This document shows, in pieces, positions 1-43,626 of a DNA stretch of 43,626 bases. Below the pieces are notes generated by a model. It saw only the letters and a list, made by a program, of their open reading frames with translations. It searched no databases and was not told the origin of the DNA. Numbering within the stretch: the first letter of the stretch is position 1; each line of letters begins with the position of its first letter. The stretch is from Planctomycetota bacterium. GTDB taxonomy: Bacteria > Planctomycetota > UBA1135 > UBA2386. The DNA is taken from contig JAYZDB010000201.1 in assembly GCA_036338025.1 (NCBI GenBank), forward strand, positions 1 through 43,626, in the 5' to 3' direction. The translations under genes were made by a program, and so were the position numbers.

Positions 1-25
1 CGCGTAGGAGCGGGTGGACGGGTGG

Positions 26-102
26 TGGTGGGCGATACTGGACTCGAACCAGTGACCCCTAGCTTGTCGAGCTAGTGCTCTAACCAACTGAGCTAATCGC
101 CC
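26..102 (-). tRNA. tRNA-Val (anticodon GAC), 77 nt with encoded CCA
   Basis: The reverse complement folds by hand into a perfect cloverleaf. Acceptor GGGCGAT/ATCGCCC; D stem GCTC/GAGC; anticodon stem CTAGC/GCTAG with loop UCGACAA; variable loop GGGTC; T stem ACTGG/CCAGT with loop TTCGAGT; discriminator A; CCA. Confidence 0.9.
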
Positions 103-220
103 TTGCGGGAGGGTCGGGTTTTATAGAGCCAGTCCGCCAGAGCGCGCAAGCGAAAACCAAGGGGCTTTGGCGGGCTGCAATCGGTACACTCTGCGCCCCG
201 CCAAGACCCTTTTGCCCGGC

Positions 221-877
221 ATGACCCACCACCAAGGCAGCCTCCTGCTGATGACTCTCCCGATCCCCGCGATGGGGGAGCAGGCGGTGTTCCGCAAGGG
301 CCCGCTCGAGTTGCTGCTGGAGAATCACCACGGCGGACTGTGCATTCTGACACCACACCCACAACGTCCGCAGCGGCAGTACCTCGGACTGCCCCGCACC
401 GGCAGCCTGGAACTCTCGGTGCGCGCACCGGAACACAAGGTCAGGATCATGCTGCGCGACCGGCTGACCCTGGCACCGGGCGGACGCTTGCACGGCTACC
501 TCACCGTGCCGATGCCGCACCGCCTGCTGTGGCGGCAGCCGAATGGGTCGGGTGAGCCGCTGCTGGAGGTCGCTCCCAAGGAGTTGCAGACATCCTGGCT
601 GGGCGAGGGGCCCGAGGGCGGTTATGTCCATGAGTGCGAGAGTTCGTTCCATCTCGACCGGCACGGGGTCGCTGCAAACACCATGGCGATCGTGCCGGTG
701 CTGCTCCTCAACCACAGCGACCACACGGTCTCGCCGGAGTTCCTGACCCTCAGCATCCGCGATCGGGATCTGCGCGAAGTCGACGACCAGATCGTCATCG
801 CACCGCGGCGACTGCGCTTTGGCGACGAAGACCAGGTCGACGAAGAAATCCGCGCCATCCCACGGAGGTCCGCATGA
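221..877 (+). CDS. hypothetical protein (no family assigned)
   Basis: Track ORF 167..877 opens with TTG at 167; the first ATG is at 221. Composition is coding-like and GC-rich at third positions. The stop overlaps the next start in ATGA (874-877). The start is uncertain. Confidence 0.55.
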   Translation: MTHHQGSLLLMTLPIPAMGEQAVFRKGPLELLLENHHGGLCILTPHPQRPQRQYLGLPRTGSLELSVRAPEHKVRIMLRDRLTLAPGGRLHGYLTVPMPHRLLWRQPNGSGEPLLEVAPKELQTSWLGEGPEGGYVHECESSFHLDRHGVAANTMAIVPVLLLNHSDHTVSPEFLTLSIRDRDLREVDDQIVIAPRRLRFGDEDQVDEEIRAIPRRSA

Positions 878-1884
878 ACCAGGGATTGGGATACAAGTCT
901 CTCGGCCTGGTCCTGCTGTTGTTCCTGGCCAGCGGCGTCGTGGCCGCCTTGATCCAGCAAGGCAGCGAGCCGGCCAAGGGGCGCGGCGACCAGACCGAGG
1001 TAGCAGTGTTGCGGGCTCGGATCGAGAGCCTGGAACGGCGACTCGAACAGCAGGCCAACCAGGCATCCGAAGAGAAGCTGTTGATGATCAAGGTGCTGGA
1101 CGCGTCGACGCGACGGCTCGATGAACTGTGTCGGGCCATCGATGCCGGGGCGCCGATCCACAAACCAGCGCCGAAGAGCGCCGGTGGAACTGCCGTGGAC
1201 TCGGTCCTGACCAAGACCGACGGTCCGAGCAGCGGCGCTGCAGGTGCAGCCGCCGACCGCCCGGCGGAATCGATGTTCGGAGAACTCACCGTCCTCCAGA
1301 TGCTGGGGATCGTCCTGGCGGTCTCCGTCTTGCTGCTGGTGATCGGCCTCGTGTTCTTCCCCGGCCGCCTGCGCGGCTCGGTTCCACAGATCGAATACAA
1401 CGCGGAGCCGGACCCGGTGGGAGCACCCTCGGTCGGGAAACCAGCGCCGGCCGATTCGGAGTCGGCCGAAGGTCCAGATTCGGTGAGCACTGCAACGGAC
1501 AGCAAGGGTCCGGCCATCGTGCCGGTTGCGCGGAGCTTCCCGGATCCAGTCCTGGGCGACGGCAACCCAGTCCCGCACAAGCTGTCGATCGGCCTGGGGG
1601 ACCAGACGTCGGTCGAGAGCCTGGTGACGGTGCTCGACTCCTACCTCAACACCGAACCCTACATCCTGCGCCAACCAGCGCCGCGGGTGGCGGTCGGCAA
1701 GGGCGAACTGCACCTGAAGTTCTACGCCCTGCCGACGCTGTCGAAGACCGAACACGCACTCCTGGACGCGACGGTCAGACGGCTGCAGCCAGCCTCTTCC
1801 CAGGGGCGTGAGACACGCCCGACCTGGGGTCGGGGCTCGCAACCGGACTCCTCCGGGGACGCCGCGGACTCCTCGATCGCCTAG
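874..1884 (+). CDS. hypothetical two-TM membrane protein with coiled-coil-like segment
   Basis: ATG at 874 lies in frame inside track ORF 634..1884. There is an N-terminal TM (LGLVLLLFLASGVVAALI), an E/R/L/Q-rich helical stretch (LRARIESLERRLEQQANQASEEKLL), a second TM (LGIVLAVSVLLLVIGLVFF), then a P/S/A-rich linker and a C-terminal domain. Confidence 0.6.
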   Translation: MNQGLGYKSLGLVLLLFLASGVVAALIQQGSEPAKGRGDQTEVAVLRARIESLERRLEQQANQASEEKLLMIKVLDASTRRLDELCRAIDAGAPIHKPAPKSAGGTAVDSVLTKTDGPSSGAAGAAADRPAESMFGELTVLQMLGIVLAVSVLLLVIGLVFFPGRLRGSVPQIEYNAEPDPVGAPSVGKPAPADSESAEGPDSVSTATDSKGPAIVPVARSFPDPVLGDGNPVPHKLSIGLGDQTSVESLVTVLDSYLNTEPYILRQPAPRVAVGKGELHLKFYALPTLSKTEHALLDATVRRLQPASSQGRETRPTWGRGSQPDSSGDAADSSIA

Positions 1885-1960
1885 CCACCGCAAAAGCTGG
1901 CCCGCCGCCGGCAATTCAAGGGCTAGCTGGCTATCCCGCGGGGCGGATGGCTATACTCCT

Positions 1961-1977
1961 CGCCCCTTCGCGGGGCG
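1961..1977 (+). terminator. possible intrinsic terminator hairpin after the 874..1884 gene
   Basis: CGCCCC (1961-1966) pairs with GGGGCG (1972-1977) around loop TTCGC, followed by GAATTTCT. The U tract is weak. Confidence 0.3.
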
Positions 1978-2059
1978 GAATTTCTCCGAGGCCAGCGCGC
2001 TGTGAGATGCACCGCCGGCATCGCCCCGCTCCGCCAACTGCAACGAGAACCCGGCCATC

Positions 2060-3169
2060 ATGATCATCGGTGTCCCCAAAGAGATCAAACAACAGGAAAA
2101 CCGCATCGGCGCGGTACCCGCCATGGTTCATGGCCTCTCCGATGCCGGCCACACGGTGTTGGTAGAGAAGGACGGCGGTCTCGGCGCCGGGATCTCCAAC
2201 CAGCAATTCGAAGCCGCCGGCGCCCGCATCGCGAGCACTGCCGAGGAGATCTACGGCGAAGCCGAGATGATCGTCAAGGTCAAGGAACCGCTACCCGACG
2301 AATACTCCCTGATCCGCCCCGGCCAGCTGCTGTTCACCTACTTCCACTTCGCTGCCAACCGCGAGTTGACCGAAGCCATGCTGGCCAGCGGCGCCCAGTG
2401 CTTCACCTACGAAACCCTCAGCATCGATGGCAAGCTGCCGCTGCTGACGCCGATGAGCGAGGTCGCGGGCCGCATGTCAATCCAGGTCGGAGCCTTCTAC
2501 CTCGAACGGCACAATGGTGGCCGGGGCAAGTTGATGGGTGGGGTCCCCGGGGTCGAGCCCGCCACCGTCATGATCCTCGGTGCCGGCGTGGTCGGCACCA
2601 ATGCCGCCAAGATGGCGTCCGGCATGGGAGCCAACGTGTTCCTGATGGACATCGACCTCGACCGCCTGCGCTACCTCGATGACACCATGCCGAGCAACGT
2701 CACCCTCTTGCACAGCAGCCCGTTCTCGATCCAGGAGAAACTGCCCCTGGCCGACCTGGTAGTCGGCGCCGTGCTGCTCAGCGGCGCGCGCGCGCCGGTG
2801 CTGGTGCGGCGCGAGGACCTGAAGATCATGAAGGATGACGGCCCGGTGGTGGTCGATGTCGCAGTCGACCAGGGTGGCTGCATCGAGACCTGCAAGCCGA
2901 CCACCCATGCCGACCCGACCTTCATCGTCGATGGTGTCGTGCACTACTGCGTCGCCAACATGCCCGGCGCGGTGCCGCGCACCTCGACCTTTGCGCTGAC
3001 CAACGCCACCGGACCGTGGGTCAAGCGTCTGGCCGACCAGGGTGCGGCGGAAGCGGCACGCCATCCGATCTTCCAGACCGCGGCCAACGTCCTGGGCGGC
3101 AAGCTGACCAACGAACCGGTCGCCCGCGCCTTCGACATGGCATGGCAGGCGCCGGACTCGGTCCTGTGA
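2060..3169 (+). CDS. ald: alanine dehydrogenase
   Basis: 369 aa. The N-terminus [23 protein letters not shown] and the Rossmann motif [15 protein letters not shown] are typical of AlaDH/PNT-family L-alanine dehydrogenase. Confidence 0.93.
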
Positions 3170-3200
3170 TGGTAGACGAGCGATCGGGGCGAGGCTGACC

Positions 3201-4076
3201 TTGCTGGATCCGCACGTCGCGCAAACGACGCCTGCGCCGCAGGAGGTCGATTGGTTGTACTGCTCGGTGATGGGCCTGGTCGAGGGCCTGACCGAGTTCC
3301 TGCCGATCAGCAGCACTGGCCACCTGATCCTGGTCGGTCAGGGCATCTTCGACCGCAGCAACCCCTCGTTCGACATCGGGATCCAACTCGGCGCGATCAC
3401 CGCGATCCTGTTCCTGTACCGACAGCGGCTCTGGGCCGCTGCACAAGAGATGTTCGCCAGGCCGGATCCACAAGGGGCCGGATCGGGGCAGACCAACCTG
3501 CTGTGGTTGATCCTGGTCGCTGCCTTGCCGGCCTCCGTGCTGGGCCTGATCTACCGAGGTACAATCCTTGATCTGCTCTACAACCCCAAGACGGTGGCGA
3601 TCAGCCTGATCGTCGGCGGAGTCCTGCTGTGGTTGCTCGAGATCTGGCTGCAACGCCGCGGTCACGACGACTCAGCGGTCGGCATGTCCGAATTGACCCT
3701 CAAGAAGGCCTGCTGGATCGGCGTGTTCCAGAGCCTGGCGCTGATCCCCGGCACCAGCCGGTCCGCCGCCATGATCGCCGGCGCCCTGCTCGTCGGCTGC
3801 CGGCGCACGGCGGCAGCCGAGTTCTCGTTCCTGGTCGGGCTCCCGGTGCTCTACGGAGCCGCCTGCATCAAGCTGTTCGAGGATTTCGAGTCGTACGGCG
3901 ATCCGGTGCGGATGGCAGAGCTGCTGATCGCAGGCTTGACCTCATTCCTCAGCGCCCTGCTGGTGGTCACGCCCTTTGTGCGGTTTCTGCAGCACCACAC
4001 CTTCCGGCCGTTCGCCTGGTACCGGATCGCGGTAGGCAGCGTACTACTGGCCCTGGTGCTCAACGGCGCGCTCTAG
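3201..4076 (+). CDS. uppP: undecaprenyl-diphosphate phosphatase (BacA/UppP family)
   Basis: Has the signature VEGLTEFLPISSTGHLIL and later PGTSRSAAMI in a polytopic hydrophobic protein. TTG at 3201 is the only in-frame start upstream of the first helix. Confidence 0.88.
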   Translation: MLDPHVAQTTPAPQEVDWLYCSVMGLVEGLTEFLPISSTGHLILVGQGIFDRSNPSFDIGIQLGAITAILFLYRQRLWAAAQEMFARPDPQGAGSGQTNLLWLILVAALPASVLGLIYRGTILDLLYNPKTVAISLIVGGVLLWLLEIWLQRRGHDDSAVGMSELTLKKACWIGVFQSLALIPGTSRSAAMIAGALLVGCRRTAAAEFSFLVGLPVLYGAACIKLFEDFESYGDPVRMAELLIAGLTSFLSALLVVTPFVRFLQHHTFRPFAWYRIAVGSVLLALVLNGAL

Positions 4077-4083
4077 ACCAGCG

Positions 4084-4647
4084 CTATTTCGCCAGTTCGT
4101 AGCCGAGCTTCTTGAAGACGTAGTAGACCTCGCGCCAACTCGGGAACGGCCTCGAGTACTCCTGCTTGTACTTGTCGATCGCGTCGATGAAGCGCAGGAC
4201 CTCGGAGTCCATCTCGATGTCCACGACCTTCGGCGCCGGCTTGACCGTGCGCGGCACGCTGGGTGTGCGCGGGTTGTTCGCGTACTTCGAATTGGCAGTC
4301 TTCTTGGTCTTGGAGGCTGCGGCGGAGGGTTTGGCCACCACTTCGGCGTCATCGACCAGGTCGCCGACGCTATCGATTTCGGCGACGTCCAATTCGACCG
4401 AAGCCGAATCTGCTGAGGCCTTCGTCTTGGACTTCTTGGCAGTCGCCTTGTTGGCGGTGGTCCGCTTGGACCTGGTCTTCGAAGCCGCGGCCTTCTGGAC
4501 CTTCTTGCGGGCCTTCTTCTTGGCCGCGGCCGGCCTGGCCTTGGTCTTCTTGGTCACGGACTTGCGCGTCACCTTTTTCGTAGTGCCACGAGTGGTCTTG
4601 GGAGCGGTCTGCTTTTTTCTTGCCGAGGAAGCCATATCCAGTTTCAT
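4084..4647 (-). CDS. histone H1-like, Lys/Ala/Thr-rich basic protein with a conserved-looking C-terminal domain
   Basis: 187 aa. Residues ~8-75 are almost entirely K/A/T/R/S (KKQTAPKTTRGTTKKVTRKSVTKKTKARPAAAKKKARKKVQKAAASKTRSKRTTANKATAKKSKTKA). An acidic linker and a globular tail follow (VLRFIDAIDKYKQEYSRPFPSWREVYYVFKKLGYELAK). An alternative ATG lies at 4635. Confidence 0.75.
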   Translation of the reverse strand: MKLDMASSARKKQTAPKTTRGTTKKVTRKSVTKKTKARPAAAKKKARKKVQKAAASKTRSKRTTANKATAKKSKTKASADSASVELDVAEIDSVGDLVDDAEVVAKPSAAASKTKKTANSKYANNPRTPSVPRTVKPAPKVVDIEMDSEVLRFIDAIDKYKQEYSRPFPSWREVYYVFKKLGYELAK

Positions 4648-4739
4648 CGACCATCGCGGCAGGTTGGCTTGACTACGCAGCCAAAGCTGAGACCGGTGTC
4701 CTACAACACCGATGCGAACGACGGCTCCAGAGCGACCGC

Positions 4740-5759
4740 TCAGCTGAGCAATTCGCGAATCGCCGCAGTGGAAACCGGTGAGATCAAGCCACGGTCGGTG
4801 ACCAGGCCGCGCAGCAGATGCGCCGGCGTCACATCGAAGGCCGGATTGCGTGCTCCGACATCGGCGGCGGCGGTCCGGACTCCGGCGACAGACAGGACCT
4901 CTTCAGGGTCACGGTCTTCGATCGGGATCAGGCTGCCGTCGGACAGGCTCAGGTCAAAGGTGCTGAACGGTGCCGCGATGTACATCGGAACGTCGTGGGC
5001 CGCCGCCGCCAAGGCGACCCCGTAGGTGCCGACCTTGTTGGCGGCATCGCCGTTGGCGGCGATGCGGTCCGCACCCGTGATCACCAGGTCGACCTCCCCG
5101 CGCGCCATCAGACCGGCAGCCGCCGAGTCCGGGATCACCTGCACCGGGATGCCGGCGTCGTGCAACTCCAAAGCTGTCAGGCGGGAACCCTGCAGCAAGG
5201 GGCGGGTCTCGTCGGCCAGGACTGTAAAGCGGGTGCCGCGGCGCCAGGCCTCGAACAACAAGGCCAGGGCGGTACCGTCGCCGGCGGTTGCAAGTCGGCC
5301 GGCGTTGCAGTGGGTGAGGACCGTCATGCCGTCCTCGACCAGGTCGGCGCCGTTCTCACCCATCCGACGGCAGAGATCCTCGTCCTCGCTGCGAATCGCG
5401 TCGGCCTCCTCGAGCAGCGCCTGCAGGCTACCGTCGACCCGGCCGCGTTCGCTGACCCGCTCGACCGCCCAGGCCAGGTTGACCGCCGTCGGTCTGGCAG
5501 CCGCCAGGCGCTCTCCGACGGCTTGCAGGGCCGGCATGAAACCAGTCTCGGGCGCTTCGGCCCGGACGCCCAGGACCATCCCGTAGCCCGCCGCTACGCC
5601 AATCGCCGGTGCACCGCGCACCGCCAGGCGGCGGATCGCATCGATCACCCCGGCAACATCCGTCAAGGCCAACATCTTGACCTCGCGCGGCAACAGGGTC
5701 TGGTCCAGCAGATCCAGGTGTCCGTCGGTATCACCGACCCAGCGTAGGGTGTCGAGCAC
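4740..5759 (-). CDS. mtnA: S-methyl-5-thioribose-1-phosphate isomerase (eIF-2B alpha/beta/delta family)
   Basis: 339 aa with a GTG start. The N-terminus LDLLDQTLLPREVKML...IDAIRRLAVRGAPAIGVAAGYG and the TGADRIAANGDAANKVGTY block are typical of MtnA. Confidence 0.88.
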   Translation of the reverse strand: MLDTLRWVGDTDGHLDLLDQTLLPREVKMLALTDVAGVIDAIRRLAVRGAPAIGVAAGYGMVLGVRAEAPETGFMPALQAVGERLAAARPTAVNLAWAVERVSERGRVDGSLQALLEEADAIRSEDEDLCRRMGENGADLVEDGMTVLTHCNAGRLATAGDGTALALLFEAWRRGTRFTVLADETRPLLQGSRLTALELHDAGIPVQVIPDSAAAGLMARGEVDLVITGADRIAANGDAANKVGTYGVALAAAAHDVPMYIAAPFSTFDLSLSDGSLIPIEDRDPEEVLSVAGVRTAAADVGARNPAFDVTPAHLLRGLVTDRGLISPVSTAAIRELLS

Positions 5760-5771
5760 TGTGCTTCGTCT

Positions 5772-6272
5772 CTAGGCGTAACCGCCTTGGACGTCGCGGT
5801 CCTTGGCGAGGGTTTTCTGACGATCCGCTTCCACGAAGGCGGCCAGGCGTTCGGCGATCCCGTCATCCGACAAGGCCAGGATGCGGGCCGCCAACAAGGC
5901 CGCGTTCTTGGCGCCGCTGCTGCCGATCCCGAGGGTGCCGACCGGCACGCCGGGTGGCATCATGACGGTCGAAAGCAGGGCATCCTGACCCTTCAGGGGT
6001 CCGGCATCGACCGGGATACCGAGCACCGGCACCAGCGAGTGGGCGGCCAGCGCTCCAGCCAGGTGGGCTGCCATGCCGGCGACTCCGATCAGCACCTTGA
6101 TGCCGGACTCCCTGGCACCCCGGGCTAAAGCACAGGCCTCCTCCGGGGTGCGGTGTGCCGACAGGATGCGCACGGAGTGTCCGATCTCCAACTCCGTGAG
6201 GATCTTCAACCCGCCCTCGATGGTCGGGAGGTCAGAGTCGGAACCGAGAACGAAGGTGACGGGCTTGGCCAT
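5772..6272 (-). CDS. purE: 5-(carboxyamino)imidazole ribonucleotide mutase
   Basis: 166 aa. Contains VLGSDSDLP, SAHRTPEE and GVAGMAAHLAGALAA, the PurE signature blocks. Confidence 0.93.
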   Translation of the reverse strand: MAKPVTFVLGSDSDLPTIEGGLKILTELEIGHSVRILSAHRTPEEACALARGARESGIKVLIGVAGMAAHLAGALAAHSLVPVLGIPVDAGPLKGQDALLSTVMMPPGVPVGTLGIGSSGAKNAALLAARILALSDDGIAERLAAFVEADRQKTLAKDRDVQGGYA

Positions 6273-6309
6273 GAGGGAGAATCCAGAGTGGGGGAGGGGG
6301 AACAGGCGA

Positions 6310-7185
6310 TCAGTCCGTCAAGCGACGCAGGATCTCCTGGTAGGTATCAGCGGTCTGGTCGATGACCGCCTGCGGCAAGGGCGGCGGTGGCGGTTGCTTG
6401 TTCCAGTCGGTGGAGGACAGGTAGTCCCGCATCACCTGCTTGTCGAAGGAGGTCGGGTTGCCGCCGGGCACCACCTCTTCGGCGGGCCAAAAGCGGCTGC
6501 TGTCCGCGGTCAGACACTCATCGATCAGGATCAACTCGCCATTCAACAAGCCGAACTCGAACTTGGTATCCGCGATCACGATCCCGCGTTCGCGGGCGAA
6601 GTCCCGGCCGCGGTTGTAGAGCGCGAGGGCGGCGTCCCGGGCCTGCTCGGCAACCTCAGCTCCGACCAGTTCGACCGTCTGCTCGAACGAAATCGGCAGG
6701 TCATGGCCTTCCTCTGCCTTGGTCGAAGGGGTCAGGATGGCCGGCTCGATCTGGCTGGCGTGTTGCAGGCCTTCGGACAAGGTGATCCCGGAGACCACGC
6801 CGGTAGCCTGGTAATCCTTCCAGCCACTGCCGGTCAGGTAGCCGCGCACCACCCATTCGACCGGCAAGGGTTCACAACGCTGGCAACGCATGGTGCGGCC
6901 GCGCAGCTGGTCCTTGTACTGGTCCGGCACATCGTCCCAGCTGTCCACATCGTGGCTGAGGTAGTGGTTTGGCACCACGTCGCCCAGCTTGTCGAACCAG
7001 AAGGCCGCCAGCTCGGTGAGCACCCGGCCTTTGCCCGGAATGCCCTCCTGCATGACCACATCGAAAGCCGATAGACGGTCGGTCGTGACGAGGAGCAGGT
7101 CCTCGCCTAGGATGTAGAGGTCACGGACCTTGCCACGTCCGATCTTTTCGGCGAATGGGAGTTCCGTTTCGAGCACGTTATTCAA
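6310..7185 (-). CDS. purC: phosphoribosylaminoimidazole-succinocarboxamide synthase (long form)
   Basis: 291 aa. Contains GKVRDLY...LLLVTTDRLSAFD and IVIADTKFEFG. The start is TTG at 7185, with a GTG three codons downstream as an alternative. Confidence 0.93.
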   Translation of the reverse strand: MNNVLETELPFAEKIGRGKVRDLYILGEDLLLVTTDRLSAFDVVMQEGIPGKGRVLTELAAFWFDKLGDVVPNHYLSHDVDSWDDVPDQYKDQLRGRTMRCQRCEPLPVEWVVRGYLTGSGWKDYQATGVVSGITLSEGLQHASQIEPAILTPSTKAEEGHDLPISFEQTVELVGAEVAEQARDAALALYNRGRDFARERGIVIADTKFEFGLLNGELILIDECLTADSSRFWPAEEVVPGGNPTSFDKQVMRDYLSSTDWNKQPPPPPLPQAVIDQTADTYQEILRRLTD

Positions 7186-7264
7186 GGCTGGCCTTCTGGT
7201 TTGAAACTGGGATGGGAGGGTTTTCTCGTTGGCAGATGTTAGGAAGCAAGCCGGTCACAAGACA

Positions 7265-8485
7265 ATGAGGATTCAGATCGCTCCTCATCCAGTTGGGGTG
7301 CCAGACGACCTGGGAGCCCCCGACCTTCCCACCAGCAAGAGCCACGCCCAGCGGGTTCTCTGCCTGGCAAAGTACCTGCCGGGCGAGTTCCTGGTCGACG
7401 GGGTGCCCCCGGCCCGAGACGTGCAAGTGCTCCGCACGGCGCTCTCGCAGGCGGATACGGCCACCCTGGATCTCCAGGACAACGGCACGGCGCTGCGCAT
7501 TCTGGCGGTCCTGCCCGCCATGCTGGGCCTGGAATGCCACCTGACCGGCGATGAACGGTTGCGTCAGCGGCCCCTGGCAGCGGCGGTCGAATTTCTCCAG
7601 CGCTACGGCGCCACCGCCTCCGAGCAGTGGCCCCGGCACTTCGATGGTCGTGGTGCGGAGTTCCCGACCGAGTTGGAGGTCGACGCCAGCCTGACAACCC
7701 AGGTCGCCACCGGGGTCTTGCTGGGCGCTGCTGCCCGCATGGTGCGATTCGACACCGCCCACCTGGTGCGGATCCACCAGCCCTCAGCCCCGGACTACCT
7801 GATCGTCACCCTGAACGTGCTGGATTGGTTCGGATTCCAGGTAACCCACTGGTGGGATGGCGATGACATGGTGGTGGAATTCCAGGGATGGACCCAGCCA
7901 CCGGACGGCCATCGGATCAGCATCCCACTCGACGCCTCGAGTTTTTCGTTCTTCGCGGCCTTCCTGGCGATGCATGGTCGCAAGGTCGAACAAACTCTCG
8001 GGGACCAGGACCCGCACCCCGACTGGCTGTTCTGCGATGACCTGCGCCGACTGCTCGAGGCCGAACCCAACACCGAACTGACCTTCCGCGAACTTCGTCA
8101 CCGGCCGGATACCTTCCCATGCCTGGTGACCCTGGCGGCGATGCGCTGCGGGACCACCATCATCACCGACGTGCCCTCACTGCGTCACAAGGAGAGCGAC
8201 CGGATTGCGGCGATGGCCCAGGCACTGCAAGCCCTCGACGTCCCGTGCAAGGAACTGCCCGACGGGATTCAGGTCACCGGTCCGGTGCCGGTACACGACG
8301 AGCCAGCAGTCCTGCCGACCCCTGACGACCACCGCATCGTGATGGCCCTGGCCCTGCTCGGCACCCGCATGCCGAACGGGGTGGAGTTGTCCAACCCGAT
8401 GGCGATCGAAAAGAGTTGGCCTGGCTACTTCGAGTGGCTCGGCCGGGTCAGCCAGGTGACGATCCTGGATGGCAACGCGGTCTAG
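7265..8485 (+). CDS. aroA: 3-phosphoshikimate 1-carboxyvinyltransferase (EPSP synthase)
   Basis: Contains LPTSKSHAQRVL, LRHKESDRIAAM, DDHRIVMALALLG and IEKSWPGYFEWL. ATG at 7265 is preferred over the TTG at 7229 that opens the track ORF. Confidence 0.9.
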   Translation: MRIQIAPHPVGVPDDLGAPDLPTSKSHAQRVLCLAKYLPGEFLVDGVPPARDVQVLRTALSQADTATLDLQDNGTALRILAVLPAMLGLECHLTGDERLRQRPLAAAVEFLQRYGATASEQWPRHFDGRGAEFPTELEVDASLTTQVATGVLLGAAARMVRFDTAHLVRIHQPSAPDYLIVTLNVLDWFGFQVTHWWDGDDMVVEFQGWTQPPDGHRISIPLDASSFSFFAAFLAMHGRKVEQTLGDQDPHPDWLFCDDLRRLLEAEPNTELTFRELRHRPDTFPCLVTLAAMRCGTTIITDVPSLRHKESDRIAAMAQALQALDVPCKELPDGIQVTGPVPVHDEPAVLPTPDDHRIVMALALLGTRMPNGVELSNPMAIEKSWPGYFEWLGRVSQVTILDGNAV

Positions 8486-9708
8486 TCGTCGTCGACTTCG
8501 CGGACCGCCAGCCCCATGTTGAGCTGCGGACTGCCGGAGGCGCGACTCTCAACGGTCAGGTCGAGCAGCACCAGGCTCCCGTACAAGGAGTCGACGGCGG
8601 CCCACCAGGTCTCGTTGGTGCCATCCACGCTGAGCTCGATCAGGTTCTCCCACTTGCCGACGGTCGCCGTCTCGACGAACTCGTAAGAACCCCGGTAGGT
8701 TTCCTCGCCGGCACCAGGACCGAGGCTGCCGATCACCTCGATCTTGAAGCCTCCCTTATCATCGATCGTCATGGTGCCGTTGGCGGCATCGATCCCAGCG
8801 ACGGTAGGTGCGACGAAGATCGTCTGCAGGCCGACGTGCCAGCGACCGGCCAGGGCGGCCTTGGCCTTGTCGAGGTCTGTGAACTCGAACTTGCGCACCA
8901 GGGCGAACAAGCCGGTCTCGCCATCGGTTTCGTCCCGGTCGGCGCCGAGGATGATGTCCTTGGCCTGGCTGGCACCGATGCTGCGCGGATCGGCGTCGTA
9001 GAGCAGGTTGAAGTCGATCTCGCCGGTGGTGTCGAGAGCTCGCGCAGTACCTTTCAAGGTGATCTCGTTGGGACTCGACGAATCGAATCCCGACCCGCTC
9101 AATTCGTCATCCGTGTCGGTGCCGGCAGCGATCGTCAGCGAGCCCGCAAAGGCGCGACCGATGTTGTGTGGGTTCGGGGACGAACTGCTGCTGAACAACA
9201 CGTGCTGGCTGAACATGTGCCAGTCACCACGCGCCTTGCTCATGTCGTGACCAGTGGTACTGCGAGTACCCCAGTAGAACCCGACCACTGCAATATCCTT
9301 GGGTGCATAGCGATCGGTGAAGAAGAAGGTCTGGGTGAGATCTCCAGAACCCGTCTGTTGGTAGGCGCCGAAGTAGCGCGTCGGAGCGCGTCCGAGGATC
9401 GGGACCACCAGCTTCAGGAGCCCGTCGGCATCCAGCAGGTACTGCACCGGCGAGGAAGGGGACGAACCCGTACGCTTGATGGTGTACTCGCCGATCTCCG
9501 TCATGGTCAGGAAGCCACCATCGGTACCGACCGCGCTGGTCGGGATCGGGTAGTCCGTGATCAACTGGTCACCACCGAACCCGTACATGAAGTGCGAGGC
9601 AGAGATCTTGACCTCGCTGGCGCTGGTCTGGTCCGAATCCTTCTTGCCTTCCGCACAGGCATGCAGCAGCAGGCATGAGGTCAGCAGGAGGCAACGGATG
9701 GGGAACAT
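8482..9708 (-). CDS. hypothetical lipoprotein
   Basis: 408 aa. The signal peptide carries a lipobox (MFPIRCLLLTSCLLLHAC). The mature part is rich in D/G/T/S and beta-like. The antisense 420-aa ORF is Arg/Gly/Val-rich and looks like a high-GC artefact. Confidence 0.7.
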   Translation of the reverse strand: MFPIRCLLLTSCLLLHACAEGKKDSDQTSASEVKISASHFMYGFGGDQLITDYPIPTSAVGTDGGFLTMTEIGEYTIKRTGSSPSSPVQYLLDADGLLKLVVPILGRAPTRYFGAYQQTGSGDLTQTFFFTDRYAPKDIAVVGFYWGTRSTTGHDMSKARGDWHMFSQHVLFSSSSSPNPHNIGRAFAGSLTIAAGTDTDDELSGSGFDSSSPNEITLKGTARALDTTGEIDFNLLYDADPRSIGASQAKDIILGADRDETDGETGLFALVRKFEFTDLDKAKAALAGRWHVGLQTIFVAPTVAGIDAANGTMTIDDKGGFKIEVIGSLGPGAGEETYRGSYEFVETATVGKWENLIELSVDGTNETWWAAVDSLYGSLVLLDLTVESRASGSPQLNMGLAVREVDDD

Positions 9709-9920
9709 GGCGTGGATTGGGAGTCTGGGGGTCGGGAGCGGCGTGCGGAGCCTGGCGTCTCGGGGCTGAGGAGTCTAGGCCAGATCCCGCCACCGGCCCA
9801 GCGGGATCATGTTCCCGAGGCCAGGGAACTTCGCCTACAGGGCACGTGACACGAAGAGCCGCGCGAGCTATTCCGGTTCGCCCCCAATACCCATCTGACA
9901 ACAGCATCCGGCCCTAGACC

Positions 9921-10958
9921 TTGTCCACCCAACCCTCCACAGCGCTGCGATCCGGTTCCGGTCTGATCCGCATCGCCTGCCTCGCCCTGGCCGCGAGCAG
10001 CTGCGTGACGCCGACCCGGCACGGTGGCCCGCTGACGGTCCGCAACCAACACCCGGTGCAGTTGACCGCGCTTCGAATGACCCCGAGCAGCGCCCGGGCG
10101 ATGCCTGCCGGCGGTCTGGAACTCGCTGCGACCACCTCCTACAGCAGCCTGTTCCTGGCCAGTGTCAACGGGACCAACGCCTACTTCATGGACGGCGAGA
10201 TCCTGCGGGCCGGACTGGCAGTTCGGTACGGCCTGATCCGCGACCTCGAACTCCGGATCGAGATTCCCTTGGCCCACAGCAGCGGGGGATTCCTCGACGG
10301 CTTCGTCGAGGACTACCACCACACCTTCGGGTTGGAGAACGGCAGGCGAAGCCAGGCACCGCACGGCCGCTTCGGAATCCAGGCCATCCACGACGGCAGC
10401 ACTGCCTACCGGATGGACCAGCGCCAGATCAGCCTGCTCGACCTGCCGATCGAAGCGATGTGGCAGATCTTCGAGCACCAGGGCGCGGTCGACCTGGATC
10501 TCGCAGTCCGCGCCGCGGTCGAACTGCCGACCGGCGACCAGCAAGCCGGCTACGGCAACGGCGGCCTCGACTACGCCGTCGGGGTGGTGGGGGAGATCGC
10601 CATCGGTCCGGTGGCCCTGTCGACACATGTCGGCCACACCAGCGTCGCGACTCCGGATCGCGCCCGCGGAGCCGGACTCGAGTACGCCGATGGCATCAGC
10701 TCCGGCATCGGGCTGGAGGCAGCGATGACCGAGGATCTGTCGGCCATCGTGCAGGTCGAAATGGACCAGACCGTGCTGCGCAAACTCCGCCACGTCCACA
10801 CCGAGTCCGACCAGTGGGTCCTGTGGGCCGGCATGCGCGGACGGTTCTCCAACGGCGTCCAGTTCGAACTGGCCTTCGGCGAGGATCTGACCCTGAATGC
10901 CTCCCCGGACTTCACGGTGTTTTTGGCCTTGCGTGCTCAGTTCGGCCTGCCTCGCTAG
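9921..10958 (+). CDS. putative outer-membrane beta-barrel protein (DUF3187-like from memory)
   Basis: 345 aa with a TTG start. The signal/lipobox-like segment is IACLALAASSC, followed by LTVRNQHPVQL. Alternating amphipathic strands end in an aromatic C-terminus (FLALRAQFGLPR). Confidence 0.6.
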   Translation: MSTQPSTALRSGSGLIRIACLALAASSCVTPTRHGGPLTVRNQHPVQLTALRMTPSSARAMPAGGLELAATTSYSSLFLASVNGTNAYFMDGEILRAGLAVRYGLIRDLELRIEIPLAHSSGGFLDGFVEDYHHTFGLENGRRSQAPHGRFGIQAIHDGSTAYRMDQRQISLLDLPIEAMWQIFEHQGAVDLDLAVRAAVELPTGDQQAGYGNGGLDYAVGVVGEIAIGPVALSTHVGHTSVATPDRARGAGLEYADGISSGIGLEAAMTEDLSAIVQVEMDQTVLRKLRHVHTESDQWVLWAGMRGRFSNGVQFELAFGEDLTLNASPDFTVFLALRAQFGLPR

Positions 10959-10968
10959 GATGTAGGGC

Positions 10969-11304
10969 ATGGCCGACAACTACTACAAACCTGAACACCT
11001 GCAACAGTTCTCGGAGATCGCCGAGAACCGACCGGAACTGGCCGCCAAGTTCTTCGAATATTACGGCGCCGTGATGGGGGACGGAGCCCTCTCCAAACGC
11101 GAAAAGAGCCTGATGGCCCTGGCCGTCGCCCACGCCATGCAATGCCCTTATTGCATCGACTCCTACACCCAAAAATCGCTCGAGAACGGCGCCGATCTCG
11201 ACCAGATGACCGAAGCTGCCCACGTCGCCGCCGCCATGCGCGGTGGCGCAACCCTGGCTCACGGCATGCAGATGCGTGAGCACCACGACCACCTGTCGAT
11301 GTGA
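10969..11304 (+). CDS. AhpD/carboxymuconolactone-decarboxylase-like protein of the arsenosugar-biosynthesis-associated peroxidase-like type
   Basis: 111 aa. Contains EKSLMALAVAHAMQCPYCIDSYT (CPYC redox motif) and MTEAAHVAAAMRGGATLAHG. The stop overlaps the next start (ATGTGA, 11301-11304). Confidence 0.8.
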   Translation: MADNYYKPEHLQQFSEIAENRPELAAKFFEYYGAVMGDGALSKREKSLMALAVAHAMQCPYCIDSYTQKSLENGADLDQMTEAAHVAAAMRGGATLAHGMQMREHHDHLSM

Positions 11305-12266
11305 CCAAGCCCAACGCCTTCGACCGACAGCTGGCTGCCCATCGTCTCAGCCGACTGACAGCAGCCAGCCTGGACACCCTGCAGGTCAACCTGGGCAAGC
11401 TCTGCAACCAGGCCTGCCGCCACTGCCACGTCGACGCCGGACCGCAGCAGACCGGCAGCGATGTCAACATGGGCGACGAGATCGTCGAGCACGTCCTGCG
11501 GGTGCTGCGTAGCTGCAAGGTCGAGACCCTCGATCTCACCGGCGGCGCCCCCGAGCTCAATCCACATTTCCGAATCCTGGTGGGGGAGGCGCGGAGCCTC
11601 GACATCCACGTCATCGATCGCTGCAACCTCTCGGTCCTGACGCTGCCCGAGCAGGACGACCTGGCCGCCTACCTGGCCAGGAACCAGGTCGAAGTCGTCG
11701 CCAGCCTGCCCTACTACCGCCGCGACCGTACCGACCGCCAACGCGGTCGCGGGGTCTTCGACGCCAGCATCCAAGGCCTCAAACTGCTGAACGACCTGGG
11801 ATACGGTCACAGCGACCAACTCCGCCTCAACCTGGTCCTCAACCCGGTAGGCGCCTACCTGCCGGGCGACCAGGCCGGTCTCGAAGCCGAATACAAACGC
11901 GAACTGGCCAGCGAGTTCGACATCCACTTCCACCAGCTCTACTGCATCACCAACATGCCGATCGCCCGCTACCGGGAATGGCTCGATTCCACCGGCAAGC
12001 TGGACAGCTACATGCAGACGCTCAGCGATGCCTTCAACCCACAGACGGTCGAAGCACTGATGTGCCGCAAGCTGATCTCGGTGGCCCCCGACGGGACCCT
12101 GCACGACTGCGACTTCAACCAGATGCTGGACTTGCCACTCGCGACCGCGAGCAACATCCGCGACTTCGACGCCGGCCAACTGGCAGCCAGGCAGATCGTC
12201 ACCAAGGACCACTGCCTGGGTTGCACGGCCGGGGCCGGCAGTTCCTGTGGTGGGACCGTCACCTGA
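11301..12266 (+). CDS. arsS: radical SAM / Cys-rich C-terminal domain protein, ArsS-like
   Basis: 321 aa. Has the CX3CX2C motif CNQACRHC near the N-terminus, a GGAPELNP glycine motif, and the C-terminal Cys-rich tail HDCDFNQ...HCLGCTAGAGSSCGG. It is translationally coupled to the AhpD-like gene. Confidence 0.8.
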   Translation: MTKPNAFDRQLAAHRLSRLTAASLDTLQVNLGKLCNQACRHCHVDAGPQQTGSDVNMGDEIVEHVLRVLRSCKVETLDLTGGAPELNPHFRILVGEARSLDIHVIDRCNLSVLTLPEQDDLAAYLARNQVEVVASLPYYRRDRTDRQRGRGVFDASIQGLKLLNDLGYGHSDQLRLNLVLNPVGAYLPGDQAGLEAEYKRELASEFDIHFHQLYCITNMPIARYREWLDSTGKLDSYMQTLSDAFNPQTVEALMCRKLISVAPDGTLHDCDFNQMLDLPLATASNIRDFDAGQLAARQIVTKDHCLGCTAGAGSSCGGTVT

Positions 12267-12508
12267 GCCGCAAGACAGACCCATCGGCATACTCCAGGTC
12301 GCCAGACACCCATCGATGAGTTTTACATAAGAAACGTTATCAGAATATAGGAGTAGAAACCGGTTGTGACTCAAACAGGCTGAAACAGCGCTATTTTAGC
12401 CTCCCAGGCGATTTCGCTCTCGGCGTCGGCAGGTCCCCCTCGCGGTATATCTGGGTGGCGCGGGTGGAGCTACTCGAACCTCTGCCGCGCCTGACCAGCT
12501 CGATCGAC

Positions 12509-14227
12509 TCAGCCCAGCAGGTCGCGCGCAACCGGCGGAATCGCGATCACCATGCCGACAAACTCAGCGCTTCCATCCATCCCAGCCTGGACCGCGCCCA
12601 GCAACAGATCCTCCGCGCACAGCTTGTCCCGGCATTCGCCAGGCAGTTCGACCCGCAGCAGCTCATCGCCTTCCTCGACCGCGATCTCGACCGCATCCGC
12701 CGCCACCGTGACCACCCGGAACAGCTTGCGCTCGATGCCGTCAGCCATCTTCGACCCGCTGAGTGCCAACCCGGCAAGGTCCAGTCGCGCGACATGATCG
12801 ACAAAGGCCTCGCGCACACTGACCAGCAGCGGCGCCAACTCGAAACACTGGGTCTCCTCGGCCCACCCAAAAAACCGCTCCAGCGCTGTGAAGACCACGC
12901 CGACCTCGCGGGTCCTTGCGCCCGGGCTGCTGCCGAGGTAGGTCTGCATGAGCAGGCGCAGCAGATCGGAGATCGTCACTTCCTCCAGATCACGGTACGG
13001 CACCGGCGCCTCGCGCTGGATCACGACGAGTTGTTCCAGCACCGCGGTATCACCACCTTGGTCGGCATCGGTTTCCCAGAGGTACTCTGCGATCAGGGGG
13101 CGCATGTTGCCATCGACCGGCAATCCGTCCTCCTCCACAACCGCCTCGGTGTGCCCCACCATCTGATCTGCCTCGGAAAACACCTGTTCGAGATCCTCGC
13201 CTTCGGCCAGTCCGGCCTCGATCCTCGCCCGCACATCAGAACCCAAGCCGAGAGCCGACAAATCCACACCCTCATCCTTCTGGGGCAAGCGCTCGTGGTC
13301 GGCTGGCTCCTGATCGTCAGCCGGTGAGGACTCCTGACTGGCTGCCCTCGTGGCGCTCTCGGGCATGTCATCCTCGACCGCCGGCAGCCCCTGGTTTCCG
13401 ATCTGACGCTGCTGCCAGATCTGCAGCATGATCTGTCGAGCAGCTTCCAGGTCTACCTCCGAGTCGAAGGCTATCTTCTCGAGCAGCGGATCGATGATCA
13501 GACCCGGACGAGGGATTCCGCCCAGGGATGCGCTGATGCTGGTCGCGCTCAATGCGTCTGGATCGATCCCTCCCTCGCGAAGACATTTCTCCAGGTCCGC
13601 TTCCAGGTGCTCGACCGGCACACCGCTGGGAACTGCCGCCTGGCTTTCATCTACAGCCTGACCGCGGCCCCGGAATAGCAGGTGTTCGATCTCCGCCTGG
13701 CTGAGCCGCCGCCCGAGATTCATCGTCTGGACGTCCTTGCGGAACGCAGCCGCCAAATCCCGTGCGTCACGCTGCACCGCCATCGCCACCGATGCGATGT
13801 AGACATCCAGCGGACCATCGAATACCCGCCCGATGAACAGGTCCCCAGGTGACAAGTCGAGACCTTCGACCTCGGCAAGGTCGTGGGTGCGATCATCCTG
13901 GAGATCGACGACGACATACTCGCCGGCATTCATGCCGCTCAGCTGAAACACCCCCACCATGCTGTCCTCGAAACTCTGGCGCTCGTCATCAGACATTGGC
14001 AGGAGATCGACGGGGATCCCACCGAGGACATCGCTTTCGCGCTCCAAGAGGAACCACTCCGCAAAGCGCAGCAGCGCATTGGCGTCGTTCTCCTTTGCCT
14101 TCGGATTAGCCTGGAAGAACTCGCGCTCCGCCCGGGAAACCTCCGATTTCAGGCCAGTGTTCGCCCGCACGTTCTCCATCAGGCGGGCAAGCAGGCATTG
14201 GAAGTCAGCGGCTTCGGCGGGATTCAT
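12509..14227 (-). CDS. large acidic hypothetical protein
   Basis: 572 aa, strongly D/E-rich throughout. It has no TM segment or signal peptide, and I recognise no motif. The antisense 290-aa ORF is R/L/H-rich, as expected for the reverse of an acidic gene. Confidence 0.7.
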   Translation of the reverse strand: MNPAEAADFQCLLARLMENVRANTGLKSEVSRAEREFFQANPKAKENDANALLRFAEWFLLERESDVLGGIPVDLLPMSDDERQSFEDSMVGVFQLSGMNAGEYVVVDLQDDRTHDLAEVEGLDLSPGDLFIGRVFDGPLDVYIASVAMAVQRDARDLAAAFRKDVQTMNLGRRLSQAEIEHLLFRGRGQAVDESQAAVPSGVPVEHLEADLEKCLREGGIDPDALSATSISASLGGIPRPGLIIDPLLEKIAFDSEVDLEAARQIMLQIWQQRQIGNQGLPAVEDDMPESATRAASQESSPADDQEPADHERLPQKDEGVDLSALGLGSDVRARIEAGLAEGEDLEQVFSEADQMVGHTEAVVEEDGLPVDGNMRPLIAEYLWETDADQGGDTAVLEQLVVIQREAPVPYRDLEEVTISDLLRLLMQTYLGSSPGARTREVGVVFTALERFFGWAEETQCFELAPLLVSVREAFVDHVARLDLAGLALSGSKMADGIERKLFRVVTVAADAVEIAVEEGDELLRVELPGECRDKLCAEDLLLGAVQAGMDGSAEFVGMVIAIPPVARDLLG

Positions 14228-14343
14228 GGTCGTGGGCTATTCCGTAAGGATTTGAGAAAAACGGCAATCCTTTCGGCTTTGCTGCAAAATAGCCTTCACC
14301 CGTGGCGGGTGAGACGATTTCCTTGTAGTTCTCCAAACCAGCA

Positions 14344-16873
<2,530 letters not shown>

Positions 16874-16891
16874 GCTAGCGCACCGCGTCGA

Positions 16892-17137
16892 TCAGGCGGG
16901 TTGGACGTCCGTGACCATCGGCAGCACCTCTTGCAGGGCGATCTTGATGCCCTGCTGCATGGTGTGGGTAGAGGATGGACAACCGTCGCAGGCCCCCACC
17001 AGGCGCACCCGCACGACCCCCTTGTCGGTCATCTCGACGAACTCAACGTCCCCGCCGTCATCAGCAAAGAACGGCCGCAATTGCTCCAGTACGGCCTCGA
17101 CCCGTTGGCGCACTTCGGTCTCGGACAGGGCTGTCAT
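16892..17137 (-). CDS. NifU C-terminal-domain (Nfu-type) Fe-S cluster protein
   Basis: 81 aa. Contains LRPFFADDGGDVEFVE...VRLVGACDGCPSS...TMQQGIKIAL, the canonical Nfu CXXC domain. Confidence 0.88.
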   Translation of the reverse strand: MTALSETEVRQRVEAVLEQLRPFFADDGGDVEFVEMTDKGVVRVRLVGACDGCPSSTHTMQQGIKIALQEVLPMVTDVQPA

Positions 17138-17760
17138 GCGATCGCACCGGTGGGGATTTCGATCGTGATACCGAGACCGGACTCCTTGGCCACGACACGG
17201 GCTTCGGACCCGGCGAAGCTGTCGGAGGCATCGCGGATGGCGTCAGCGAGATCCACTTCGAACGGCAGGCAATCCTTCGGCGGCTCGAGGTTCAATTCCA
17301 CTCCAAGCCCAGCATCCCACCAGGCAGAGACGGTCAGCTTGCCTTCAAACCCGGTCGGCAAAGCGGTACTGAACCGATGCATGGCGGTGACCACCGGCAA
17401 CACCAGGTCACGCCGCCGCACGGCGTAGGTCAGACTCTCCAGGGCCTCATCCCAGGCCACCTGCACCCCCTCCTCCTGCATACGACCCCGCACCAGTTGA
17501 ACCACGTCCCGGAGCAAGGGACCAGCCGCGACCGGCTCGGACGGCAGCTCGGGATCCAGGATCAAGCGGTAGATTTCGACCGCCTCGGTGGCCTCGTGGC
17601 AGGCTGCCATGATGCCGGGTCCAGCCGCCGCCAAATCCCCCGCTCCACCCGCTCCGAGCAGCTGTGCCTGCCCCTGGATCTTGAACAGGGCGTTGCACAT
17701 CCCGTGCAGGAACCCAGGCGACAGGTAATCCAGCAACTCAATCCGGGCCTGCGAGTTCAT
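17134..17760 (-). CDS. histidine-kinase-like protein lacking recognisable ATP-binding boxes
   Basis: ATG at 17760 lies inside track ORF 17134..17823. Has a DHp-like H-box FLHGMCNALFKIQGQAQLL (compare HDFNNLL), a second helix, then a ~120-aa alpha/beta region in which I see no N-box or DxGxG/GxGxG. The stop overlaps the Nfu start (ATGA, 17134-17137). Confidence 0.55.
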   Translation of the reverse strand: MNSQARIELLDYLSPGFLHGMCNALFKIQGQAQLLGAGGAGDLAAAGPGIMAACHEATEAVEIYRLILDPELPSEPVAAGPLLRDVVQLVRGRMQEEGVQVAWDEALESLTYAVRRRDLVLPVVTAMHRFSTALPTGFEGKLTVSAWWDAGLGVELNLEPPKDCLPFEVDLADAIRDASDSFAGSEARVVAKESGLGITIEIPTGAIA

Positions 17761-17913
17761 TGCAGGCCCCGTATCGCATGGCCCCCGGACAGCCGCTCTT
17801 GAATCGGAGAAGACACAGCGCAAAGTCTAGCCAACCGAACAGTTCCAGCCCAGACCCGGAGCCACCACGTGGCGCCGGACGGTGCGATTGCCTCCCATCC
17901 CCAGGATCCTGCG

Positions 17914-19428
17914 ATGCCCGACACCGCCTACCAACGACTCCTGAACCGGGTACGGGGAAACCATCTGCTCGGGGCGACCCGGGCAGTTCTCGACTGGGAT
18001 CAACAGACCATGCTACCGCCAGGCGGGGTCGAGTTCCGCGCCCGGCAACTCAAGCAACTCGCTGAACTCAGCCACCAGAGAGGCACCGCGCCGGAACTGG
18101 CCGAGTTGCTGAGCCTCTGCGAGGACCAGGCCGCCCTGCTCGTTGATCCGACCAGCGATTCGGCCACCAACCTGCGCGAAATCCGCCGCTCCTACGATCG
18201 GGCGACACGTCTGCCACGGGAGCTGGTCGCAGAACTCGCCGAGACCCAAAGCCTGGCCCAGAACACCTGGGCCGAAGCACGCAACCGCGATGACTTCGAG
18301 AGCTTTCGTCCCTGGCTGGAAAAAATGGTCAAGCTGATGCGCGACAAGGCACAGTGCCTGGCGGAACCGGGGCAGGAGGAGTGGGACGCGCTGGCCGATG
18401 ATTTCGAGCCCGGGGTACAAGCCAGCGATCTCCACCGTCTGTTCCGGGATCTGCAGGCCGAGTTGACGCCCCTGCTCGGTGACATTACCAACAACGGCAG
18501 CCCGCCGGCGCGGCGTTTCCACCAACACCCCGCCCCCACCGACGCCCAGGAACGCTGGGTCCGGGCGGTCGCAGAGAGCATGGGATTCGACTTCTCGCGC
18601 GGACGGCTGGATCGCTCAACCCATCCGTTCTGCAGCGGAACGCACCGCGGCGACGTCCGACTCACCACCCGCTTCCACGATGCCTTCGTAGTCGATGCCC
18701 TGGGTTCCACCATGCACGAGGCGGGCCACGGCATCTACGAGCAGGGCCTGCCAGCCGCCCACGTCGGCACGCCACTCGGACAGGCGACTTCACTGGGGAT
18801 CCACGAGAGCCAGAGCCGATTGTGGGAGAACCACGTTGGCCGCTCCGAGGCCTTCTGGACCTTCTGCCGGCCCCTGCTACTCAAGCACCTCGGCGCCGAA
18901 TTCGAGGTCTACAGCGCGGCGGAGATGTACAGCACCGCCAATCTCGTCACCCCCGACTTCATCAGGGTGGAAGCCGACGAAGCCACCTACAACCTGCACG
19001 TCATCGTCCGCTTCGAGTTGGAACTCGCGATGATCCGCGGCGAGTTGGAAGTCGCGGATCTTCCGGGTGCCTGGCGCGAAGCCTACCGCCGGTATCTCGG
19101 CGTCGAAGTTCCTGATGACACCCGTGGCTGTCTCCAGGACGTGCACTGGTCGTGCGGCCTGTTCGGTTACTTCCCGACCTACACCCTCGGCAACATCTAC
19201 GCGGCGCAGTTCTTCGAGTCTGCCCAGGCAGCCCTGCCGGACCTCGATGATCAGGTCGCCAGCGGCAACTTTGCAGCACTGAAACACTGGCTCAACGCGC
19301 ACATCCACGAATCCGGTTCACGCTTCCGCGCTGCAGATCTTTGCGAACGCGTGACCGGTCGCCCCGCGGACATCGCACCTCTGATGCGCCACCTCGAAGG
19401 CAAACTTCGGCCGATCTACCAACTTTGA
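17914..19428 (+). CDS. carboxypeptidase Taq-type (M32) metallopeptidase
   Basis: Contains HPF, HEAGHGIYEQG (HExxH), GIHESQSRLWEN and DVHWSCGLFGYFPTYTLGN. ATG at 17914 is preferred within track ORF 17869..19428. Confidence 0.9.
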   Translation: MPDTAYQRLLNRVRGNHLLGATRAVLDWDQQTMLPPGGVEFRARQLKQLAELSHQRGTAPELAELLSLCEDQAALLVDPTSDSATNLREIRRSYDRATRLPRELVAELAETQSLAQNTWAEARNRDDFESFRPWLEKMVKLMRDKAQCLAEPGQEEWDALADDFEPGVQASDLHRLFRDLQAELTPLLGDITNNGSPPARRFHQHPAPTDAQERWVRAVAESMGFDFSRGRLDRSTHPFCSGTHRGDVRLTTRFHDAFVVDALGSTMHEAGHGIYEQGLPAAHVGTPLGQATSLGIHESQSRLWENHVGRSEAFWTFCRPLLLKHLGAEFEVYSAAEMYSTANLVTPDFIRVEADEATYNLHVIVRFELELAMIRGELEVADLPGAWREAYRRYLGVEVPDDTRGCLQDVHWSCGLFGYFPTYTLGNIYAAQFFESAQAALPDLDDQVASGNFAALKHWLNAHIHESGSRFRAADLCERVTGRPADIAPLMRHLEGKLRPIYQL

Positions 19429-19733
19429 CCGGCTGGCCGCTGCCAATCGCCGACTGTCCCCACCGCCATCCAAGCCGCCGATCCAAAGCTGCACCTTCCG
19501 TCGCAACCCGTAGTAGGGTATACAGTTCAGACAACAATCCCGAGATGACCGCCGACCTGGTCTGGTGACCCAGATACGCAGAGGGGATAGCAGATTCGGG
19601 ACGAGGGTCTTCCAACGTACCTTATACCGACCCAGAACCACGGTCGGCAGAGATCAGGACGGCTCCGGCGACTATCCTGCCGCCTGCTCAGCAATCCCAC
19701 CCGACCGTCCCGACCCAAACAGCCCGCGCCATC

Positions 19734-22004
19734 ATGAAACGCACCTGGATCACTGCTGTCCTTGCGCTCGTCTTCGCCGTTGTCGTCCCGGCACAATCCG
19801 CCGAGGAGATCCGTTTCCGCCAAGGCCAGGCCAAGAAGCTCGTCGACCTCGGCTCGCGGGCCCTGAAGAAGGGCTTCCCGAACAAGGCCAAGATCATCTT
19901 CATGATGGTGCTCAACCTCTACGACGAAGATAACGCCGACGCCCACAAGGCACTTGGCCAGAAGAAGTCCGGGACTGCCTGGCTCGATGATCCGAACTTC
20001 AAGTACCCCAGGGTTGACAAGCCCTCGCCAGCAGCCGCTTCCGCGCTGCTGAAGGACACCGCGAAGACCTTCAAGCAGTTGGTCGACGGCCACTCGCGAA
20101 TGGCAAAGAAGTATCTGAAGGCCGGGCAGACCCCGCGGGCTCAGAATCACTATCGGATGATCCTGCGTTTCGCACCCGACAACGAAGAGGCCAGGAAGAA
20201 CCTGGAACTCGTACAGGTCGCTGACGGTCTATCGGGAACCTCGACCGAACAAGAGATCTACAAGCGCGGCCTGCACATCGCGGATGCCGTCAAACTCGAA
20301 GGGTCAAAGGACTACGTCGTCGAGAAACTGCCTGACACCAACCGCAACGCGATCCTCGATGGGGCCAACGTCGAGTACATCAGCGTCAAGTCAGAGCACT
20401 TCATACTGCGTGGTGATTACGAAGAAGCGATCCTCAAGGAAGCTGCCCTGTGGGCAGAGCGCGCCCTGCGGGTCGCGCAGGCTGCTTTCAGTGGTTACGA
20501 CGACATGTTCTTCAGCGATGTTGCGCAGTGGCCCATCAAGGAGTTCTCCTTCTTCCAATCCAAGGACACCTACAAGCAGATCATCCTCGCGCACCAGAGC
20601 AAGATCGGGAACAAGGAGCAGGTTGAGTTCCTGCTCGAATACACCTCCGGAACCACCCTCGGCAACATCGGGGTGTCGGCCACCAACAGCAAGAAGGGTG
20701 CGCTGGACGGGGCTGTCCGTCGGGTAGCCCGGATGTACTCGTCCATGGGACCAGCTGCCTTGAGTGAGGGCATCGGCCACACCTTCGTCGGCTTGCTACT
20801 GCGCAACAACCGCGCTTTCCTGGTCGATCGCAAGAAGCAGATCGGCACCCAAACCGATGAAGATGACATCGCGAAGTTCAGCCCCGACATGGACATGTGG
20901 GAAGAGCTCGCAGTCGAACAGGCCTGGAGCAAGACCACCCTGCCAGCGATCCGCCTGCCGCTGATCACCGCCGACAAGTTCGATGACAACATGCGGATCA
21001 AGTCCTGGTCGTTCTGCCACTACCTGATGTTGCGGGATCCGGCACTGCTTCGGCACCTGAGTCGAACCGGCCGGCTCAAGGACGTCGTCGCCATCGAGAA
21101 AGACTTCACCAAGAAGGCCGGCGTCAGCCTGGCGCAACTGGACAAGGAGTGGAAGGACTTCTTCACCGGCGCAACCCCGGTGATGCGGGCCATCCGCAAG
21201 CGCGAAGATCCGATGCTGTCGGTCAGCAAGGACGTGAAGAAGTGGCTCACCGCGTTCAACAAGGTCCGCACCAAGACCTTCCATTCCGCACCCGTCAACT
21301 GGAGCGCGCGATTTTCGACCCGTTGTCGGCATCACGCAGACTACCTGGCAAACAACAAGCTTGCCGGCCCTGAGCAAGAGCAACGACAGGATCCGCAACT
21401 GCCGGGTTCGACGCACGAAGGCAACATGTTCGCCCAGATGGCAATGGTCAGTTCCAACGCCAGGAATCCCAAGGCCGTCATCGAAGGGTGGATGAACTAT
21501 CCGGGCTACCGGGACCTGTTCTTCGTGAATACCCTGAAGACCATCGGGATCTACTCCGACAAGAAGACCCTGGTGCTCAACGTCGTGCAGGGCCTGATCG
21601 TGCCGCGCACCGGCAACTTCTACCTCTACCCCAAGCACGCGATGACCAAGGTCCCGGTGTCTATCAAGGTCGCAGACCTCGGCCCGGAGATGCTCAAGAT
21701 CCTCAAGCAGCACGGCCATGAAGGACTCAAGGAAGTCGGCTTCCCGATCTCCCTGCATTTTGGCAACAGTGGGCGGATGGGTGAACGCAAGTCATACCGA
21801 TGCAAGGTGATCGCCAACGGTCGTGATGGTATCGAGGGCTTCATCCATATCGCCGACGATGGCAGCCACCGTCGGACTTCGTCGCCCGGCCTGGTGGTGT
21901 TCTATCCGCTCAAGCCGATTCGGAAGGGTTCGACGGTCAAGGTGTCGTGGAGCTTCAAGCGCGGCAAGCGGATCGAGACTGTCGACGCGACCTACTATCA
22001 CTAG
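19734..22004 (+). CDS. secreted multidomain protein: signal peptide, TPR-like repeats, central uncharacterised domain, degenerate CAP/SCP-like domain, beta-rich tail
   Basis: 756 aa. The signal peptide is MKRTWITAVLALVFAVVVPAQSA. TPR-like helices include KKYLKAGQTPRAQNHYRMILRFAPDNEEARKNLE. A CAP-like block is RCRHHADYLANN...STHEGNMFAQ...VIEGWMNYPGYRDLFFVNTLKTIGIY. The protein is Lys-rich. Confidence 0.8.
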   Translation: MKRTWITAVLALVFAVVVPAQSAEEIRFRQGQAKKLVDLGSRALKKGFPNKAKIIFMMVLNLYDEDNADAHKALGQKKSGTAWLDDPNFKYPRVDKPSPAAASALLKDTAKTFKQLVDGHSRMAKKYLKAGQTPRAQNHYRMILRFAPDNEEARKNLELVQVADGLSGTSTEQEIYKRGLHIADAVKLEGSKDYVVEKLPDTNRNAILDGANVEYISVKSEHFILRGDYEEAILKEAALWAERALRVAQAAFSGYDDMFFSDVAQWPIKEFSFFQSKDTYKQIILAHQSKIGNKEQVEFLLEYTSGTTLGNIGVSATNSKKGALDGAVRRVARMYSSMGPAALSEGIGHTFVGLLLRNNRAFLVDRKKQIGTQTDEDDIAKFSPDMDMWEELAVEQAWSKTTLPAIRLPLITADKFDDNMRIKSWSFCHYLMLRDPALLRHLSRTGRLKDVVAIEKDFTKKAGVSLAQLDKEWKDFFTGATPVMRAIRKREDPMLSVSKDVKKWLTAFNKVRTKTFHSAPVNWSARFSTRCRHHADYLANNKLAGPEQEQRQDPQLPGSTHEGNMFAQMAMVSSNARNPKAVIEGWMNYPGYRDLFFVNTLKTIGIYSDKKTLVLNVVQGLIVPRTGNFYLYPKHAMTKVPVSIKVADLGPEMLKILKQHGHEGLKEVGFPISLHFGNSGRMGERKSYRCKVIANGRDGIEGFIHIADDGSHRRTSSPGLVVFYPLKPIRKGSTVKVSWSFKRGKRIETVDATYYH

Positions 22005-22017
22005 ACTGAAACTCCAG

Positions 22018-22878
22018 ATGAAAGTCTCCAGCTTCCTTATCGCCCTGCTCACCCTGTTCCTCGCCTCCCACCCGGCAGCCCAGATCGATCTGAAGGCGAT
22101 CCAGAAGAACATCGTCCCGGTCCAACTGGCGACCAAGACAGATGACAAGGGACTCCAACAATGGGATGAGTACCACCAGAACTGCCCAGCCTGCAAGACC
22201 AAGAAAATCCTGGAGTGCGGCAACTGCAAACACCTCGAAGAACCAAAACTGTGCCCCGAGTGCAAGACCACCCGCAAAGCACCTTGCCACTACTGTGCTG
22301 GTACCGGCAAGCTCGCCGACCCACTGAAAATCGCGCCCTGTCCGGGCTGTCAGGGGCACTCCGTGTTCATCTGCCATATGTGCGCCAACACCGGCCGGAT
22401 CAAGATTGCCGGAGGCGGCAAGAAGGGCGTGAAGTGCAACGTCTGCAAAGGCAACGGCGGTCGCGCCTGCACCGTGTGCAGCGGCAATCGCCAGATCCAA
22501 TCCTTGTTCAAGGGCAAGGTCGGCAGCACCGATCTCAAGAAACTCCGCAAGACCAGGTCCGCCATCGACAAACTGATCAAGGACGTGGTGAAATTTTCCG
22601 CTGTCGGCCAGAGCCGAATCGACCGCAAGAAATTCGCCGCCCTGTTCAAGAAGGCGAAACCCCACCTGCCGATGACCAAGAAGTTCCTGGCCCAGGTGGA
22701 TCAGCTCTCGAAAGCTCTCGACCAACCCCGGTTCAAGGGCAACGACCGCACCCAGATGGCCAGCATGGACCGTGTTCGGCGCTACCTTCTCCACTACCTC
22801 CTGCACCAGAACCAGGTTCTCGATGCTTGTATCAAACGGGCCGAGTTCAACGCGCAGGCCGTCAAGCCGGGCAAGTAG
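22018..22878 (+). CDS. secreted protein with eight CxxC motifs (DnaJ-type CxxCxGxG zinc-finger-like) and a Lys-rich helical C-terminus
   Basis: ATG at 22018 is 13 nt after the upstream stop. The signal peptide is MKVSSFLIALLTLFLASHPAAQ. The CxxC pairs are CPACK..CGNCK, CPECK..CHYCAGTGK, CPGCQGH..CHMCANTGR and CNVCKGNGG..CTVCSGNRQ. Confidence 0.8.
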   Translation: MKVSSFLIALLTLFLASHPAAQIDLKAIQKNIVPVQLATKTDDKGLQQWDEYHQNCPACKTKKILECGNCKHLEEPKLCPECKTTRKAPCHYCAGTGKLADPLKIAPCPGCQGHSVFICHMCANTGRIKIAGGGKKGVKCNVCKGNGGRACTVCSGNRQIQSLFKGKVGSTDLKKLRKTRSAIDKLIKDVVKFSAVGQSRIDRKKFAALFKKAKPHLPMTKKFLAQVDQLSKALDQPRFKGNDRTQMASMDRVRRYLLHYLLHQNQVLDACIKRAEFNAQAVKPGK

Positions 22879-22959
22879 GTCAGCCTGCTCCGCGTGCTCA
22901 TCGTGCCTCGCTACCTCAAATCGCCAGTCACCGCAGGCCGGGAGCCGGTTCGACTCACC

Positions 22960-25956
22960 ATGATCAATGCCATACGGCGGTGCTGCTGGTTCGCTGTGAT
23001 GTCGGCGGCCCTCCTGGGCCCAACCGCGGCCCAGACCCCGTCCAGCGCCCACTCCCTGGTCCGGGTTCCCAACCTGACCAAGGCCGAGCAGGCGAGGTTG
23101 CAGACCGTCAAGCGCCGCGCCCTCGACGCTGTCGGGCCAGCGGTCGTACACGTCATGGTCATGGTCGGCGGCATCCTGCGCATGCAACGCGACAGCACCG
23201 GTGTGGTGGTCACGCCGGACGGCCTGGTACTGACCAACTGGCGCCTGATCCGCGAAATGTCGCCGCGCAACGGCAAGAAGTCACGGCGCTCCTACTCACT
23301 CCAGGTCCGTACTGATAAGGGCGAAGAGCACCCCGCGAGCATCCTGGCCGTAAATCCCGACTACGACCTCGCACTTCTCAGGATCCAACGAAGCGACCGG
23401 GCGAAGATGCCCTACGCGAAACTGGGCGACAGCCACAAGATCCTGGCGGGCGAGACACTGCTGGTCTGCTCCCGACCCAACGAGAAGATCTACGCCAACT
23501 TCATTGGCGGCGCATCGGATTCGCAGGGCGACATCAAGATCGGCGAGCAGCGCATCGCCAAGGATGACATCCTGCTCTCAGACGTGAACATGAGGGTCTT
23601 CTCCGACGGCGCCCCGGTGTTCGACATCGCCGGCCGACTGCTTGCAATCGTCAATTCCGGCAAGGTCCGCGCGCCCCTGGGCAAGGACGCCACCGAGGCA
23701 GACAAGCTAGAACACGAGAAAGGCTACGGTTTCAGCATGCGGGTGCACGTGGCTCAAAGGCTGTTCCCGCAGCACCTCGGGAAACTCAAACCCACGTCCA
23801 TCCAATCGCCGTCGGTGGTCAAGGAGCGCGGCCTGTTATCCACCGGAGTCGCCAGGGTCAAAGATGCAATCGTGTCGGTGCGCCGCGCACGCGTCACCAA
23901 GATGCCGCGGCCGAGCCTGGTAGACCCGTACGGTAAGTTCGCACAGGATCCCTGTGGCTCTGGTGTGCTGGTTCATCGCAAGGGCATCGTGCTGACCAAC
24001 TCACACCTGGTCGGCGAGGGACCCGTATTGGTCACCCTCTTGAACGGCAAGACCTACAAGGGTTCGGTAGTCGCAAACCTGTCCGACAAGAACATCGCAG
24101 TAGTGAAACTCAAGGTGCCGACCAGCACCCGGCTTCCTAGCGTCGAGCTGGCCCGCTCCTCGGCGGGAATCCTCGGGGAACCGGTCGCCGCGGTCGGCAA
24201 TCGCTACGGGCACACACTCGGGGTCAAGATCGGTGTGTTGTCCTCACGCGAACGCAGCGGAGGTATCGGCAAGCAGCACAAGCGATCGATGGGACACCTG
24301 CAAACCGAGGCCAACATCTACCCCGGTAACACCGGCGGAGCACTGATCAACATTCACGGCCGACTGGTAGGGATCAATGACCTGAAGGCTGCGGTCGATC
24401 GTGCAGACCTCGAAAGTGCCGCCGCCCGGGCAGCCGAAAAGAAGGACATGACAATTGGCTTCGCTGTACCGATCGGTTGGATCGTCAACGAACTGCGGAC
24501 ACGACAGCCCACCATCGCCAAGGACCTCAAAGTACCGGACAAACACGCAACAGCTATTTCGTACAAGGATCGCGAGACCGTGGTCTCGAAGATTGTCGCG
24601 GCCCACGCCAACTGCTTCCTGAATGTCTTCGTCAAGACCGAGAAACTGCAGAAGAAAAAGACCGGCCTGCTGGCAGAACTGTTTCCAGAACCAGCCAACG
24701 ACGAGGATTTCCGCCTCCTGGGCCAGGGTTCAGGAGTGATCATCGATCCCTCCGGTCTGGCACTCACCAACTGGCATGTTGTGGATGCGGCGGTCTACCG
24801 GGATGGCTCGACTCGTAAAGACCACAAGGTGTTCGTCAGCTTGTCGAACGGCAAGCGTTACGAAGTCGAAGTGCTCAGCACCTCACGCAACGACGACCTG
24901 GCACTCCTACAGATCAAGAACCCCGAGCAAGACCCTCTGCAAGCCATCCGACTCGGTGACTCGGACGCCCTCAAGGTCGGCGATACCGCGATTGCTGTCG
25001 GCAACCCACATGGATTTGCCAGCTCCGTCACCGTCGGACTCGTGTCAGCCAAGAATCGGGACATCCTGATCAAAGGTCACGCCTTCATGGCCCGCGGCAT
25101 GATCCAGACCGACGCCGCCATCAATCCTGGGACCAGCGGCGGCGCGTTGATCGACCTGAATGGCTACCTGATCGGCATCAACAGCGCCGGCAACAGCATG
25201 GAAGCCAAGGTAGGGTTCGCGATCCCCGTCAACAAGGTCCGCCAACGCTTCAACGATACGCTGCTGGCCTCCGAAAAACTGCGCAGCGTCTACCTCGGCA
25301 TGGCGCTGGATATCAACGAGGCTGGCAAGGTCTTCGTCAAAAAGGTCCACGAATTCGGACCCGCCGTGGACGCCAAGATCCGAGTCGGCGACACCGTCAT
25401 CAAAGCCAAGGGGCAGCCAATCCACAACAAGCTCGAGTTCATCAAGCTGACCCGGGCTGCCGTTCCGGGACGACCATTCCCCGTCGTCGTGTCGCGCGAG
25501 GGCAAGACCAGGAAGTTCGTTCTCATCCCGGTGAGTGAAGCGGCCTGGTTCGTCTTCCGATACGCCGGATTCGCAGTCCGCGAAGTAAATCAGGCATCGC
25601 ACGCGAAACAGCTACAGCAGGCCGGCAGCGCCTCCTATCGCGAACTCACCGGCAACAAAGACGCTGGCTCCGACACCATGAAAAGTGGCCTGGTGGTCAC
25701 CCATGTCCACCCCGAGGCGATCGCCGCAGGAATGGACATCAAGCTCGGCGACATCGTGGTAGGCCTCAAGATGAGGGTAGTAGACATCCAACACGAACAC
25801 GGACGCAGCTACCTGGAGCAGATCACTGGACTCAAAGAGATGCAGGACTTCATTCGCCGCCAGTCGACGGTCAAAGGCCGGCAGATCGAACTCTGGGTCG
25901 CACGCCAAGACCAGGTCATCAAGGCCCAGGTGCTAGCCAAAAAACCCGCGAAATAG
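22960..25956 (+). CDS. HtrA/DegP-like protein with three tandem trypsin-fold domains and two PDZ-like domains
   Basis: ATG at 22960, or GTG at 22894. The signal peptide is MINAIRRCCWFAVMSAALLGPTAAQ. Three repeats follow the pattern G.GV...G..LTN.H.. / D.A.L / G.SGG. The C-terminal PDZ-like segments are YLGMALD...GDTVIKAKGQPI and GLVVTHV...LGDIVVGL. Confidence 0.85.
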   Translation: MINAIRRCCWFAVMSAALLGPTAAQTPSSAHSLVRVPNLTKAEQARLQTVKRRALDAVGPAVVHVMVMVGGILRMQRDSTGVVVTPDGLVLTNWRLIREMSPRNGKKSRRSYSLQVRTDKGEEHPASILAVNPDYDLALLRIQRSDRAKMPYAKLGDSHKILAGETLLVCSRPNEKIYANFIGGASDSQGDIKIGEQRIAKDDILLSDVNMRVFSDGAPVFDIAGRLLAIVNSGKVRAPLGKDATEADKLEHEKGYGFSMRVHVAQRLFPQHLGKLKPTSIQSPSVVKERGLLSTGVARVKDAIVSVRRARVTKMPRPSLVDPYGKFAQDPCGSGVLVHRKGIVLTNSHLVGEGPVLVTLLNGKTYKGSVVANLSDKNIAVVKLKVPTSTRLPSVELARSSAGILGEPVAAVGNRYGHTLGVKIGVLSSRERSGGIGKQHKRSMGHLQTEANIYPGNTGGALINIHGRLVGINDLKAAVDRADLESAAARAAEKKDMTIGFAVPIGWIVNELRTRQPTIAKDLKVPDKHATAISYKDRETVVSKIVAAHANCFLNVFVKTEKLQKKKTGLLAELFPEPANDEDFRLLGQGSGVIIDPSGLALTNWHVVDAAVYRDGSTRKDHKVFVSLSNGKRYEVEVLSTSRNDDLALLQIKNPEQDPLQAIRLGDSDALKVGDTAIAVGNPHGFASSVTVGLVSAKNRDILIKGHAFMARGMIQTDAAINPGTSGGALIDLNGYLIGINSAGNSMEAKVGFAIPVNKVRQRFNDTLLASEKLRSVYLGMALDINEAGKVFVKKVHEFGPAVDAKIRVGDTVIKAKGQPIHNKLEFIKLTRAAVPGRPFPVVVSREGKTRKFVLIPVSEAAWFVFRYAGFAVREVNQASHAKQLQQAGSASYRELTGNKDAGSDTMKSGLVVTHVHPEAIAAGMDIKLGDIVVGLKMRVVDIQHEHGRSYLEQITGLKEMQDFIRRQSTVKGRQIELWVARQDQVIKAQVLAKKPAK

Positions 25957-26036
25957 CTCTGAATGGCGCCCAAGCGGCGAACTTTGGCCCGCCGGCACTT
26001 GAGCCTTTGCCGTCCGCAGCGTACAGATTACATGCC

Positions 26037-26585
26037 ATGAACGTCCTCAGCATCCAACCGACTCCCAATCCCCTGGCCTACAAGTTCGTCGTCAACCAGG
26101 TCCTGCAGGCCGACGGTAGCCGCTACTACAACAACCCTGCCGAGGCAGCATCCGATCCTCTAGGCACCGCACTGTTCGCCATTCCCGGGGTGACCACGGT
26201 GTATTTCGCCCAGGACTTCGCGACCATAACCAGCGCCGAGGGCTCCAACATCGAGACCTTACACCAGCAAGTCGGCGAGGTGCTCAAGACCCACGAAGGT
26301 GGCACGAGCGCCCCAGCCACCGACAGCCCTTCGATGGTCGAAGCGGTGACTGATGACAGTGAGTTGCTCAACTCGATCAACGCCATGCTCGACGACCGGG
26401 TCCGGCCCGCCTTGGCCGGTGACGGTGGCGGCCTGCAGATCATCCGGCTCGAAAGCAAGGTACTGACGATCCAGTATGAAGGCGCCTGCGGTACCTGTCC
26501 CAGTTCGATCGCCGGCACCCTGGCTGCGATCCAGAACCTGCTGCAGAGCGAGGTCGACGAAGAGCTGAGCGTCGTCAGCGGCTAG
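26037..26585 (+). CDS. Nfu_N + NifU C-terminal domain Fe-S cluster scaffold/carrier
   Basis: ATG at 26037 lies within track ORF 26007..26585. The N-domain is LSIQPTPNPLAYKFVVN...IPGVTTVYFAQDFATIT. The C-domain is VRPALAGDGGGLQI...YEGACGTCPSS. Confidence 0.88.
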   Translation: MNVLSIQPTPNPLAYKFVVNQVLQADGSRYYNNPAEAASDPLGTALFAIPGVTTVYFAQDFATITSAEGSNIETLHQQVGEVLKTHEGGTSAPATDSPSMVEAVTDDSELLNSINAMLDDRVRPALAGDGGGLQIIRLESKVLTIQYEGACGTCPSSIAGTLAAIQNLLQSEVDEELSVVSG

Positions 26586-26647
26586 GCGGTCTACGCCCGA
26601 GCCTTGCACCAATTCCTCCTCCTGGAGCGGAGGCTCCAGCAACCACC

Positions 26648-27019
26648 GTGTCTTCGGAGCGGCCATTCCCGTTCGAATTCCGATGCCAGCGATCGGGCAA
26701 CTGCTGCTCGATTCCCGGTGGCGTGGTACGCGTCAGCCCCGAGGACATCGAAGCGATCGCGGATCACCTCGGCATGACGGTGGAGGCGACAAGATCCCGC
26801 TACCTGTCTGCCAGCGGTGAGCGACTCGCCGAAGGGCTATCGAGCCGCTGCGTGTTCCTGGAGGGCAGCCGTCAAACCAGTTGCGGGATCTACCCCGTGC
26901 GACCCGAAAAATGTCGGACCTGGCCGTATTGGCCCGAGTTGTTGGACAACCCCGAAGGCCTGCAGCGGGCGGCGGCCCTGTGTCCGGGAATCGTCCCAGG
27001 CCACCACGCCGGATCCTAG
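26648..27019 (+). CDS. YkgJ-family (UPF0153) cysteine-cluster protein
   Basis: 123 aa with a GTG start. Contains FRCQRSGNCCS (CxxxxxCC) and CVFL...CGIYPVRPEKCRTWPYWP. Confidence 0.78.
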   Translation: MSSERPFPFEFRCQRSGNCCSIPGGVVRVSPEDIEAIADHLGMTVEATRSRYLSASGERLAEGLSSRCVFLEGSRQTSCGIYPVRPEKCRTWPYWPELLDNPEGLQRAAALCPGIVPGHHAGS

Positions 27020-27050
27020 CAACCCCTACCGCGCCAGCCTGCCCGCAGAC

Positions 27051-29438
27051 CTAGCCGCGCAGTTCCGCCTGCACCTCACCACAGCGCTCACGCACCTTGG
27101 AGAGGTATTTCTCCTCGTCCTTGCTGTCGAGGGTGCGGTCCGTAGCACCTAGAGTGACGGTGAAATTGAGGCTCTTCACACCTTCGGGAAGTTCCGCACC
27201 GCGGTAGGCCTCAAACAATTGAACGTTCATGACCAACTTGCGACCAACCTCGCGCAGGAAGTTTGCGCAAGTCTTGACCTGCACCCCGGTCGGCACCATC
27301 AAGGCGACGTCAACGGGCTGGGTCGGAAAGCGGGACACCTCGACGAACTTGTGTTCCTTCCGACCGACCCGCAACAACTGGCGAAGATCCAGGTTGGCGA
27401 TCGCGACACCACGCGGCAAGTCGAGATTGCGTGCAATCTGAGGGTGCAGGGTTCCGACATAGCCGACCACCTCGGCACCGCTGGTTAGCGCCACAGTCAT
27501 GCCTGGGTGAATCCACGGCAGATCGGTGTGCCCCATCAACTCATCGAGCTCGACTGCAAAGCCCTGACGCTTCAGCAGGGATACCAGGCCGGTCCGCAAA
27601 ACCGAATAGTCCGAACCTCCACGTTGCGCGAAGGCGATCGCCAACTCGCTGACCTCGTGGGCCAGGCCGTCTTGGTCCCTGGATTCCGGGTGATAACCCT
27701 TGCCGACTTCGAACAGGCGCACCGACTGGTAGTTTCGCAGGTTGGCGCCGAGGCAGGACAGCAGGCTCGGCAACACATGCCGACGCATCCGACAGATCTC
27801 GGGCGCCACCGGATTGCCGACGATGGTGTATTCGAGTTCTCGCGCTCCGACTGCCTCGAGTAGAGCATCCGGTTGGAAGCTGTAGTTGTAGACCTCGTTG
27901 GCTGACAACTCCAAGGCCGCAGCCCTGGACAGATCACGAGCCAGGTTGAGTTCCTCGTCCCGGTGCGGCACCGCGACGATCGACGAGAGGGGAACCTCCG
28001 GGATGTTGTCGTAGCGGAACATCCGCCCGATCTCCTCGATCAAGTCGTCTTCGATGCCGATGTCCTTGGATGCCCGCATCGACGGAACCGTGACGTCGAA
28101 GCCATCGTCAGCATCCCTGACCTCGAATTCCAGGCTCTCGAGAATCGAACGGACCTGCTGGTCGGGAACCTGAATGCCGAGCTTGAGGTCGAGTCGCGCC
28201 TTGCGCAACCGGATGATGACCGGTTCGTAGCGCCACTGGGCAGGATCTGCCAGCGGCCCGCTCGGCGCGGCACCGGGGCACAAGTCCTGCAACATCCCGA
28301 CGAATCGGTGGATGCCAAGTTCGGCATTGGCCGGATCCAGGGTCTTCTCGAACCGGGCGCTGGAGTCGGTGCGCAGCCCGAGTCGAACGCTGGTACGTCG
28401 CACAGTCGCAGCATGGAAGGTCGCCGATTCGAGGAACAGTTCGGTGGTCTCGTCATCAACCATCGAACCCTGCCCGCCCATGATGCCTGCCAAAGCCACT
28501 GGCTCGCCACCAGAGGTGATCAGCAAATCCTCTTCCGTCAGGTCCCGTGACATCTCGTCGAGCGTCGTCATGGTCTCACCAGCCTTGGCACGACGAACTA
28601 CCACGTCACTCCGCAGACGCCGGCGATCAAATGCATGCATCGGTTGCCCAAGGTCGAGCATGACGAAATTCGTCAGGTCGACGAGCAGGTTGATCGAGCG
28701 CTGACCAACTGCGTGCAACAAGTAGCGCAGCCAGTCCGGCGACCGGGTCGCCTTGACTCCTCCGATGCACAGGCCGGTGTATCGCGGACAAGCTGCCAGA
28801 TCCTCGATACTCACATCGAGGGCCTCACCGCTGGCCGGGAACTCCACCGGGCGGCCATATTCCTGCAACTCCAGGTTCAGGATGGCAGCGAGTTCGCGGG
28901 CGATGCCGTAGTGCCCCCACAGGTCCGGGCGGTGATTGATCGACTTGTTGTCAATCTCCAGCACGTGGTCGAGGAAAGACACCACACGGCTGAACTCGAC
29001 GCCAGCTGAGTAATCCTTGTCGAGCACGATGATGCCGTCGTGTTCCTCGGACAGGCCGAGTTCACTCTCAGAGCAGATCATCCCCATGGACACCTGGCCG
29101 CGTATCTTGCCCTGCTTGATCTTGGTCCCATCAGGCAACGCCTGGCCGGGTTGGATCACGACCACGCGCTGGTCAGCGGCGACATTGGAGGCCCCGCACA
29201 CGATCTGTAGCGGTTCACCGCCCGCCCCGATGTCGACGGTGCAGACCGAGAGCTTGTCCGCGTCGGGATGCTTCTCCCGCGTCAAGACATGCCCGATCAC
29301 CAAGTCTTCCAAGCCAGCGCCGAAGGTGGTGATCTTCTCCACCTCGGCCGTGCTCATCGTCAGGGCATCGCGAACGTCTTCGGGGCTCTGACCCCCGAGA
29401 TCGACATAGCGATTCAACCAATTGCTGGAGATCAACAC
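27051..29438 (-). CDS. pheT: phenylalanine--tRNA ligase beta subunit
   Basis: GTG at 29438 gives the N-terminus (M)LISSNWLNRYVDLG. Also has the tRNA-binding domain HPDADKLSVCTVDIG, B3/4 and B5 blocks, and the C-terminal FDVYRG-like FEAYRGAELPEGVKSL. Confidence 0.95.
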   Translation of the reverse strand: MLISSNWLNRYVDLGGQSPEDVRDALTMSTAEVEKITTFGAGLEDLVIGHVLTREKHPDADKLSVCTVDIGAGGEPLQIVCGASNVAADQRVVVIQPGQALPDGTKIKQGKIRGQVSMGMICSESELGLSEEHDGIIVLDKDYSAGVEFSRVVSFLDHVLEIDNKSINHRPDLWGHYGIARELAAILNLELQEYGRPVEFPASGEALDVSIEDLAACPRYTGLCIGGVKATRSPDWLRYLLHAVGQRSINLLVDLTNFVMLDLGQPMHAFDRRRLRSDVVVRRAKAGETMTTLDEMSRDLTEEDLLITSGGEPVALAGIMGGQGSMVDDETTELFLESATFHAATVRRTSVRLGLRTDSSARFEKTLDPANAELGIHRFVGMLQDLCPGAAPSGPLADPAQWRYEPVIIRLRKARLDLKLGIQVPDQQVRSILESLEFEVRDADDGFDVTVPSMRASKDIGIEDDLIEEIGRMFRYDNIPEVPLSSIVAVPHRDEELNLARDLSRAAALELSANEVYNYSFQPDALLEAVGARELEYTIVGNPVAPEICRMRRHVLPSLLSCLGANLRNYQSVRLFEVGKGYHPESRDQDGLAHEVSELAIAFAQRGGSDYSVLRTGLVSLLKRQGFAVELDELMGHTDLPWIHPGMTVALTSGAEVVGYVGTLHPQIARNLDLPRGVAIANLDLRQLLRVGRKEHKFVEVSRFPTQPVDVALMVPTGVQVKTCANFLREVGRKLVMNVQLFEAYRGAELPEGVKSLNFTVTLGATDRTLDSKDEEKYLSKVRERCGEVQAELRG

Positions 29439-29439
29439 G

Positions 29440-30462
29440 TCAGGACACCTCGTCGAACTGCTCGAGGAACCGCAGATCGCCACCCATGAAGTAGCGGATG
29501 TCGTTGATGCCATAACGCAGCATCACGACTCGTTGTAGTCCCATACCAAACGCGAACCCGGTGTATTCCTCCGGGTCGATGCCACCGGCCTCCAAGACCT
29601 TCGGGTGCACCATTCCGCACGGCAAGATCTCAATCCACCCGGATTGTTTGCAAACCTTGCAACCGCGACCCTCGCAGAACGCGCAGTTGACATCCAGTTC
29701 GAAACCCGGCTCCACGAACGGAAAGAAGCCAGGCCGCAGGCGCACGTGAATATCCTCGCGCCGCAAGATCACCCGCAGGCAGGTCTTCATGGTGTGGATC
29801 AGGTTGGCGGTCGATACACCCTTGTCCACCACCAGGCCTTCCATTTGGTAAAAGGTGTGTTCGTGGCTGGCGTCCACCGCCTCTTGACGAAAGCAGCGAC
29901 CCGGCGCGATGACCTTCAGGGGTGCGCCGAAGCGTCGCATGGCTCGCACCTGCACCGGCGAAGTATGGGTCCGCAGCAAGGTGCCGTCCGTGTTCCAGAA
30001 GGTGTCCTGGGTTGCCCGGGCCGGGTGGTCGTCTGGGATGTTGAGCGCTTCGAAGTTGTAGAACTCCGACTCGATTTCCGGACCGTCTTGCCAGGTGAAG
30101 CCCAGGGAGGTGAACAGGTCCACGAGTTCGTTCTGCACCACGCTGATCGGATGCAGGGTGCCACGCATCCGCGCCGGACCGGGCTCGGTAGGATCAAAAT
30201 CCGGGGCCGCCAGATCCCGCTGCATCTGCTCTTGCGCCAACACTTCGCGGCGATCATCGAGCACCTTGGCGAGTTCAACCTTGAGCTGGTTGTAGGCCTT
30301 GCCAGCAGCCGGACGCTCTTCTGCGGGCAAGGAAGACACCGACTTGACCAGGTCCTGGATGGCGCCCTTCTTGCCAAATAGCATCGAGTCGACCTGCTTC
30401 AAGGCCGCTTCGTCAGCCGCGCTCTCGATGGCTTGGAGCCACTCCTGTCGTCGCTTCTCCAT
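29440..30462 (-). CDS. pheS: phenylalanine--tRNA ligase alpha subunit
   Basis: 340 aa. Contains HPISVV, DHPARATQDTFW, LRTHTSPVQVR, PGRCFRQEAVDASHEHTFYQMEG and AFGMGLQRVVMLRYGI. Confidence 0.95.
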   Translation of the reverse strand: MEKRRQEWLQAIESAADEAALKQVDSMLFGKKGAIQDLVKSVSSLPAEERPAAGKAYNQLKVELAKVLDDRREVLAQEQMQRDLAAPDFDPTEPGPARMRGTLHPISVVQNELVDLFTSLGFTWQDGPEIESEFYNFEALNIPDDHPARATQDTFWNTDGTLLRTHTSPVQVRAMRRFGAPLKVIAPGRCFRQEAVDASHEHTFYQMEGLVVDKGVSTANLIHTMKTCLRVILRREDIHVRLRPGFFPFVEPGFELDVNCAFCEGRGCKVCKQSGWIEILPCGMVHPKVLEAGGIDPEEYTGFAFGMGLQRVVMLRYGINDIRYFMGGDLRFLEQFDEVS

Positions 30463-30487
30463 GTTGGCTTCTTCCTCAATGCAGTTG

Positions 30488-30520
30488 CAGCCTGGGAGCG
30501 GAGGGTTCGCTGCCAGGCTG
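30488..30520 (-). other. 8-bp stem-loop in the rplT-pheS spacer
   Basis: CAGCCTGG (30488-30495) and CCAGGCTG (30513-30520) flank a 17-nt loop. This lies in the 98-nt gap between the rplT stop and the pheS start. Confidence 0.35.
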
Positions 30521-30560
30521 CCGGGAGGCGCCGTCGGACGCCACTCGATACTCTACCCGC

Positions 30561-30914
30561 TTACGCCAGCGCGGCCTTGGCCTGATCGACGAGCTTGGTA
30601 AAGGTATCGGGGTCGTGAATGGCGAGTTCCGAGAGTTCCTTCCGGTTGAGCTTGATGCCGGCCTTTTGGACACCGTTGATGAAACGACTGTAGAGCATGC
30701 CGTGGCTCTGAGCGGCAGCACTCAGGCGGGCGATCCAGAGCTGACGAAACTGCCGCTTCTTCTGTCGCCGGCCGGCAAACGCAAACGCGTCGGCCCGCAT
30801 GGTGGCCTCGGTGGCGGTCCGGATCAGGCGACTACGCGCACCACGGAACCCCTTCGCTCGCTTGAGGATCCGGTTCTTACGCTGTCTTCCGGCGGGACCG
30901 TATGTTGCGCGCAT
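30561..30914 (-). CDS. rplT: 50S ribosomal protein L20
   Basis: 117 aa. Contains RKNRILKRAKGFRGARSRLIRTATEA...FRQLWIARLSAAA...YSRFINGVQKAGIKLNRK. Confidence 0.95.
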   Translation of the reverse strand: MRATYGPAGRQRKNRILKRAKGFRGARSRLIRTATEATMRADAFAFAGRRQKKRQFRQLWIARLSAAAQSHGMLYSRFINGVQKAGIKLNRKELSELAIHDPDTFTKLVDQAKAALA

Positions 30915-30947
30915 TGCTCTACTCTAGGTTGGGTGGCAGTTGGTGGC

Positions 30948-31142
30948 TTAGCCGTGCAGGCAGGCCGCCATGTTCTTGCCATGCTTTCCGGGCAGGATCC
31001 GCGCCTGGCGCAAGTTGCGCTTGCGCTTACGATCACGACGAGCCAGGAGATGAGACGTAAATGCCTGGTGACGCTTGACCTTGCCGCTCTTGGTCAGCTT
31101 CATCCGTTTGGCGACGCCCTTCTTGGTCTTCTGCTTCGTCAT
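30948..31142 (-). CDS. rpmI: 50S ribosomal protein L35
   Basis: 64 aa from the ATG at 31142 inside track ORF 30948..31448. Sequence begins MTKQKTKKGVAKRMKLTKSGKVKRHQAFTSHLL. A GGAG lies 7 nt upstream. Confidence 0.9.
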   Translation of the reverse strand: MTKQKTKKGVAKRMKLTKSGKVKRHQAFTSHLLARRDRKRKRNLRQARILPGKHGKNMAACLHG

Positions 31143-31218
31143 GCGGGCTCCCGGGGGGGGAAAGGGCGAAAAAACTAGCCAGGGGGCTCCCAGCGAGCAA
31201 GGATTCCGGTGAAATCTT

Positions 31219-32100
31219 TTGGGTCGCAAGGGAATGTGGCCCAAAGAGATCTGGACTCCGGGGCCATGCCCGGCAACATCCTCGGCGATGCTGGCAGGCC
31301 TGCTCCAAATCACCGCGTTCGTCGCCGTCGCCGCAGCGGCCGTATGGCCGCGCCTGCGGAGCCACGCAGCCATCCTCCTGTTCGGCCTGGCGGCTACTGC
31401 GATCAGCCTGGCGCTGCTCGAACCGGGGCCCCGCAGCCTCACCATCACGCACCAGTTCCCGGCCTACGTCGAACTCGCAGTCCTGCCCAAGGACTTCGTG
31501 GTGGAGACCTTACAGGGCATTCCAGCCAGTCGCTGGGGTCTCCTGCTGGCTGGATTTTGCGGCGCCTGGGGAATCTGGCTGTTGGTGCAGCGTGGCGGGC
31601 AACCCGCCCGGGCCTTTGGTGCGCCCTTGTTGCTGGCCTGGTCGGGCTGCGCGCTCCAACTGCTGCTGGAAAAGGCAGCCGGACCGTCCGAACTGTTCCT
31701 GCCCTTCGACCTGGCGCCGGACCGCGCACTATTCCCCGCCACCCTTGCCGGCGCCCTGCTGCTGGCCCGGCCCGGCCGCAAACTCCTCTCGATGGTGGTC
31801 TACCTGGCCCTGTTCATCGCCGTCACCCGGCTGCCCCTGGCAGTCTTTGGGACCCTGGCGACCCAGGGTGCATGGGGCACCCACCTAGACGTCCACGACA
31901 CCACCTACTTTGTGCCCCCAGGTGGTGGCGGCCTCGGCCTCGAAGTCCAGTCCGGAGACAGCCAACAGCTGTTCTGGATGACGTGGGCCCCCCACCTCAT
32001 CGTGTTTCCGGCGGTCTACATGATGAGCGTCGGTGGTGTCGCCTTCCTCTCCCTGATGTGGGCACAGCAGCAGCGGGAAAACCAGAGCCAGGGCGCCTGA
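31219..32100 (+). CDS. hypothetical polytopic membrane protein (about 7 TM)
   Basis: The frame has high third-position GC and seven clear hydrophobic helices, for example LLQITAFVAVAAAAVWP, WGLLLAGFCGAWGIWLLV and LLSMVVYLALFIAVTRLPLAVFG. The start is uncertain: TTG 31219, ATG 31234 or ATG 31288. Confidence 0.62.
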   Translation: MGRKGMWPKEIWTPGPCPATSSAMLAGLLQITAFVAVAAAAVWPRLRSHAAILLFGLAATAISLALLEPGPRSLTITHQFPAYVELAVLPKDFVVETLQGIPASRWGLLLAGFCGAWGIWLLVQRGGQPARAFGAPLLLAWSGCALQLLLEKAAGPSELFLPFDLAPDRALFPATLAGALLLARPGRKLLSMVVYLALFIAVTRLPLAVFGTLATQGAWGTHLDVHDTTYFVPPGGGGLGLEVQSGDSQQLFWMTWAPHLIVFPAVYMMSVGGVAFLSLMWAQQQRENQSQGA

Positions 32101-32177
32101 GCCGACGCCACAGCGTGGGCCCGTCACCAGCGTCGGACTGGTCTGCCGCGCCCGGCCAACGATGATCCGCGAACCGG

Positions 32178-32717
32178 CTACTTCTTGGCCAGGAGCATGA
32201 TCATGCGGCGACCTTCCATGCGAGGCGCGCGCTCGATCTTGGCCACGTCGGCCAGTTGCTCGAAGACGTAGTCACAAACCGCGCGGGCGTTGTCCTTGTG
32301 CATCATCTCGCGGCCACGCAGGAGGCAGACTACCTGCACCTTGTCGCCATTCTCGAAGAAGCCACGCGCACGCTTGACCTTCACCTGGATGTCATGCTCG
32401 GCGATCTTGGGTCGGACCCGGACCTCCTTGACCTGCACCTGGTGCTGCTTCTTCTTGCTGGCCTGCTCCTTCTTCTTCGTCTCGTACTTGTACTTGCCGA
32501 AGTCCATGATCTTGCAGACCGGCGGACGCTGATTGGGAGCGATTTCGACGAGATCCAAACCCTTGCGGTTGGCAATGGCCTGCGCGTCCGCGGTCTCAAG
32601 GACCCCAAGCGCTTCGCCTTCATCGTCGATGACCCGGATCTGCTTGATCCGAATCTGGTGGTTGACCCTCGGGCCAGGGTCTCGTGTTGGACGCCCGCGG
32701 AAAGGGCGTCTAGGCAT
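32178..32717 (-). CDS. infC: translation initiation factor IF-3
   Basis: 179 aa. Contains INHQIRIKQIRVIDDEGE, GLDLVEIAPNQRPPVCKIMDFGKYKYE and KEVRVRPKIAEHDIQVK. An ATG start is present at 32717. Confidence 0.92.
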   Translation of the reverse strand: MPRRPFRGRPTRDPGPRVNHQIRIKQIRVIDDEGEALGVLETADAQAIANRKGLDLVEIAPNQRPPVCKIMDFGKYKYETKKKEQASKKKQHQVQVKEVRVRPKIAEHDIQVKVKRARGFFENGDKVQVVCLLRGREMMHKDNARAVCDYVFEQLADVAKIERAPRMEGRRMIMLLAKK

Positions 32718-32933
32718 CCGGCCTTGTCCTCATACTCATTACGATTTGGATTTCCTCTGGTTGGAATAAGAAAGGGGGTTCCCATCGCGAATCCGAGGTG
32801 GGAGACATCTGACTCGAATCGACCGAGACAGCAGCGTGGGAAAGTTCAGAGCATAGCCGCGTACACCGCAGGACTGCAGCCCCGAAAACCACCTCCGGCG
32901 CGGATTTCGCCTGCCCGACTCTCACCGGGCGGC

Positions 32934-34874
32934 TCATCGACGTTCGGAACTCATACGGGTGAGCAGATTGGCGAATTCCTCCGGCGACAGACTGCCCAGG
33001 TCACCATCCTGGCGATGACGGACCGCCAACCCGCCGCTCTCGACCTCCTGGTCGCCCACGACACAAACGAAGGGCACCTTCTCGGTCCACAGGTGCTTGC
33101 GGATCTTCTGGCCGATCTTCTCGCTGTCGACATCCGCCTCGACCCGGAACCCGGACGAGCGGAGGTCATCGGCCAGCTGCGAAGCCCGGTCCGCATGGCG
33201 CTCACCGACCGATAGGACCACTGCCTGCAGCGGCGCCAGCCAGACCGGGAACGCGCCCCCGAAGTGCTCCACCAGGATGCCGAAGAAGCGCTCCAGTGAG
33301 CCGAGCAAGGCCCGGTGGATCATCACCGGCCGGGTCTTGCTACCGTCCCGGTCGATGTAGGACATGTCGAACCGCTCCGGCTGGGTAAAGTCCGCCTGCA
33401 CCGTCGAGCATTGCCAGAACCGGCCCAGGCTGTCCTTGATCTTGACGTCGATCTTCGGTCCGTAGAACGCACCGCCACCCTCGTCGATCTCATACCGCAG
33501 TTCGAGTCGTTCGAGCGCCTGCCGCAATGCCTCGGTCGCAGTGTCCCACTGCTCCTGCTCACCGACATACTTGTCGGGCCGGGTCGACAGCACCAGGTCG
33601 TATTCCTCGAACCCGAAGGCCTCGAGGATAAACAGGACGAAGCGGAGACAGCGCTCGATCTCCTCGTCGAGCTGATCAGGCCGCAAGAAAAGGTGGGCGT
33701 CATCCTGGGTGAAACCGCGTACCCGCATGAGGCCATGCAGGGTTCCGGCACTCTCGTATCGATAGACGGTGCCCAGCTCCGCCCAACGAAACGGCAGATC
33801 CCGGTACGACCGGCGCTTGCTGTTGAAGATCTCGATGTGGAACGGGCAGTTCATCGGCTTGAGGAGGTACTCAACCCCATCGATGTCGATCGGCGAGTAC
33901 ATCGACTCCTTGTAGAATTCCAGGTGACCACTGGTCTCCCACAGGTCGGAGCGCGCGACGTGCGGGCTGTAGACGATGTCGTAACCACCCGCCAAGTGTT
34001 CGTTGCGCCAGAACTCCTCGACCTTGTGGCGCACGAACCCGCCCTTCGGGTGCCACAGGACCAAGCCTGCACCGAGCTCCCCCATCGTCGAGAACAGATC
34101 GAGGTCCTTGCCCAGGCGTCGGTGGTCTCGCTTGGCAGCCTCCTCGAGATTCTTGCGGTGCTCGTCCATCTGCGCCCGGTCGGCAAAGGCGTGGCCGTAG
34201 ACCCGGGTCAGCATCTTGTTGTCCGCATCGTCGCCAAAGTACGCCCCGGCGATCGACAGGACCGCGATCCCATCGCCGATGTTGCCGGTACTCGGGACGT
34301 GCGGTCCCTTGCAGAGATCGACGAACTCCCCGCTGCGGAAGAAGCTGATCTCCGCGTCGTCGGGCAGCTTGTCGATGGTCGCGACCTTGTAGTCCTCACC
34401 GTTGTCGGCCATCAACTTGCGGGCATCCTCACGGCCCATGATCTCCTTCTCGAACGGGACGTTGGCCTTGATGATCTTCCGCATCTGCTTCTCGATTTCC
34501 GGCAGATCCGCCATCGTGATCGGCTGGTCGCCTAGATCGATGTCATAGTAGTAGCCGTAGCGCGGGTCTTCGACCGGCGGCCCCTTCCACAACTTGACCT
34601 CCGGCCGAAGCCGCGAGATTGCATCAGCCAGCACATGGGCCGCCGAGTGCCGCAGGACTTCGAGCCCCTCCTTGGAGTCACGCGTAATGATCGAAATCGC
34701 ACTGTTGCTGGAGATCGTCTCGCGCAGACTCTGGGTGCTGCCATCGACATCGATCGCCACGGCGGCCTTCAGCAAACCCTTGCCGATCGACTTGGCGATC
34801 TCGAGGCCGTTCACGCCCTCGGGGTATTCTCTCTTGCTGCCGTCGGGCAGGGTGATCTCGATCTGGTCGGACAT
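32934..34874 (-). CDS. thrS: threonine--tRNA ligase
   Basis: ATG at 34874 gives MSDQIEITLPDGS (TGS domain). Also has HSAAHVLA, class II motifs (FRWAELGTVYRYE, RGFTQDDAH, GGGAFYGPKID) and the anticodon-binding C-terminus. Confidence 0.95.
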   Translation of the reverse strand: MSDQIEITLPDGSKREYPEGVNGLEIAKSIGKGLLKAAVAIDVDGSTQSLRETISSNSAISIITRDSKEGLEVLRHSAAHVLADAISRLRPEVKLWKGPPVEDPRYGYYYDIDLGDQPITMADLPEIEKQMRKIIKANVPFEKEIMGREDARKLMADNGEDYKVATIDKLPDDAEISFFRSGEFVDLCKGPHVPSTGNIGDGIAVLSIAGAYFGDDADNKMLTRVYGHAFADRAQMDEHRKNLEEAAKRDHRRLGKDLDLFSTMGELGAGLVLWHPKGGFVRHKVEEFWRNEHLAGGYDIVYSPHVARSDLWETSGHLEFYKESMYSPIDIDGVEYLLKPMNCPFHIEIFNSKRRSYRDLPFRWAELGTVYRYESAGTLHGLMRVRGFTQDDAHLFLRPDQLDEEIERCLRFVLFILEAFGFEEYDLVLSTRPDKYVGEQEQWDTATEALRQALERLELRYEIDEGGGAFYGPKIDVKIKDSLGRFWQCSTVQADFTQPERFDMSYIDRDGSKTRPVMIHRALLGSLERFFGILVEHFGGAFPVWLAPLQAVVLSVGERHADRASQLADDLRSSGFRVEADVDSEKIGQKIRKHLWTEKVPFVCVVGDQEVESGGLAVRHRQDGDLGSLSPEEFANLLTRMSSERR

Positions 34875-34978
34875 CTGCTGCGGATTAGAACGGCGCTCCC
34901 TGAGCATGGCAAGGAAGGCTTGCCGGTGTTGGGCGCTTCAGCCTTGTTCCCCGCGCTCCTGAGCATCTAATTGCCAAC

Positions 34979-35131
34979 ATGAAGTCGATCTGCGCCGCCG
35001 CGACCCTCCCCGCCCTGTTGGCTGCCTGCAAATCCGCGGCGGGCATGGCCTGTGCGAGGGAGTTGATCCTGGAGGTCCGGGATCGTCTGCAGTGGATCAC
35101 CAGCAACGGCGTCGCAAAGATTCTCAAGTAG
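34979..35131 (+). CDS. candidate 50-aa small lipoprotein (not in the ORF track)
   Basis: ATG 34979 to TAG 35129-35131. The product is MKSICAAATLPALLAACKSAAGMACARELILEVRDRLQWITSNGVAKILK, with a lipobox LLAAC and mostly G/C third positions. It lies 71 nt upstream of the Fe-S/NrfD gene on the same strand. Confidence 0.35.
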   Translation: MKSICAAATLPALLAACKSAAGMACARELILEVRDRLQWITSNGVAKILK

Positions 35132-35202
35132 TGGACTGGCAATCCGATCCGGCAGTCGCCAAGCTCGACACCACCTGAAAGCTCCCTCTGCGGACCCGCT
35201 CA

Positions 35203-36723
35203 ATGCCCTACGGCTTCGTCATCGATCAGACCCGCTGCATCGGATGCCATGCCTGCACCGTCGCCTGCAAGGCCGAGAACGACGTACCACTCGGCGACTT
35301 CCGGACCTGGGTCAAATACACGGAGACCGGCACCTTCCCAGAAGTACGCAGGGATTTTTCCGTCCTGCGGTGCAATCACTGCACCAACGCGCCCTGCATC
35401 ACCATCTGCCCAGTCGTCGCGCTCGACAAACGCCCCGACGGGATCGTCGATCTCGACCGCAACGTCTGCATCGGCTGCAAGTCCTGCATGCAGGCCTGCC
35501 CCTACGACGCCCTCTACCTCAACGAGGAGACTGGCGGCGCCGAGAAGTGCCACTACTGCGCGCACCGGGTCGACCAGGGCCTGGAACCCGCCTGCGTGGT
35601 GGTGTGTCCCGAGGAAGCGATCATCAGCGGTGATTTCAGCGATCCGACCAGCAAGATCGCCATCGCGCGAAACCGACCCGACGCCATCGTGCGACGACCA
35701 GAGCAGGGCACTGGCCCGAACGTGCACTACCTGGGTGCCAATCCGGTCGCGCTCGATCCCGGGCGCGCCAAGGAACCCGACTCCTACCTGTGGAGTCAGC
35801 GTCGGTATGCAGCTCCCGACTATCCAGACGACATCGAGCTGGCACCCGACACCATCACCGTACTCGATGTCAACCACAAGCTGCACTGGGGCACCGAGGT
35901 CTCGCTCTATCTCCTGACCAAGGGCATCAGCTCTGGCGCCATCATGCTGGCGCCGCTGGTCGGCTTGTTTGCCGCCAACCCGGCCAACAATGCCAACGTC
36001 TGCAACTACCTGCCGGAGCTGCTCGGCCTCGCCTTCCTCTCGATCACCCTACTGCTGCTGGTGATGGACCTGGAACGGCCCGAGAAGTTCCTGTCCATCA
36101 TGCTGCGCCCCAACCCGAAGAGTTGGTTGGTCCGGGGTGCCTGGGTGCTGACCGGTTTTGGTGCGGTGATCGCAGCTACCATCCTGGCCCGACTCAGCGG
36201 GCACGACAACCTGGCCGAGACCCTGCGTTACGCCGGCATCCTGACCGGTGCCAGCGCCGCTGGCTACACCGCCTTCTTGTTCGGACAATGCGAAGGCCGT
36301 GACCTCTGGCAGAACACGCGGATCTTGCTACCCCACCTGCTGATCCAGGCGGTAATGCTCGGTGCCGTGACCATGCTGGCCTGGTTGCCCAGTGAAGCCT
36401 CGCTGGCCTGGCTGGTCACGATCGCTGCCATCGGCCACCTGCTGCTGGCGCTGCACGAGGCCCACAGTTCCCATCCCACGCCCACCGCCAGGCGGGCGGC
36501 CAGCCTGCTCCCTCGCATCCCGGCATTCGGCAGTGCGAAGTACAAGGCATTCAGCCTCGGTTTAGGGCTGACGACCATCACTGGCTTACTGGCGCCGACA
36601 CTGGCCGTCACCGGTCATCTCAACACCGTCACCGCCCTGGTCCTGCTGGCAAGTTGCTGGCTGGGCACCTTCCTCTACGAGCAGGCCTACCTACGCGCCG
36701 GCCAACTCCCGCCGCTGTCCTGA
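35203..36723 (+). CDS. fused 4Fe-4S ferredoxin-type (PsrB/NrfC/DmsB-like) and NrfD/PsrC-like membrane subunit
   Basis: 506 aa. The N-terminal ~200 aa carry four Cys clusters (CIGCHACTVACK, CNHCTNAPCITICP, CIGCKSCMQACP, CHYCAHR...CVVVCP) and no signal or Tat motif. The C-terminal ~270 aa contain about 8 hydrophobic helices. Confidence 0.88.
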   Translation: MPYGFVIDQTRCIGCHACTVACKAENDVPLGDFRTWVKYTETGTFPEVRRDFSVLRCNHCTNAPCITICPVVALDKRPDGIVDLDRNVCIGCKSCMQACPYDALYLNEETGGAEKCHYCAHRVDQGLEPACVVVCPEEAIISGDFSDPTSKIAIARNRPDAIVRRPEQGTGPNVHYLGANPVALDPGRAKEPDSYLWSQRRYAAPDYPDDIELAPDTITVLDVNHKLHWGTEVSLYLLTKGISSGAIMLAPLVGLFAANPANNANVCNYLPELLGLAFLSITLLLLVMDLERPEKFLSIMLRPNPKSWLVRGAWVLTGFGAVIAATILARLSGHDNLAETLRYAGILTGASAAGYTAFLFGQCEGRDLWQNTRILLPHLLIQAVMLGAVTMLAWLPSEASLAWLVTIAAIGHLLLALHEAHSSHPTPTARRAASLLPRIPAFGSAKYKAFSLGLGLTTITGLLAPTLAVTGHLNTVTALVLLASCWLGTFLYEQAYLRAGQLPPLS

Positions 36724-36728
36724 TCACC

Positions 36729-39503
36729 ATGACGACTTCCGACGAACTGCGCGTGACCCCTCTCGAGAAGTTCCCACCGCCCGAACAATGGGACCACTGG
36801 GAAGAACTCGACGGCCGGGCCTGGCCAGACCGGGAAAAGCGCGCGTATTCCCTGATCCCGACCACCTGCTTCAACTGCGAGGCAGCCTGCGGCCTGGTCG
36901 CCTACATCGACAAGGAAACCCGCGAGATCCGCAAACTGGAAGGCAACCCGTACCACCCGGGATCTCGTGGCCGCAACTGCGCCAAGGGCCCCGCCACGAT
37001 CAACCAGGTCCACGATCCGGAGCGGATCCTCTATCCGATGAAGCGGGTCGGGCCGCGCGGCAGCGGCAAGTTCGAACGCACCACCTGGGACGAGGCCCTC
37101 GATGCGAGCGGCGCACGGATCCGCAAGGCCGTGCAGGACAAGCGACTCACTGAAGTGATGTACCACGTCGGCCGCCCCGGCGCCGACGGCTACATGGACC
37201 GGGTGTTGCAGGCCTGGGGAGTCGACGGTCACAACTCACACACCAACGTGTGCTCCGGCGCAGCGCGGCTGGGCTACACCCTGTGGTCAGGCCACGATCG
37301 TCCCTCGCCAGATTATGAAAACGCCAAATTCATCCTGCTGATCAGCGCCCACCTCGAGACCGGCCACTACTTCAACCCACACGCCCAGAGGATCATCGAC
37401 GCCAAGACCAAGGGCTGCAAGATCGCCACCTGCGACATCCGCCTGTCGAACACGGCTTCGATGTCGGATTTCTGGCTGGCGCCGCGCCCGGGCACCGAGG
37501 CCCTGATGCTGCTCGGCTTCGCGCATGTGATCCTGGGAGAGGATCTCGCCAACCAGGACTTCCTGCGCAACTGGGTCAACTGGCGCACCTGGCTCGATGT
37601 CCGGGGCAAGGATGGCGGGTTCCCTGAGTTCATGGAGAGCTTGCGCAGCGAATACGCCTTCGCGACACCCGAACACGTCGCCGAGGTCACCGGCCTCACC
37701 GAAGCGCAGATCCGCACGATCGGCAAATTGATCGGCGACGCTGGCTCCAAGTTTGCCTCGCACGTCTGGCGCAACACGGCGAGCGGCAACAAGGGCGGCT
37801 GGCAGGTCGCACGCTGCCTGCAGTTCCTGGTAACCCTGGTCGGCGCCGTCAACACCGAGGGCGGCACCTCCTGCAACGGCTACAACAAGTTCGTCGCCAA
37901 ACCCTTCGATGTACCTTCGCCGCAAGAGGTCTGGAGCGAGCTGCTGTATCCGCGCGAGTGGCCCCTGTCGCACCACGAGTTGTCGTTCCTCCTGCCGCAC
38001 CTGCTCAAGGACGGCCGTGGCAAGATCGACACCTACTTCACCCGGGTCTACAACCCGGTCTGGACCAACCCCGACGGTTGCACCTGGATGGAAGTCTTGC
38101 AGGACGAGTCGATGGTCGGCTGCCACGTAGCGCTCACCCCGACCTGGAGTGAAACCGCGCGCCTGGCCGACTATGTCCTGCCGATGGGTATCGCCACCGA
38201 ACGCCACGACATCGCCAGCCAAGAGACCCACGCCGCCCAGTGGATCGCCTTCCGCCAACCGGTCATGCGCGAGATGCTGCGACGCGAAGGCAAGGAAGTC
38301 GAGTGGACATGGCAGGCCAATCCCGGCGAGGTCTGGGAGGAGGACGAATTCTGGATCGCGCTGAGTTGGCGCATCGATCCGAACGGTGAGCTCGGGATCC
38401 GCAAGCACTTCGAGTCGCCGTACCGTCCCGGCGAACGCGTGACCATCGAAGAATACTACAAGTGGATCTTCGAGAACTCGGTGCCCGGCCTGCCGGAGAC
38501 GGCCGCGGCCGCCGGGATGGAGCCGCTGGAATACATGCGGCGGCACAGCGCCTACCTGGTGAAAGACAAGATCTACAAGCCACAGGAGAACGAGTTGTCC
38601 GCCGAGGAGCTCATCGGCACCGAGCGCGATGAGGACCACGGCGAAATCCGCAAGGACGGCAAGCTGGTCGGCATCCTGGTCAACGGCAAGTCCATGCGCG
38701 GCTTTCCCACGCCTGGCAAGCGCCTGGAAATCCACTCACCGATGATGTCCGAGTGGGGTTGGCCCGAACACACCGAGCCCGGCTACATCCCGAGCCATAT
38801 CGACGAGAGCCAACTGGACCGCGACGCGTCGGAGTACGTACTGGTGTCGACCTTCCGGCTACCGACCCTGATCCATACGCGGTCCGCGAACTCCAAGTGG
38901 CTGAGCGAACTTTCCAACACCAACCCGGTGTGGATCCACACCTCCGATGCCAAACGACTCGGCGTGGTCAGCGGCGACCTGGTCAAGGTGCAGACCCGGA
39001 TCGGCTACTATGTCAACAAGGCCTGGGTCACCGAAGGGATCCGCCCCGGCGTCGTGGCCTGCAGCCACCACATGGGCCGCTGGCGCCTGGACGGCGACCA
39101 GCAGGGGGTCAACAGTTGGCAGTGCCATGGCATGAGCCTGCAGCGTGACGGCAGCACCTACCGATATCGACGCCAGAAGAACGTCGGGAGCTACCCCAGC
39201 GAGGACCGCGAGAGCGCCCACGTCTGGTGGAACGAAGGCGGCGTGCACCAGAACTTCATCTTCCCGGTCCAACCCGATCCGGTGTCCGGCATGCACTGCT
39301 GGCACCAGAAAGTCACCGTCACCAAGGCCGGCCCCGACGACCAGTACGGTGACATCGTCGTGGACACTGCCAAGTCGATGGAAGTGTTCCACGAATGGCA
39401 GGCCGAGACCCGCCCCGCACCAGGTCCAGGAGGACTGCGCAGACCGCTGCACCTCAAGCGGGTCGTCCGCCCAATCGACGAGGCCTACAAACTCGACGAC
39501 TAG
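36729..39503 (+). CDS. molybdopterin (bis-MGD) oxidoreductase catalytic subunit, Psr/Phs/Soe-like, no Tat signal
   Basis: ATG at 36729 is 6 nt after the upstream stop. The N-terminus MTTSDELRVTPLEKFPPPEQW has no twin-arginine motif. The FS0 cluster is CFNCEAACGL...NCAKG. A candidate Mo-ligand Cys lies in HTNVCSGAARLG. Length is 924 aa. Confidence 0.88.
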   Translation: MTTSDELRVTPLEKFPPPEQWDHWEELDGRAWPDREKRAYSLIPTTCFNCEAACGLVAYIDKETREIRKLEGNPYHPGSRGRNCAKGPATINQVHDPERILYPMKRVGPRGSGKFERTTWDEALDASGARIRKAVQDKRLTEVMYHVGRPGADGYMDRVLQAWGVDGHNSHTNVCSGAARLGYTLWSGHDRPSPDYENAKFILLISAHLETGHYFNPHAQRIIDAKTKGCKIATCDIRLSNTASMSDFWLAPRPGTEALMLLGFAHVILGEDLANQDFLRNWVNWRTWLDVRGKDGGFPEFMESLRSEYAFATPEHVAEVTGLTEAQIRTIGKLIGDAGSKFASHVWRNTASGNKGGWQVARCLQFLVTLVGAVNTEGGTSCNGYNKFVAKPFDVPSPQEVWSELLYPREWPLSHHELSFLLPHLLKDGRGKIDTYFTRVYNPVWTNPDGCTWMEVLQDESMVGCHVALTPTWSETARLADYVLPMGIATERHDIASQETHAAQWIAFRQPVMREMLRREGKEVEWTWQANPGEVWEEDEFWIALSWRIDPNGELGIRKHFESPYRPGERVTIEEYYKWIFENSVPGLPETAAAAGMEPLEYMRRHSAYLVKDKIYKPQENELSAEELIGTERDEDHGEIRKDGKLVGILVNGKSMRGFPTPGKRLEIHSPMMSEWGWPEHTEPGYIPSHIDESQLDRDASEYVLVSTFRLPTLIHTRSANSKWLSELSNTNPVWIHTSDAKRLGVVSGDLVKVQTRIGYYVNKAWVTEGIRPGVVACSHHMGRWRLDGDQQGVNSWQCHGMSLQRDGSTYRYRRQKNVGSYPSEDRESAHVWWNEGGVHQNFIFPVQPDPVSGMHCWHQKVTVTKAGPDDQYGDIVVDTAKSMEVFHEWQAETRPAPGPGGLRRPLHLKRVVRPIDEAYKLDD

Positions 39504-41284
39504 TCGTCGGTGACGGCCGGCACATTCGACAAGATGTGCAGGTCCGCCAACTGCTCCGCCGCCACCGGCGAAGGTGCCTCGCACATCAGGTCGGTGGCTC
39601 TGGCGGTCTTTGGGAAGGCAATCACATCACGGATGCTCTCGCAGCCGAGCGCCAAGGTCACGATCCGGTCGACACCCAGGGCGATGCCGCCATGCGGGGG
39701 TGCCCCGTAGCGGAACGCATCGAGGAGGAAGCCGAACTTCCGCTGCTGTTCCTCCTCACCAACGCCGAGGAATTCGAAGACCCTCTTTTGCACATCCTGG
39801 CGATGGATCCGGATGCTGCCGGAACCGAGTTCCCATCCATTCATGACCAGGTCGTAGGCGCGTGACTCGATCTTGGCGGTATCGACTCCAAAGTCCGCGA
39901 TGTCCCAATCCACCGGGGCGGTGAACGGGTGGTGTGAACTATCCCATCGACCAGTTTCCTCGTTCTCGACGAACAGCGGGAAATTGGTGACCCAGCACAA
40001 CTCGAAGGTCTTGGGATCTCGCATCCCCAGGTCATCACCGAGCTTGACGCGCAATTCCCCCAGGGCCCGGTAGGCAACGCTCGCCCGGTCAGCGACGAAC
40101 AGCAGGAGGTCCCCGACCTCAGCCGACATCGCGGCGATGAGTTGGCTGCCCTTGTCGCCCTCGAAGAACTTGCCGATCGATCCGGTGACACCCTCGTCAG
40201 TGATCTTGGCCCAGGCCAGGCCGCGGGCGCCGTATTCGGCGACGTACTGGGTCAGGGCATCGATCTTCTTGCGGGAGTAGTTTGCGGCCTCACCCTTCAC
40301 GCACAGGCCCTGCACCATGCCACCATTCTCGATCGCCCCGGCGAACACCTTGAAGTCGCTGCCACCGGCCAACTCCGAGATGTCGATCAACTCCAATTCG
40401 AACCGGGTGTCCGGCTTATCGACCCCATAGCGCCGCATTGCCTCGGCGTATGTCATCCGCGGAAACGGTGTCTTTACCTCAATCTCGAAGCCGGCCTGCA
40501 TCGCATCGACCATCATGCCCTCGACCAATTCGAGCACCTGGTTCTCCTCGACGAACGACATCTCGATATCGACCTGCGTAAACTCCGGCTGCCGGTCGGC
40601 GCGCAGGTCCTCATCCCGGAAGCAACGCGCGATCTGGTAGTAGCGGTCCATGCCCGCCACCATCAACAACTGCTTGAAGATCTGCGGACTCTGCGGCAAG
40701 GCATAGAATTCACCTGGATTGATCCGACTCGGTACCAGGTAGTCACGCGCACCCTCGGGTGTGCTCTTGGTCAGGATCGGAGTCTCGACATCCAAGAAAT
40801 CCCGTTCCGCGAGGTAGTTCCGGACCGCCGACACAAACCGGGACCGTTGCTCCATCGCGCGGGCCATTGGACGACGGCGGAGGTCCAGATACCGATACCG
40901 CATCCGCAACTCTTCGTTGGCCTCGACCTTGTCCAGGACTTCGAAGGGTGGCGTGTCGGCTGCGCCGAGCACCTCGACAGCTTTCGCGTAGATCTCGATC
41001 GCACCGGTAACCCGGCTCGGGTTGATGTTGGATTCGCCGCGCAACCCGACCTTGCCGGCGATCATGACCACATTCTCGGCCCGCAGGCCCCGCGCGCGCT
41101 CGTAGAGCTCGGCATCGTCCTGATCGAAGACCACCTGGGTGACTCCGAATCGGTCGCGGACATCGAGAAACAAGATCTGGCCGTGATCACGATAATTCTC
41201 GACCCAGCCGTTCAAGATGATGTCCTGGCCCTCGTGACCCTTGCTCAGTTCGCCGCAGGTGTGGGTACGTTGCCAGTTTGTCAT
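39500..41284 (-). CDS. aspS: aspartate--tRNA ligase
   Basis: ATG at 41284 gives MTNWQRTHTCGEL. Also has FLDVRDRFG, class II motifs (FRDEDLRADRQPEFTQVD, GGSIRIH, PPHGGIALGVDR) and the GAD insertion. Confidence 0.95.
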   Translation of the reverse strand: MTNWQRTHTCGELSKGHEGQDIILNGWVENYRDHGQILFLDVRDRFGVTQVVFDQDDAELYERARGLRAENVVMIAGKVGLRGESNINPSRVTGAIEIYAKAVEVLGAADTPPFEVLDKVEANEELRMRYRYLDLRRRPMARAMEQRSRFVSAVRNYLAERDFLDVETPILTKSTPEGARDYLVPSRINPGEFYALPQSPQIFKQLLMVAGMDRYYQIARCFRDEDLRADRQPEFTQVDIEMSFVEENQVLELVEGMMVDAMQAGFEIEVKTPFPRMTYAEAMRRYGVDKPDTRFELELIDISELAGGSDFKVFAGAIENGGMVQGLCVKGEAANYSRKKIDALTQYVAEYGARGLAWAKITDEGVTGSIGKFFEGDKGSQLIAAMSAEVGDLLLFVADRASVAYRALGELRVKLGDDLGMRDPKTFELCWVTNFPLFVENEETGRWDSSHHPFTAPVDWDIADFGVDTAKIESRAYDLVMNGWELGSGSIRIHRQDVQKRVFEFLGVGEEEQQRKFGFLLDAFRYGAPPHGGIALGVDRIVTLALGCESIRDVIAFPKTARATDLMCEAPSPVAAEQLADLHILSNVPAVTDD

Positions 41285-41332
41285 GATCTTCTCGCGGTCG
41301 GGCTGCAAGTCGGAATCGTCGCAACCAAGGAC

Positions 41333-41353
41333 GAGGGTTTTAGCTCAACCCTC
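41333..41353 (-). terminator. possible terminator hairpin after the permease gene
   Basis: GAGGGTT (41333-41339) and AACCCTC (41347-41353) flank a 7-nt loop, 48 nt downstream of the permease stop on the minus strand. There is only a weak U tract. Confidence 0.3.
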
Positions 41354-41400
41354 ACACCAGACAAGTTCGAGCCGGATCTAGCTCGAGGAACCTGGCCGGT

Positions 41401-43626
41401 CTACTCATAGCGGACGGCCTCGCTGGCGTTCATCTTGACCGCCCGCGAACCCGGCAGGATCGCCGCCAGGAGTCCGGTGGCCAGGGCCAGTACCGGCACC
41501 AGTGCCAGATACAGCCAGGGGATCACGATCGGGGCTTGCAGGCCCGCGACAGTGTTGAGGCCGGTCACCACCACGTGCCCCAGCGGCAGGCCGATCAGTA
41601 TCGCCACGATCGCCCCGATGACCGCCACCACCCCACCCTCCAGGAGGAACATCTGCCGCAGGGCACGATCCCCCATGCCGAGCGCCCGCAGGACGCCGAT
41701 CTCCCGGGCCCGACCGACCGCCGCAATGGTCATCGTATTGACCAGCCCCATGCCGACCAGGCACAGGATCAGGAACAGCAGCACATCGAACAGCAGGAAG
41801 TCTCGGGTCACATCACGCAGCAGGTATTCGCGGTGGTCATTGCCGGTCTTGAACCACTTATGGGGGAAGACCTCACTGACCTGCTCCCGCAGGGGGCCCA
41901 GTTTTGTCCTGGGTGCGACGGTCAGCGCCATCAACTCGGCCTGCTGCGCGTCGATGCAGAAGTCCTTCTGCAACCACTGCGGATCCGTCACCGCCCAGGC
42001 ACGGTCATCCGGAAAGAACCCGGCCGCGTCGGTCACTTGCAGGATCGTGTAGTCCTTCGAACCCGCACCGGTGACCAGGCTCTTGGTCTGGCCGGCTTTT
42101 TTCCAGTGCAACTCCGCCCAGCGCGAGCTGACGATCATCGTGCGCTGGCTACGGTAGGCTTCGATAAGGTCCAAGTTCCCTTCCAGGACACCACCCTCGC
42201 GAACCAGGCAGTCGACTGGCACCCCGCGTAGCAGGAACCCAACCTTGGCGGTCGCGGTGAAGAACTCGGCCGACTCCACCCCCGGGATCGCCCGAACCCG
42301 AGACAGGTCGGCCACCCGGGTTGGCGGGCCATCGCGAAAGAACAGGTGATCGTCCATCGATGCGGCGCTGAACTGCCGCACATCGGCCCACAGCGCATAG
42401 GTGATGTGCTTGAGAGCCACCATCGATACCAAGACCACGGACAAGCCACAGACCGCCGAGGCGAAGCGACCCGGCGCACGGGTCACGATCTTCTCGACCA
42501 TGAAGGCCGGTAGCGGGAGGCGGTGGCGCAATGGCACCAGGAGCGCCCGTCCGCAAGTGGTCACGATGCGAGGCGCGATCAACAGCAGGCCGCCGAACAA
42601 CATCACGATGCCCGCGACTTGCAGGAGCACGAACCGCTCCTCGCGGCCCTCCTCGGCCACCAGTGGCGTCATCGCCAGGTATGAGACCGGCAGCACACCG
42701 ACCAGCATCACGAACAGGAATACGTTCACACCGCGCAGGAGGTAGCCGGAATCACCCAGGCCCCGGGCCTGCAACACCCTGACCGGCGGCAGGTTGCGGG
42801 CCTTGAACAAGGGGAAGGCCGAGCCACACAAGGTGAAGAACAGCCCCAACCCGGCAGCGAAGGCGACCGGCCGGAGGGGAACTTCGAAGTCGTTGATCTG
42901 CTTGCCGACCCCGAGGGTGGTCCACTCCATCTGCGCCATCGTCCAGGCCAGTGCAATGCCTCCGGCGACCCCGATTACGGCTCCCAAAACCGCCAACAGG
43001 AGGCCATCAACCAAGAAGACCATCGCCACCGCCTGGCGAGAGGCGCCCAGGCAACGCATCAAGCCGATCTGCCGCAGGCGTTCCATCAGAGTCTGGGAAA
43101 GCGTCTGGAACACCACCAGCATGCCCATCACCAGGGCCAGCAAGCCGAGGATCTTGATGCCATTGCGGAATGCCCGTTCATCGGAACCCTCACCCAACAT
43201 CGCGCTGCGCTGGTCGAGGATCTGGAATTGGGTCGACAAGGCGCGCTTGAGATCGTCCGGGTTGGCACCCGGGCGGCGATTGACCTGGTAGAAACTCATC
43301 GCAAGAGGGGTGACCCGACGGGCCAACGAGAACGGCGCCACCACCACCAGTCCACTGTTGCGCCGGGCCAGGGCGTGGTTGCTTAACAGACCCTTGACCT
43401 TGACCTTGACGGTCTCGCCCCTGGTCTGACCACCGGCGACTTCCACCAACTTGCCATCGACACATCGCTGGGTCGGCGCACGAACCGATGGGGCGACCTC
43501 CAGATCGTCTCCGAGCCCGACCCCGAGTTGCCTGGCCAGGACCTCCGCGATCAGGACATAGGCATCGCCGTCGAGATCATCAAGGTTGTCGCCTGACGCG
43601 ACATTGTAATGAGCGAAGGGATTCCG
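41401..43626 (-). CDS. FtsX-family ABC transporter permease with two FtsX domains (MacB/LolE-like), 5' end outside the window
   Basis: The track ORF starts at a TTG, but my hand translation of the same frame stays open to the window edge (..NPFAHYNVASGDNLDDLDGDAYVLIAEVLARQLGVGLGDDLEV..). Two repeats of the pattern LMRCLGASRQAV / VLRALGMGDRAL are each followed by 3 TM helices. Confidence 0.85.
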   Translation of the reverse strand, partial: RNPFAHYNVASGDNLDDLDGDAYVLIAEVLARQLGVGLGDDLEVAPSVRAPTQRCVDGKLVEVAGGQTRGETVKVKVKGLLSNHALARRNSGLVVVAPFSLARRVTPLAMSFYQVNRRPGANPDDLKRALSTQFQILDQRSAMLGEGSDERAFRNGIKILGLLALVMGMLVVFQTLSQTLMERLRQIGLMRCLGASRQAVAMVFLVDGLLLAVLGAVIGVAGGIALAWTMAQMEWTTLGVGKQINDFEVPLRPVAFAAGLGLFFTLCGSAFPLFKARNLPPVRVLQARGLGDSGYLLRGVNVFLFVMLVGVLPVSYLAMTPLVAEEGREERFVLLQVAGIVMLFGGLLLIAPRIVTTCGRALLVPLRHRLPLPAFMVEKIVTRAPGRFASAVCGLSVVLVSMVALKHITYALWADVRQFSAASMDDHLFFRDGPPTRVADLSRVRAIPGVESAEFFTATAKVGFLLRGVPVDCLVREGGVLEGNLDLIEAYRSQRTMIVSSRWAELHWKKAGQTKSLVTGAGSKDYTILQVTDAAGFFPDDRAWAVTDPQWLQKDFCIDAQQAELMALTVAPRTKLGPLREQVSEVFPHKWFKTGNDHREYLLRDVTRDFLLFDVLLFLILCLVGMGLVNTMTIAAVGRAREIGVLRALGMGDRALRQMFLLEGGVVAVIGAIVAILIGLPLGHVVVTGLNTVAGLQAPIVIPWLYLALVPVLALATGLLAAILPGSRAVKMNASEAVRYE

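Follow-up and report, generated by a model that had tools for sequence, protein, structure and literature searches.

The window, a stretch of 43,626 nucleotides of DNA from a Planctomycetota bacterium, carries three consecutive genes on its plus strand: gene A (19734-22004), which encodes 756 aa with a signal peptide at aa 1-22; gene B (22018-22878), which encodes 286 aa, also with a signal peptide at aa 1-22; and gene C (22960-25956), which encodes 998 aa from an ATG, with a signal peptide at aa 1-25. B begins 13 nt past the stop of A, while the gap between B and C measures 81 nt from the ATG at 22960 or 15 nt from an alternative GTG at 22894. These coordinates agree with the initial annotation, which had described a co-directional trio with gaps of 13 nt and 15-81 nt. 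The GTG was dropped as the start of C, and the ATG is supported because homologue alignments begin there and the upstream extension is not conserved.

Read directly from the sequences, the N-termini of A, B, and C consist of a basic n-region and a hydrophobic core ending in A-Q. The same pattern, with a predicted cleavage site at A|Q, recurs in the homologues examined, in 45 of 45 for A, 19 of 19 for B, and 7 of 8 for C, bearing out the signal peptide previously assigned to each product. Neither a membrane anchor nor a lipobox was detected in A, B, or C, and no PDZ-ligand-like C-terminal tails were seen in A or B, whose tails are not hydrophobic. Judged from their sequences, all three products look exported. 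A scan for sigma-70 promoters and intrinsic terminators across 19300-26700 returned nothing above shuffled controls and therefore speaks neither for nor against an operon; from the short gaps, together with the absence of a terminator signal above background, we infer that A, B, and C are probably co-transcribed. The B-C spacer and the region 5' of A are poorly conserved among the three closest loci. A GGTGAC box 5' of A is present in those three loci only.

Gene A encodes what appears to be a scaffold of inactivated folds. Its family comprises 71 clusters of uniformly full-length proteins of ~745-790 aa, and its AF2 model is confident (pLDDT 88.1). The N-terminal region (aa 23-190; 19800-20303, plus strand, as for all features below) is helical and TPR-like, forming hairpins in the model. 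TPR matches in Pfam, at aa 118-150, are sub-threshold, but a profile search of the PDB matched the TPR region of OGT at E 0.003; the TPR assignment is thus weaker than first described. The middle domain (aa 191-495; 20304-21218) is read, from Foldseek and motif conservation, as a collagenase-like (gluzincin) peptidase fold without HExxH. Its best Foldseek matches are the peptidase domains of the clostridial collagenases 4ar8 and 7z5u, with a probability of 1.0 at a low TMt of 0.34-0.38. At the place of HExxH stands the invariant motif E345-G-I-G-H349 (20766-20780), preceded at position 344 by R, S, Q, or T; the first His is missing in 45 of 45 members, and E377 is nearly invariant. No Pfam family matched the middle domain even at E <= 10, and DUF1570, which had been suggested for A, was absent from this domain in three members at that threshold and from 45 full-length members at E <= 0.01.

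The third domain of A (aa 496-625; 21219-21608) belongs to the CAP/SCP fold and carries a degenerate motif. PF00188 matches aa 506-606 at E 3e-5, with 25.3 bits against a gathering score of 21.1, and scores above that level in 44 of 45 family members (best E 1.8e-9); Foldseek additionally matches the domain to the Bacillus anthracis SCP protein 4ifa with a probability of 1.0. Column counts reveal that H534 and a P-G-Y-R-D motif are invariant, that position 562 is mostly Leu and not conserved, and that Y592 is Tyr in 43 of 45 members and Phe in the other 2. We take P-G-Y-R-D to lie at the CAP G-H-x-x-N site, with Y592 in place of the motif His and position 562 in place of the motif Glu, an arrangement that agrees with the degenerate CAP domain proposed at the outset. 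The remaining residues (aa 626-756; 21609-22001) form an Ig-like beta-sandwich, as indicated by the beta strands of the model and by Foldseek matches to CopC 1m42 (TMt 0.58) and to the Ig-like domains of L,D-transpeptidases.

B is a cysteine-rich protein with 13 close homologues and, in an exhaustive search, 51 homologous clusters at E <= 1e-30. The count of eight CxxC motifs given by the initial annotation is exact; they occupy aa 56-154 (22183-22479), and from their positions and a fold match they are read as two tandem DnaJ/BSD2-type zinc-finger units, in which only the motifs at C90 and C140 have the complete CxxCxGxG form. The 13 closest homologues keep all 16 CxxC cysteines, as well as C271, without exception, and in a set of 19 sequences 15 of the 16 are invariant. 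Beyond them, aa 161-286 (22498-22875) form a helical bundle, with model helices at 173-281, that ends in C271-I-x-R-x-x-x-N, where C271, R274, and N278 are invariant. Conserved surfaces of B include residues 39-49 (T39, D42, G45, Q48, and W49) and the C271 helix. The top PDB fold match of the B model is the zinc-finger domain of BSD2 (6ekb; TMt 0.71, probability 1.0, 27% identity over 59 columns), which points to a zinc-ribbon fold for the cysteine-rich domain, although its E value is 0.12; model confidence is low over the first four CxxC motifs (pLDDT ~46-60). Profile matches of B to BSD2 and EMB2737 are weak and sub-threshold. Pfam and NCBIfam scans of B yielded nothing at threshold, PF00684 and PF25436 being without a match at E <= 0.1, and distant relatives of B gave sub-threshold matches to BSD2_CRD (PF25436). 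The DnaJ-type region claimed for B is thus upheld by its fold but not by the PF00684 profile. Putatively, B binds zinc through its CxxC pairs; if its compartment is oxidising, the cysteines might instead be disulfide-bonded.

C is a triple-domain protein of the HtrA family with three stretches matched by Trypsin_2, a profile that its N-terminal half meets at E 7.8e-41. Protease-like domain 1 (aa 60-290; 23137-23829) lies in one such stretch. Its triad positions read Arg-Asp-Asp, so it is inactive by residues, and the Ser nucleophile is replaced by Asp in 7 of 8 family members. Domain 2 (aa 326-520; 23935-24519) is a variant with His-Asn-Thr, in which Asn378 never varies and the nucleophile position is taken by T, S, or A depending on the family member. 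Domain 3 (aa 581-768; 24700-25263) is a canonical HtrA protease domain and the only one with an intact His-Asp-Ser triad, H606, D646, and S726 being invariant in 8 sequences. The match of C to Thermotoga maritima HtrA 1l1j (E 1.5e-38) spans domain 3, and the closest solved relatives of C are HtrA, DegP, and DegQ. Mean pairwise identity reaches 0.68 in domain 3, compared with 0.43-0.44 in domains 1 and 2. The residue columns therefore agree with the description of one canonical and two variant catalytic domains.

The plural PDZ domains of that description stand in part. PDZ domain 1 (aa 778-853; 25291-25518) is solid, with PDZ_2 at E 2.1e-12 and invariant residues R775, S776, L779, and G780 around its start; the second PDZ-like region (aa 859-998; 25534-25953) is weak, with PDZ_2 at E 0.024 and PDZ at E 0.049 when the segment is searched in isolation. 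The alignment of C to TIGR02037, the model of the Do family, extends to aa 945 and scores 366.7 bits (E 1.7e-109), under the cutoff of 416.2, and C falls far under every cutoff of the equivalog models for DegP, DegQ, DegS, HhoA, and MamE. C is therefore an HtrA relative outside all named subfamilies.

Homologues of A, B, and C come exclusively from metagenomic genomes or contigs of uncultured bacteria, the label being Planctomycetota in almost every case; they stem from Tara marine samples, an NCBI assembly of wastewater, and further metagenomes. All are annotated as hypothetical. The metagenome scan for B loci was run with a narrow B alignment. Collinear A-B-C is found in the window and in L001/2, L003, L004/5/7, L006, L011, L012, and L016, whereas in the more distant lineages L008, L010, L014, L015, and L021 A is convergent to a C-B pair, separated from it in L008 by an IS. 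Wherever sequence downstream of B is available, as it also is in L023-L025, the next gene is C. L013 carries, in place of A, a short CAP+Ig protein that corresponds to A 496-754. In L009, A is present and B and C are absent within 10 kb, so A is able to exist apart. Wherever flanks are available, the flanking genes are unrelated from locus to locus, and the linkage outlasts full flank turnover, gene-order inversion, and IS insertion in sequences down to 30-45% identity. Loci whose A is closer to the window copy also tend to have a closer B and C, the identities being correlated at Spearman 0.88-0.95. The linked loci number roughly 20. The initial annotation would have been abandoned had the three genes not been co-conserved, a condition rejected here, since A adjoins B-C in all loci but one.

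The trio stays together across uncultured Planctomycetota and is therefore probably one undescribed cell-envelope protease system. Stated in full, the reading we prefer, held with about as much belief as doubt, is that A, B, and C are exported subunits of a single dedicated envelope (periplasmic or surface) proteolytic system, so far found almost only in uncultured Planctomycetota. Gene order, co-conservation, export signals, domain folds, and the surviving catalytic residues are observed directly. The function proposed for the trio derives from domain content and gene linkage, and physical interaction, subunit roles, zinc binding, and substrates are likewise predicted.

In this system, C would be the engine, its sole live domain (H606/D646/S726) being preceded by two degenerate versions of that fold. 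Domains 1 and 2 would be non-cutting and, by analogy with plant DEG7, would most likely serve assembly or the docking of partners or substrates; they may also let one chain mimic the HtrA trimer. As in other HtrA proteases, the PDZ domain would sense peptide ends and gate activity. B would most likely be a holdase or adaptor that passes clients to C or restrains it, possibly in response to thiol or zinc status, while A, a scaffold of protein-binding and inactivated enzyme folds, would most likely be the subunit that recognizes substrates or surfaces. A bolder version, which we consider doubtful, makes C a putative single-chain mimic of the HtrA trimer, with a pseudo-threefold axis and one live site, gated by B as a zinc or thiol switch and by A as a receptor built of dead enzyme folds. 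If true, this would be a machine for extracytoplasmic proteolysis of a type not recognised before and restricted to a planctomycete lineage.

In bacterial envelopes, quality control and processing by ATP-independent proteolysis fall mainly to HtrA proteases, which normally form homo-oligomers with a single protease domain in each chain. The trio would be unusual in three respects: one C chain has three protease domains, of which apparently just one is active; its obligate genomic partner is a secreted zinc-finger protein of the DnaJ type, whose described counterparts found here are cytoplasmic or plastid; and a third partner is built of inactivated enzyme folds. If the proteins work together, they would exemplify the control of an envelope protease by pseudo-enzyme domains together with a cysteine-rich adaptor, and would offer the first functional handle on three protein families known only as hypothetical.

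The trio had been described as Lys-rich among Arg-rich neighbours, which is true of the window copies: K/(K+R) is 0.59 in A, 0.74 in B, and 0.52 in C versus 0.08-0.38 in nine neighbouring genes, with a GC content over A-B-C of ~0.59-0.61 versus ~0.63-0.65 nearby. As a family trait, the bias is kept by A and B in every lineage, but the Lys-richness of C is confined to one clade. The Lys and GC anomaly is unlikely to stem from horizontal transfer out of a donor with lower GC, because A and B hold the bias across all lineages. The window copies of A, B, and C are also very basic, with a pI of 9.6-9.9, which would favour adhesion to anionic surfaces and thereby a different role: instead of envelope housekeeping, the trio could be a secreted offensive or nutrient-scavenging complex in which A binds an external polymer or another cell surface and C degrades proteins there. 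Signal peptides on all three products without a membrane anchor or lipobox fit such a complex, as do the collagenase-like, CAP, and Ig-like folds of A, which are typical of extracellular proteins, and some HtrA proteases, that of Helicobacter pylori for example, are described as secreted in the parts of the literature drawn on here. Strong positive charge was nevertheless rejected as a conserved trait, since pI ranges from 4.9 to 9.9 between clades, with acidic A and C proteins in the clade where A is convergent; the loss of nearly all catalysis bar one HtrA centre would be odd in a digestive system, and secretion-system genes are linked in no locus. We regard this alternative as rather unlikely.

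Alternatively, the trio could be a dedicated maturation system in which C processes one client, possibly an envelope structure or A itself, freeing CAP+Ig, with B as assembly chaperone. The tight linkage of the three genes would suit this arrangement, and the free-standing CAP+Ig protein of L013 corresponds to the part of A that would be freed. A precedent exists in magnetosome formation, where MamE, an active HtrA protease, is paired with MamO, a repurposed trypsin-fold pseudoprotease with a degenerate triad (PMC4794232), and the NCBIfam models of both match C in part. Against a maturation role, no cleavage site is evident in A, whose family is uniformly full-length, and no conserved fourth gene marks a client. 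A role of this kind seems unlikely to us.

That the trio is a module for sensing and buffering metal or redox state is improbable. In such a module the 16 cysteines of B would store or sense zinc or work as a thiol switch, the degenerate sites of A (E345/H349) and of domain 1 of C would bind metal, and metal or redox state would set protease activity. The invariance of the B cysteines and of the residual Glu/His motif of A, along with the resemblance of the C-terminal domain of A to CopC, speaks for it, and transition-metal binding is documented for the trypsin-fold pseudoprotease MamO (PMC4794232). On the other hand, the CopC match reflects a generic Ig-like fold, no conserved metal transporters or regulators lie nearby, and the NifU-type genes that adjoin the trio in the window do not recur at the other loci. 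CxxC zinc knuckles, moreover, are usually structural. Finally, that A, B, and C are mere neighbours with independent functions, as the single locus with A but neither B nor C could suggest, is highly improbable in view of a linkage that persists through rearrangement and divergence.

The dedicated envelope protease system that we prefer can be compared with several known ones. In keeping with the initial claim that no counterpart had been described, Pfam, NCBIfam, PDB names, and the literature searched yielded no characterised one, and no account of this system appeared in that literature under periplasmic or secreted bacterial zinc-finger proteins, bacterial CAP-protease pairing, or three-domain HtrA. 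The middle domain of A resembles the M9 gluzincins in its best matches, the ColT and ColG peptidase domains (Foldseek probability 1.0), but differs in its lack of HExxH, its low TM scores, and the absence of a Pfam peptidase match. Similarly, A shares with CAP/SCP/PR-1 proteins the PF00188 profile at 506-606 and the 4ifa fold, yet its CAP domain is embedded in a 756-aa four-domain protein and the presumed motif His and Glu are not kept.

B shares CxxC(xGxG) repeats with BSD2, ZnJ2, ZnJ6, PSA2, LQY1, and FIP, which have no J domain, and BSD2 is its best fold match. In the parts of the two sources drawn on here, the DnaJ-like zinc-finger proteins related to B are chloroplast chaperones or thiol oxidoreductases (PMC5818400, PMC7865324). 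Some members of this family reside in the thylakoid, either in its lumen or in its membrane, and FIP was identified as an interactor of the protease FtsH5 (PMC5915565). B departs from these proteins in having eight motifs where they have four, in its bacterial Sec signal peptide, and in the helical bundle at its C-terminus.

For C, the NCBIfam models of MamE and MamO give partial matches of 209 and 146 bits, far under their 800-bit cutoffs; MamE and MamO, in contrast, are separate membrane-anchored proteins of the magnetosome island, and magnetosome genes are absent here. Plant DEG7 and yeast Nma111 likewise keep a duplicated protease domain after its catalysis is lost, presumably for protein-protein contacts. 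DEG7 combines two protease domains, of which the first is active, with four PDZ domains, whereas in C the active protease domain is the last of three and no more than two PDZ domains are present. DEG7 trimerises through its degenerate protease domain (PMC3194040). C differs from both DEG7 and Nma111 in being bacterial, exported, and accompanied by partner genes. The resemblance is one of principle only. With HtrA, DegP, and DegQ (MEROPS S1C), C shares a signal peptide and, in domain 3, a typical HtrA domain with its triad followed by a PDZ domain; it departs from them in the two extra degenerate HtrA-type domains ahead of the active one and in its constant linkage to two dedicated partner genes.

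The three co-directional genes A (19734-22004, 756 aa), B (22018-22878, 286 aa), and C (22960-25956, ATG start, 998 aa) encode proteins that are exported and genomically coupled. A and B are separated by 13 nt, and B and C by 81 nt when C begins at the ATG at 22960, or by 15 nt when it begins at a GTG at 22894. Since the C homologues of an eight-member family alignment begin at the ATG and the 66-nt extension upstream of it shows no conservation at the DNA level, the start at 22960 is supported and the GTG was rejected. The N-termini of all three products have a basic n-region followed by a hydrophobic core that closes with ...A-Q, a pattern present in 45/45 A, 19/19 B, and 7/8 C homologues inspected, which suggests that the signal peptides are cleaved before an N-terminal Gln. 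This ending resembles the "Q-rule" reported for Bacteroidetes. The inspected N-termini of B contain no twin-arginine motif, so B is presumably exported through Sec. The three secreted, co-directional genes described in the initial annotation are thus borne out. A promoter and terminator scan of 19300-26700 returned nothing above shuffled controls, so it is gene spacing alone that points to co-transcription. A GGTGAC box lies at about 19564-19569 in the window and 160-180 nt 5' of gene A in L001 and L012, two of the metagenome loci (L001-L025) bearing homologues of trio genes. Only the three closest loci have it at a comparable distance from A (background 0.16 per 350 nt), and it may serve as a promoter or operator element.

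Close homologues of B number 13 among 5.8 billion proteins, and an exhaustive B profile search yielded 51 clusters at E <= 1e-30, mostly of 280-300 aa. Homologues of A form 71 clusters, nearly all of ~745-790 aa (two are shorter and partial), which belong to Planctomycetota where labelled, save a partial one whose bin is labelled Myxococcota. The collinear order A-B-C occurs in L001/L002, L003, L004/L005/L007, L006, L011, L012, and L016, and the flanking genes differ wherever flanks exist, even in L012, where A and the window copy share 87% identity. In lineages with 40-47% A identity, A is convergent to a C-B pair (L008, L010, L014, with C split by the gene caller, L015, and L021). Wherever enough sequence follows B, as also in the short contigs L023-L025, the gene directly 3' of it is C. 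In L008, an IS element (Transposase_20; 13710-14480, minus strand) separates A from the C-B pair; an unrelated 285-aa gene is also inserted there, and the association persists despite both.

Several loci depart from these arrangements. In L013, a 279-aa protein (13965-14804, minus strand) corresponding to A 496-754, with the CAP and Ig-like parts only, adjoins B-C; the sequence upstream shows nothing similar to the N-terminal part of A, the called start lacks an obvious signal peptide, and the protein may be a short version, the product of a truncated gene, or the result of a start called wrongly. L009, with no B or C within 10 kb, is the sole exception to the linkage of A and carries a tandem diverged A paralogue (12689-14977, plus strand; 762 aa, ~26% identity), so proteins of the A type may also function alone. 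An extra 627-aa gene without a Pfam match abuts the stop of C in one lineage only (L004 7698-9581 and L007 13805-15688, both plus strand) and may supply an accessory component. In nine loci compared, the identity of A, B, or C to its window counterpart rises and falls with that of the other two (Spearman 0.88-0.95), a weak sign that the three form a unit, since any genes from one genome set correlate in this way to some degree.

The neighbours of the window trio are housekeeping genes, including an M32 carboxypeptidase, NifU-type proteins, thiC with a TPP riboswitch, and pheST, which are not conserved beside the trio elsewhere. Two NifU-type genes and one CxxCxxCC-domain gene flank the module (16892-17137, minus strand; 26007-26585 and 26648-27019, plus strand). 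Because such genes adjoin the trio in no other locus, the cysteine/iron-sulfur theme of the neighbourhood looks coincidental. The riboswitch (15196-15289, plus strand; Rfam RF00059, 65.7 bits) sits inside the mechanical ORF 15008-16873 (ThiC), so the true thiC start must lie downstream of it. A tRNA-Val (anticodon GAC; 26-102, minus strand) marks the left edge of the window.

The Lys-rich composition noted for the products, beside Arg-rich neighbours, was confirmed in the window, with K/(K+R) of 0.59 for A, 0.74 for B, and 0.52 for C versus 0.08-0.38 in nine neighbouring genes, and GC over the trio falls to ~0.59-0.61. Across the window and L001-L015, the trio genes are 2-7 GC points lower than their surroundings, and A and B are Lys-rich in every lineage (0.43-0.78), even in genomes of 72% GC where the genes nearby contain 0-10 lysines. 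For C, the enrichment is confined to the collinear clade. The lysines are mostly not positionally invariant, and net charge is unconserved, with pI of 9.6-9.9 in the window versus 4.9-5.9 for A and C of the convergent clade.

C contains three Trypsin_2 stretches and a PDZ_2 domain (Pfam, E 2e-12), and is nearest the Do/DegP family in NCBIfam, although under the cutoff. Catalytic positions were placed through the eight-member alignment and a self-alignment of the three domains. The His, Asp, and Ser positions hold Arg, Asp, and Asp in domain 1, where relatives mostly keep His and the nucleophile has become Asp in 7/8; they hold His, Asn, and Thr in domain 2, where Asn378 is invariant and the nucleophile position is T, S, or A across the family. 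In domain 3 they are His606, Asp646, and Ser726, all invariant, which upholds the reading of a single canonical catalytic domain beside two variants. The match of domain 3 to T. maritima HtrA reaches E 1.5e-38, and its mean pairwise identity is 0.68, versus 0.43-0.44 for domains 1 and 2. Of the plural PDZ domains proposed, one is secure and a second, C-terminal PDZ-like region is weakly detectable (E 0.024).

B matches no Pfam or NCBIfam family at threshold. It bears exactly eight CxxC motifs (residues 56-154), whose 16 Cys, together with a seventeenth, C271, are invariant across the 13 nearest homologues; in a set of 19 sequences extending down to 29-33% identity, 15/16 Cys and C271 are invariant and C122 is kept in at least 90%. 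The best PDB match of its AlphaFold2 model (pLDDT 74.6) is the zinc-finger domain of BSD2, a Rubisco assembly chaperone (6ekb; TMt 0.71, prob 1.0, E 0.12), and profile searches gave weak matches to BSD2 and a second DnaJ-type zinc-finger protein of plants. Outside the cytoplasm, the Cys may coordinate zinc or may instead pair as disulfides. A helical bundle spans residues 173-281 and terminates in a conserved C-I-x-R-x-x-x-N. The description of B as a secreted DnaJ-type protein with eight CxxC motifs therefore stands for the motifs, the signal peptide, and the fold match, but not for the DnaJ-type zinc-finger profile tests, which failed. In four B-like proteins of ~680 aa (P0150, P0154, P0165, and P0166), a B-like part comprising eight CxxC motifs and the helical region is fused to a ~400-aa C-terminal region with TPR repeats. 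As the N-terminus of A is TPR-like, these fusions give a weak, Rosetta-type hint that B-type domains may work with TPR scaffolds.

The AlphaFold2 model of A (pLDDT 88.1, pTM 0.85; 45-sequence alignment), searched with Foldseek against PDB, resolves into four parts: an N-terminal helical region; a middle domain best matched by the clostridial collagenase peptidase domains 4ar8 and 7z5u (prob 1.0, TMt 0.34-0.38); a CAP/SCP domain (4ifa); and a C-terminal Ig-like sandwich resembling CopC (1m42, TMt 0.58) and the Ig-like domains that L,D-transpeptidases carry. No HExxH occurs in the metallopeptidase-like domain, the first His position being R, S, Q, or T in 45/45 sequences. An invariant motif, x344-E-G-I-G-H349, is followed 28 residues after H349 by the nearly invariant E377, and E345/H349 with E377 might be a putative residual metal site. 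At the His of the CAP motif, G-H-x-x-N, A has Tyr (43/45) or Phe (2/45), inside an invariant P-G-Y/F-R-D. Because HExxH is absent and the CAP-motif His replaced, A is a scaffold built of binding folds and inactivated enzyme folds. The initial annotation had called A a TPR plus degenerate CAP protein. The CAP domain, with its altered motif, is secure (A 506-606, Pfam E 3e-5, above the gathering score, and found in 44/45 family members); the TPR matches are sub-threshold in Pfam, with the OGT TPR region matched in a PDB profile search at E 0.003. DUF1570, also suggested, went undetected even at E <= 10.

Among the five enzyme-type folds of the trio, only C domain 3 has an intact catalytic centre. 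An envelope protease system, to which we give about an even chance, would use C as the cutting subunit, with its two dead protease domains probably serving assembly or docking, by analogy with plant DEG7, where a degenerate duplicate protease domain mediates trimerisation (PMC3194040), and with magnetotactic bacteria, where an active HtrA, MamE, has the pseudoprotease MamO as its working partner (PMC4794232). B would probably serve as a holdase or as an adaptor, with a role as a thiol or zinc switch also possible; J-domain-less DnaJ-type zinc-finger proteins are chaperones or oxidoreductases (PMC5818400, PMC7865324), and one such protein, FIP, was recovered as an FtsH5 protease partner (PMC5915565). 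A would probably be the recognition subunit. A tentative and rather doubtful elaboration is that B and A gate C as a pseudo-trimeric HtrA formed from a single chain. A secreted scavenging or attack complex is unlikely; a system devoted to maturing a single client, possibly A itself, is quite unlikely; and a metal or redox sensing module is improbable. That the three are mere neighbours is highly improbable; co-conservation, chosen beforehand as the point on which the module could fail, was found, with C directly after B wherever downstream sequence sufficed, A linked to them in all loci but L009, and the flanks changing.

The earlier reading of a secreted recognition, zinc-or-thiol chaperone, and protease trio thus stands for the module and most domain calls, its function being a matter of inference. 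Database names of the three families are limited to "hypothetical protein" or "CAP domain-containing protein", and the literature searched yielded neither a three-protease-domain layout like that of C nor a periplasmic or secreted bacterial zinc-finger protein of the B kind. We infer an envelope protease system centred on an HtrA protein whose domain layout has no precedent, together with two obligate partners that are uncharacterised. C would work as HtrA proteases do and is related to their family but belongs to no named subfamily, all equivalog cutoffs being missed. A passes the profile test of the CAP family yet fails the residue check of the CAP motif, and its gluzincin-like fold does not pass the test for HExxH. 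B, judged by its model, shares the fold of DnaJ/BSD2 zinc fingers, but it fails their profile tests, doubles the number of motifs, and is exported.

Follow-up and report, generated by a model that had tools for sequence, protein, structure and literature searches.

A two-gene, PSRLC3-type molybdoenzyme with a fused Fe-S/anchor subunit and a predicted cytoplasmic active site in a planctomycete, probably acting on sulfite

The window analysed here is a 43,626-nucleotide stretch of a marine Planctomycetota bacterium (assembly GCA_036338025.1, contig JAYZDB010000201.1). It carries two adjacent genes, BC and A, on the forward strand between thrS and aspS, and relatives have the same flanks. BC (35203..36723, +) encodes a fused Fe-S/membrane-anchor subunit of 506 aa, PsrBC- or SoeBC-like as judged by its open reading frame, Pfam, PDB match, structural model and homologues. 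Residues 1-190 (35203..35772, +) form a four-cluster [4Fe-4S] ferredoxin domain without a signal peptide. Its four motifs are made by 16 cysteines (Cys12, 15, 18, 22, 57, 60, 65, 69, 89, 92, 95, 99, 116, 119, 131 and 135), and residues 1-25 already contain the first motif in 110 of 120 homologues. A basic linker (residues 191-228; 35773..35886, +) leads from this domain to the first transmembrane helix; it has a mean of 6.1 Lys and Arg residues across 120 homologues and is mostly non-helical, with low confidence, in the AlphaFold model. Residues 229-506 (35887..36720, +) form a predicted NrfD/PsrC-type quinone-binding anchor with eight transmembrane helices (229-255, 270-291, 313-331, 343-362, 374-395, 401-420, 449-469 and 475-497), all eight of which are present in the model with pLDDT 85-98. 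Pfam found Fer4_11 (9e-24) and NrfD (PF03916, 3e-17, spanning helices 1-5) in BC, and PsrB was matched among PDB sequences (6e-47). Foldseek aligned the model with 2vpw_B (PsrB, E 1e-8) and with 2vpw_C (PsrC, E 1e-4, TM 0.73, 279 columns). By Pfam and the model, BC has the eight-helix core of two four-helix bundles that defines NrfD/PsrC anchors. This bears out the original prediction of a signal-less four-cluster ferredoxin domain fused to a NrfD-like anchor of about eight helices.

The A gene (36729..39503, +) encodes a Mo-bisPGD catalytic subunit of 924 aa, as shown by Pfam domains (Molybdop_Fe4S4, Molybdopterin, Molydop_binding), by PsrA as the best PDB match (1e-33) and by its clade. It starts with MTTSDELRV at the ATG at 36729 and has no twin-arginine motif, just as predicted. 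BC does precede A, and the gap between them, given earlier as 6 nt with a start at 36730, is the 5-nt spacer TCACC (36724..36728, +). An FS0 [4Fe-4S] motif, CxxCxxxC...C, lies at residues 47-84 (36867..36980, +; PF04879). In alignments, Cys175 (37251..37253, +; within HTNVCSGAARLG), the predicted molybdenum ligand, matches the cysteines of LCTAP in PsrA, VCAEA in ArrA and LCMAS in NapA, which are the Mo-ligand positions (Cys173 in PsrA and Cys140 in NapA). The assignment of A as a Cys-ligated Mo-bisPGD enzyme with an FS0 cluster, predicted to be cytoplasmic, is thus strongly supported.

The fusion of B and C is not a frameshift or an assembly artefact, because many homologues are fused in the same way and independent contigs run across the junctions. 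The fusion recurs, at a length of about 500 aa, in over 100 protein clusters of planctomycetes (120), and in other phyla, more than 10 in number, the fused gene lies upstream of A in 61 of 62 informative loci. Both the Fe-S/NrfD and the BC/A junction are spanned with zero indels by independent metagenome contigs; those that bridge the BC/A spacer come from two DNA runs. The artefact that could have undone the original prediction is therefore ruled out. In one planctomycete class, 148 of the 201 genomes sampled encode a member of the family, which also occurs in more than 10 other phyla and in two archaeal groups. As for expression, three short contigs from both genes, with 0-1 mismatch, were present in one marine metatranscriptome, which is a hint that the pair is transcribed.

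Neither BC nor A has a Tat or Sec signal. Upstream of position 35203, the first start codon to follow a stop, the frame stays open for just 8 codons. The sole in-frame start upstream of A, the TTG at 36654, falls within the conserved 3' end of BC, so that the alternative start with a Tat signal, against which the original prediction was to be checked, was not found. In 120 homologues of A, the approximately 45 residues before the FS0 cysteines contain no hydrophobic region; they form a conserved acidic stretch (TPLENFPPPExWDDW...). Lys and Arg residues in BC number 11.0 on the Fe-S side vs 2.5 on the opposite side, and this bias is found in 120/120 homologues. Because these positive-inside counts put the Fe-S domain in the cytoplasm, the active site is placed there as well, and the predicted quinone-linked topology, with the active site wired to the quinone pool from the cytoplasmic side, holds up. 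It might be argued that an unrecognised signal, or hitch-hiking, exports the complex to the periplasmic side, as most complex iron-sulfur molybdoenzymes with NrfD anchors are periplasm-facing (PMC8076601). However, neither subunit has a signal or upstream room for one, the Fe-S domain precedes the eight helices with the same charge bias in every homologue, and no third gene is conserved beside the pair. We consider a periplasmic orientation scarcely credible.

All three modules have their best solved relatives in PsrABC of Thermus thermophilus (PDB 2VPW) and PhsABC/TtrBCA. A and the Fe-S domain resemble PsrA and PsrB in sequence, the anchor resembles PsrC in fold, and the Cys ligand and the FS0 cluster are common to both. 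In contrast, Psr, Phs and Ttr are Tat-exported and periplasm-facing with separate B and C subunits, and A has about 160 extra residues. Membership in this periplasmic reductase family was rejected, as there is no Tat signal and the curated cut-offs were missed (PhsA 166 bits with a cut-off of 694, TtrA 92 with 1750, and TtrB 184 with 416). SoeABC of Allochromatium vinosum and Aquifex aeolicus was an apt comparison in the original prediction. By description, it is a membrane-bound Mo-bisPGD enzyme with a four-cluster Fe-S subunit and a NrfD-type anchor. It is predicted to be cytoplasm-facing with an inverted anchor (PMC8076601), a trait that the signals and the charge counts also give to BC-A, and it has a Cys ligand (PMC10100899). 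SoeABC differs in having three genes, soeA-soeB-soeC, whereas BC-A has two in another order with B and C covalently fused. The relation to SoeA is judged from descriptions of SoeABC: the tree holds no bona fide SoeA sequence, no SoeA model was among the NCBIfam hits, and a search for a plasmid copy of SoeA found none. Planctomycetes are absent from a KEGG-based survey of SoeC (PMC8076601).

The closest likeness is to PSRLC3 of green sulfur bacteria, for which a psrBC fusion, the BC-before-A order and the lack of a Tat signal were in print in 2008 and 2013 (PMC3906813, which cites Frigaard and Bryant 2008). The same layout has been published for Marine Group A, Marine Group II, Haladaptatus and Caldilinea (PMC3906813; PMC5473276; PMC9324843). 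Thus, the view that this locus differs from known systems did not stand: all three of its features had been described for PSRLC3 and others. BC-A shares with PSRLC3 the adjacent pair in which a PsrBC-like fusion precedes a PsrA-like subunit, and the fused protein is 517-521 aa in Chlorobium. The BC-then-A order is found also in Thermomicrobium, Rhodococcus and Natrinema. A is 56-70% identical to its homologues across Planctomycetota, Acidobacteriota, Chloroflexota, Bacteroidota, Chlorobiota and others (57% to Chlorobium sp. N1 PSRLC3 A), approximately 54% to that of Rhodococcus and approximately 51% to those of haloarchaea. One tight clade (SH-aLRT 100, stem length 1.1) holds the A of the window and all these copies, including those of Chlorobium, which are called PSRLC3 by their two-gene fused layout beside dsr genes and by the literature description. 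As to whether A would fall into an already characterised clade of the same architecture, it does share both architecture and clade with the Chlorobium copies, and that clade is known by sequence and layout. In its architecture, the locus therefore matches the case that was to count against the original prediction. In the literature, no discussion of planctomycete members under the name PSRLC3 was found. A review that paraphrases Dahl et al. 2013 states that SoeABC genes are universal in purple and green sulfur bacteria (PMC8232776), and we take its green sulfur bacterial "SoeABC" to mean PSRLC3. The layout is therefore not new but the normal published form of a very widespread family, and what the window gains is a better annotation.

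The original prediction left the substrate open. Gene context in four other phyla, together with the analogy to SoeABC, narrows it to a probable one, sulfite. No sulfur genes lie near the pair in the window. In Chlorobium sp. N1, in contrast, the order is BC-A, TauE/SafE, DsrE2, rhodanese, TusA, DsrN-like, DsrA, DsrB and DsrL-like; the TauE-DsrE2-rhodanese-TusA run recurs in two other Chlorobiaceae loci, in one of which DsrAB was matched. Of 80 loci, 22 have a persulfide dioxygenase (PDO)-rhodanese homologue no more than 10 kb away (19 in Bacteroidota and 3 in Ktedonobacterales, in several arrangements). In Planctomycetota the pair does not cluster with sulfur genes, and PDO was seen in 0 of 14 loci. 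Rhodococcus RHA1 pRHL3 carries DsrE-TusA-BC-A-Mrp among three MBL-fold (PDO-like) genes and two ArsR-type regulators, and Thermomicrobium roseum has a CsoR-family regulator directly upstream of the pair. Both rDsr and PDO release sulfite in the cytoplasm. Because the pair neighbours rDsr and TauE in Chlorobium and PDO in three phyla, sulfite is the probable substrate. PSRLC3 has also been inferred to be a sulfite oxidase (PMC9324843, PMC6338057, PMC3906813). Taken together, BC-A is likely to be a PSRLC3-type two-subunit complex iron-sulfur molybdoenzyme, a fused, cytoplasm-facing relative of SoeABC, for which sulfite oxidation is the best explanation. Direction and substrate may not be unique, given that the A. 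aeolicus enzyme reportedly reduces tetrathionate and sulfur in vitro too. For SoeABC itself, the demonstration of activity cited by PMC8076601 is genetic in the case of A. vinosum and biochemical in that of A. aeolicus.

Alternatively, the complex might serve to reduce sulfane sulfur or polythionates (polysulfide, persulfide, thiosulfate or tetrathionate) on the cytoplasmic side, with menaquinol as the electron donor and sulfide or thiosulfate as the product set free in the cell. Its best solved or curated matches are indeed reductases (PsrA, ArrA, PhsA at 1e-48 and, for the Fe-S domain, TtrB), and the order B-C-A is that of ttrBCA. The neighbours DsrE, TusA and rhodanese carry sulfane sulfur, and polysulfide reductase was the annotation that Wright et al. 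gave to this layout (PMC3906813). However, no reductase model comes near its cut-off, PhsA is only 23% identical to A and distant in the tree, and it is hard to see what an aerobic heterotroph would gain from quinol-driven reduction inside the cell. The common product of the recurring neighbours PDO and rDsr is sulfite, not polysulfide. We regard such a reductase as unlikely.

It is also conceivable that what the sulfur context suggests in other phyla does not hold for planctomycetes, whose enzyme would act in the cytoplasm on something else: an oxyanion of arsenic or selenium, for instance, an S- or N-oxide, or an organic compound. The housekeeping location without sulfur genes would fit this, as would a sister clade at 33-37% identity that in Azoarcus adjoins ars and aioXSR-like genes, which shows substrate diversification in the wider group. 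Nevertheless, the cross-phylum identity of A and the single tight clade argue for one conserved function, and the genome itself has a PDO homologue (contig C265, truncated at the contig end; 63% identity over 113 aa). A search of this 81%-complete MAG for a SUOX-type domain, AprA and Xsc gave no hit, and no other sulfite oxidiser was found. Another substrate is thus rather improbable. The genome description of Lacipirellula parvula interprets an operon putatively of this family, 'NapA plus Fe-S subunit fused to NrfD-like subunit', as a membrane-bound nitrate reductase; narK and genes for an NAD(P)H nitrite reductase are close to it (PMC6995999). One homologue also has a database entry named 'Nitrate reductase'. 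However, the scores of the NapA, NasC, NasA and NarG models fall far short both of those of the Psr, Phs and Dms models and of their own cut-offs (NasC 72 bits with a cut-off of 1100, NapA 47 with 904, and NarG 32 with 1084). The annotated neighbourhoods that were inspected list neither a nitrate transporter nor a nitrite reductase, and the same enzyme stands beside dsr and PDO genes in other phyla. Nitrate reduction is therefore very improbable.

For sulfite oxidation by BC-A, we propose the following mechanism. A would dock on the four-cluster ferredoxin domain of BC, which is covalently tied to the eight-helix anchor, and the anchor would be inserted with its Fe-S-facing side in the cytoplasm; both steps are strongly supported. 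Cytoplasmic sulfite would then be oxidised to sulfate at the Mo centre of A, so that sulfite would be detoxified and the respiratory chain fed. The likely source of sulfite would be the PDO on contig C265, perhaps along with organosulfur breakdown. We offer it as a quite doubtful extension that the planctomycete enzyme, detached from sulfur-oxidation clusters and placed among translation genes (thrS, infC, aspS), might be a constitutive, possibly proton-translocating sulfite:menaquinone oxidoreductase, by which marine heterotrophs might conserve energy from the sulfite of sulfide detoxification or organosulfur breakdown. Surveys of sediment and seawater noted a 'missing sulfite oxidase', with planctomycete PDO strongly induced but SoeABC, SorAB and SUOX scarce (PMC12345210). 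If the extension is true, the constitutive sulfite:menaquinone oxidoreductase would supply it. Standard pipelines name family members just 'molybdopterin-dependent oxidoreductase' or '4Fe-4S dicluster protein'. If the family is a cytoplasmic sulfite oxidase, inventories that score only SoeABC, SorAB, SUOX and Apr/Sat would undercount sulfite oxidation by heterotrophs.

BC, the gene for a ferredoxin domain (B) fused to an NrfD/PsrC-like anchor (C), occupies 35203-36723 of the plus strand (506 aa) and is followed in the same direction by A, the gene for a Mo-bisPGD catalytic subunit (36729-39503, plus strand, 924 aa). The spacer between the two ORFs is 5 nt (TCACC), not the 6 nt originally counted. 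The pair is flanked by thrS (32934-34907) and aspS (39500-41308), both on the minus strand, and the synteny thrS, BC-A, aspS was seen again in relatives. The contig (C201) belongs to a Planctomycetota MAG of 3.6 Mb that is 81% complete, and the stretch was found again in seawater and marine metagenomes of 11 studies. A scan for operon promoter and terminator gave signals not above chance, and just three short contigs of one RNA run match BC-A, which hint at its expression. In G157, a complete genome from the family to which our MAG belongs, ~4.4 kb lies between BC and A (locus L036, 8075-16780) and contains an esterase-family gene and ORFs without Pfam match; thus, co-transcription of the pair is not obligatory. 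An ORF of 50 codons with a lipobox-like start lies 5' of BC (34979-35131, plus strand). It had no tblastn match across 30+ related loci or the rest of the genome, and its position in relatives is occupied by an M1 peptidase gene or is empty. We therefore dropped this putative lipoprotein as a component of the system; the ORF is unlikely to be a conserved gene.

The N-terminus of BC is MPYGFVIDQTRCIGCHAC. BC contains four ferredoxin motifs built from 16 cysteines and matches Pfam Fer4_11 (9e-24) and NrfD (3e-17), and the nearest match of its Fe-S part is Thermus PsrB (6e-47). Its AlphaFold model has eight transmembrane helices (pLDDT 85-98 in the membrane part) and matched the Thermus thermophilus PsrABC structure 2VPW at PsrB (E 1e-8) and PsrC (E 1e-4, TM 0.73). 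A contains the motif of the [4Fe-4S] cluster FS0 (Cys47-Cys84) and the Pfam domains Molybdopterin and Molydop_binding. Among solved relatives, A was closest to Thermus PsrA (1e-33), followed by ArrA (6e-29). Cys175 of A, in HTNVCSGAARLG, is aligned with the cysteines at the Mo-ligand positions of PsrA, ArrA and NapA. A search of 5.8 billion proteins yielded 120 clusters of fused ~500-aa BC homologues (57-83% identity) and 120 clusters of A homologues (64-89%); the named clusters of both sets were all planctomycete MAGs. Neither the names of these clusters nor the ESM Atlas offered more than generic labels. No curated NCBIfam model came close to its cut-off for BC or A, and there was no SoeA model among the matches.

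A frameshift or an assembly error could have created the fusion. However, independent metagenome contigs span the Fe-S/NrfD junction (35483-36374) and two others span the BC/A junction, all without indels. Together with the 120 fused clusters, this shows that the B-C fusion is real. A Tat signal could likewise have been missed at an upstream start. No upstream extension is possible for BC, and the sole candidate start for A falls within the conserved end of the BC coding sequence. In the 120 A homologues, the ~45 residues N-terminal to FS0 are acidic and conserved and lack a hydrophobic core. Some homologues have WPRRV abutting the cluster domain; since it continues directly into that domain, it is not a Tat signal. 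The two-gene layout first noted, without signals and with a fused Fe-S/NrfD protein, is thus confirmed. To orient the anchor, we counted K+R in the loops of the eight placed helices in 120 sequences. The mean was 11.0 on the Fe-S side versus 2.5 on the opposite side, and the Fe-S side was richer in 120/120 sequences. The Fe-S domain of BC is therefore cytoplasmic, and this places A in the cytoplasm too, as the original prediction had it. The anchor of BC is inverted relative to PsrC, which matches the orientation proposed for SoeC (PMC8076601).

The family extends beyond planctomycetes, as searches of plasmids and of one genome per species revealed. On plasmids, tblastn with A found Thermomicrobium roseum (57% identity), Rhodococcus jostii RHA1 (54%) and haloarchaea (~51%). 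A fusion of 506-607 aa lies directly 5' of A in T. roseum, RHA1 and Natrinema halophilum, which are all the annotated cases checked. The scan of one genome per species gave 80 A loci (56-70% identity) in Planctomycetota, Acidobacteriota, Chloroflexota, Thermomicrobiota, Bacteroidota, Chlorobiota, Calditrichota, Methylomirabilota, Binatota, Armatimonadota, Spirochaetota and Myxococcota. A single fused ORF (490-581 aa) was present in 61 of the 62 loci with upstream sequence. The full-length fusion occurs in ~85 of 301 sampled Planctomycetota genomes, and A in 148/201 genomes of one planctomycete class. In a maximum-likelihood tree of A, which included E. coli PhsA, every A paired with a fused BC fell into one clade (SH-aLRT 100) on a long stem (1.1), with PhsA far outside. 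The window A is within a planctomycete subclade. Two Pirellulaceae sequences cluster with the Bacteroidota/Chlorobiota set, indicating that lateral transfer occurred. The sole basal neighbourhood inspected (cluster P0276) has unfused B-C-A, and the sister clade (33-37% identity) keeps the B-C-A order. The A gene of a MAG labelled Luminiphilus sp. (Gammaproteobacteria; G301, locus L049) shares 70% identity with ours. This MAG falls in a planctomycete class in the genome collection, so its label or binning is probably wrong.

Such an architecture had been thought unusual, and this part of the prediction did not survive, although the topology did. Fusion of psrB to psrC, a psrBCA gene order and missing Tat signals were all described by Wright et al. 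(PMC3906813) for a Marine Group A fosmid, several green sulfur bacteria, Marine Group II, Haladaptatus and Caldilinea. For the green sulfur bacteria they cite Frigaard and Bryant 2008, and they point to the proposal of Gregersen et al. 2011 that the cytoplasmic complex of these bacteria oxidises Dsr-derived sulfite. This type, PSRLC3, has been described as "2 genes" (PMC5473276), as "inferred to be sulfite oxidase" (PMC9324843) and as an "alternative sulfite-oxidizing system" (PMC6338057). Our locus belongs to the PSRLC3-type family. SoeABC, the three-gene sulfite:quinone oxidoreductase, was the likeness first suggested. BC-A probably works in a similar way, since the cytoplasmic side and the inverted anchor agree, but it does not have three genes in A-B-C order. 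Plasmid matches from Thioclava, Agrobacterium and Ralstonia considered as SoeA proved to be other types of molybdopterin oxidoreductase (MopB). According to a review paraphrasing Dahl et al. 2013, all purple and green sulfur bacteria have soeABC genes (PMC8232776). SoeC is listed for Proteobacteria, Clostridia and Aquificae only in the NrfD review, which does not mention fusions (PMC8076601); KEGG-based surveys thus overlook the fused family. A similar planctomycete operon was interpreted as NapA nitrate reductase (PMC6995999), a reading that profile scores and neighbourhoods do not support for BC-A. No link was found between the Lacipirellula nitrate-reductase operon and this family; the second Fe-S and MopB locus of G157 is an unfused B-A pair.

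Other molybdoenzymes were noticed. That unfused pair, ~28% identical to A, recurs in planctomycetes (L040, 11941-15365, in G157; L137, 4611-8035, in G301; cluster P0347/L158) and forms a tight, separate clade; in one metagenome relative, a TorD/NarJ-like chaperone gene follows it. On plasmid pAZKH of Azoarcus sp. KH32C (L045, 1-13609), the sister clade (33-36% identity) is represented by unfused B-C-A genes, accompanied by further Fe-S proteins and a TorD-like gene. Next to them are genes for an ACR3 arsenite pump and for a PhnD-like binding protein, a histidine kinase and a sigma-54 regulator, a set reminiscent of AioXSR. This could be an uncharacterised, arsenic-linked molybdoenzyme, and a Sulfurovum mangrovi plasmid has a comparable cluster (L046). 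In our MAG, another MopB gene (C182, 1149-2417, minus strand) has one in-frame TGA within a 957-aa open frame and is probably a selenocysteine formate dehydrogenase.

The substrate, left open originally, was approached through gene context. In planctomycete loci, no sulfur genes adjoin the pair. Downstream of the pair in Chlorobium sp. N1 are genes for a TauE/SafE permease, DsrE2, rhodanese, TusA, DsrN-like, DsrA, DsrB and DsrL-like proteins. The TauE-DsrE2-rhodanese-TusA run is also in the two other Chlorobiaceae loci, with DsrAB matched in one of them. In 22 of the 80 loci (19 Bacteroidota and 3 Ktedonobacterales), a homologue of persulfide dioxygenase (PDO)-rhodanese (E 1e-75 to 1e-100) is encoded at most 10 kb from the pair, in varying arrangements. 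On pRHL3 of RHA1, the genes run DsrE-TusA-BC-A-Mrp, and around them are three MBL-fold genes, two ArsR-type regulators, DUF202 genes and a thioredoxin; in T. roseum, a CsoR-family regulator is immediately 5' of the pair. In the actinobacterium RHA1 (L043, 11799-12968) and the haloarchaeon Natrinema (L044, 11924-13084), the 3' end of A overlaps with the next gene, which codes for an Fe-S carrier ATPase of the Mrp/NBP35 type. This gene may encode a dedicated maturation factor; its homologue in our MAG is elsewhere, on C74. Our MAG has a PDO homologue on C265 (63% identity over 113 residues up to the contig end), and searches of this 81% complete genome turned up no SUOX-type domain, AprA or Xsc. 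It is established that reverse Dsr and PDO both yield sulfite in the cytoplasm. Because this release is common to both contexts, the gene context converges on sulfite as the probable substrate.

In summary, the pair is intact and is an ordinary planctomycete representative of a family that is very widespread and already described. We are highly confident that BC-A is a cytoplasm-facing, quinone-linked PSRLC3-type enzyme, and we lean towards sulfite oxidation as the reaction it would catalyse in the cell.
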